Origin: a virus | Taxonomy: Duplodnaviria > Caudoviricetes | Virus record (IMG/VR): IMGVR_UViG_3300005077_000086 | Span: 1 to 36,189 of that record | Direction: 5' to 3' (one strand) | DNA length: 36,189 bases | Shown: positions 1-36,189 of the stretch, piece after piece | Numbering within the stretch: the stretch's first letter is position 1 | Layout: the number at the start of each line of letters is the position of its first letter | The notes under the pieces: generated by a model | Told to the model about the DNA's origin: nothing | Database searches by the model: none | The model's input: the letters and a program-made list of their open reading frames with translations, nothing else | Made by a program: the position numbers and the translations under genes

Positions 1-2
1 AT

Positions 3-77
3 GGAATACATGAAACAGACTACAGGCTGTATAATCGAGCTATGAAGTTAATTGATAAGAATTATGAACCAGAATAA
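3..77 (+). CDS. 3' fragment of a cassette ORF truncated by the contig start (…GIHETDYRLYNRAMKLIDKNYEPE*)
   Basis: Open frame ending in TAA at 75-77, just before the attC-like site at 91; 5' end lies outside the window. Confidence 0.4.
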   Translation, partial: GIHETDYRLYNRAMKLIDKNYEPE

Positions 78-90
78 GACCGTGCAAATT

Positions 91-190
91 TCATATAACT
101 ATTCAAGCGTGATCCGATGTGACCGGAACGAGATGTTAATGTCAACAAAACGATATAATCCGGTCATATTGGATACGCTTTGTTATATGA
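91..190. mobile_element. attC-like recombination hairpin (site F)
   Basis: TCATATAAC(91-99)…GTTATATGA(182-190) outer inverted repeat; inner stem AAGCGTgATCCGATGTGACCGGA / TCCGGTCATATTGGATACGCTT with one extrahelical G. Confidence 0.8.
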
Positions 191-257
191 CGTGGCGATT
201 GAAGCAAAAAAATTATTTAGTGTGAGGCAGGACGCCGAACACGTAGGGAGGATTAGA

Positions 258-968
258 ATGTCAGAAAAAATAATAGATAAAAATTATGGAAGCATACCTC
301 ATTTATCGACAAGTAAATTGACGCAACAAGCTGACAAGAAAATACATGAAGGTCAGGAAAAAATATTAACAGAAAAAGAAAGAGACTGGAAAGATACAAT
401 AATAATTACTGAAAAAATAGATGGGTCGAATGTCGGTGTAATTAAAAAGGATGGTCGGTTGATTGCTCTATCGAGAGCTGGATATGATGTTAATAGTTCA
501 CCATACGATCAGCATAAATTATTTTATAAATATGTTTATAATAATGTGTCAATGTTTTCATGGCTTCCTGATGGATGGCGTGTTGTGGGAGAGTGGTGCA
601 TAATGGCACATGGGACGATTTATGATATATCAGGTGAAAGCCCGTTCGTTGCATTTGATATTGTGAATCAAGAAGACGAAAGAATAACATATATTGATTT
701 TATAAAAATATGTTCTAAATATTCAATTCCGACAGTCCCGCTTTTACATATAGGGCAGGCAGTTAGCATTAAAAATGCTGTTAAGCTAATGGGCAGTGGT
801 CACTACGGAAAACCGGACAAACCAGAAGGTTTCGTTTGTCGGGTTGAAAGAGAGGGTAAGGTCGATTTTTTGGCAAAGTGGGTTAGACATGACAAAGAAG
901 ACGGGAAATATCTTGATAATATTATATGGAACACGGGTAGCGAGCCATGGAGGGCGAGCCAGAGTTAA
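258..968 (+). CDS. ATP-dependent RNA ligase family protein (Rnl2-like nucleotidyltransferase), cassette cargo
   Basis: Motif I TEKIDGSN (KxDG), GEW, FVAFDI, EGFV, terminal AKWV; start moved to ATG 258 after GGGAGG; bracketed by GTTATATGACGTGGC(182-196)/GCCATGTCATATAAC(969-983). Confidence 0.8.
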   Translation: MSEKIIDKNYGSIPHLSTSKLTQQADKKIHEGQEKILTEKERDWKDTIIITEKIDGSNVGVIKKDGRLIALSRAGYDVNSSPYDQHKLFYKYVYNNVSMFSWLPDGWRVVGEWCIMAHGTIYDISGESPFVAFDIVNQEDERITYIDFIKICSKYSIPTVPLLHIGQAVSIKNAVKLMGSGHYGKPDKPEGFVCRVEREGKVDFLAKWVRHDKEDGKYLDNIIWNTGSEPWRASQS

Positions 969-1037
969 GCCATGTCATATAACAGTTGGTGTGCGTCTGT
1001 TTTGACGTATATTATAAAAAAATAGGAGAATAAACGA

Positions 1038-1430
1038 ATGTTCATCCGAAAATCAAAAATACAATCTCATATTAACAATGTCCGAGAGGCTGAAAAGCAC
1101 AGACAAGAAAGAATATGGAATAAAAAAATTGATGAGCTCATACGGCAGCACAAAAGAGACATAATACAATTAAAAGGACTTCATTATAAAAAAATAGCGG
1201 AGAAGAATAACGAGATAAAAAAAGCCCGCGAAGGCTGGTTTTTGTATAAACAGAAAGCACTTGAATTATTCGAGAACATACAGAAAGTTAGTAATCTGTT
1301 GTGTGTCTATACCAGGAATACTGCCGATATGTATAAAACATCACAACAAATATCAGAAAGCATGGAGCGGGCTGAAAGGTTTATATTGAGTAATGAATCG
1401 AAAGTCAATAAATTATTGGGGGTTGAATGA
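1038..1430 (+). CDS. hypothetical basic coiled-coil protein
   Basis: 130-aa ORF with GGAG RBS; heptad-like Lys/Glu/Ile pattern. Confidence 0.6.
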   Translation: MFIRKSKIQSHINNVREAEKHRQERIWNKKIDELIRQHKRDIIQLKGLHYKKIAEKNNEIKKAREGWFLYKQKALELFENIQKVSNLLCVYTRNTADMYKTSQQISESMERAERFILSNESKVNKLLGVE

Positions 1431-1467
1431 TGAACGTATTTGAAATAAATATAAAAACATTTTTTAT

Positions 1468-1496
1468 TTGACATTTATAATAATAATTGATATATT
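1468..1496 (+). promoter_or_regulatory. sigma70-type promoter of the moron-like gene
   Basis: TTGACA(1468-1473)-17 bp-TATATT(1491-1496) in an AT-rich intergenic region. Confidence 0.75.
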
Positions 1497-1520
1497 GATA
1501 TTGGTTAATGGAGGTACACT

Positions 1521-1910
1521 ATGAAAAAAATATTTACAGTTATTATCAGTCTTTTAATTATCAGTGCTTCTGCCGAGAAGATCAACTGGAATAAAGTCAT
1601 TATTGGTAAGTGGCTATGTAAAAATGTGTTGTTATGGGAAGAGCACTCTGTTGAAGATTTAATTTTTGAATTCAGAAAAAATAATAAAATGATTATTTAT
1701 TATAAAAATAATTCAATACACGGAACAGGAATTTTTAAAATAAAAAATAATATTATCCAATTCGGAACAAAAGAAAGTCAATCATATGAATTATTTGATT
1801 ATAATAACAATGAAATAATTCTCAATATAATAAAAGGTAAAAATGAGGTATTTACTTGTGAAGAAGATGGTAATTTTCCATCATCATTTACATTCATTAA
1901 AATAAAGTAG
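1521..1910 (+). CDS. exported protein with signal peptide, possibly lipocalin-like beta-barrel (moron-like)
   Basis: MKK + hydrophobic stretch + ASA cleavage motif; IIGKW motif; own promoter and GGAGG RBS; very AT-rich. Confidence 0.65.
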   Translation: MKKIFTVIISLLIISASAEKINWNKVIIGKWLCKNVLLWEEHSVEDLIFEFRKNNKMIIYYKNNSIHGTGIFKIKNNIIQFGTKESQSYELFDYNNNEIILNIIKGKNEVFTCEEDGNFPSSFTFIKIK

Positions 1911-2259
1911 CTCCTGCGATACTCCCGGCGATAATACAGGCTACTCCTATTCCAACATAAAACTTCCAGTTTTCTGCTGAACCTGCGTCCAGAGTAAATT
2001 CCCTTGACCAATCACGTTCACATAATCCCGCGTTTACAGTAAAAACGCTGTTTTTAAGCCCTCCTGTGAGCCTCGGTTCGCTCAGGTCATAACACATCAA
2101 CCTGTCGATTAAAACCTCTCTCCGTTCATTATATGCAGTCTGGTGCGGTTTCCAGCGTATCTCTGTTTGTTTTACTATTTTTATCTCTGGTTCAGGTTCA
2201 GAAAAAAATCCTGACAATCCTATCAATAAACCAATGATAAATGTAATTATATATTTCAT
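1897..2259 (-). CDS. membrane protein with N- and C-terminal hydrophobic helices (possible spanin-like lysis accessory)
   Basis: ATG 2259 with GAGG RBS; MKYIITFIIGLLIGLSGFF and FYVGIGVACIIAGSIAGATLF; last gene of the late operon; function is inference. Confidence 0.5.
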   Translation of the reverse strand: MKYIITFIIGLLIGLSGFFSEPEPEIKIVKQTEIRWKPHQTAYNERREVLIDRLMCYDLSEPRLTGGLKNSVFTVNAGLCERDWSREFTLDAGSAENWKFYVGIGVACIIAGSIAGATLF

Positions 2260-3032
2260 AATATCCTCTGTCTCTTTAACTGGTTGAATGTCCATCGTGC
2301 TTTATAATCTCCATCAGTTCTATAACATATATCAATATCAGCTATATTTTTATATAAATTTTTCCATGTTTTTTTTATTGTATCTCCTCTGGAAGTGGCA
2401 ATAAACGAGTCATATATTTCTATGAGTTCATGTGTCTCACTGTATTTTATGACTGCATTTTTATTCCCTGTTATTGAGTATGGATAATCCCATAATTTCA
2501 GTGAACAGGCAAAGCCTTTCGGTTTTTCAAAGTGCCGGCCAGATTCCATGCCGATAATCAACTCTTCCTCATCAACGCCGGATAATTCAATTACCGCGTA
2601 TAGAACATCCGGCAGAATGTTAAACCGTATTCTATCATAATAAAATTTACCGTCTTTAATTATTACATCAAGAGTAATAAATCCACGGTAATTTTCTGCT
2701 GAAAATCTGCCGATTAACCGTTCAAATATTGTCTGTATTTTTTTAATTTTACCAGGAAATACTGTAATACAATTCGACCCTATGTTCGGGCCTTGTGATC
2801 CATTGAGTAATTTATTATCATTGATTATTACCGTCCAGAACGAAAATTCTTCGCCGTTCCAGAATGCTGTAAATCCAGCGTCAATACCGTTAATTTTTTC
2901 AATAAGAAGTTTTCCGTCTCTGATAAACTCGCCGTCTATTTCCGCACTGTTATATCGTATTCTCGGAACATCAAGACCAACATCATAGGCGGTAGCAATC
3001 TCGTACTCTCTCCGTTGCAGGTCTGCTATCAT
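2256..3032 (-). CDS. degenerate PurD/GARS-like ATP-grasp protein
   Basis: LLIEKINGID…FWNGEEF…KLLNGSQGPNIGS…YRGFITLDVII…YRTDG resemble PurD EExLxGxE, KRxxxGDxGPNTGG and YRxDIG motifs. Confidence 0.6.
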   Translation of the reverse strand: MIADLQRREYEIATAYDVGLDVPRIRYNSAEIDGEFIRDGKLLIEKINGIDAGFTAFWNGEEFSFWTVIINDNKLLNGSQGPNIGSNCITVFPGKIKKIQTIFERLIGRFSAENYRGFITLDVIIKDGKFYYDRIRFNILPDVLYAVIELSGVDEEELIIGMESGRHFEKPKGFACSLKLWDYPYSITGNKNAVIKYSETHELIEIYDSFIATSRGDTIKKTWKNLYKNIADIDICYRTDGDYKARWTFNQLKRQRIL

Positions 3033-3035
3033 ATT

Positions 3036-6000
3036 TTATCTCCTGTATTTTTTTGCTGCCTCTCTGTATTTTGAACTGTATTTCTTTCCCGCTTCCCTGT
3101 AATAATCAGCCGCTGTTTTCGGTTTCTCATACATAAAATCAGGTACAGTTTTGTCCCAGAATTTTTCAGGCAATCCGTCAGTTACTAATTTTGTTGCTGG
3201 AAATACATCTTGTATTCCTTCAACTTCTCTTTTTCCGGATATTATATCTTTTAATGTCCTTCCCCATATCGGAGTATATGACGCTGCCACTCCTGCCATG
3301 TGTCTGAATTTATCAGGAGTTTCTTTTTTCTTCACAGAATCAACAATACCGAATATAAGCGATAACGCATCACCGTGAGCAGCACCCATGTGAGTATCTT
3401 TGTAATTAATTGTTGATAACATCCACTCGAACGTACCCAATGTCCCTGCGACTCCTATTGATTTCCATATCCAGTCCCAGGCGTCTTTCGGCAAATCACG
3501 TCCCGATATTAAGGATCGTGCAAGAATAACAGGCTGTGCCCCTATTCCTGCTGCAATAAGCAGTTTTGTCATTGGCAGAAGATTACCCATTTTTGCTTCC
3601 TGCCATACAACATCTCTTATGGTATGCTTTGTTTTTTCATAAGAGAATGACTTAAACTGTGTCAATACCCGCATCCATGGAGATTTATTGAATATTTCAG
3701 GAAGGTCTTCAAAGTGCGCACGGTAGTTTGTATTGACTTCCATCTGCCGTGCCATACGCATTTTATCAGCTTCAGTCAAAAAATATTTTCCATTGGCATC
3801 TTTCGACAATTTACCGAGGGACATATCAACACGTTCCATCCTGTTAATAAACATTCTCGCCCGGTGTATCGACATCTTTTCACCTGCCGATAATCTCAAT
3901 CCTGAATTCTCTGCCATCTTGTTAAACTTTCTCCATGATCCGGCAGTATTCAGTCTATCTGCGAGTTTCAATGTTTTCGCATCGTATGTATTGACTTTAT
4001 CTACCAGTGCCTCTGCATGAAATAATCCTGTCATTATACCTATATATCGAGACCGTATATCAGCAGACCTGAATTTAGTCAGTTTTAAAAATCCCTGCCC
4101 CGTGGTTGACTCTCCATACAATGATCCAAGAATTGTCTTATGTGCTACCCTGAGAGAAGACGTTGCTCTGTTTGAGAACTCTTTCGCCTGTTCCCTTGTC
4201 ATGGTTTTACTGATTCCAGACATTGCACTCAAAGCCTTAAAATATGACTTCGCTGAAGAATGAACAAGCGGTTCCAGCATCTGTGTAATCTGTCCAAGCT
4301 GAGAAAGCCCCATCTTTGATACTATTTCAAAATTTATTATTTTATTCGCCAACCATTGAGACTCAAGATCAGTTGGTCTGTTTCTGTTTGATACAGTATC
4401 AGCAAGGTCAACCGCACGTTTCATTATCCCTTCCGCTGTTCGGGGATCATACCGTGTTCCGGCTTCCATGTTTATATCAATTAATAAATTTTTCAATATA
4501 CTATCATCAGCACCGAAAGCCCGTGCCCGGGCCACCCTGTTTCCTGCGTCCTCAAAATATTCCATCATTATTTCGACAGGCTTTTCAGTATAATAAAACT
4601 TTTCAGGCATATTCTTGAATTCACGAGTAATTTGAAATGATGACATTTTTTCATATTTTCCCGTGCTTGAATCAACATCTGTTTTACTTTTTAAATATTC
4701 AAGTGCACGTTCAATGTTTGCTTTTTTTGCATCAAGAGCATAATCAACTTCAACTTTAGAATCTGGATACATCCTCTGTAATTCTTCACCCATCCATTCA
4801 AGAAACTCTGCCCTGTTTTTACCGCCTTCTTGAAATTCTGGTTTAATAACATGACGATAATATGTCTGTAATTCTTCAACGGTAAGTCCATATTTTTTAA
4901 GTTCAGCAACAACAGATTTATTTATTGTATCAAGTTCAGTTGCAAGCTGAACAACACGTTCAGATGGTTGACCTGCCACTTCATTATATCGTTCAGGTGT
5001 TAGGTCAAGAAAACGTATTGCCTGTTTCTGTTCTTCTGGTGTATATTTTTTTACAGCATTATCAAAATCCTGCATCCAGTTCGCGGCGTATTGTTCCTCA
5101 TAAAGCCTCATGTTTTTAATTACTTTATCCATGAGCGCTCCGGCTTTTGTTTCCTTCGCTACCATCGCACCTCTTGACGTAACGAATGTTTTATTAAATA
5201 ACTTATATGCTCTGTTAATTTCATCCATTGTTGTTTCTGACTTCAAATTTCCGGCAGCGACATCCTCTGCTATTTTTAATATAGCAGGGTCTTCTGAAAA
5301 TGACTGACGTATTTCTCTTGCCGTATCCTCTGTGACAAAATTCTGTCCCAATATTTCACGTTCTTTTGCCTGAAGTTTTTCAAGTTCAATAGCTTTGTCT
5401 GCTTCTTTAATATCACTTCTCACTACTTCACGTCTTTTTGCTTCAATCTCTTTCAACACCTGCGTCTGTGCCGCTGTTTTTTCTATCCGGGTTCTGCGCT
5501 CTGTTGCTTTTTCTGCTATCATTGAATCATATTCAGCCTTAGACCACCTCCCCCATTCCGGTTGATTGTCATAGCTTTTATATTCGTTTTCAATGTTTCT
5601 GAACACTTCATATTCAAAGTCATTCAATTGTGTCATTATATCATGATAATCAGGATCATAACGCCGAGTCAATTCTGCCTGTACTTTTCTTAATACTTCC
5701 TGCTGGTATCGTGGTTTGAGATTAACAAAATCAGGATTTTCCAGTGAACCTTTGTCCAGGTTTCCAAAGTCATTGTATATCGAAACAGGGTCTTGCAACC
5801 TGTCAATTGAATCCAACATTGTCTGAACAGAAGAATCGATCTTTTCCCTGATCTTCGGTTGGGAACCACGCCTCATCATTTCTCGAATATCAAAACTTTC
5901 TGCTTTATCTTTTTTTACTTCCTGTGCTTTTTTCGCGCTTTCCTCAATAAATGCTTTCGCGCTTTCAGGACTTTTTAATATATCAACAAGAACTTTTCTT

Positions 6001-7217
6001 TCAATATTCATCTGTTCAGCAATATCTCCAGGTACAAGATTTCTTTCCCGTGCCACTTCTTTCAGTATTCTCTCTGCCTTCGGTATCGCTCTGAATGTTC
6101 TTAGTGTTCCTATTGTTGCCAGATTAAGAATAAAATTTTCTTTCGTTATTTCATCGCCATGGAGTGCCGCACTAACACCAGTCATCAATGCCGTTTCTGC
6201 AGGAATATCAAGTGCTGTTTTCGTTACTTTTTCTGCTCTCAACGCTTTATTCACCGCGTCTTCAATTACTTCATTTCTGTTTACTGCTTTACGTTTTACT
6301 GCCCTTTCAATATTTTTAGCATATACAGATTTACCAACACCGCTGGCAACTCTTTCAATGAGTGCGGCACCTCCGCCAATAGCGGCCCCCATACCGAAAC
6401 CCTTCAATCCCTCGATACCAGCAGAAGCCAAATCAACAGGCAGCCCGGCATTTACATCGTCAAGGGCCCTTCCAGCAGCCCCATGTGTTCCAAACGCCAT
6501 CCCTCCCGTTGCGATTTTTCCAGCGATTGCAGGAAGCCCTTTTGTCGCAAGACCTCCTATTGCTCCACCAGCAGCGAATACAGGTGCGTCAGTCGCTATA
6601 CTTCCAACAGTATGTGCAAGTTTTTCAGGTAATGTCTGTGGCTGATACTGATAGCCAGAGGGATGCAGTTCAGTTATTCCGAGTGCCTGGAGACCTTTCC
6701 CGACAACAGAACTTTCCGGTGAGTTAAATATTGCAGGAAGAACACCTCTGTCCTTTTCCTCTTTCCATCGAATAAAATCTGCCTTTTCTCTGGGTGTTGC
6801 ATCTGACCAGTCTCCAAGAGGGCCCTTCTTTATTCTCTTTTCGATATAGTTTTTTGTCGCATCTGTATTTGAAAAATGGCCAATCCAATCAATGGGCTTT
6901 TCTTCTATTTCTGCCGATGGCTCTGGTGGGCCTACAAAATCACTGAACCGTTCTGGATCATATTTTTTTTCAAGCTGAAATTCTTCACGTTCACGAGCCA
7001 GAGATTCATTCCGCATCTGACGAAGCGGATTATCATCGCTCTGCCATTTCTCCTGTGCAAATTCGACACCTCTGTCTACCTTCCCCCCGGCCCATCCAAC
7101 AGCACTTTCAAACAGGTCTATCGGGTTCCAGTTGTATTCTGGACTTTCTTCTTTTTCTGGTTCATCGGGAGAAATAACTCCTGCCGCGATTAAAAGATTT
7201 CTTTCTTTTTCTGTCAT
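3036..7217 (-). CDS. large internal virion / DNA ejection protein
   Basis: 1393 aa; Gly/Ala-rich hydrophobic segment followed by long helical region; distal position in a podovirus late operon. Confidence 0.65.
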   Translation of the reverse strand: MTEKERNLLIAAGVISPDEPEKEESPEYNWNPIDLFESAVGWAGGKVDRGVEFAQEKWQSDDNPLRQMRNESLAREREEFQLEKKYDPERFSDFVGPPEPSAEIEEKPIDWIGHFSNTDATKNYIEKRIKKGPLGDWSDATPREKADFIRWKEEKDRGVLPAIFNSPESSVVGKGLQALGITELHPSGYQYQPQTLPEKLAHTVGSIATDAPVFAAGGAIGGLATKGLPAIAGKIATGGMAFGTHGAAGRALDDVNAGLPVDLASAGIEGLKGFGMGAAIGGGAALIERVASGVGKSVYAKNIERAVKRKAVNRNEVIEDAVNKALRAEKVTKTALDIPAETALMTGVSAALHGDEITKENFILNLATIGTLRTFRAIPKAERILKEVARERNLVPGDIAEQMNIERKVLVDILKSPESAKAFIEESAKKAQEVKKDKAESFDIREMMRRGSQPKIREKIDSSVQTMLDSIDRLQDPVSIYNDFGNLDKGSLENPDFVNLKPRYQQEVLRKVQAELTRRYDPDYHDIMTQLNDFEYEVFRNIENEYKSYDNQPEWGRWSKAEYDSMIAEKATERRTRIEKTAAQTQVLKEIEAKRREVVRSDIKEADKAIELEKLQAKEREILGQNFVTEDTAREIRQSFSEDPAILKIAEDVAAGNLKSETTMDEINRAYKLFNKTFVTSRGAMVAKETKAGALMDKVIKNMRLYEEQYAANWMQDFDNAVKKYTPEEQKQAIRFLDLTPERYNEVAGQPSERVVQLATELDTINKSVVAELKKYGLTVEELQTYYRHVIKPEFQEGGKNRAEFLEWMGEELQRMYPDSKVEVDYALDAKKANIERALEYLKSKTDVDSSTGKYEKMSSFQITREFKNMPEKFYYTEKPVEIMMEYFEDAGNRVARARAFGADDSILKNLLIDINMEAGTRYDPRTAEGIMKRAVDLADTVSNRNRPTDLESQWLANKIINFEIVSKMGLSQLGQITQMLEPLVHSSAKSYFKALSAMSGISKTMTREQAKEFSNRATSSLRVAHKTILGSLYGESTTGQGFLKLTKFRSADIRSRYIGIMTGLFHAEALVDKVNTYDAKTLKLADRLNTAGSWRKFNKMAENSGLRLSAGEKMSIHRARMFINRMERVDMSLGKLSKDANGKYFLTEADKMRMARQMEVNTNYRAHFEDLPEIFNKSPWMRVLTQFKSFSYEKTKHTIRDVVWQEAKMGNLLPMTKLLIAAGIGAQPVILARSLISGRDLPKDAWDWIWKSIGVAGTLGTFEWMLSTINYKDTHMGAAHGDALSLIFGIVDSVKKKETPDKFRHMAGVAASYTPIWGRTLKDIISGKREVEGIQDVFPATKLVTDGLPEKFWDKTVPDFMYEKPKTAADYYREAGKKYSSKYREAAKKYRR

Positions 7218-8635
7218 TCTATATCAAAAATTGATCTGTCTCTTAATTGAAAAGTTTTATTTTTTTGATTATACAATAATATTTTATCATCAGCAAACGG
7301 ATGGTCTTTATATAAATAGGCTCTTCCGTTTGCCCTATGCTCCTTAATTCCCTTCTCGGCAAGTCTTTTTCTTTCAGCATCGTATGAGCTAATCAAATCA
7401 TCCTGTTCATCAAAATACTCATCAATGTCTTCTTGTGTTTTCATGTCTTCTTCATTCCTAACACTATCAACAATATCTGCATCTTTTTCATTTTTATACA
7501 CATCTTTGTTGCCAGTTGTTATTTTTCCTTTTTTCAGTATCCACTTTTTGAATTCACCTTTCTTCATCCCGCCAAGTTTTTCGGGATCCATTTCGTTTAT
7601 CTGATTGTATATTTGATCTGCCATTTGCGGAGTTTCCAGTCCTTTCGTTACATAAAAAGTACCATTAATTCCGGGAACTTGAACAGGAATAGTATTCCCC
7701 CTTCTCGTGCTCCCACCGCTAAATCTTTTTTTATAATAATCATTAAACTGCATGGCGGAAGGACGACTTACCGGGTTCCATCCGAACGTGCTGGTCATAT
7801 TCCGTTCTTTTGTCGTAAAATTATTATACCATTTTGTTGCTTCATTGAGATATTTTTTGTTTCCAGTTCTATCATATTCTTCAAGATTATACTGTATTAA
7901 TTCATTATGTAAATCCTGATTCGCAGATAATACATCATCAGCGTTCCCGGTGAAACTTTCAACATTCAATTTTTTAAGATCATTCCAGCGTTGAACATTT
8001 TTATCGTAACGATTTTTTCTATAATTTTGTATATCAGCTTTTCGATACGCTTCATCATTTTCAAGATCAACCCGCCTCAAACCTCCATCAGATTGTTTAA
8101 AATTCCCATATTGTATATTGCCAGTATTAGCATCAACTTTCGCCATTCTGTTTTCGCGATACTGTTTTATTTTATTCGGATCAGTACCGAGCATTTGCGC
8201 CCGCTCCACGTCCTTAAGATGTATTGCCCTGTCTAATATATCACCTTGTTTTTTTATATCTCTCAAAGAAAGTTCTCCGGCGTTTATATCGAGAAAATCT
8301 TTCTCTGCGTCTTGAATTTTATTCTGGTCAAGATAACCCTGAATCTCTCTATACTGTGCCATCTTTGCCCTTTCTTCAGGGCTATATGTGGCAAGTATTT
8401 TCTGTGCTCCACTTAATTCTGGTTCCGGCCCATACCGTTTTAAATTTGAATCTATCAATTTATCTATTGCAGATTTATTTGTATTCTGGAATTCAATGTC
8501 ATCAACATTTTTTCCCATCCTAAGATCATCCTGGCGTTTACGTTGAAGCAGCCCGCCAAGACCAACCATGGTATTTACACCAGACATAAAATCACGAATG
8601 GCTGTATTTTCTCGTGGATAAATTATTGTTGCCAT
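7214..8635 (-). CDS. probable internal virion (ejection) protein
   Basis: 473-aa hydrophilic helical ORF overlapping the next gene by ATGA; operon position. Confidence 0.55.
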   Translation of the reverse strand: MATIIYPRENTAIRDFMSGVNTMVGLGGLLQRKRQDDLRMGKNVDDIEFQNTNKSAIDKLIDSNLKRYGPEPELSGAQKILATYSPEERAKMAQYREIQGYLDQNKIQDAEKDFLDINAGELSLRDIKKQGDILDRAIHLKDVERAQMLGTDPNKIKQYRENRMAKVDANTGNIQYGNFKQSDGGLRRVDLENDEAYRKADIQNYRKNRYDKNVQRWNDLKKLNVESFTGNADDVLSANQDLHNELIQYNLEEYDRTGNKKYLNEATKWYNNFTTKERNMTSTFGWNPVSRPSAMQFNDYYKKRFSGGSTRRGNTIPVQVPGINGTFYVTKGLETPQMADQIYNQINEMDPEKLGGMKKGEFKKWILKKGKITTGNKDVYKNEKDADIVDSVRNEEDMKTQEDIDEYFDEQDDLISSYDAERKRLAEKGIKEHRANGRAYLYKDHPFADDKILLYNQKNKTFQLRDRSIFDIE

Positions 8636-8646
8636 AAATCCTCTCT

Positions 8647-8871
8647 TTATCTCCTCATTAATCGTGGATCAATATTTCTTCCTATTTGTCCCTGTATCAT
8701 GTCACCCTGCACAAGTCCCTGCAATCCAGGAATATTTTGTGTCGCCATCTGCTGAGAAGCTGCACCAGCCCCAACACCCGGGTTCATTTTATTCATAAAT
8801 CTTCCAAGCATCATTATTTCATTTAATCCAAATCTATTCTGTTTTTGTGGTTTCTGTATTATTTGTGCCAT
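8647..8871 (-). CDS. small Gln/Gly/Met-rich virion-associated protein
   Basis: 74-aa ORF with GGAGG RBS, filling the gap between ejection genes. Confidence 0.5.
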   Translation of the reverse strand: MAQIIQKPQKQNRFGLNEIMMLGRFMNKMNPGVGAGAASQQMATQNIPGLQGLVQGDMIQGQIGRNIDPRLMRR

Positions 8872-10132
8872 TTACTACCTCCTTTAATTCTGTTATTTCT
8901 GCTGATAAATCCTGTACTGATTTAATAAGCGGCATTATAAATTTGCCATAATCAACTTTTAATAAATCAGGATTACTTTCATCAACAACATTCATCCAAT
9001 CTTCCTGTATTTCCTGTATCTCCTGTGCTATTACACCCATTTCAATTTCATCATCACCATTTATATACTTAAAAGAAACAGGTCTTACTTTGTTAATAAA
9101 TTCAATACCGACATTAAGATCACTAACATCTTTTTTTACTCTTTTATCGCTGATGAGATGCCCCGCTGCCAACATTCCACCAACTCCCATTATATTATTC
9201 GGACTCAACAATCCTTCCTGCCCCGGTATTATTGCTTTTGTTTCGACACCAAGAGGAGTTCCCATGAGACCACTTAAACCGCTAAATGCCCCAAGCATCT
9301 GATTATAATAATTTGCATTTCCAGTATTCATTGCATTAAGCCTATCAAGACCAAATTGAGAATTATACATTTGACGCTGCGTATCATTATTTAACAAATT
9401 TGAATATAAATCTGCGTATGTATTATATCCACCCAGGGCCGTTTGATTAGCACTGTCCATCGCACCGGATAACGCACCAAGACCACTCATATATCGTGAA
9501 GTATCTGCATTTAATTGTTGACCATAAATATTCGCTGAACGACCAAGCATATTTTCAAGAGATGAATTTTCCATTCCTCTTTCAACATTATATTGCTGAT
9601 TCAATAAATTTGCTACTGTATTTAAGGTATCATTTCTAATATCCTGTTCATTTGCCTGCCTTGCTCTTGAATATAATTCGCCACCTCTTGATGCGTTCAT
9701 GTCTGTAATATTATTATCTCTCTGTCGATTAATTGCGCTAATAACATTATCCTGATATGAACTTTCCCATGGATTCATCATACCGTAAGAATTGCGTTCT
9801 GCCGGTGCCGTTGGCATATTGTTCCCGGCCTGATAATTATTAAGCAGATTCGTCATCCCGGGAAGACCAATTCCACCTGCTTCTTCCAAATTGAATTTCC
9901 CTGGTGTGTTATTAAAATCCACATTATTTACACCTGAAAGATTTTGATATTGTGTTTTGTCAAACGTATCTCCTTTCATTGTGTCAATTAAATTGCCATA
10001 TCCTTCAAATAATCCCGGCAACTGTTCCCTTGACTGATTAGCCCATTCATTTGTTAATTTTTTTTGTGTTTTTGTTTGTGTACTTGTAGAACTCGGCTTT
10101 GAACCAGTGAAAAAATCACCTAACCAACTCAT
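8834..10132 (-). CDS. pilot/ejection-type protein with C-terminal peptidase S74 (intramolecular chaperone) domain
   Basis: N-terminal MSWLGDFFTGSKPSSTSTQT and Asn/Gln/Gly/Met-rich body; C-terminal SDKRVKKDV…RPVSFKY…GVIAQE…VDYGKFIMPLIKSVQDL. Confidence 0.7.
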   Translation of the reverse strand: MSWLGDFFTGSKPSSTSTQTKTQKKLTNEWANQSREQLPGLFEGYGNLIDTMKGDTFDKTQYQNLSGVNNVDFNNTPGKFNLEEAGGIGLPGMTNLLNNYQAGNNMPTAPAERNSYGMMNPWESSYQDNVISAINRQRDNNITDMNASRGGELYSRARQANEQDIRNDTLNTVANLLNQQYNVERGMENSSLENMLGRSANIYGQQLNADTSRYMSGLGALSGAMDSANQTALGGYNTYADLYSNLLNNDTQRQMYNSQFGLDRLNAMNTGNANYYNQMLGAFSGLSGLMGTPLGVETKAIIPGQEGLLSPNNIMGVGGMLAAGHLISDKRVKKDVSDLNVGIEFINKVRPVSFKYINGDDEIEMGVIAQEIQEIQEDWMNVVDESNPDLLKVDYGKFIMPLIKSVQDLSAEITELKEVVNGTNNTETTKTE

Positions 10133-10142
10133 AATAAACCTC

Positions 10143-11996
10143 CTATCTGGTTATGCCAGCATCATTATATCCAATCAAAAGTGATTCTATTTCAAAATAA
10201 CTTCCCAATGAATTCCGTATTTCAAAACGAACCTGTTTTCCACGTTCAACAAAATTAGCTATCTGTTCCATATATATATTATTTTCAGTATCAATCATGC
10301 TAATTGTTGTCCAATCAGACCAGTTCGCCCCGAAATCAACACTGCATCGAACTTCTATATCCCCAGTAGACTGCTTGATAAGCCCAATGACAAGTTCATT
10401 AAGCCTGACCGTATATTTCATATCGTTCAGAGGATAATCCCGTGTCGTTATTGTTGCCGTAAAATCAGTCCCGTTATCAGTTGTATAAATCGGCGCGAAC
10501 TTATAAACATATCCATCTTTATCACCCAAAAAATACACATCATCAGAAAACATGTTTAGACAATCCCACCGACCTTCTATATCTTCCCAGGTATAACCAG
10601 CAGCAAGCCAGCTGTCCCATGTTTCTGCGGTCTGCTCAACAGCTTTCCCACCGCAAGTCATAAGCCCATAAACGCCTTCGATGTTACGATATAACGTCCA
10701 AATACTCCACGTTTTTTCTTGATAATTATAAACATATACCTTGTCGCAATAATCATTGTCAGTCGGGACAAATAAACAATATAAATTTTCACCGCGTATT
10801 AAAACAGCAAAACATTTATCAATCTGGTCTCTATTCATTTCAGAAAGCATTGTATTTATAATTTCAGTTCCAATAGGGATAACCTGTATCCCGTCAAACA
10901 AATAAATATTGTCCCATCCCATAAATATATGATACTGTCCCAAATCGCAAACAGTCCGTATTGACGGAGTTCCTACATCTTTAATTTTATTCTGGTTAAA
11001 ATCAAGCGGGTCTGCACTCCCGCCCGCCGGAGTTGACCATGCCTCGGTAATACTTCGCGCCTTGTATATTATCAAACTTGTCCCAAGCGATGCCATCCCT
11101 TTTATTTCATCCTCGGATGTTAATAAATCATAATATATACCAGGCCAGTCTTCAGGATCACCTGTTTCTGACACATAAACTGCCTGAGGAAGAGCCGTCC
11201 CAGAATCAATCACGTTTCCAATATATGTATGCTCATATCCTATCGCGCCAAAATATCCTATATATTTTGCAGACAATCCAGACGCACCGCCGAGGTCTTC
11301 CATTACACCTGTTCCAGTCCACTTGACAATCGGGTCAATTCCATTCGTTGCCACCAGTATTTTCTCAGTCTCATCAGTATCATACGGAAACGCTATACTG
11401 AAAAAATTATCTGAATCCCCGGAAAAACATTGCCGTATCACATAGTCAATAGAAACTCCCGTTGCCCCTGTCCACGCAGATGATAATTCAAGATGTGTGT
11501 CGTCTGTTATTGAGTCAATCGAATACCATGTTGTAATCGAATTTATATCGTCACTCCCAAATCCAATATACCAGCTTGCCGGGGTTCCCGTTAAATCTTC
11601 CCATGCGGTTCCATCTCCAACAACAGTTGTGCTTGCGGATAATGTCACAGTGCCGGTATTATAACTCTTAGTGATATATTTCCATGCTCCTGCGGATGCC
11701 GTTTCCCATTTATACACATCCGTTGTCGTAAACGCCACAATATGTTTCACTGATGTTCTTAGCAAATCATACTGAACAACAGACAGAACTTCTCCATTCA
11801 GTTGATCGCCAAACTGAAAATATCCCCACCGTGAACTGACACGCCCTTCCTTGAACATGATATTCAGTCCGTCCTGACATTTGTTCTCTGGAATAAACCG
11901 TGCCGGATAATCCTTTACTATTCCGTATAACTGTGGAACAAGAAAATGCTTCACTTCACTGGAACCGCCTTGACTTTGATTTCTGATTTCTGACAA
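10143..11996 (-). CDS. tail hub/nozzle protein (P22 gp10 / T7 gp12-like beta-propeller)
   Basis: 617-aa beta-rich ORF; C-terminal SVDFGANWS…GKQVRFEI pattern; position after fibres and before ejection proteins. Confidence 0.65.
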   Translation of the reverse strand: MSEIRNQSQGGSSEVKHFLVPQLYGIVKDYPARFIPENKCQDGLNIMFKEGRVSSRWGYFQFGDQLNGEVLSVVQYDLLRTSVKHIVAFTTTDVYKWETASAGAWKYITKSYNTGTVTLSASTTVVGDGTAWEDLTGTPASWYIGFGSDDINSITTWYSIDSITDDTHLELSSAWTGATGVSIDYVIRQCFSGDSDNFFSIAFPYDTDETEKILVATNGIDPIVKWTGTGVMEDLGGASGLSAKYIGYFGAIGYEHTYIGNVIDSGTALPQAVYVSETGDPEDWPGIYYDLLTSEDEIKGMASLGTSLIIYKARSITEAWSTPAGGSADPLDFNQNKIKDVGTPSIRTVCDLGQYHIFMGWDNIYLFDGIQVIPIGTEIINTMLSEMNRDQIDKCFAVLIRGENLYCLFVPTDNDYCDKVYVYNYQEKTWSIWTLYRNIEGVYGLMTCGGKAVEQTAETWDSWLAAGYTWEDIEGRWDCLNMFSDDVYFLGDKDGYVYKFAPIYTTDNGTDFTATITTRDYPLNDMKYTVRLNELVIGLIKQSTGDIEVRCSVDFGANWSDWTTISMIDTENNIYMEQIANFVERGKQVRFEIRNSLGSYFEIESLLIGYNDAGITR

Positions 11997-12121
11997 GCCA
12001 GGGGGCCAATCTTAAAACTGAACCCTGTTATTGCCAACGCAACAGCAAGAACTATCAATATCAACTTCCACCAGTTTTTAATGAGTATTTGAACTAATTT
12101 TATTTTCCAATTCTCAGGCAT
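11951..12121 (-). CDS. small membrane protein of the lysis module
   Basis: ATG 12121 with GAGGG RBS; single TM helix WKLILIVLAVALAITGF; immediately after the endolysin. Confidence 0.5.
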   Translation of the reverse strand: MPENWKIKLVQILIKNWWKLILIVLAVALAITGFSFKIGPLACQKSEIKVKAVPVK

Positions 12122-12518
12122 ATTGTATCCCTCTGTATTCAAAATATGTAGTCGGATTGACCGTGCTTTTTTCAACATGAACCTCAAAATGCAGATGATG
12201 AGATTTATTCAGTTTACTCAGCATACTGTATCCAATAACCGTTCCTCTTTCGTATGTTTTTCCAGCAATAATTTCTGGTTTAATTTTAACATGAATGAAT
12301 TTAAGTTCATCAAACATTATAGACTCAAGAGGCTCAACGGCCATCCCGCCGCCCCAGTCATCTTCCCATATCCGAAGAACCTTACAAAACTCAGGAAATA
12401 TAATCGCCTGTGGTTTCCAGAACTTTATGTCCCACGTCCTGAGATCAACTCCCCTGTGAAATGTTTTCCCGCGAGGGCCGTATGGGCTGGTTATTTTTTG
12501 AACTGGTCTATCTACCAT
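12114..12518 (-). CDS. M23-family peptidase (endolysin)
   Basis: ITSPYGPR…HRGVD (HxxxD) and HLHFEV (HxH) zinc ligands; VNP terminal motif. Confidence 0.85.
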   Translation of the reverse strand: MVDRPVQKITSPYGPRGKTFHRGVDLRTWDIKFWKPQAIIFPEFCKVLRIWEDDWGGGMAVEPLESIMFDELKFIHVKIKPEIIAGKTYERGTVIGYSMLSKLNKSHHLHFEVHVEKSTVNPTTYFEYRGIQYA

Positions 12519-12720
12519 GTTTACCTCGGCACATTATTTCATGTTCACCTTTAAGCTGATTATGTGAATCAGACAATAAATTATATTTCTTCCATAACTC
12601 GTTCACATTGTTTTTAAACCCATTCACTACGAAAGCAATAATAAACTGAATGATAATAATAAGCCCGCCAATAATACTGATAAGCAATTCAACAACATGA
12701 TAATCCGATACATTCTGCAA
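12508..12720 (-). CDS. holin-like single-TM protein
   Basis: N-terminal TM LLISIIGGLIIIIQFIIAFVV plus short coiled coil; directly upstream of the endolysin. Confidence 0.55.
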   Translation of the reverse strand: MQNVSDYHVVELLISIIGGLIIIIQFIIAFVVNGFKNNVNELWKKYNLLSDSHNQLKGEHEIMCRGKHGR

Positions 12721-12741
12721 TCCAATCTTTCCCCCTTTCCA

Positions 12742-13029
12742 CTATGTCCAGGTGCCAGCGGCCCCAGTACTCGCTCCCGTTGTTTTTCCTGTTAATATGC
12801 CGTTTGTAAATGTCAGCGTTATTCTCCAGTTCGCCCCATCGTCTAAAGTCAGTGTTCCGCTTAATCCTGAATCTATCTGACTTTGTATTTGCTCAAAATC
12901 ATAAATAATGCTTTTTTGATTGTCTTCAACAAGATGAATCAATTCAGAATCAAATCTCATCTGTCCTGTTTGCGATCCATCAACAGGAACCATGGGCAGT
13001 TTTATGTCATGTCTTGTTTTAAATTTCAT
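12742..13029 (-). CDS. small structural protein (tail needle/plug-like candidate)
   Basis: 95-aa ORF overlapping the fibre gene; coiled coil followed by LTFTNGILT beta motif; function is inference. Confidence 0.5.
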   Translation of the reverse strand: MKFKTRHDIKLPMVPVDGSQTGQMRFDSELIHLVEDNQKSIIYDFEQIQSQIDSGLSGTLTLDDGANWRITLTFTNGILTGKTTGASTGAAGTWT

Positions 13030-14357
13030 GCTGAATAATATAAAATCTCAACCACATAATATAAATCAGATGTTATTACACCATCTAATGACATGACCAA
13101 ATTAGTGTCATTCCATGAAAAATTTTGAACCACATGATCACCAGTAGTATCATTAAAATTTTGCATAAAAGTAGTACCGCCATCATCTGTATATCTGAAT
13201 CCTGCTATGCCTAAAATATACACTCTTCCATTAGCAATACCATGTGCAGCCTCTCCGTACGCTGCTCCACTCACGACGCTTATAGTAAGTGTCTTAATAT
13301 GTAAAGAAGTATCGGTGGTATTCGACCCAATAGTTCCCACGCCACCTCTTCTTAATGCACCTGCAACACTTATAGAGCCATTAATAAAAACATCTTTATA
13401 TATCCCCACACCACCCCCAACTATTAATGCACCCGTCGCATATGATGTTGAATTTGTAGTGTTGGATATGGTCGTAGCACCCGCAAGTGTAGCTGCTCCC
13501 AAATTAGTAATAGTACAATACTCCGTGCTTTCATCTTTAATAACAAATGCTTTCCCGGTAGCCGTAGCTTTAAGATGTATACCACCTGCCACAACAGCCG
13601 GACTTGTTTCCCCGCCAGTTGCTATTTTTCCGGATGAGTTAATTCTAACTCTTTCGCTCCCACCTGTACTTATGGCAACAGTATCAGCAGCAGGGAACCA
13701 TATTCCCGTATTTGCATCACCCGTTGGGTATATTGCCGGAAGGGCCGCCGAACCTGCCGAAGTAACAATCGTACTCGTAAATGTCGCACGACCAGTTACA
13801 CTAAGAGTGCTGCCCAAAGTAACAGGCCCCGCCACGTCAAGAGTGCCAGCCGTAGTAATAGCTCCGGTTACTCCGAGTGTACCCCCAACAGTCGTGTTCC
13901 CATTCACCGCTGTTACTATAAATTTATTCGTATTTATCGTCAAGTTGCCAGTTACGGCAAGAGTACTCGCCATAGTAACAGCTCCGCTTATTGTTGCAGT
14001 TGTGCATATCAACGGAGTTGAATCACTGCCAATACTCGTTCCACTGGTTATCTGTACGGCACTCCCGCCGCTTTCAGAAATATAAAACAATTCAGCTTTT
14101 GAAGCATCATCCGAAACATACAATCTTCCAGCATTTGCAATACCAGACGGAGCGGAGCCTGTTGTGAGTGTCACCTGCTTATGTGTGCCGTCCTGCTGAT
14201 ATGCAGAAGCGGTTGCGGTAGCAATCCCCCAGTTATGGTCTAAATCCATACGTTCATCAATATCTTTCCTTAAATACTGTATTTCTTGATAACCGAGTCC
14301 GGCCTGCTCCGTAGGCGCTGGCCTGGTATTGCTCCACTCTCTTGTATGACCTGCCAT
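13026..14357 (-). CDS. tail fibre / tailspike protein 2
   Basis: Thr/Gly/Ala-rich beta repeats (GTLGVTG, STLSVTG, GALIVGGGVGI); shares a module with the 14516-15895 gene. Confidence 0.75.
   Translation of the reverse strand: MAGHTREWSNTRPAPTEQAGLGYQEIQYLRKDIDERMDLDHNWGIATATASAYQQDGTHKQVTLTTGSAPSGIANAGRLYVSDDASKAELFYISESGGSAVQITSGTSIGSDSTPLICTTATISGAVTMASTLAVTGNLTINTNKFIVTAVNGNTTVGGTLGVTGAITTAGTLDVAGPVTLGSTLSVTGRATFTSTIVTSAGSAALPAIYPTGDANTGIWFPAADTVAISTGGSERVRINSSGKIATGGETSPAVVAGGIHLKATATGKAFVIKDESTEYCTITNLGAATLAGATTISNTTNSTSYATGALIVGGGVGIYKDVFINGSISVAGALRRGGVGTIGSNTTDTSLHIKTLTISVVSGAAYGEAAHGIANGRVYILGIAGFRYTDDGGTTFMQNFNDTTGDHVVQNFSWNDTNLVMSLDGVITSDLYYVVEILYYSA
13675..13740. repeat. 66-bp exact direct repeat shared by the two fibre genes (copy 1)
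   Basis: GCAACAGTATCAGCAGCAGGGAACC…TATATTGCCGGA identical to 15336-15401. Confidence 0.9.
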
Positions 14358-14519
14358 TTACTTCACCTCTTTTAGTTTTTTCTCCTCTTCAAGCGGATTC
14401 CCCAAAACATTCAACACAATATCGACACCCTGTTTGTTCTGTAATCCGCCCTGCTTTAATGCAAGATCACACATTTGAGTAATTAAATTTTTTACATCAT
14501 CATTAATTTCGTACTTCAT
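14358..14519 (-). CDS. 53-aa protein between the fibre genes (possible fibre assembly chaperone); absent from the ORF track
   Basis: MKYEINDDVKNLITQMCDLALKQGGLQNKQGVDIVLNVLGNPLEEEKKLKEVK*; overlaps the upstream stop, abuts the downstream ATG, GGAGG RBS. Confidence 0.65.
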   Translation of the reverse strand: MKYEINDDVKNLITQMCDLALKQGGLQNKQGVDIVLNVLGNPLEEEKKLKEVK

Positions 14520-15895
14520 ACTGCCTCCAGTTTTTCAACTTTAATTTGTAATTTTTGAATAGCTCCATACATGGCCGATATAATAGAATCAATATTTAAA
14601 TTTTTACAATCTTCAATTGTATCATATATTTTTTCAATCTTTGTCTCAATTTCACCTTTTTCATTTTCAACTGAAATTTCTTTTTCACCGACGGGAACAG
14701 TGCCGATAAACTTCTGAACACCAACAGATTTCTGAAAAATCTTTTCAACATCATCAGCCACCCACCCGACCTTATGCCGGTCTTTATGTATTTCGGCATC
14801 AAAATAATTATCGCGTAATTTATAATATTTCAATGGAAGATTTTTAACATTATTATAACAAATATCAAGATCAGCGTCCTCGATATTTTCTTTTAATCGT
14901 GCATCACAGGTATTCGTCCATGTCGTGCCGGTTGACAAACCAGCAGACCCGGTCACATCTAATTTATGAGATCCTGAAGGCGTCATCGCAATTCCCATGT
15001 TACCGGATATGTCTATTCTCGCTCTTTCTGTAGGAGTATATGCAATATCTTGCGTTAATGAGCCATTTGCATAAAATTTTATAGCTCCCTGTTGCAGTAA
15101 TATAAAACATGCGTTACCAGTTGAAATCGGAATGTACTGATAAGATGTGTTGTAGAACATATTGTTGCAGATCATTATCGGTGAGTTGGCATCCTCTGAT
15201 TTATAAGCCATGATATTACTATTTCCGCCCATTTGCAACGACGCATAATATGTATTTATAGTTTCAGGAATTTTACTTATCCCCACATTTGCGGATGCGT
15301 CAACTCGAACTCTTTCACTTCCTCCGGTACTTATAGCAACAGTATCAGCAGCAGGGAACCATATTCCCGTATTTGCATCACCCGTTGGGTATATTGCCGG
15401 AGTAGCTGCTAAACCTGCAGAAGTAACTATCTTGTTTGTGAATGTCGCAAGACCAGTTACACTAAGAGTGCCAGCCACAGAAGTATTTCCACTTGAAGCG
15501 GCTACATTAAATTTATTTGTAGCTACTGAAAAATCGCCAACAACATTTAATTTCTTTGCTATATAAACACCGCCGGCCACTGTTAATGCACCGGAAGTCC
15601 CAGACCATTCCGTAGTATTTGATATTGAAGTTACGCCTGAAGCTCCTATTGTAGTAAATGTCGCTGCTCCCGCAGCGTTCAGCGTTCCACCAATATACGC
15701 TGCTCCAGCAACGCCAAGACCTCCAGAAATAACGGCTGCGCCGGTTATCGTACTCGTGCTCACCGCTGTATCAGTTACACGCAGTGATTCTGTTGTCGTC
15801 CTTCCGGTTACATTCAAAGACGTTACTTCATACACCCCGGAGCCTGAGGACCCGGCAGTTATTAAATTGCTATATGGATTGTCTTTAACAGTCAT
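14516..15895 (-). CDS. tail fibre protein 1 with C-terminal peptidase S74 chaperone domain
   Basis: Beta-repeat fibre body; C-terminal TCDARLKENI…LPLKYY…VGWVADDVE…MYGAIQKL. Confidence 0.8.
   Translation of the reverse strand: MTVKDNPYSNLITAGSSGSGVYEVTSLNVTGRTTTESLRVTDTAVSTSTITGAAVISGGLGVAGAAYIGGTLNAAGAATFTTIGASGVTSISNTTEWSGTSGALTVAGGVYIAKKLNVVGDFSVATNKFNVAASSGNTSVAGTLSVTGLATFTNKIVTSAGLAATPAIYPTGDANTGIWFPAADTVAISTGGSERVRVDASANVGISKIPETINTYYASLQMGGNSNIMAYKSEDANSPIMICNNMFYNTSYQYIPISTGNACFILLQQGAIKFYANGSLTQDIAYTPTERARIDISGNMGIAMTPSGSHKLDVTGSAGLSTGTTWTNTCDARLKENIEDADLDICYNNVKNLPLKYYKLRDNYFDAEIHKDRHKVGWVADDVEKIFQKSVGVQKFIGTVPVGEKEISVENEKGEIETKIEKIYDTIEDCKNLNIDSIISAMYGAIQKLQIKVEKLEAV
15336..15401. 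repeat. 66-bp exact direct repeat shared by the two fibre genes (copy 2)
   Basis: Identical to 13675-13740; flanks remain similar over about 160 bp. Confidence 0.9.
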
Positions 15896-16780
15896 TTAAA
15901 ACTCCGCATAGTGAACAAAATAATGTGGTGACTGCCTTCTGCGTCTGTCCTCATTTTTCAGCAAATCCAGGGCCTGCCCAGACCGCTTTTCATAATACTG
16001 AGCCATGTCGTATTCTTTCAGTATTTCAGCCATTTCGGCACAGGCAAGATTAACAACAGCATCAGAACCATACGTTAATAAATCATCCGTGGTCGTTGCC
16101 GTTGACTCAAAATCACTTGAGGTCGGCCTGTCCAAAAATTGCCAATACAATAAATGCAATACTCTGTTTGAATCCTCTGGTTTCGGATACAACGTCAAAA
16201 CATCTTTTGTGATCTCATAATAATATGGATATTCAGCAGTATTATCAGACTGCCATAATGTCGCCTGCGCTGCTTGTGTAGATACAGGAGAAATAACATC
16301 GCCAAAATAATCTTTGCCGTCAGTAAACAATATCGAAACACTTGTCGCCGTTGCGTTTGCGTTTGCTGAAATTGTGACCTGCGTTGAACTGTCAACACTG
16401 TCTATTGTTGTACCCGCATCAACTGAAGAATGATATACCAGCATCCCTGCCGATAAACTTTCTGTACTTGAAAGGTTCGTCACCGTGGCAGAATCAACAG
16501 TGAAATCCCCGGTCAATGTATATTCATTCCCGACAATCTCCCAGGCTGCTGAAATCATTTCCTTAAAATCAGTTGGAAGTGAATATGAATATGTACCTGC
16601 CACAGTGGTTATTGTTCCCCACGTCTGCATAAACCAGTAGTTATAATCCTGCTGGAGTTTTCGGTGGACATTCGCGATAATGCCTTCATCCCCCTGAAGA
16701 ACGGCAGCCGTACCAGAGGGAACTGCTGAGTTTCCCCATATCTTAAAACATACCCGCTGATACGCCTCATACCACGTCAT
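15896..16780 (-). CDS. head-tail adaptor / tail tubular protein with inserted Ser/Thr-rich beta domain
   Basis: TITTVAGTYSYSLPTDF and PYYY…LTLYPKP motifs typical of podovirus adaptors; operon position. Confidence 0.65.
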   Translation of the reverse strand: MTWYEAYQRVCFKIWGNSAVPSGTAAVLQGDEGIIANVHRKLQQDYNYWFMQTWGTITTVAGTYSYSLPTDFKEMISAAWEIVGNEYTLTGDFTVDSATVTNLSSTESLSAGMLVYHSSVDAGTTIDSVDSSTQVTISANANATATSVSILFTDGKDYFGDVISPVSTQAAQATLWQSDNTAEYPYYYEITKDVLTLYPKPEDSNRVLHLLYWQFLDRPTSSDFESTATTTDDLLTYGSDAVVNLACAEMAEILKEYDMAQYYEKRSGQALDLLKNEDRRRRQSPHYFVHYAEF

Positions 16781-17364
16781 GCTGTTTTCTCCTCCAGTGA
16801 TGCCATTATCTGAGAATACTGCATTTCACCAACAGGAATCGGCCAGTCATACCCATATAATTCATCACGCTGCTTTATGGTTGATCCATCATAAATATGA
16901 ACAGTTATCCCCCTGCCCTCGGCAAACCCAACCCAGTATTCCAATGTCGGCTGCTGACGTTTGTATTGACCTTCATTGAGATCAATACCATACAGATATA
17001 TCTCATCAAATCCTTCATCAATCGCCATTACCATGAGATACGCCACTGTCCCATCAAAAAATTTTCTATATTTACTCAAATAATAATCAATGGGATATTC
17101 CCGGGACGTCGGGAAACTGGGATGTTTTTTTTGCAAATACAACGGACACGTCAATTTCTTTAAATCGTTTACATACTTCTGTTTTTCACCAAGTTTATTA
17201 ATTGCCTTATAGTGATGAAGCTCAAAGCATCTATCAGCAATCTCATTGAATTCGGGAACCGATGCCGGGAGTGTCCATATCTCAGTATGGACAATGCCAT
17301 TATTGCGGTCTATATCGAACTGGTGTTTTGTCCTTCCTCCACCTATAATGGCAACAGAATTCAT
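16777..17364 (-). CDS. glycosyltransferase-like protein (sialyltransferase GT42/GT29-like Rossmann fold)
   Basis: VAIIGGG N-terminus; GTVAYLMVMAIDEGFDEIYLYGID matches the 'A..LG(F/Y)xEIYLxGID' motif of this fold. Confidence 0.5.
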   Translation of the reverse strand: MNSVAIIGGGRTKHQFDIDRNNGIVHTEIWTLPASVPEFNEIADRCFELHHYKAINKLGEKQKYVNDLKKLTCPLYLQKKHPSFPTSREYPIDYYLSKYRKFFDGTVAYLMVMAIDEGFDEIYLYGIDLNEGQYKRQQPTLEYWVGFAEGRGITVHIYDGSTIKQRDELYGYDWPIPVGEMQYSQIMASLEEKTA

Positions 17365-17687
17365 TTTTTCACCATCTTTGCCTTCGGTTCAGACTCAAGG
17401 AGTTCGTTTATCAATTCATCTGTTTTCTGTTCTTCTTCTGATTTTTTCGGCCGTTCAGTTGGAATAAAAACAAACCTCGGAACTTCTTCCTTCACCTGCT
17501 GATTGCCAACCTGTTTCCATCTGATTTTAACAGCACTTTTTATCGCTTCTACCACCGCAGTGGGAACGTCCACAATATCGCCATCACGATAATTAAAACC
17601 CTCCGCGTTTACATTCAGCTTAATATCTTTCCCAGGATGCTCAAGATTTCTTATTTTCCCATACACTCTAATTTTTTTGAAGTCCAT
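17361..17687 (-). CDS. hypothetical virion morphogenesis protein
   Basis: 108-aa ORF with AGGAG RBS within the late operon. Confidence 0.6.
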   Translation of the reverse strand: MDFKKIRVYGKIRNLEHPGKDIKLNVNAEGFNYRDGDIVDVPTAVVEAIKSAVKIRWKQVGNQQVKEEVPRFVFIPTERPKKSEEEQKTDELINELLESEPKAKMVKK

Positions 17688-17709
17688 ACTGTCTCCTTGT
17701 TTTTTATTT

Positions 17710-17733
17710 CCCCGGGGGCCGAAGCCCCCAGGG
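17710..17733 (-). terminator. GC-rich cUUCGg hairpin after the capsid/decoration genes (attenuator or mRNA-stabilising stem)
   Basis: Minus strand CCCTGGGGGC-TTCG-GCCCCCGGGG; no U-tract follows on the coding strand. Confidence 0.5.
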
Positions 17734-17741
17734 TTAAAAAT

Positions 17742-18056
17742 TTACTTTGCCCAAGCTACCCAGTTTATTGTCTCACCGGCAGCGTTAATATCGCTATCAG
17801 TGCTGATTGAAAAACCAAGAAAGCTATTGTCATAATCACCTGCTGTTACGCCACCAGACGTTACAGTAGATATGTCAGTAGCACCAGAACCGCTATCAAC
17901 AATCTTCTGCCCATCGGCATCACCCAGGTTCGCTGTCCACACCATCATGCAGTTACCATCAACATTCATCAACCAGACTACATCCGGAATAAATCCAACG
18001 GTAATATTAAGTGCGGCCCCCGTTCCTTCAACAGTTCCGTAATTCATTAAAGCCAT
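17742..18056 (-). CDS. capsid decoration protein (short paralog)
   Basis: ATG 18056 with GGAGG RBS; GTGAALNITVGFIPDVVWLMN…GFSISTDSDINAAGETINWVAW. Confidence 0.6.
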   Translation of the reverse strand: MALMNYGTVEGTGAALNITVGFIPDVVWLMNVDGNCMMVWTANLGDADGQKIVDSGSGATDISTVTSGGVTAGDYDNSFLGFSISTDSDINAAGETINWVAWAK

Positions 18057-18060
18057 AACG

Positions 18061-18777
18061 TTACCTCCACGCCGTATAATAAATTGTGTCACCAGACACG
18101 TTCAAGTCAGTATCCGCCCCAATGGTAAACCCGCCGTTGATCGTGGTACTGTCTCCATCCGCTATCGGTGTCACACCAAGACTGGTTATATAATTAACCA
18201 GATCATACGCATAAAAATTCGCGGTAACTCCAGTAGCATTAAAATTAGTTGTTGCTCCGACAAAAGTTGTGGCAGTATTAATTACCGTCACATACATTAT
18301 CGCAACGTGACTCGCCGTAGGACTTGCCAGGGCGGCCCTGACCGCTGTTATGGCCAACGCTTCAGTTGCGTACCCCGTTGCGTTGTTCGCGGCATCCTTA
18401 CCGGCACCAATAACACCGTCCGTCCCTATCTCAAACCCGAACGCCCCATATTTATTTATGGGAATCGTTGTCGCCGTCGGCGCGGTTCCAGCAGCAGTGG
18501 CGGTTTTATCATAGACCCTGCCGTTCAGCAGATAACTGAACGCAGCGTTGTAAACCTGATCTGCCGTTGTTGCTCTCGCCGGACGCGGACTCGTCAATAG
18601 ACCCTGCTGAAACGGGTGTTCCTTCCTCGCATACGCGTCTGTCATGTCCGAAGTCCATATCAGTTTCGTACACGATGTCGAATTCCACAGTTCAACCCGT
18701 GACGGAGTAAAGCCGAGCGTTACGTTTAACGAAGCACCAGTCCCGGTCGTCGTCCCTGTTATACATTGCTGTTCCAT
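18061..18777 (-). CDS. capsid decoration protein (long paralog with internal insertion)
   Basis: GTGASLNVTLGFTPSRVELWN…GFTIGADTDLNVSGDTIYYTAW; directly after the major capsid gene. Confidence 0.6.
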   Translation of the reverse strand: MEQQCITGTTTGTGASLNVTLGFTPSRVELWNSTSCTKLIWTSDMTDAYARKEHPFQQGLLTSPRPARATTADQVYNAAFSYLLNGRVYDKTATAAGTAPTATTIPINKYGAFGFEIGTDGVIGAGKDAANNATGYATEALAITAVRAALASPTASHVAIMYVTVINTATTFVGATTNFNATGVTANFYAYDLVNYITSLGVTPIADGDSTTINGGFTIGADTDLNVSGDTIYYTAWR

Positions 18778-18809
18778 TCTTTACCTCCTTTATTATTTAT
18801 TATGAACAC

Positions 18810-19817
18810 TTATGCAGAGCAACCATGCTCATACCTGTAAAGGAAGTTGTCGTTTAGGATGGCAACATCAGTGGTAAACTTAAAACCTGCACTCCTTCTC
18901 TGATTGAGCGGATCATTACCTTCACCAAGTTCTTTAATGATGAGTTCCATGGAACTGCCGGTGAGAGGCGTAATCCCGAACGAGTCTTTCGCGAATATTA
19001 TCGTGCAGTACAGGTCGCACGCGCTGTTCGCCGTAGTGTACTTCAGGTTGGCTGCCGTAGCAGAACCACCGCTGTCTGCCTTGATCTTCGCGTTGGTTGA
19101 CTCGATAAACCTGATTTTACTGTACGACCCTACCTCTCCGGGAAGTGCCTGTGAAGGATCGGAATACTCATGCACATTTATAAAACTGGTGGTAAGAATC
19201 GCCCTCAGATCATACGTGGTGTACGGGTGAATAACAGCAAAATAAGACGCTGAAATCGGCTTTGTTCCAACCTTGTCAGAACCAACAATGGGGTTCTCTT
19301 TCCATGGAGTTGCGTTATTCGCATCCAGGGCCCTGATTATTTTATTCAAATCAGCGGCAGAAAGTTTAGAAACAACACTGGTCGCACCGGCAACACCATT
19401 GGCATAATACACCGAAGTGCCGGCAGCCACTGTGTCGCGGACAATCTGGTCTTTCGTGGAGCCCATGGTTTCGCCAAGAACTTCTGAAAGCTCAGTGAGG
19501 AGCCTTTTCCCGTCATTACTGGTAAACGCCGCATAATCAGATATTTCAACGTATGTACCGTACTGCTGAAGCTGTCCGGTGACATCAGTTTTACTCCATG
19601 ACTGGGCGGTCGGAGTTACGCCTTCAGAAAGCGGGGCAAGAGGATTCGTCAACGCGCCGTACCGCCTCCATTTCGGCTGATCTCCTGAGTACATTTTTAC
19701 CGGGTACGGCTGTCCGAAACGCTCATACGCCAGTTCAGGAAGTGCCCTCCTGAGTAAATTACGATTATAAAACGTGCGATCCGCAGGTTCTATCTGAGTA
19801 GTAGTTGTAGTAGCCAT
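18810..19817 (-). CDS. major capsid protein, N4-gp56 family
   Basis: PLSEGVTP, LQQYGTYVEISD, GEVGSYSKIRFIES, DPLNQRRSAGFK motifs; follows the scaffold gene. Confidence 0.9.
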   Translation of the reverse strand: MATTTTTQIEPADRTFYNRNLLRRALPELAYERFGQPYPVKMYSGDQPKWRRYGALTNPLAPLSEGVTPTAQSWSKTDVTGQLQQYGTYVEISDYAAFTSNDGKRLLTELSEVLGETMGSTKDQIVRDTVAAGTSVYYANGVAGATSVVSKLSAADLNKIIRALDANNATPWKENPIVGSDKVGTKPISASYFAVIHPYTTYDLRAILTTSFINVHEYSDPSQALPGEVGSYSKIRFIESTNAKIKADSGGSATAANLKYTTANSACDLYCTIIFAKDSFGITPLTGSSMELIIKELGEGNDPLNQRRSAGFKFTTDVAILNDNFLYRYEHGCSA

Positions 19818-19827
19818 TATTTATCTC

Positions 19828-20553
19828 CTATAACAGCCCCATACGCTTCATCCTTTCTTTCTGGAACTCTTCTTCACTCGCTGAGTCCCAATAGTCTGAA
19901 CCGTCTTTTTTAGCGGTCTTCGACACGTTCGACAGCGTACCGGGCGAATTTAGATTTTTTTCAATTTTCTGTGATACTTTTTTTACGCCCTGGGCCACTT
20001 TACCTGCTGAAAAGTCAGGGTGAGTCATGCCGATTCGATACGCGAGTTCTGCTGGATTCGATGAGTGCATTATGGCGTTCAGCACACCGGGATCAGGGGC
20101 AATTCCCTTCCCTGGGTTCCCCTTGATTAACTCCGCTGTGTATGTCCCAAGCACACTATCATAATCACTGTACTTCTGTCTTGCTGCCGATTCCAGCGTA
20201 TTCAAATACTGCTGCCGGTAATTCGCCTCAAGACCCTGAAGACGCCTGTTTACCATCTCCTCAACAGCACCGTATGTCGTCAAATCTTCTGGATCATACT
20301 GTTTTTCAAGTTCCTGTTGAACCTTCTGCTGAGGCTGCTGGCTAAACGCCATCCTCTCGAAAAACTCGCTTCTCTCTCTCTGCCTGTTTAACTCTTCCCG
20401 AACTCTCTGAAGTTCAGTTAAAACGGCCTGTTCATTCGCCGGTTCTTCCGCTGTCTGTTCATCGACAACCCCGACTTCTTCCTGGGGGACGTCCTCAACG
20501 ACCTCCTCCTCGACTGACGGCGACTCAGTAATTACGCCCGTGTTTTCTTCCAA
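19828..20553 (-). CDS. capsid scaffolding protein
   Basis: Acidic N-terminus, coiled coil, SNPAELAYRIG motif; directly upstream of the capsid gene; TTG start after AGGAG. Confidence 0.75.
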   Translation of the reverse strand: MEENTGVITESPSVEEEVVEDVPQEEVGVVDEQTAEEPANEQAVLTELQRVREELNRQRERSEFFERMAFSQQPQQKVQQELEKQYDPEDLTTYGAVEEMVNRRLQGLEANYRQQYLNTLESAARQKYSDYDSVLGTYTAELIKGNPGKGIAPDPGVLNAIMHSSNPAELAYRIGMTHPDFSAGKVAQGVKKVSQKIEKNLNSPGTLSNVSKTAKKDGSDYWDSASEEEFQKERMKRMGLL

Positions 20554-20598
20554 GATTATGTCTCCTTGAAATTTATATTTACCCTCTCTCCGAAGGTT

Positions 20599-21015
20599 TT
20601 AATTTTCCAGTTCCTTGACATTTCTGAATCTCTCTAAAACTTCAATCTGTTCAGTCTTGTCCTTAAATATATTCCCGCCGTCCTCTTTCGGGGCAACCGG
20701 GGTATCTCTCCACGCGAACCTGTTCTTCATGTTAAATATCCAGAGAGTATTATTAAACTTATTATTATGCAGGTTTTCCCTGCCCTGCGCTATCCAGAAC
20801 GCTTCTGACAGCATTTTACCCTCTTCAAATGTCTCGTGATATTCAGTATAATCAACACACATCCTCGCGTGTATTTCCCTGCTGTATCCCTTCAGTCCAA
20901 ACTGTCTAACTGCCTCGATAACAGACATACCGCTGCCCATGCCTTCAATAACAAGCTCTCTCCAGTTCTTCGGGAGGTCTTCAATCGTGAATTTTCTCTT
21001 CGGGCCTCCGGGCAT
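20599..21015 (-). CDS. probable terminase small subunit
   Basis: N-terminal HTH-like region then SEAFW…LWIFNMKNRFAWRD motif typical of small terminases. Confidence 0.65.
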   Translation of the reverse strand: MPGGPKRKFTIEDLPKNWRELVIEGMGSGMSVIEAVRQFGLKGYSREIHARMCVDYTEYHETFEEGKMLSEAFWIAQGRENLHNNKFNNTLWIFNMKNRFAWRDTPVAPKEDGGNIFKDKTEQIEVLERFRNVKELEN

Positions 21016-22700
21016 TACTGCATCCTCCTCTGCTGTTGTTGTTGCTGTGCCATCATCTGCTGCTGCTGTTTCATCCTCGTGAGCATCTGTTCTTTCGTGC
21101 TTTTCGGTATATCCGCCAGTTCGATAATAGTCTCAGGGTCAACCTGTCCCCCGTACTGCTGATATTGCAGGAGTGCCTGAAGTGTCGCCAGGCGGTGGGT
21201 CGGAGAATCAACGGTCTCGTCAACAACAGCGTCATACCGTGAACCTTTCCTGAGTTCTTCAAAATTCTGAGGGAACGGTATGGCCGGCCCAAGAATACGC
21301 TGTATTTTACTTGTATCAAACCTGGTATTTATAATTTCAATCAACTGTCTTCCAAGACGTGTCTTCATCGCTGAAAGGTTATCAAATAACTCCTGGTGGC
21401 TGATAAGTCCCTGCTTCTGTCTGAGCTGTATGGCGATACCGGGGTCTTTCGCTTCACGCATCCCCAACAAATCAGGGTTCGCTCCGATCATCTTCATGTC
21501 TTCACCAAACGCCAATTCCAACTGCATCACGCTGTCGGGGAACGCAGGCGGCTGTATTCTCGTGAGTTCCTTTCCGGGGGTCTTCTCAATATACTTCCCC
21601 GCACCGCCTGAATTTATAGACTGAATATTATCAACAGCCCCTCTGTCTGCTATCCATCCACTCGAAGCAGTGGTATTAAGTATGTGTAGTATCTGTGATC
21701 TTCTTTTGTTCTTTTCCCTCTGCGCGTCTCTGAGTACCCGTACAATACCTGACAGTTTAATGTCCCAATCATCGTAACTTGACTCAAAAAATCCAAATAT
21801 CGGGTGGAATGGGTAATCACTGGTTTCATACGGATTTTTACCATCATACGCAACAATCCTCTCTTCGATAACCGTTGACAGCCGTATTTCAGGCATCCTC
21901 TTTTTAGCAACGACATACTCAGGGTGCATCATAACGAACGCTCCCAGTGTCTCCTCGTCCCCTTCCCATACTTCCATATCTCCGGGGTTCTGGGAGTTCA
22001 CCAGTACCGTCTTCGTCACATAGTCCCTGCGCCAGAGTTCCATGACCTTCAGCCTGTTCCCTGAATCATCAGGCATTTTAGGGTATTTTAATATCTCTCC
22101 GTCATCGTCAGGCCCTCCTTCGGCCTTCGCTATCTCTCCGCTTTTTTCAGGATACAGAAGTTTTAACTGGTCTTTATGTACGCGGGAGTGTCTGATTATA
22201 TACGCGCAATCACTCAAATCAGGCTGTGTCATCCCGGGATCAAGAAAAAAACTAAACGGACTTTCTCTCTTTATTATAACATCACCATTCAGAATATCAT
22301 AATCATACACAATACTGAGACTCAGCATCCCAAGACCGCCGATCAGCGCGTCCTTGAACGCCCCCGAAACTGCCATCTCTGCCAGCCGGTCTTTCGTCAT
22401 CCATTTAATTAACTGACTGTAAACTTCAGCGATATACTCATCGCCGCCTTCTATGGGATAAATCTTTATCGCTGTCCTATTCTGCCGTTCATGCCCTGAA
22501 ATCAAATCAACATTCTTCTTTATATAGTTTAAATTCAGAGCAGGTATTTTCTTTTTCAGGAGGATTTCTTCATCAGCAGCAGACCACTGTTTACTCAAAT
22601 AAAATCTGTAATCTTCATCGGACTCGTCAAAATACGAACGCCACGCGGAACGTGCCTCGTGGTAATAATCACCGACCATCTGTATTACGTCTTTACTCAT
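21015..22700 (-). CDS. portal protein (P22-like)
   Basis: DYRFYLSKQW…PALNLNYIKKNVDLISG…GIVRVLRDAQREKNKRRS; Gln-rich tail; directly after the large terminase. Confidence 0.9.
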   Translation of the reverse strand: MSKDVIQMVGDYYHEARSAWRSYFDESDEDYRFYLSKQWSAADEEILLKKKIPALNLNYIKKNVDLISGHERQNRTAIKIYPIEGGDEYIAEVYSQLIKWMTKDRLAEMAVSGAFKDALIGGLGMLSLSIVYDYDILNGDVIIKRESPFSFFLDPGMTQPDLSDCAYIIRHSRVHKDQLKLLYPEKSGEIAKAEGGPDDDGEILKYPKMPDDSGNRLKVMELWRRDYVTKTVLVNSQNPGDMEVWEGDEETLGAFVMMHPEYVVAKKRMPEIRLSTVIEERIVAYDGKNPYETSDYPFHPIFGFFESSYDDWDIKLSGIVRVLRDAQREKNKRRSQILHILNTTASSGWIADRGAVDNIQSINSGGAGKYIEKTPGKELTRIQPPAFPDSVMQLELAFGEDMKMIGANPDLLGMREAKDPGIAIQLRQKQGLISHQELFDNLSAMKTRLGRQLIEIINTRFDTSKIQRILGPAIPFPQNFEELRKGSRYDAVVDETVDSPTHRLATLQALLQYQQYGGQVDPETIIELADIPKSTKEQMLTRMKQQQQMMAQQQQQQRRMQ

Positions 22701-24301
22701 GCCGTCATCCAGCTTCCTGCGTTCATATTATCATTCATGTTCAACGGGTCTCCGTCAAACACCTCTCCTTTTATTACATACGACCTCGTGGGGAACGTCA
22801 CTCCCATGGCCGTGTCCAGTATTCTGCTCATGGCATCCAGCACATCATCGTGAGGACTGTACGGGAACGGTATATATTCTTCCCTCACAAATACTTCAGT
22901 CAAATCCTCAATATCCCCATCTTCAGTCTTATATATCAACGATCTCGGTATTATAAATCTCCCTTTCTGAAAATACGGCTGCAACGCCTTTATCCTTTCA
23001 GTCTTCGCTGACCGGGCCTGAAGCGGGATAATATTAAAATATACTCCCTCTTCTTCCTGCATCTGATTGATATAATCAATATCAGACTGCATCCCGACCT
23101 TCTCATACCCAACGTCTTTCACTCCCCATGACTGAATCAATTCTTTCAGCTTCTGCCACTTCTGACTCATGCTCAGCCTGTCTCGTATCATATCAACCAG
23201 CCAATAATTCCTAAGTGAATCAGTTCCTATCACGCACATTACCGTGTAATCACTGCCCTTCTTTTTACTCCCCGCCGGGTCAACAACGATATACAGGTTC
23301 ATGTACGGCCTGTCGCTTCTCCAGTATTTCAGCCAGTATTCCTTAAATCCCTGCATTGATTCCGCTGTCGGGTCCTGCAGCATCTGGGCTGAATATATAT
23401 ACTCTCCCTGTGTTTCGTACTTCTCTGTCAATTCATCTTCAGTGAGAAATACCGGAATACCGCATCGCTTCCGTACCCCCTCTTCATCAACTTCAGCAGG
23501 ATATACTCTCGGCTTCCACTTCTTTTGTTTCATCAGCTCGCCGTAGGAGTCCTTAAAACTAAACCGGGTTCCGATCATCCTTTTCGTACCGTCCCTTGTA
23601 CCCAGGTTCAGAGACAGCCTGAACGCGTCAGTGGCCTTTTTTACCATGTCCGGTGAGTTCACTGTCCGGTCGGTTATTATATCATCGTACACCATGACAC
23701 TGAAGTGCTTGCCAATCGGTGAGGAGTCTACCAGTCCCCACGCCTCAAAACTCGCTTCAGGAAAATTTTTTTTCCTCTTTACATACAGGCCCTCGTCCTC
23801 TGACCACTTCGGCGCATCCTTGAACGGATTATCATAAAATATATCAGGGAACGCCCGGTGCAGGAGTGTGTTCTGCTCAAGTTCATGCTTAATTCTTCTG
23901 AGGTGTGATTTCGCCAGCACCCGTGTATGAGAAAATATCGCGATACGTTCTTCCGGTGATTGTAATATCTGCCATATCGGAAGAGCGAAACTGAGGATAC
24001 TCGACTTAAAGTGTTCCCTGCTCCAGAGATCAATCGTGAAATTATAATCATCCTGAGACTGATATATCCTTGCTATAAGGAACGGGTGATTTACCGGCAT
24101 ACCGAGAACAAAATAACACAGAAAAAATAAATCCTGTTGACTCATCCATCTGACTGTTTTCAAATATCCTGCGTTATTTTTTGTCTCTTCACATTCATTG
24201 AGATACCGTGCCAGTTCAACATAATCAAACCTGTATTCATCTTCATGTATTCCCAGTTCTTTTAACTGAGGGTCTGCCGTCACAGGCTTGAATTCAAACA
24301 T
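22697..24301 (-). CDS. terminase large subunit
   Basis: Walker A variant SREHFKS, Walker B MVYDD, IGTRF, nuclease domain VDPA…SDYT…HDDVLDA. Confidence 0.92.
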   Translation of the reverse strand: MFEFKPVTADPQLKELGIHEDEYRFDYVELARYLNECEETKNNAGYLKTVRWMSQQDLFFLCYFVLGMPVNHPFLIARIYQSQDDYNFTIDLWSREHFKSSILSFALPIWQILQSPEERIAIFSHTRVLAKSHLRRIKHELEQNTLLHRAFPDIFYDNPFKDAPKWSEDEGLYVKRKKNFPEASFEAWGLVDSSPIGKHFSVMVYDDIITDRTVNSPDMVKKATDAFRLSLNLGTRDGTKRMIGTRFSFKDSYGELMKQKKWKPRVYPAEVDEEGVRKRCGIPVFLTEDELTEKYETQGEYIYSAQMLQDPTAESMQGFKEYWLKYWRSDRPYMNLYIVVDPAGSKKKGSDYTVMCVIGTDSLRNYWLVDMIRDRLSMSQKWQKLKELIQSWGVKDVGYEKVGMQSDIDYINQMQEEEGVYFNIIPLQARSAKTERIKALQPYFQKGRFIIPRSLIYKTEDGDIEDLTEVFVREEYIPFPYSPHDDVLDAMSRILDTAMGVTFPTRSYVIKGEVFDGDPLNMNDNMNAGSWMTA

Positions 24302-24313
24302 TCAATCTCCTCA

Positions 24314-24351
24314 AATGTTAGACACAACTAACATTCTTAGTCTAATCTAAC
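24314..24351. promoter_or_regulatory. two tandem operator-like palindromes GTTAG-N6-CTAAC over the late promoter
   Basis: AATGTTAG-ACACAA-CTAACATT (24314-24335) and CTTAG-TCTAAT-CTAAC (24336-24351). Confidence 0.55.
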
Positions 24352-24372
24352 AACTTTAAAAAAAAATGTCAA
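24344..24372 (-). promoter_or_regulatory. promoter of the late (terminase) operon
   Basis: Minus strand TTGACA(24372-24367)-17 bp-TAGATT(24349-24344); GAGGAG RBS before terL. Confidence 0.7.
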
Positions 24373-24387
24373 CTATTTTTTTATTTC

Positions 24388-24416
24388 TTGACAAGATAGA
24401 ACTATTCTACTATATT
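24388..24416 (+). promoter_or_regulatory. sigma70-type promoter, back-to-back with the late promoter
   Basis: TTGACA(24388-24393)-17 bp-TATATT(24411-24416). Confidence 0.75.
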
Positions 24417-24422
24417 ATATAC

Positions 24423-24495
24423 AGTTAATTAACTAATCCCCGGTAGGGTGTACCTTCCTTTAACCACCGATAACCACCATCCTGCCGGGGATATA
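24423..24495 (+). ncRNA. candidate trans-acting antisense hairpin RNA
   Basis: 15-bp stem 24436-24450/24478-24492 with two G-U pairs that form only on the + strand; loop GTGTACCTTCCTTTAACCAC is complementary to RBS regions at 25195-25208, 1502-1519 and ~25437-25448. Confidence 0.5.
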
Positions 24496-24502
24496 GACCA
24501 AA

Positions 24503-24721
24503 ATGAACATGATAAACAAAATAAAAGAAATTGTATCTTACGAAGAACCCCCCAGCCCGGATTTACAGCATGCTTATATATCCCATAAATACAACAACAT
24601 AACACATAATACTTTATATGGTAAAGAAATTATAGATTTAAGTGATAAACATAGAGAATTAATAATAATAGAAATTGTATCAAACTGCCAAATTGACAAT
24701 TCAGAAAAGTGCTTACCATGA
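24503..24721 (+). CDS. hypothetical protein
   Basis: 72-aa ORF downstream of the 24388 promoter; no clear RBS. Confidence 0.3.
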   Translation: MNMINKIKEIVSYEEPPSPDLQHAYISHKYNNITHNTLYGKEIIDLSDKHRELIIIEIVSNCQIDNSEKCLP

Positions 24722-25066
24722 TTGCTGGTTCTGAAACGTGCTTTTTGATGTTCCCTCGCCCCCTACGGGGCTCGGGCCCCCCCTCCCTCTAAAGCGCGCC
24801 TCTCCTCCTCAGCACTTGACCACAATAAAAATCAATTACCACAAAGCAGCAAATTATCACAGACAAAGCAAATTATCATATCTCACTACAATACAAGATA
24901 CTATACCATACTATACTTATTACTTACACATACAGGAATATCCCGGCGGGAAAAAGAAATCCCCGGCAACAATACCGAGGACAATCACAAGAGGAAACCT
25001 TACTCAATGCTAATACTCCAACAATATCAATACTACCACTCATCACAACAATGTCAATTCTTTTTT

Positions 25067-25082
25067 GTTAGTCTCGTCTAAC
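25067..25082. promoter_or_regulatory. third GTTAG-N6-CTAAC operator-like palindrome
   Basis: GTTAG-TCTCGT-CTAAC upstream of the 25129 promoter. Confidence 0.5.
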
Positions 25083-25128
25083 TTTTTGAATTTTTTTTTT
25101 AAAAAACATAACTTTTTTTATTTTTTGC

Positions 25129-25157
25129 TTGACAAAACCTAAGCGGTATTGTATATT
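25129..25157 (+). promoter_or_regulatory. early promoter
   Basis: TTGACA(25129-25134)-17 bp-TATATT(25152-25157), preceded by T/A tracts (UP-element-like). Confidence 0.75.
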
Positions 25158-25209
25158 ATTATCATTGAGAGTGGTTACTCAATAAACAAAATCAAAAGGA
25201 AGGTACACA

Positions 25210-25377
25210 ATGAGCACAACGCAAGCATCACAAAAAACAAGACTCTTTAACGGCTGCAGGGTTTTTATGATCCTAAAGAAGGGCCAGGAAGCTCTGGTGT
25301 CCTGCTCCAGGCAGGACGAAGAAACGAGGCTATTTTTAATGGGCCTTTTAAATGTTCGGAAAGTTATTTTCTGTTAA
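25210..25377 (+). CDS. 55-aa first early protein (absent from the ORF track)
   Basis: MSTTQASQKTRLFNGCRVFMILKKGQEALVSCSRQDEETRLFLMGLLNVRKVIFC*; AAAGGAAGG RBS. Confidence 0.55.
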   Translation: MSTTQASQKTRLFNGCRVFMILKKGQEALVSCSRQDEETRLFLMGLLNVRKVIFC

Positions 25378-25450
25378 GCCGCCCGGTTAAGCCGTGGCCG
25401 TCAATGGCACGGCGGCGAAGTCTCAAAAATTAAAATAAGGAAGGTGCAAA

Positions 25451-25852
25451 ATGAACGCAGTAATTAGAATCACAGAGTACTACCAAAATGATTGCCAACA
25501 CCCAATGGGAATCAAGGCAACAATCGAGACATATGTCGACGAAACCGGAGGATGGGACATGATCGGCACTCCAGAGGAGTGCGAAAAATGGCTCAAGGAA
25601 GAAAATAATAAACCGAGATACCTGGGGCATGGAGTAGCAGGCTATTATCACATAATATGTACCATCGACTGGGACGATCCTGATTATCAGGCATGGCTGG
25701 ATAATCAGGATTGGAACGGATGCCCGAGTGAGGACGGCGAGGATTATGACGCAAACTGTTTATGGGCGGAAAAACGAGCAATCCGGAACAAGAAAAACAT
25801 GATCGTCCAGGATCAAAACGGGAGACTGTATATAGTTTCTGAAAAAAAATAA
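25451..25852 (+). CDS. hypothetical acidic early protein
   Basis: 133 aa; TAAGGAAGG RBS. Confidence 0.65.
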   Translation: MNAVIRITEYYQNDCQHPMGIKATIETYVDETGGWDMIGTPEECEKWLKEENNKPRYLGHGVAGYYHIICTIDWDDPDYQAWLDNQDWNGCPSEDGEDYDANCLWAEKRAIRNKKNMIVQDQNGRLYIVSEKK

Positions 25853-25924
25853 TAACAAAGCCCGTGCCGGCCATCGTGGGAGGCCAACGGGCTCAGATCA
25901 TTACAATACAAGTGAGAGAACCGC

Positions 25925-26179
25925 ATGAATAAAAAAGAACTATCAGAAGCGGCCAGAATTCTGGGCCGTGCTGGAGGACTCGCGAAGTCAAAGAAGAAAG
26001 CCGAAGCCGTCAAAAAAAACGGCCGCCAGGGAGGAAGGCCGAGACAGTGGGAATACCTGGTCACAATAGGCGAGCACACTTTTTCCTTCTCGTCACGGCA
26101 GGACAGGGCAAATTTTATCCGGGACAAAGTAGTACCCAAAGGACTAAAATACAGTACATCAAAAAAAGAAATTCAATAA
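25925..26179 (+). CDS. small basic DNA-binding protein
   Basis: AARILGRAGG…KKAEAVKKNGRQGGRPR motif (AT-hook-like GRP), typical of phage early proteins. Confidence 0.6.
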   Translation: MNKKELSEAARILGRAGGLAKSKKKAEAVKKNGRQGGRPRQWEYLVTIGEHTFSFSSRQDRANFIRDKVVPKGLKYSTSKKEIQ

Positions 26180-26328
26180 CCATTATCACGCAGTAACTTT
26201 TTAATGGCCAGGCGGATTACTTCACTGGCCGTTATCCATTTCCCTGTTTTGTTACTCAAATCACGAGCGAGCAAATTTACTGCTTCCAGGTCTTCAACAG
26301 ATATTCTTATCTTCTTTTCTTTGTCCAT
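26173..26328 (-). CDS. ribbon-helix-helix (CopG/Arc-like) regulator (absent from the ORF track)
   Basis: MDKEKKIRISVEDLEAVNLLARDLSNKTGKWITASEVIRLAIKKLLRDNGY*: beta-strand KKIRIS plus SEVIRLAI helix. Confidence 0.6.
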   Translation of the reverse strand: MDKEKKIRISVEDLEAVNLLARDLSNKTGKWITASEVIRLAIKKLLRDNGY

Positions 26329-26407
26329 GACCTGTTTACCAGATGCCACCAGACTGCACAGGAGCCACGGAGAGCGTATTTATTTCAAAAACCATAGTCA
26401 GATACCC

Positions 26408-26569
26408 CTAAAACGAACAGGCCCTTAGAACCTGCACACTTAACATATTCTGTATTGTTCTATAATTGTACCGCCGGGGGAGCATGGACGCTGATTGTAG
26501 AACCACAGACACTTTCTTCTGAAGAATCCCCCGCTCTTTTCTATATTTTTTTATTCTGTTACCATACAT
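26408..26569 (-). pseudogene. remnant of an Xre/cI-type HTH repressor
   Basis: MYGNRIKKYRKERGILQKKVS resembles HTH_3 helices 1-2, then loses similarity; divergent from the 26637 promoter. Confidence 0.35.
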
Positions 26570-26636
26570 TATTATCAAATAATACTATATCACATAGCAA
26601 AACAACAAAAAAAATTAAAATATCATAAAAAAATTC

Positions 26637-26665
26637 TTGACTAAATATCGAGATTTCGATATTAT
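26637..26665 (+). promoter_or_regulatory. promoter of the replication operon with overlapping palindromic operator
   Basis: TTGACT-17 bp-TATTAT; AATATCGA-GATT-TCGATATT (26644-26663) covers the spacer and -10. Confidence 0.65.
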
Positions 26666-26722
26666 GATGAGACATAAGACAAGAATATCGGTTAAACATA
26701 AACATTTTTAGCGAGGTTTGAT

Positions 26723-26875
26723 ATGAACAATATTACATTCCGGTGTGACGAAAAAATCAAAAAAATATATAAACAATTGCTTCAGCAAAACGGAATAAAA
26801 ATGAAATGGGATATGGAGCAACAGGTAATAAGACGCATTGAGGAGCTAAAACTTGAAAACAAAAAAAATAATTAA
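26723..26875 (+). CDS. small ribbon-helix-helix-like regulator (absent from the ORF track)
   Basis: MNNITFRCDEKIKKIYKQLLQQNGIKMKWDMEQQVIRRIEELKLENKKNN*; GAGG RBS; ITFR strand. Confidence 0.55.
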   Translation: MNNITFRCDEKIKKIYKQLLQQNGIKMKWDMEQQVIRRIEELKLENKKNN

Positions 26876-26901
26876 ATTATATAAGCTGCTGGAGGAAATC
26901 A

Positions 26902-27138
26902 ATGGTCGTAATGCTGAAAACACCACAACAAAAACAAATTCATCTGAGAGGAGAACGGAACATCAGTATGACACACAAGAAAATACCATCATGGTGTAGT
27001 GCCTGCACTCGCCTGTATTATGACGGACAAACAGCACTCTGCCTGGAATCAGGCGAGGACGTACCATGGGACAGGATGGATTGTCCTATATGGGATTATT
27101 TAGAAGAGGAGTTCGGAGATGAGCCGGTTGACTATTGA
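26902..27138 (+). CDS. hypothetical Cys-containing protein
   Basis: GGAGG RBS; CSAC…C…C possible zinc ligands. Confidence 0.5.
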   Translation: MVVMLKTPQQKQIHLRGERNISMTHKKIPSWCSACTRLYYDGQTALCLESGEDVPWDRMDCPIWDYLEEEFGDEPVDY

Positions 27139-27364
27139 TGATCTGAAAGCTATGGAGCCGGGTGAAATATTTGCCAAAGGATATGACAACCGACAGCTAT
27201 GGGTAGCCGTCCGGGGGAATCACTGGGACTGGGCCATATACGCCAGTGATGAAGATATGTCGTGGGATGACATATCACGCCGGGGAGAAAAAATATACAA
27301 CGAATCGGCAATACGTTCTCTTGTTCCCTGCTCGGAAGAAGCATGGAAAAAGTACAGACAATAA
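27119..27364 (+). CDS. hypothetical phage protein
   Basis: 81 aa; GAGGAG RBS; WVAVRG…DWAIY…GEKI pattern. Confidence 0.6.
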   Translation: MSRLTIDDLKAMEPGEIFAKGYDNRQLWVAVRGNHWDWAIYASDEDMSWDDISRRGEKIYNESAIRSLVPCSEEAWKKYRQ

Positions 27365-27454
27365 AATGCCCGCTCTGCCGGTCGGTACTGGTGAGAAATG
27401 AGATAAAGAAATGTATTTTATATAGCTGTCCGAAGTGCAGTTATATCGAGAGGT

Positions 27455-28243
27455 ATGAACATGAGTGACAACAACATAAAACTATCTAATATTTTTTCCG
27501 ATGGGTACGGTATCATCCCCAAAAAACTTATGCAGTCAAAAAATATCAGCATCTATGAAAAGTGTATTCTTGCATATATGCTGAGTTTCACTGGGGCCGG
27601 GGATACCTGTTTTCCATCTTACAAAAGAATATCTGAAGACCTTAAAATAAGCGAGCCAACCATATCAAAGGCTCTCAAGAAACTATTGGGCCTCGGATAT
27701 ATCTCGATAAGCAAAAGATTCAAAGACAGCTTAAAAACCAATAACGAGTACAAACTATTATTTCTCGGAGACTCATCGGTACTTAACGATGTTAAGTCAG
27801 GTACTAAACCAGATTTAGTTACCGTACTTAACGACGTTAAGTGTAATAATAACAGTATTAATAATAACAATAATAATAACATAGTCAATTCCCCCGAAAA
27901 ATTGGAAGAGGGAATTGTAACACCCCCGGCAAAAAAGAAAGCCGGGGTTGTTACTAATGACGAATATACTAAAATAGCCGTCCAGTTTCACAAGCTCCTG
28001 TACGAATTATCGCCCGAAAAGCACCCCAGTAATCCCAGCAAATCAGTGATAAATAAAACCAGGGGATGCTTCTACACCATGGTAAACAAAGAAAGTTATG
28101 GAGATATGGCAAAACTGAAAACTGTGCTCAGATATGCTTTTTCTTCTATGTATTGGCAGCCACGGATTAAGAACGCCTGGAACTTTAAACACTTCTGGCC
28201 TGAAATCGTGGAGAGTATGGAACGTGAAGAGTCTGAAATATGA
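27455..28243 (+). CDS. replication initiator / replisome organiser (N-terminal winged HTH)
   Basis: GYGIIPK…CFPSYKRISEDLKISEPTISKALKKLLGLGYI; internal iterons and Asn run; upstream of the primase-helicase. Confidence 0.8.
   Translation: MNMSDNNIKLSNIFSDGYGIIPKKLMQSKNISIYEKCILAYMLSFTGAGDTCFPSYKRISEDLKISEPTISKALKKLLGLGYISISKRFKDSLKTNNEYKLLFLGDSSVLNDVKSGTKPDLVTVLNDVKCNNNSINNNNNNNIVNSPEKLEEGIVTPPAKKKAGVVTNDEYTKIAVQFHKLLYELSPEKHPSNPSKSVINKTRGCFYTMVNKESYGDMAKLKTVLRYAFSSMYWQPRIKNAWNFKHFWPEIVESMEREESEI
27779..27880. repeat. putative replication origin: three palindromic 19-bp iterons plus AT-rich tract
   Basis: GTACTTAACGATGTTAAGT (27779), GTACTAAACCAGATTTAGT (27801), GTACTTAACGACGTTAAGT (27824), then an (AAT/AAC)n tract. 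Confidence 0.7.
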
Positions 28244-28425
28244 ATAGAAAATGGAAATGTAAATACTGCGGAGAGACCCATCTTTCTAAGATGAGCAGCC
28301 GCACCATTTGTCACAAGTGCCACAATGAAAAATACAAAAAGACAGATTATAGCCGTGAGTACATGGCTTTTAGAAGATGGCTGAACGGCGGCCCGGATAA
28401 TTTTTTACTGGGGCCAAAAATATGA
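28240..28425 (+). CDS. small zinc-finger protein
   Basis: CKYC…CHKC; ATGA overlaps with both neighbours. Confidence 0.6.
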   Translation: MNRKWKCKYCGETHLSKMSSRTICHKCHNEKYKKTDYSREYMAFRRWLNGGPDNFLLGPKI

Positions 28426-30098
28426 TTAAAAATTACCTGAGAGGAAAAGTGGCGTTCAAGGAAGTGCGAAGACCTTCTGGACTCCAGGCGATATTCCCCT
28501 GCCCGAAGTGCGGCGATAAAGACTTTGCCGTCAGCCTTGAAACTGGAGCCTATAAATGTTTCAGCGAGAATAAGTGCGGAATCAAGGGAAGCTATAACCA
28601 GTTGAGGGAATTATTCGGCGATACGCCTGAAAAGAAAAAAGATTATTTTCTACCTCAACCGAAGAAGCAATATAAAAAACCGGAGGAAAAACAAACTGAC
28701 CTGAATGATGCAGCTTTACAGTATTTGAAAAACAGGGGTGTTAATCGAGACACTGCTGCAAAATTCAGGCTCAGTTCCTCCGGTGATACTCTTATAATGC
28801 CGTCGTACAGGGACGGTAAACTTGTCACTGTTAAATACAGATCGATCAAAGAAAAGAAATTCTGGAATGAACCAGAAACAGAACCAATTCTTTTCGGCAT
28901 GGATACCATTTTACCATCAGAAAAACTTTTAATCGTTGAGGGTCACTTCGATGCTATGGCAATGGACGTGTACGGAACACCGGCTGTATCAGTGCCGAAC
29001 GGCGTGTCTGATACCCAGTGGATAGAACTCTGTTGGGACTGGCTGGATAAGTTCGAGAAAATATATCTCTGCTTTGATAATGACCCTGCCGGACAAAGCG
29101 CCATACTGGACATCGCAACACGCCTCGGTAGACACAGGTGTTACAGTGTTATTTTGCCATTCAAAGACGCGAATGATTGTCTTATGGCAGATGTATCTCA
29201 CGAAGAAATTTTACAGGCATTTAATACGGCACATGAATTTACTCACGAGAATATTGTTCCGGCTGATTATTTTGCAGATGAAATACTGAAATCATACAAT
29301 GACAGAGAAAAGAATATCGGAGTGCCGACATCATTCTCCGGCCTGAATAAGATTATCAAAGGCTGGAGGTCTGGAGAGTTCACAGTCTGGACTGGCAACA
29401 ACGGAGCAGGAAAGACAACCGCAATAAACATTGAGGCATTGAACCTGTTTAAAACAGATCATCGGTGTTGTATAGCATCACTTGAGATGCCGCCAGTCAG
29501 GTATCTTCGCTGGATGATACTGCAAAACTATGGTCATTATCCTTCAGAAGCTAAAATTGCCGAGTTCATGGCACGGTATGGAGATAAGCTATATATATTT
29601 AACAGCACAAGATCAATTACACCAGATATTTTATTTGATGCCTTTTCTTTCGCTGCGAGGAAATATAATGTAAAATACTTTTTTCTTGATTCACTGATGA
29701 AAATCAAATTTGGAAAAGAGGAATACAAGGAGCAGAAAGAATTCTGTGCTGATATAAAAGGATTCTGTGAGGAACACCGCTGTCATTTCCACATGGTCGC
29801 ACACCCGCGCAAGGGACAGGCAGATACCAGAGACCCGGATAAAATGGATGTCGCCGGTTCAGGTCATATCACCGACCTTGCAGATAATGTTGTCGCCCTC
29901 TGGAGGGCAGACCAGTCAACATTTGAAAAGCAGGGATTTAATACAAAATTGACCGTAAAGAAAAACCGTGAGTACGGGATCGAGGGAAGTGTTTTCTTCA
30001 CGTTTGATGAAACAAACAAGCAATTAACTGAGATTGAAAATTTTCAATGGAAAAAGACCACAAGGAAAGTTTCAAATCCAGAATATTTTCAGGACTAA
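28422..30098 (+). CDS. DNA primase-helicase (T7 gp4/Twinkle-like)
   Basis: Zn finger CPKC, TOPRIM VEGHFDA…FDNDPAG…KDAND, Walker A GNNGAGKT, FLDSL, VAHPRK, VKKNR. Confidence 0.92.
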   Translation: MIKNYLRGKVAFKEVRRPSGLQAIFPCPKCGDKDFAVSLETGAYKCFSENKCGIKGSYNQLRELFGDTPEKKKDYFLPQPKKQYKKPEEKQTDLNDAALQYLKNRGVNRDTAAKFRLSSSGDTLIMPSYRDGKLVTVKYRSIKEKKFWNEPETEPILFGMDTILPSEKLLIVEGHFDAMAMDVYGTPAVSVPNGVSDTQWIELCWDWLDKFEKIYLCFDNDPAGQSAILDIATRLGRHRCYSVILPFKDANDCLMADVSHEEILQAFNTAHEFTHENIVPADYFADEILKSYNDREKNIGVPTSFSGLNKIIKGWRSGEFTVWTGNNGAGKTTAINIEALNLFKTDHRCCIASLEMPPVRYLRWMILQNYGHYPSEAKIAEFMARYGDKLYIFNSTRSITPDILFDAFSFAARKYNVKYFFLDSLMKIKFGKEEYKEQKEFCADIKGFCEEHRCHFHMVAHPRKGQADTRDPDKMDVAGSGHITDLADNVVALWRADQSTFEKQGFNTKLTVKKNREYGIEGSVFFTFDETNKQLTEIENFQWKKTTRKVSNPEYFQD

Positions 30099-30120
30099 AT
30101 AAAATTATAGGAGGTTCCCG

Positions 30121-30387
30121 ATGGGAATTGAACAGGACATTAAAACAATTATCACACTGCTGGAGTCTATCGCAGGAAAAAAGGCAGCAGCACAGATAGA
30201 GACAGCGTTCAGCGGAGCTGGTATCCCGGCAGCCACAACCGATTTCGCAACGATCAAATCAACAATACCGTCTTTGTCTAAAGACCAGATAAATCAATGG
30301 TCTGTGATGTGTATTGAAAAAGCAGTCAGCGACAAGCAAAAGGGAGCAATAGCTAAAATATTTAAAACAGCCCTGGGGGGACAATGA
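30121..30387 (+). CDS. hypothetical protein
   Basis: 88 aa; AGGAGG RBS. Confidence 0.6.
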   Translation: MGIEQDIKTIITLLESIAGKKAAAQIETAFSGAGIPAATTDFATIKSTIPSLSKDQINQWSVMCIEKAVSDKQKGAIAKIFKTALGGQ

Positions 30388-31317
30388 AAATAACAAACAA
30401 TTACAATCTCCCTCAGAGTATTGTTAATGCAATAAGTTTCGATGAGCGCGTCCCGAAAGAAAATTATATATCAGTCACCAGACTAATAGATTCTCCACTC
30501 ATCCACCAGCTTATGAAAGAACATTGGGACGACATCAAGCAGGATGCGTCAAGTATGCTATGGTCACTGCTCGGTAAGGCCGTACATTATGTACTCGATA
30601 ATTTTATGTATGAAATAAAAGAATATGAGGCATCAGATGAAGATATTATCAAGATTGAAAATATTTTATCTAAAGCATCGCAACAAATACTGGACTGAGC
30701 GCAGATTTAATCATGAAGTAGACGGATGGATTGTTAGCGGTCAGCCGGATTTATACAATGATGGTGTTATTGAAGATTACAAGGTAACATCATACTGGGT
30801 GTTTCTAAACGGCGTCAAGCCTGAATGGGAACGTCAGCTAAACGTCTACGCCTGGGGTACACGCAAGGACGGATACGATGTCACCGGGCTTAAGATTCAC
30901 GCAATACTGAGAGACTGGCAGCAGGGTAAAATTTATGAATCAGGTTATCCGTCAATACCGTTCGTGACGTATGATGTTCCGCTCTGGACATTTGAGGAAC
31001 AGGAAGCGTATGTTCGCGAACGAGTCAGGATACACAAAGAACCTGCCGGACAATGCACTTCCGAAGAGCGATGGGCACGGGCTGATACATGGGCTGTCAA
31101 AAAACTTGGACGTAAATCGGCAATAAGGGTATTCGATAGTCAGTCAGAAGCAATGACGTATTTCAATAAAACATTCAGAGTACCGTCAGAAATGAATAAT
31201 CATTATATTAAAAAACGTCCAGGCAAAAACGCAAGGTGCGAAGGTTATTGTCAGGTGTCAGAATTTTGTCCGTATTACAAAAAGGAGACTGTTGATGAAA
31301 TTGAACCTGGTATTTAA
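30384..31317 (+). pseudogene. Cas4-like PD-(D/E)XK exonuclease split by a +1 frameshift
   Basis: ORF 30384-30698 carries ISVTRL…LGKAVH; ORF 30625-31317 carries ERRF…SGQPD…EDYK…QLNVY…C…YCQVSEFC; removing one base near 30671-30675 joins them. Confidence 0.7.
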
Positions 31318-31729
31318 AGAGATCGTGCTGGAAGATGTTGGATTGAAATCGTTTTTTCCGGTTTATCCCTCTGACATTGATAAGACTGCAAAAATGCAGC
31401 CAGGTGAGATCAGACTGCTGGAGATTAAAAATCCAAGAAACCTGAAACATCATAACAAGTTTATGGCAATGATACGCATGACTGTTGATAATTCTGATGA
31501 CTGGAGAAACGAGGAACATCTTTTGTTTTATATTAAAACATTACTCGGATATGGCGAGTATGTAAAGTTTAAAACAAACATGGTTTTTATTCCTTCATCA
31601 ATCAGTTTTGAGTCAATGGAGCAGCAGGATTTTGAAGAAAAAATTTATAATCCCGGTATAAAAATACTCGCTGATATTCTCGGTATAACACCGTTGGATA
31701 TTGAATCGAATTACGACAGGTATTTGTAA
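31292..31729 (+). CDS. DUF1367/NinB-like recombination-associated protein
   Basis: PRNLKHHNKFMAM…PSSISFESMEQQDFE motifs. Confidence 0.7.
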   Translation: MMKLNLVFKEIVLEDVGLKSFFPVYPSDIDKTAKMQPGEIRLLEIKNPRNLKHHNKFMAMIRMTVDNSDDWRNEEHLLFYIKTLLGYGEYVKFKTNMVFIPSSISFESMEQQDFEEKIYNPGIKILADILGITPLDIESNYDRYL

Positions 31730-31755
31730 GTACTGGAATTATCAGGAGTTATGAG

Positions 31756-32004
31756 ATGAATATATATTTAGTGGCAGGGGCAGAAGTTGATGTTGACGGC
31801 TACAGACCGGGACGGCCAGCGCCGGTTTGCAGCAATCCGTCAAGCCCTGCATATAGTGATCCAGGTGATAATCCTGAGTTCGATGATTATAAATTAACAG
31901 TGTCAATTGAAGGGCATACAATTGATATTACTGATAAAATAACCGAAGAACTCGATAAAAAAATTACTGAAATAATTTTTCAAAAAGGAGAAGAAGAATG
32001 CTAA
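31756..32004 (+). CDS. hypothetical acidic protein
   Basis: 82 aa; AGGAG upstream; PAYSDPGDNPEF motif. Confidence 0.55.
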   Translation: MNIYLVAGAEVDVDGYRPGRPAPVCSNPSSPAYSDPGDNPEFDDYKLTVSIEGHTIDITDKITEELDKKITEIIFQKGEEEC

Positions 32005-32978
32005 TACCAAAACAAATTATTATAGAAAATACAACAGCCTGTAATCTCAAGTGCCGATATTGTCCCGGACTTGGAACCGAATCAATACACATGGATTTTG
32101 ATTATTTTAAAAGTATAATTGACAGAGTAAATTTTGATACTACAATAGTTCCATGGTGCAATGGAGAACCGTTGCTTCATCCGCATTATCCTGAAATGCT
32201 TGAGTGCATTGAAGGAAAAAAATTACGATATTATATCACAACAAACGGTATGCTGTTTAGACGTGAAGTGTTTGATATTCTGACCAGAAAAAATTCATCA
32301 TGTTATCAGGTTATTTTTTCTCTTGATGGACTCCCCGGTTCAAACAGTGTTAATCTTGCCCGTTCCGGCACCGACATTCATAAAGTTTTTAATACAATTA
32401 TATCTGTTATTGAACTCAAAAAAATCAATAACGCGAAACTTGATATTGCCGTGAAAATATGTAGGCGGGGACAGGACTATCAGGAAATTGAAGAGTACGT
32501 TTCTTATTGGCTCAAGAAAGGTGTCGATTTTGTTATTGTCGGTGACGCATTAATTGAAGATAAAAACCCGAAAGGTTTTAGAAGGTATCCCTGTCAATAT
32601 AGTGATAATAACTTTATGGTCATTAAGGTAGATGGAAGATTAGTACGATGCGCGTATAATGATGCAGCCACTAATGATCCAAAATATTCATTCGGTATTG
32701 TTGATAAAAAGACTGACCTTTTGAAACTGTATAACGGAAAGAAGATAACAGAGTTCAGAGAGCAGCAGAACAATGGTAAATTTCCAGAGCCGTGTGATAC
32801 TTGTGGAATAAGCTATACCGGAACTGGATTCCGCGGCGAGATACAATTTAGAAACCCTGATCTTCTTCAGCATAAAATATATTATCAGAAAGATTATTAT
32901 AATTCATTTTTTTCTCTAAAAAGAAAATGGAAAAAACCAGAGTATTACAAACCGGGATTCAGTGAAAAAATCACATGA
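31998..32978 (+). CDS. radical SAM protein with SPASM/twitch domain
   Basis: CNLKCRYC (CX3CX2C), GEPLLHP, TTNG, SLDG; C-terminal C…DG…C…CDTC. Confidence 0.88.
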   Translation: MLIPKQIIIENTTACNLKCRYCPGLGTESIHMDFDYFKSIIDRVNFDTTIVPWCNGEPLLHPHYPEMLECIEGKKLRYYITTNGMLFRREVFDILTRKNSSCYQVIFSLDGLPGSNSVNLARSGTDIHKVFNTIISVIELKKINNAKLDIAVKICRRGQDYQEIEEYVSYWLKKGVDFVIVGDALIEDKNPKGFRRYPCQYSDNNFMVIKVDGRLVRCAYNDAATNDPKYSFGIVDKKTDLLKLYNGKKITEFREQQNNGKFPEPCDTCGISYTGTGFRGEIQFRNPDLLQHKIYYQKDYYNSFFSLKRKWKKPEYYKPGFSEKIT

Positions 32979-33139
32979 GGAGGTCTCCCTGCTGTCAGGC
33001 ATGGTATTACGAAAAATGGCATGGGAATGTTTTATACGAACACTGTGGAAGGTGTTTTAAAATAATAAATAAAATTGGGAGAATAATTCGGTATGATAAA
33101 ATTAATAAAAAAATTCTGGAAATGGAGGACAGGCAATGA
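32975..33139 (+). CDS. 54-aa Cys-rich hypothetical protein (absent from the ORF track)
   Basis: MRRSPCCQAWYYEKWHGNVLYEHCGRCFK…; ATGA overlap with the radical SAM stop. Confidence 0.4.
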   Translation: MRRSPCCQAWYYEKWHGNVLYEHCGRCFKIINKIGRIIRYDKINKKILEMEDRQ

Positions 33140-33247
33140 GGAGCTTAAAAAGAGAATCGAATTCTGGAAAAATTTCAAAAAGATTTAAAGACTGGTTTAA
33201 TAGAGACATCGAACTTGAACTACATAAACGCTACTGGATAATGAAAT

Positions 33248-33529
33248 ATGGCAAAGAAAATAACAGAAGAAACAAGGATTAAACGTGAAATCAAAGAATA
33301 CTTGTCTGCCATGGGATGGTTTCACTTTCCGATTACTCAGGGTCTCGGAAGTTATCACGGTATTCCTGATATTATTGCTTGTAAAAACGGACAGGTTTTG
33401 TTCATCGAAGTCAAAACTGCTAAAGGCCGGCTGTCTGATTATCAAAAAATTTTTCAGCAGAACATTGAGGAGCATGGAGGATGCTATGTCGTTGCAAGAG
33501 GATATAAAAGCCTGGAACCATTTATGTGA
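33248..33529 (+). CDS. VRR-NUC domain nuclease (resolvase-like)
   Basis: GIPDIIA…LFIEVKTAKGRLSDYQ PD-(D/E)XK signature. Confidence 0.85.
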   Translation: MAKKITEETRIKREIKEYLSAMGWFHFPITQGLGSYHGIPDIIACKNGQVLFIEVKTAKGRLSDYQKIFQQNIEEHGGCYVVARGYKSLEPFM

Positions 33530-33770
33530 AATATGCCACAACCGGCAGGCAACGCAAAGACATCATAAATTTTCACAAACAAAACAGAATAGGAAAAAAT
33601 ATGGAAAATTGCTGGATGAAAGATTTAATATTTTATATGTATGTGCTGACTGCCATAGTAGTCATGCTAAAATTACTGACGAACATAGATTGACCGAACA
33701 GCAGTTTATTAATTTGGTGCGTAAATTAACTGAACAGGGTAACGGAAGTTTGCGAAGCAAATTTACGTGA
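33486..33770 (+). CDS. HNH-like zinc-binding endonuclease; C-terminus reads into the first att-like hairpin
   Basis: ATG 33486 after GGAGG; CEIC…HH…N…CADCH. Confidence 0.65.
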   Translation: MSLQEDIKAWNHLCEICHNRQATQRHHKFSQTKQNRKKYGKLLDERFNILYVCADCHSSHAKITDEHRLTEQQFINLVRKLTEQGNGSLRSKFT

Positions 33771-33801
33771 GCGATAGCGAACCCGTTACCCGTTGTTAAG
33801 T
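33723..33801. mobile_element. attC-like hairpin (site A, first of the array)
   Basis: TTAAC…GGGTAACGG/CCGTTACCC…GTTAAGT with internal TTTGC-GAA-GCAAA mini-hairpin. Confidence 0.75.
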
Positions 33802-33835
33802 GATGTAATTTTGCGATATTAACAGGAGGATTATT

Positions 33836-34054
33836 ATGATGACACAAAGCGGGCCGGTATGCGATATTTGCGGTAAATATATTTTACCGATAGGCGATGA
33901 ACGGGTACATGGCTTCAGGATTAAAGGCATTGACGCTGATATGGTTTGTGACAACGGATGTAAAATAATATTAGATAAAGCAATAGAAATTCAGGACTGG
34001 AAAGTATTACCGGAAGGCCCGCTTCGTAAGGCTTTTTCGGATGCAACGAGTTGA
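33836..34054 (+). CDS. small zinc-binding hypothetical protein, cassette cargo
   Basis: AGGAGG RBS; CDIC…CDNGC; bracketed by GTTAAGTGATGTAATTTTGC(33795)/GCAAAATTATTTCACTTAAC(34055-34074), 18/20 complementary. Confidence 0.65.
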   Translation: MMTQSGPVCDICGKYILPIGDERVHGFRIKGIDADMVCDNGCKIILDKAIEIQDWKVLPEGPLRKAFSDATS

Positions 34055-34067
34055 GCAAAATTATTTC

Positions 34068-34195
34068 ACTTAACAGATACGGCATAGACGAAGGAGGATA
34101 GAATGGAAATATGTAAATCACACATGGAATGTTTTACAAAGATATGTAGTTTATGTAAGGATTATGAGCCTCTATCGTCTTATGCCGTGTTAGGT
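34068..34195. mobile_element. attC-like hairpin (site B) containing the RBS and start codon of the next ORF
   Basis: ACTTAAC…ACGGCATAGACGA(34079-34091)/TCGTCtTATGCCGT(34175-34188)-GTTAGGT; AGGAGG at 34092, ATG at 34103. Confidence 0.8.
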
Positions 34196-34453
34196 GATGC
34201 GGCGGAGCTACAAGAGGAGTTGGCCGCCTTTACACATAGCCAATGGTCTGGATGGATGATGTATTTATTTAGCAAATGCAAGAGCACGACTGACGGCAAA
34301 GATAATGTCAGTATGATTATTCCGAAATGGGCAGTAGATAGGTGGAGGCGACAAATGAATACTGAATATAAAGACTTACCAGAGGAAGAAAAGGAAAGCA
34401 ACAAACAAGAGGCGGCCAAGATGATGCAAATAATTATCAGCCGTTTCGCCTAA
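34103..34453 (+). CDS. hypothetical phage protein (RyR-repeat-like motif), cassette cargo
   Basis: LAAFTHSQWSGWM…RWRRQMNTEYKDLPEEEKES; stop codon is the TAA of the next TAAC. Confidence 0.6.
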   Translation: MEICKSHMECFTKICSLCKDYEPLSSYAVLGDAAELQEELAAFTHSQWSGWMMYLFSKCKSTTDGKDNVSMIIPKWAVDRWRRQMNTEYKDLPEEEKESNKQEAAKMMQIIISRFA

Positions 34454-34515
34454 CATGCAGAGCTAAACGACGTGGCGAAGCCATGTAGCGAAGCGGCGTT
34501 TAGCGAGTGTTAAGT
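34448..34515. mobile_element. attC-like hairpin (site C)
   Basis: GCCTAAC…GCTAAACG/CGTTTAGC…GTTAAGT with two GC-GAA-GC mini-hairpins. Confidence 0.8.
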
Positions 34516-34550
34516 GAAGTTGCCGACATGACAGCAACAAGGGAGTGAAT

Positions 34551-35128
34551 ATGAAATAACTGCGGTTGAAATTGATGAAAATATAGCAAATATTTATAAA
34601 TATTTTTACCCAACTGACACGGTAGTTGTTGACGATGCCCACGAGTATTTATTAAATAATTTTAAGGGATTTGACTTTATATGGAGTTCTCCACCGTGTC
34701 CAAGCCATAGCAGGGCAAGTCTTTCCCTTGCTGGTCATAATGTTTATAGATTCCCAGATATGAAATTATATGAAGAGATAATATTTTTGAAACAGTTTTT
34801 TAAAGGGAAATATGTTATTGAAAATGTGATACCATATTATGATGTATTAGTTCATCCGACAATTGAGATAGATAGACACTTGTTTTGGAGTAACTTTGAT
34901 ATTACATATATTGATGTCAAAAGGCATTACAATGTAAATAGAGCAACAAAGGAAATGCTGTCAGAACATCACGGTATAGTATTGCCTGAGTCTGCAAAGG
35001 ATAAGAGGAAGTTATTAAGGAATTGCGTTACGCCATCTGTAGGATTGCATATATTGAATTGTGCAAATAATATCTTTAGCGAGGCACGGATGCCGAGCCT
35101 ATTTGAAAAGGTCGGCAATTTCATATAA
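34551..35128 (+). pseudogene. C5-cytosine DNA methyltransferase lacking its N-terminal motif I, cassette cargo
   Basis: Frame from 34553: EITAVEID…DFIWSSPPCPSHS…YVIENV…LRNCV (motifs II, IV, VI, X); ATG 34551 reads ATG-AAA-TAA; no in-frame start or FxGxG-type motif upstream. Confidence 0.75.
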
Positions 35129-35178
35129 CATTCATAGGTGCGCGATGCGCGCAGCGTTTCGCGTACCGAGTGTTATAT
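35123..35178. mobile_element. attC-like hairpin (site D)
   Basis: ATATAAC…GGTGCGCGA/TCGCGTACC-GAGT-GTTATAT. Confidence 0.8.
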
Positions 35179-35244
35179 GCTGTGCCGGGATTGATAGAAT
35201 AAAGGCGGTGGAGGCCACGGATGTACGGAGCCGAATGAAATAGG

Positions 35245-36093
35245 ATGAAGCTAATTAGAGTGTTTCCACGAAAGACAAACGCAACGCCTGACGACGAAGG
35301 TGTGCGGTTTACCGAGCCGGGATTATTTGACGAGGCCGACGAAGTGCGTGTATCCGTTACATGGACATGGGACAAGCAGAGAGGGGAAGAACTGGCCGGG
35401 GCGTGGAGAGCCGTTACAGATAAGATTATGATCGGTGGCCCTGCTTATGATGATCCGGGCGGTGAATTTGAGCCGGGAATGTATGTCAAAAAAGGGTATG
35501 TTATGACGAGCCGTGGCTGCCCGAATAAGTGCTGGTTCTGTTCTGTTCCGAAGCGCGAAGGGAACATTAGGGAGCTTGAAATAAAAGACGGGTATAATAT
35601 TCTTGATAGTAATTTGCTGGCCTGTTCGCCTGATCATATCACGGGTGTGTTTAATATGTTGAAGCGACAGAAAGATAAGCCAAGGTTCACCGGAGGACTT
35701 GAAGCGGCACGGATGAAGCCGTGGATTGCCGATCAGTTAAGGGAGTTGAAGCCGCACGTTGCATATTTTGCGTATGACACACCGGACGATTACGAACCGC
35801 TTGTTGATGCGGTTAAAATGTTACGGGATGCAGGGGCTATGTATGATCGGGTTTATTCGTGCTATGTTCTGATAGGATATGGGGGTGACACGATAGAGAA
35901 GGCCGAAAAACGACTACAACAGGTTTTAACGCTGGATGTCATGCCGATGGCTATGCTATTCAATAAGGCCGATGGCAGGGAAGATCGTAGTAAATGGATT
36001 AAATTTCAGCGTGAGTATGCTAACCGGATTATTGTTGGTTCTAAATTAACCGCCGCCAGGACGGCGGCGCATAAGGGCGCGAATTGCATATAA
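35245..36093 (+). CDS. radical SAM protein, cassette cargo
   Basis: TSRGCPNKCWFCSVP (CX3CX2C), LDSNLLA, CYVLIGY; stop codon is the TAA of the next TAAC. Confidence 0.85.
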   Translation: MKLIRVFPRKTNATPDDEGVRFTEPGLFDEADEVRVSVTWTWDKQRGEELAGAWRAVTDKIMIGGPAYDDPGGEFEPGMYVKKGYVMTSRGCPNKCWFCSVPKREGNIRELEIKDGYNILDSNLLACSPDHITGVFNMLKRQKDKPRFTGGLEAARMKPWIADQLRELKPHVAYFAYDTPDDYEPLVDAVKMLRDAGAMYDRVYSCYVLIGYGGDTIEKAEKRLQQVLTLDVMPMAMLFNKADGREDRSKWIKFQREYANRIIVGSKLTAARTAAHKGANCI

Positions 36094-36155
36094 CATGCAG
36101 AGCTAAACGACGTGGCGAAGCCATGTAGCGAAGCGGCGTTTAGCGAGTGTTAAGT
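36088..36155. mobile_element. attC-like hairpin (site E), same body as site C
   Basis: From TAAC onward identical to 34451-34515. Confidence 0.75.
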
Positions 36156-36189
36156 GAAGTTGCCGACATGACAGCAACAAGGGAGTGAA
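36091..36189 (+). repeat. 99-bp exact direct repeat of 34451-34549 at the contig end
   Basis: TAACATGCAG…GGGAGTGAA identical in both places; upstream bases differ (GCC vs ATA). Confidence 0.95.

Follow-up and report, generated by a model that had tools for sequence, protein, structure and literature searches.

What does the hairpin do that lies, behind a promoter of its own, in the divergence zone immediately upstream of the large terminase gene (terL) of this phage? A first-pass annotation had read it as a multi-target antisense RNA directed at phage ribosome-binding sites (RBSs), acting as an RNA switch on the immediate-early genes in the manner of the C4 and CI RNAs; all the sequence strings that it quoted are present where it placed them. 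We analysed the whole virus record of 36,189 bases, referred to here as the window, which is classed as linear and rated 66% complete. PHROG matches among the 48 ORFs scanned reveal a podovirus-like layout, with terL (22697-24301), portal, and major head and tail genes on the minus strand and replication initiator, primase-helicase, nuclease and radical-SAM genes on the plus strand. No integrase or CI-type repressor family was matched by the 48 ORFs of this 66%-complete record, leaving the idea of a switch, in the lysis-lysogeny sense, unsupported. Of 10 genome loci with a TerL match, the two closest come from bins titled Leptospirales and Spirochaetota, at 56% and 50% over the TerL N-terminus, a pointer to the host that amounts to no more than a hint. 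In 401 genomes from the phylum of G003, neither the family of ORF 25210 nor 9.5 kb of the window had a credible match.

Several features elsewhere in the window were observed in passing. An identical 99-nt repeat (z score -2.0) is present at 34451-34549 and 36091-36189, the second copy forming the end of the record, and likely marks an assembly break at a repeated structured element. Two overlapping ORFs at 30384-31317 match the N- and C-terminal parts of a single exonuclease family (phrog_2139), and we read them from these matches as a split or frameshifted gene. Stable hairpins without an Rfam match lie between early genes at 25860-25897 and 26201-26234 (z scores -2.4 and -3.2), the latter at the convergence of ORFs 25925 (plus) and 26173 (minus).

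Table 1. Features of the hairpin locus and of its predicted target genes
Feature	Coordinates	Strand	Remark
Sigma-70-type promoter TTGACA-17-TATATT of the candidate RNA	24388..24416	+	Back to back with the terL-operon promoter
Predicted terL/late-operon promoter	24344..24372	-	Overlapped by an operator-like palindrome
12-bp perfect palindrome	24423..24434	+	At the predicted start site; 5' mini-hairpin or operator
Main hairpin	24436..24492	+	15-bp stem 24436-24450/24478-24492 with two G-U pairs; loop 24451-24477 (27 nt)
Anti-RBS segment	24448..24461	+	Exact complement of 25195-25208; 11 of 14 nt in the loop
Two TAACCAC copies	24461..24477	+	24461-24467 and 24471-24477; complementary to (G)TGGTTA in both promoter-proximal leaders
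ACCA	24497..24500	+	Directly 3' of the extended stem; absent in L097
Early-operon promoter	25129..25157	+	Same TTGACA-17-TATATT consensus
Weak 5' leader hairpin	25164..25183	+	GTGGTTA in loop; predicted target site a
RBS of ORF 25210	25195..25208	+	Predicted main target site
First early ORF	25210..25377	+	55 aa; no assigned function
RBS of ORF 25451-25852	25437..25448	+	Third predicted target
Promoter of stand-alone gene 1521	1468..1496	+	Same TTGACA-17-TATATT consensus
Leader and RBS of ORF 1521	1502..1519	+	Second predicted target; at the predicted mRNA 5' end
ORF 1521	1521..1910	+	129 aa; hydrophobic N-terminus

A promoter-driven hairpin specific to one strand

The consensus promoter reported ahead of the hairpin was confirmed as TTGACA-17-TATATT at 24388-24416. 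Exactly three copies of this promoter are found in the window (at 1468, 24388 and 25129; 0.02 expected); one precedes the hairpin loop, and the other two drive leaders that hold the complement of the loop. The annotation had further claimed that the 15-bp stem, owing to its G-U pairs, works only on the transcribed strand, and folding agrees with this. On the plus strand, 24422-24500 folds at -28.1 kcal/mol with a z score of -4.58 (0 of 200 shuffles as good), as against a z score of -0.33 for the same region on the minus strand (65 of 200 shuffles as good). Both the MFE and the centroid predictions consist of a single stem and a single 27-nt loop, which contains one G. Three further pairs (24433-24435 with 24494-24496) extend the stem to 18 bp.

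No U-tract after the stem and no intrinsic terminator was found on the plus strand, so the 3' end of the RNA is undefined. On the downstream strand C exceeds G in most 100-nt windows up to 25100, a composition that would suit factor-dependent termination followed by trimming back to the stem. The ACCA behind the stem is possibly an RNase P-type 3' end, or part of an RNase P substrate.

Other regulatory-looking sites surround the hairpin. The palindrome GTTAG-N6-CTAAC occurs three times (24317-24332, 24336-24351 and 25067-25082; 0.61 expected, 3 of 100 shuffles), twice at the predicted terL promoter, where one copy covers the -10 element, and once between the divergent promoters 25057 (minus) and 25129 (plus), a placement that points to a protein regulating both late and early promoters. 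On the minus strand, the promoter-like site at 25057 and a terminator-like hairpin at 24982-24959 could yield a second RNA of ~70 nt. Its 3' arm and that of the main hairpin have 10 nt in common, and 9 nt of this RNA are complementary to the 3' arm of the hairpin in the early leader; among the start regions, this candidate (about 25023-24950) had no target above chance (58 of 100 shuffles). A run of 6-9 C, mostly after TA, was seen 100-650 nt upstream of terL in 7 of the 21 regions inspected (window 24777-24783; L004, L007, L082, L085, L209, and L101, where it lies at the contig end). It is possibly a packaging or genome-end signal; if so, the RNA gene would lie at one end of the virion DNA and the early promoter at the other.

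Complementarity of the loop to three translation starts

Complementarity to phage leaders, the core of the earlier proposal, was recovered at all three sites that it had named. Segment 24448-24461 is the exact complement of 25195-25208, the duplex with 1502-1519 comprises 17 pairs with one mismatch and one bulge, and that with 25437-25448, ahead of ORF 25451, comprises 12 pairs including one G-U. Three of the 14 bases complementary to the first site lie in the stem, so that pairing needs fraying at a cost of about 5 kcal/mol. As the window holds 10 exact inverted repeats of 14 bp, such a repeat is ordinary by itself; what is unusual is its placement, with one arm in a promoter-driven loop and the other forming the RBS of another promoter's first gene. 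With the 25210 leader, the predicted pairing is antiparallel and has two parts, 13-14 pairs that cover the RBS and 7 pairs to the upstream GTGGTTA, and 17-18 nt of the mRNA bulge out. In the predicted 1521 duplex, both motifs are adjacent and make one 17-pair helix at the predicted mRNA 5' end. The hairpin that had been described on the early transcript (25164-25183) is predicted to form and to present GTGGTTA in its loop, but the 78-nt stretch around it folds no better than shuffles (z score -0.07).

We ranked the potential targets by pairing a query made of the loop and three stem bases with positions -50 to +15 of 50 ORF starts. Duplex energies were -29.1 kcal/mol for 25210, -25.2 for 1521 and -24.1 for 25451, and -17.5 for the next of the 50 starts. 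For the shuffle nulls 49 starts were used, ORF 24503 being excluded as cis. None of 1000 dinucleotide shuffles reached the best or the second value, and with the 8-nt anti-SD-like (anti-Shine-Dalgarno-like) core fixed and the rest shuffled, the best value was reached 2 times, the second 3 times and their sum 0 times in 1000, counts that overstate significance because the loop and the targets were chosen post hoc. When the opening costs of both RNAs were charged, the same three starts led the 49 (-23.2, -16.9 and -13.4 kcal/mol; next -11.8), with a margin of just 1.6 kcal/mol between the third target (25451) and the next start. In a genome-wide scan of 40-nt windows that ignored accessibility, a G-rich coding stretch near 7109 (minus strand) beat the 25210 leader, and the 25210 and 1521 leaders ranked directly after this stretch.

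Motif counts point in the same direction as the ranking. Within 20 nt of the 50 starts, GGAAGG is present at two and GGT[AG]CA at three, all of them predicted targets; TGGTTA within 45 nt is confined to two of the 50, again both predicted targets. The loop deviates from a plain anti-SD sequence by the same extra base as do two target sites. The restriction of these motifs to the targets indicates that the loop match exceeds a generic anti-SD match.

None of the three target ORFs has a PHROG or Pfam family match. ORF 25210 has two homologs (64% and 46%) whose alignments start at residue 1, supporting its start codon, and ORF 25451-25852 (133 aa) has one partial homolog. The product of ORF 1521 resembles lipocalin-like models (TM about 0.64); a lipocalin-like fold is thus suggested as a lead only.

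Conservation of the scaffold in a relative

TerL scans of viral, metagenome (35 of 64 parts) and genome collections gave at least ~200 loci, mostly below 55% identity. In the closest TerL relative, L002 (75%), the contig ends inside the start of the gene; further TerL homologs are at 61-67% identity. Among the 31 distinct strict promoters of the window and the TerL loci listed, one, that of L097, precedes a true homolog of the hairpin. L097 has a TerL fragment of 58% identity; the same promoter lies 74 nt away from the start of terL, followed by a different 12-bp palindrome at the start site and by a 15-bp stem, four pairs of which are G-U, closing a 30-nt loop that contains a single G. Its fold reaches a z score of -3.73 in sense and -1.77 in antisense. 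A hand-made alignment of the L097 and window stems reveals one-sided exchanges between Watson-Crick and G-U pairs, as well as gained and lost pairs, none of which breaks pairing on the transcribed strand. These changes, by preserving pairing, support a real RNA structure. Promoter, position and stem scaffold are conserved in one relative.

The L097 loop keeps AACC twice and AACCAC, and has no CCTTCC anti-RBS tract. Against the 8-10 starts of its own 1,949-base contig, which holds no early leaders, it paired no better than shuffles (100 of 100 and 190 of 300 as good), and it paired poorly with the leaders of the window (-6 to -11 kcal/mol). No second promoter of the TTGACA-17-TATATT class is present on this 1,949-base contig, and none of the relatives combines the RNA with its targets.

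At the same position in other relatives, the picture is more varied. L005, L084, L087 and L101 have, in short non-coding stretches, a promoter pointing away from terL, then a pyrimidine-rich anti-SD-like tract and a terminator-like hairpin. L085 has a similar tract, which reads as the complement of an SD sequence plus start codon, behind a promoter spotted by eye. The folds of all five differ from that of the window, and their contigs, which mostly stop short of the early region, contain no targets. No comparable trans RNA was seen among the strict promoters of the complete relative G001 (TerL 55%).

We also compared the longest helix that 16 hand-picked promoter transcripts could form with start regions. 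The window transcript reached 14 nt (0 of 100 shuffles), followed by L007 with 12 (2 of 100), L013 with 12 (1 of 100), L220 with 12 (6 of 100) and L014 with 11 (1 of 100); the remaining 11 of the 16 were at chance (at least 17 of 100 shuffles). At the L007 locus (about 1556-1665, plus strand), a promoter is combined with a hairpin, a 12-nt stretch complementary to the RBS of the first early gene, and a terminator, which makes a candidate RNA unrelated to that of the window. By energy, 163 of 500 shuffles were as good, and this apparent analog lends weak support to the logic of a loop facing an RBS. L007 also contains a type II hammerhead ribozyme (2664-2725, minus strand; 39.2 bits, above the Rfam gathering score), which lies immediately upstream of an early RBS whose leader motif recurs at two other early genes.

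Searches for the element elsewhere gave little. Rfam returned no match at gathering threshold in the window, only sub-threshold matches in 24300-25260 and 25330-26000, and no match for the candidate RNAs of six relatives; no C4 covariance model was among the 7 Rfam matches at E up to 10 in 24300-25260. An exact 19-nt loop pattern had 0 hits in viral contigs, and a stem pattern search gave 0 loci. The combination of promoter and anti-RBS pattern was met at 4 loci, which were rejected because none has the fold or a matching start, and a pattern of 3' arm plus AACCAC at 31 loci, rejected likewise with promoter and fold present in 0 of 31. A blastn comparison with GenBank phages returned just short A+T-rich promoter matches, and a look-up of sequencing runs listed none. 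A literature search, whose coverage left out most subscription papers, yielded no paper on the hairpin element. The 3' arm motif was not found in the six supplementary files searched of PMC10690425, and the available portion of bioRxiv 10.64898/2026.09.22.753630 holds nothing relevant.

Alternative readings of the locus

The operon that directly follows the stem in L097 raises the alternative that the hairpin is the 5' leader of a rightward transcript (of ORF 24503 in the window, of the operon in L097), which it would stabilise or attenuate. Its match to the early leaders would then be a relic, left by a small inverted duplication of one such leader, or an incidental anti-SD-like pyrimidine tract of the kind that arises because G-poor loops stay open. 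Such a leader would agree with the absence of a terminator after the stem, with the start of a strong-SD gene about 20 nt past the stem in L097, the loop of which has no detectable target, and with the occurrence of C-rich anti-SD-like tracts at the same position but in different folds in L005, L084, L085, L087 and L101. Two considerations make us regard it as unlikely. ORF 24503, directly behind the hairpin, has no SD sequence outside the stem and no homolog except itself; and to be a relic, the loop would need to agree, in two separate motifs, with two leaders that are 23.7 kb apart, and to outperform the core-fixed null as well.

A function at the DNA level seems quite unlikely to us. Here TGGTTA and GG(A)AGGTACAC would be sites of a phage transcription regulator downstream of the three promoters, inverted at 24388, and the hairpin would be a separate 5' structure. 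The inverted copy, however, coincides almost exactly with the unpaired loop of the hairpin, whose stem forms on one strand only. The shared motifs do lie 0-55 bp downstream of all three promoters, but the third site (25437) has no nearby promoter of the TTGACA-17-TATATT class, and the spacing of the two motifs is different at all three places. Similarly, the two TAACCAC copies are 10 bp apart, corresponding to one helical turn, whereas the AACC repeats of L097 have a spacing of 9 instead of the 10 of the window. That small ribbon-helix-helix-like ORFs are present (weak Pfam RHH_1 match, E 0.037), together with a separate operator-like palindrome set, is in favour of an operator.

Very unlikely is a decoy or scaffold RNA. 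In this reading the AACC/AACCAC repeats would bind a protein, or the loop would mimic an anti-SD sequence on host and late-gene mRNAs in general, and the early leaders would not be its main partners. In its favour, AACC twice and AACCAC are common to the window and L097 loops, AACC[AT]C also lies within the first 300 nt upstream of terL in L085, L087 and L101, and two late-gene starts, 18061 and 8647, can pair with the loop (-11.8 and -10.9 kcal/mol). Against it, AACCAC itself complements the leader motif, and among the phage starts compared, those with plain GGAG/GAGG (29 of 50) rank well below the three targets.

A model for the control of promoter-proximal genes

The locus has a promoter consensus, a strand-specific fold, complementarity restricted to three starts, and a scaffold conserved in one relative. 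A promoter of its own with a stable fold on the transcribed strand, and an accessible seed complementary to starts above chance, fit the general class of trans-encoded base-pairing sRNAs. Within this genome, the multi-target antisense RNA of the first-pass annotation is the reading best supported by target ranking, shuffles and motif restriction, and its scaffold is kept in one relative; the RNA itself is a prediction. We consider it reasonably likely that the hairpin at 24423-24500 acts in trans as an antisense RNA and prevents the promoter-proximal genes 25210, 1521 and 25451 from being translated.

In the proposed mechanism, host RNA polymerase would transcribe the RNA from about 24423 on DNA entry, simultaneously with its targets because the three promoters have one consensus. 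As there is no intrinsic terminator, the 3' end would be made by trimming back to the stem. The loop would then pair in trans with the leaders of 25210, 1521 and 25451 and thereby block ribosome loading, its 5' half covering the SD sequence and spacer and its TAACCAC half gripping the upstream TGGTTA, so that the 25210 leader would be gripped antiparallel at two sites. Pairing into a closed loop poses a winding problem, which is generally eased when the target sites lie close to free 5' ends. Accumulation of the stable RNA would cut the early burst of target genes, as a delay timer does, and in a cell already holding the phage, persistent RNA may silence the first genes of an incoming relative.

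A wider proposal is that a fixed scaffold with an exchangeable guide loop constitutes a protein-free master control, in which the loop of each lineage mirrors a private tag on its own first-expressed leaders, timing early shut-off and defining RNA-only superinfection-immunity groups in repressor-less phages. We hold this to be doubtful. If it were true, the L097 loop would stand for a different specificity, and L085, L087 and L101 would supply further forms with their terL-divergent RNAs. Independently of this wider proposal, one small RNA able to silence all promoter-proximal genes of its phage via a private leader tag would provide a compact, protein-free way for phages without a known repressor to end the early phase or to exclude relatives. 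The 60-nt one-loop design could also serve as a riboregulator scaffold.

Comparison with known phage RNAs

Cumulatively, these results establish a structured element that is real and conserved in one relative, and probably a trans-acting antisense RNA against the phage's own promoter-proximal genes. Its likeness to the C4 and CI RNAs, asserted from the beginning, holds for the mechanism but not for the family, as there is no Rfam match and the fold is different. Statements on known RNAs below refer to the available portions of the papers cited. C4 of P1/P7 has three stem-loops and is cut by RNase P; its b' loop partly occludes the RBS, and its a' loop binds upstream for specificity (PMC5320573). 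It controls an antirepressor (PMC8201110), and both C4 and P4 CI are RNase P substrates (PMC5499578). A two-site grip, with one segment on the RBS and the other upstream, is thus known for C4 and predicted here, where the two segments are halves of one loop. The long closing stem and ACCA of the window RNA could make it a substrate of RNase P, as C4 is (PMC5320573, PMC5499578). In contrast to the three stem-loops P1-P3 of C4, the window and L097 RNAs have one stem of 15-18 bp and one large loop, and the window RNA is without an Rfam C4 match. The window RNA also differs in having its own promoter and targets that belong to two other transcription units, at distances of 0.7, 1.0 and 23 kb. Whereas the target of C4 is the antirepressor operon of a temperate phage, no antirepressor is among the targets here, and no lysogeny genes were matched among the 48 ORFs scanned. 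We conclude that the window element would work like C4 and is not a member of C4 or CI.

Cleavage of the transcript that it controls releases P4 CI, with seqA upstream and seqC downstream, and CI causes premature termination; like the window RNA, it is a short structured phage RNA that pairs with two early-leader sequences (PMC4825925). The gene of the window RNA, by contrast with a CI cut from the transcript that it controls, is separate, and its sites are translation starts behind other promoters.

The antisense RNAs sar and OOP are cis-encoded opposite their targets. A 2025 review, in its available text, describes 24B_1, sar, OOP, aQ, STnc6030, VpdS and PreS (PMC12197685). Like the window RNA, sar (P22), OOP and aQ (lambda) and STnc6030 (BTP1), which gives superinfection exclusion, are phage antisense RNAs on phage mRNAs, but each has one target gene (PMC12197685), whereas the window RNA is encoded apart and has three predicted targets with a leader tag. 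None of the phage RNAs in the available text of that review silences several phage leaders via a shared tag; each acts on one phage gene, or on the host (PMC12197685).

Follow-up and report, generated by a model that had tools for sequence, protein, structure and literature searches.

A hairpin-separated cassette array in a tailed phage

Here we report an array of small genes separated by AAC…GTT hairpins in a 36-kb phage contig, in which the separated units were confirmed to have complementary ends. The window, by which we mean the whole 36,189-nt stretch analysed (IMG/VR record IMGVR_UViG_3300005077_000086, of the class linear and with a completeness of 66%), is a tailed-phage contig encoding terminase, portal, capsid, primase-helicase, and exonuclease genes. 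The cassette array at its right end also appears at its left end (96-995), with the order across 36189/1 joining two ends of a linear, 66% complete record, and the cassette ending at 96-99 starts outside the window (Table 1). The earlier note described an array that opens with a full hairpin and carries no GTT-closed hairpin after its last gene, at position 983; both array ends were recovered, the opening hairpin at 33727-33798, but they come from opposite ends of the record, so that one continuous array is a possible rather than an established reading. A hairpin-less array end was also found inside the single contigs L001, L161, L166, and L097. An ORF with CxxC motifs (33285-33770) lies upstream of the array and ends inside hairpin 1. 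An Rfam search returned no match. Elsewhere in the contig, the exonuclease (phrog_2139, 30384-31317) is split near 30690 into two overlapping frames, and there is a 193-nt repeat at 85% (13627-13819 and 15288-15480) between two tail-fibre-like genes.

Table 1. Features of the cassette array in the window (R2, model built from the phage hairpins)
Feature	Coordinates	Strand	Remarks
Hairpin 1, AAC…GTT, array opener	33727..33798	+	detector; R2 59.6 bits on + (training member)
Cassette gene, 72 aa, no family	33836..34054	+	cassette ends complementary 8/10
Hairpin 2	34071..34192	+	homologous start-containing hairpins in L093, L161
Cassette gene, 116 aa	34103..34453	+	weak RyR-domain match below cut-off (E 0.007)
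Hairpin 3	34451..34512	+	inside first 99-nt repeat copy (34451-34549)
C5 DNA methyltransferase frame	34532..35128	+	PF00145
Hairpin 4	35126..35175	+	hairpin detection
Radical-SAM cassette gene (phrog_9298), 282 aa	35245..36093	+	as cassette in L001, L093, L094, L097, L124, L161
Second copy of hairpin 3 (36091-36152, exact) and methyltransferase leader, contig end	36091..36189	+	
Hairpin 6, opposite contig end	96..185	+	homologous arms precede different gene in L094
RNA ligase cassette gene (likely start 257)	180..968	+	PF09414 E 5e-21; ends complementary 9/10
Hairpin-less terminal site: AAC (981-983), 5-nt spacer, 7-nt L box	977..995	-	

The sites share a common register consisting of AAC, mostly 8 nt, a 7-bp stem, a loop, the returning stem, mostly 5 nt, and GTT. 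Five such sites were observed in 33401-36189, compared with a mean and a maximum of 0 in 100 shuffles. An independent detector reproduced the longer unpaired spacer on the AAC side that the note had reported (5/1 at site 96, 6/3, 4/0, 7/4, and 7/4). The R boxes have the form RYYYAAC and GTTRRRY, and the ends of all five window cassettes are complementary at 7-9 of 10 positions. Matching each GTT start to the AAC end of its own cassette scores 38, the highest value among 120 permutations (mean 27.8). These complementary ends prove the cassettes and leave their polarity undecided. Among 18 related hairpins the L stem covaries: pairing holds in 89% of cells and 37 changes are two-sided, whereas slid controls gave 31-43% and none of 500 shuffles reached this level. 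The 7-bp stem has no bulge, the L-box extrahelical base being absent.

Genes and hairpins are tightly interleaved. The loop of hairpin 2 carries the GGAGG (34093) and the ATG (34103) of the next gene, the frame of which continues through the right arm, in agreement with the earlier observation that this ORF starts within the hairpin; no viral relatives of the ORF appeared in our search. The stop codon is the TAA of TAAC in three genes, among them the gene starting at 34103. The methyltransferase frame lacks a start codon and the first ~17 residues found in its relatives, the region of the SAM-binding motif (N-terminus compared with 8 of 57 relatives), and is therefore probably a pseudogene carried as inactive cargo.

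Boundaries of the mobile unit

The exact 99-nt repeat (34451-34549 and 36091-36189), which had been taken as evidence that the hairpin travels with the downstream gene, begins at TAAC and takes in the hairpin together with the first part of the cassette behind it. Its right edge coincides with the end of the contig, and assemblers often use a word length of 99; only the left edge is therefore informative, and the repeat is probably an assembly end. The junction at 36091 falls at AAC, and the gene upstream of it differs from that at 34451. An exact 55-nt end repeat in the relative L094 also lies at the contig end and begins at TGTT. The end repeat makes a lasso of 34451-36090, which could be a circle of two excised cassettes, a duplication in tandem, or a population variant with a rearranged order.

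More informative boundaries came from relatives of the radical-SAM cassette, for which 9 of 51 metagenome loci were inspected closely (the closest 7 plus 2); among viral relatives a clear cassette was found in 1 of 12 (L001), and the 57 methyltransferase loci were too distantly related to allow a comparison of co-travel. L001 and L161 share a 981-nt block of 99.7% identity; it opens with the AAC of the hairpin upstream and closes at the AAC that follows the gene, and both neighbours differ. L161 also holds one additional AAC-bounded unit of hairpin plus gene that is missing from L124. Overall, junctions at a box between 97-100% identical blocks fall at AAC in three of four cases, with L094 as the exception. 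These comparisons show the boundaries of the unit. The earlier note had placed the crossover at TAA|C; the block edges of near-identical copies lie mostly at AAC, a conserved triplet that does not reveal the exact A|C cut.

Over longer divergence the picture changes. The radical-SAM gene occurs in six contexts with five different upstream hairpins and six different downstream sites. The earlier note had named a downstream hairpin kept by homologous genes as the observation that would speak against it; each of the six contexts has a downstream site of its own, and this objection does not arise. The five upstream hairpins mean that the link between hairpin and gene is not permanent: the proposed co-travel holds in near-identical copies, and in diverged copies the hairpins have been replaced. 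Diverged radical-SAM blocks begin at TGTT (the window against L001, L093, and L161 at 81%; L001 against L093 at 89%), and L001 and L097 (74%) have similar downstream hairpins. In L094 (4843-5000) the radical-SAM gene has the leader of another cassette, joined at a short shared motif, with the result that the two cassette ends are no longer complementary. Two radical-SAM relatives (L002 and L003) lie outside hairpin arrays and are bracketed, in the flanks of 4001-4840, by ~20-nt exact direct repeats, which is a different mode of mobility. Pattern-scan matches proved to be mostly chance, with 2 of 11 (both from the L001 phage), 2 of 27 (phage-like contigs), and 2 of 7 loci being real.

A parallel case is provided by 10 cultured Flavobacterium phages, reached through the methyltransferase match. 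Both partners have AAC at 57 of 65 distinct block edges (left 31/34, right 26/31), no left edge has GTT, and the edges collapse to approximately 7+7 distinct sites. Model R2 does not match the Flavobacterium hairpins, which form a different sequence family, and the edge census therefore serves as an analogy.

Strand polarity and the chromosomal recombinase

The orientation of the sites was assessed with two covariance models. R1 is a canonical attC model built here from 27 sites of two phyla and is distinct from the model of IntegronFinder; R2 was built from the phage hairpins. On the window sites, R1 reached at best 11 bits (E 2.4) and had no strand preference; its top hit among phage loci was L093, with 19.8 bits on the minus strand (E 0.12). 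Matches to R2 were found in 24 of 151 Spirochaetota, 7 of 151 Desulfobacterota, and 4 of 151 Bacteroidota genomes. Among the 50 Spirochaetota matches, all 34 that were callable (17 regions in 12 genomes) lie opposite to the gene ending at the site, as do all five callable matches in the other phyla (11 uncalled). In the phage set 13 sites lie on the same strand, one on the opposite strand, and eight were uncalled. The strand check suggested for covariance-model hits thus shows that the same hairpin family has the textbook polarity in bacteria and the reverse in phage, the phage arrangement being the mirror of the bacterial one.

Folding points in the same direction. Of 22 phage sites, 21 fold more stably on the gene-sense strand, and G:T pairs are more numerous on that strand in 18 vs 2, whereas 54 attC sites beside canonical intI, including two probably mis-oriented ones (L267), have the reverse bias (stability 39 vs 14; G:T 35 vs 4). 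These gene-sense traits match those of the recombining bottom strand as given in passages of PMC5027507, although both the fold and the G:T bias are confounded by a G-rich coding strand. Two other strand markers were rejected in the bacterial control: purine skew had no discrimination (31 vs 23), and counts of GNA loops did not separate the strands.

A candidate enzyme was found beside the chromosomal arrays. In L310, the array starts just upstream of a divergent gene (L310:5204-6295, minus strand) for a 363-aa tyrosine recombinase, which scores 204 bits against the cut-off of 265 for TIGR02249 (IntI), and 186 and 178 bits against cut-offs of 335 and 330 for TIGR02224/5 (XerC/D). The recombinase has 16 close homologs (301 genomes). 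The distance between two catalytic motifs is 59-64 residues in 15/15 close homologs vs 100 in 20/20 measurable IntI, and the I2 insertion is missing, as seen from a gap in alignment A3. A quick tree that recovered 56 of 59 intended rows places the L310 clade with IntI, apart from the XerC/D branch (SH-aLRT 100), and separate XerC/D genes are present in the same genomes. Ten close homologs have >700 nt of DNA upstream, and every one of these has a hairpin there, in two cases at a distance of 9-11 kb; the remaining six homologs are within 400 nt of a contig end. A homolog of the L310 enzyme at E<=1e-55 was detected in only 7 of 24 R2-positive genomes. No canonical IntI was found in the 23 R2-positive genomes screened, and none of the 40 regions taken from around canonical intI matched R2. 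Another group of I2-less recombinases (L343-L354 and L406), 40-44% identical to L310, has no conserved upstream site; hairpins lie downstream in L372 and L373.

The hairpin-less ends of the phage arrays, including 981-995, carry an attI-like pattern on the minus strand in five of five cases. Because the pattern was derived from these phage ends, the independent test is its count on chromosomes: a site composed of an L box, 5 nt, and GTT occurs 127-214 nt upstream of the matched gene in 12 of 16 homologs (shuffled mean 0.45, maximum 5). The chromosomal arrays are thereby shown to be associated with an I2-less recombinase and a conserved attI-like site. By its sequence, the terminal site of the window matches a candidate attI-like site turned round relative to the chromosomal form. 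Just after it, at 989-1010, lies a weak stem rich in wobble pairs that no GTT closes, and similar partial right arms follow the array ends of L166 and L097. Reversed polarity, the central proposal of the earlier note, is supported by co-travel in near-identical cassettes, the strand of model hits, the folding asymmetry, and the attI-like end. The note offered inverted sites or a different recombinase as alternative causes; both appear to be true, given the failure of the canonical attC model and the I2-less recombinase beside chromosomal arrays.

Mechanism, alternatives, and relation to integrons

We consider it probable that the cassettes, each consisting of a hairpin and the gene behind it, are exchanged at AAC on the strand of the gene, likely by a host I2-less tyrosine recombinase related to IntI. 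The gene-sense strand would fold and, as with IntI, be cleaved between the A and the C. The excised circles, each with a hairpin and its gene, would enter at position 983, where the downstream end of the array has an AAC site without a hairpin, and the newest cassettes would therefore sit farthest from the phage promoter. Some hairpins would at the same time provide the ribosome site and the start codon of the next gene. Rarer GTT-side exchange would probably replace hairpins over longer times, and may reflect either a relaxed strand choice in the absence of bulges (passages of PMC2727003 and PMC5027507) or homologous exchange. Should replication and transcription proceed in the same direction, the lagging template would contain the folding strand, an arrangement that raises excision in integrons according to the consulted part of PMC5371416. 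The I2 domain accommodates extrahelical bases (excerpts of PMC4792948), and an I2-less enzyme therefore fits hairpins without the L-box bulge.

The recombinase would be supplied by the host. Neither the 66% complete window contig (G000) nor the complete 34.7-kb phage G001, which shares the radical-SAM cassette, yielded a tyrosine recombinase in searches with PF00589 and for homologs of the L310 enzyme; a phage-borne enzyme is possible given the incompleteness of the window contig, although the complete relative has none. A Spirochaetota host is favoured as the source rather than established, since the hairpin family also occurs in Desulfobacterota and Bacteroidota genomes. The capsid search for naming a host returned none, and the bins that yielded the two real loci of the 27-locus pattern scan, labelled Bacteroidota and Saccharibacteria, were not accepted as hosts.

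Several other explanations were weighed against this reading. An inverted CALIN, in which ordinary attC sites point the opposite way to their genes and are served by a canonical IntI of the host, would account for the integron-like AAC/GTT boxes, the attI-like end, and the complementarity of cassette ends. IntI1 is described in passages of PMC9892861 as recombining five of six phage-borne attC tested and in passages of PMC5027507 as tolerating the removal of extrahelical bases, and one attC beside a canonical intI (L257:6933) has an 8/5 spacer. We regard this explanation as unlikely in view of the scores of at most 11 bits given to the window sites by R1 (27 canonical attC) irrespective of strand, the stems lacking an L-box bulge, and the failure of canonical IntI to co-occur with the hairpin family in 23 genomes or 40 intI regions. 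That both strands are used at similar rates, with hairpins as free modules swapped at either box and owned by neither gene, appears quite unlikely: it agrees with the five upstream and six downstream site types around the radical-SAM gene, with the GTT-side edges in the 81-89% pairs and in L094, and with the relaxation of strand choice on loss of extrahelical bases (PMC5027507 and PMC2727003), but not with AAC at three of four box junctions between 97-100% identical blocks, a Flavobacterium census without any GTT left edge, and consistently polar arrays with an attI-like site at the downstream end only.

Present reshuffling might instead proceed mainly by homologous or microhomology recombination of the phage at shared hairpin arms, the site-specific activity being historical. 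The phage does encode a NinB/Orf-type mediator and an exonuclease, the radical-SAM leader in L094 was swapped at a short shared motif, and the methyltransferase is 5'-truncated. Junctions between near-identical genomes, however, lie within a few bases of AAC (3-6 nt shared) and not along longer arms, which makes this account very improbable. We give the least credence to classical polarity, with the hairpin downstream of the gene, crossover at G|TT, and an artefactual 99-nt repeat. The repeat length does fit the assembler word size, and diverged pairs have GTT-side edges, but the L001/L161 pair largely refutes it, and the AAC-bounded units, the mirror strand, the attI-like site at the downstream end, and the unlike downstream sites in all six radical-SAM contexts speak against it as well.

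The array preferred here, with AAC-bounded units exchanged on the gene's strand, works like an integron and departs from membership in bulge, polarity, and enzyme. Shared with integrons (passages of PMC5027507 and PMC2727003) are the AAC/GTT R boxes, the L stem, the unpaired spacer, the variable loop, complementary cassette ends, a hairpin-less insertion site, and, on chromosomes (L310 and L359), a recombinase gene divergent from the array. Unlike integrons, the hairpins have no L-box extrahelical base and an 8-9/5 spacer, and the enzyme has no I2; the phage genes lie on the folding strand, in place of an attC downstream of the gene and an antisense folding strand, and no integrase gene, adjacent in a complete integron, was found in the 66% complete window or in the complete G001. 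Promoter-facing cassettes have never been observed in mobile or sedentary integrons, according to a passage of PMC5027507.

Phage CALINs, as portrayed in portions of Qi et al. 2023 (PMC9892861) and Cury 2016 (PMC4889954), are similar in being integrase-free clusters of attC-like sites in virulent phages with methyltransferase cargo; unlike the window sites, which score <=11 bits on R1, those of PMC9892861 were found with canonical attC models. The consulted main text of that paper describes no whole arrays with genes opposite to their sites and mentions divergent attC directions in one Polaribacter phage. The nearest comparison for the enzyme is the 'Integron-like' subgroup of tyrosine recombinases (Smyshlyaev 2021, PMC8138268; NCBIfam NF040815), where the consulted sections regard the I2 insertion as indispensable for integrons to function and do not link members without it to cassette arrays. 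Searches of freely readable papers turned up no account of phage arrays in inverted orientation or of cassette systems with an I2-less enzyme, and none was found in the consulted parts of PMC7370490, PMC8352920, PMC8618304, PMC4889954, and PMC3789691.

If the proposed mechanism is true, integron-style capture on folded single strands needs neither the I2 helix nor the L-box bulges that are regarded as defining integron chemistry, which would bear on the origin of integrases from Xer-like enzymes, and lytic phages carrying no recombinase would have a site-specific route to single-gene mosaicism. Such arrays are probably missed by attC-based tools. A wider reading, in which bacteria and lytic phages share a second integron class of I2-less recombinases and bulge-free hairpins, the opposite-strand phage genes act as a firewall, and hairpins serve as swappable start-codon modules, is possible yet doubtful. 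Under such a firewall, a host cassette that entered a phage array would run antisense to the phage's transcription and a phage cassette in a host array would stay silent, while the host enzyme would still serve fast phage shuffling.

The window offers a complete testable set of hairpins, insertion site, and candidate enzyme. The Flavobacterium phages (L083-L092; Lillamy-, Mumin-, and Hattifnattvirus) are a ready experimental system: they are cultured, have known hosts and the reversed layout, and their terminal site occurs with six different upstream neighbours.
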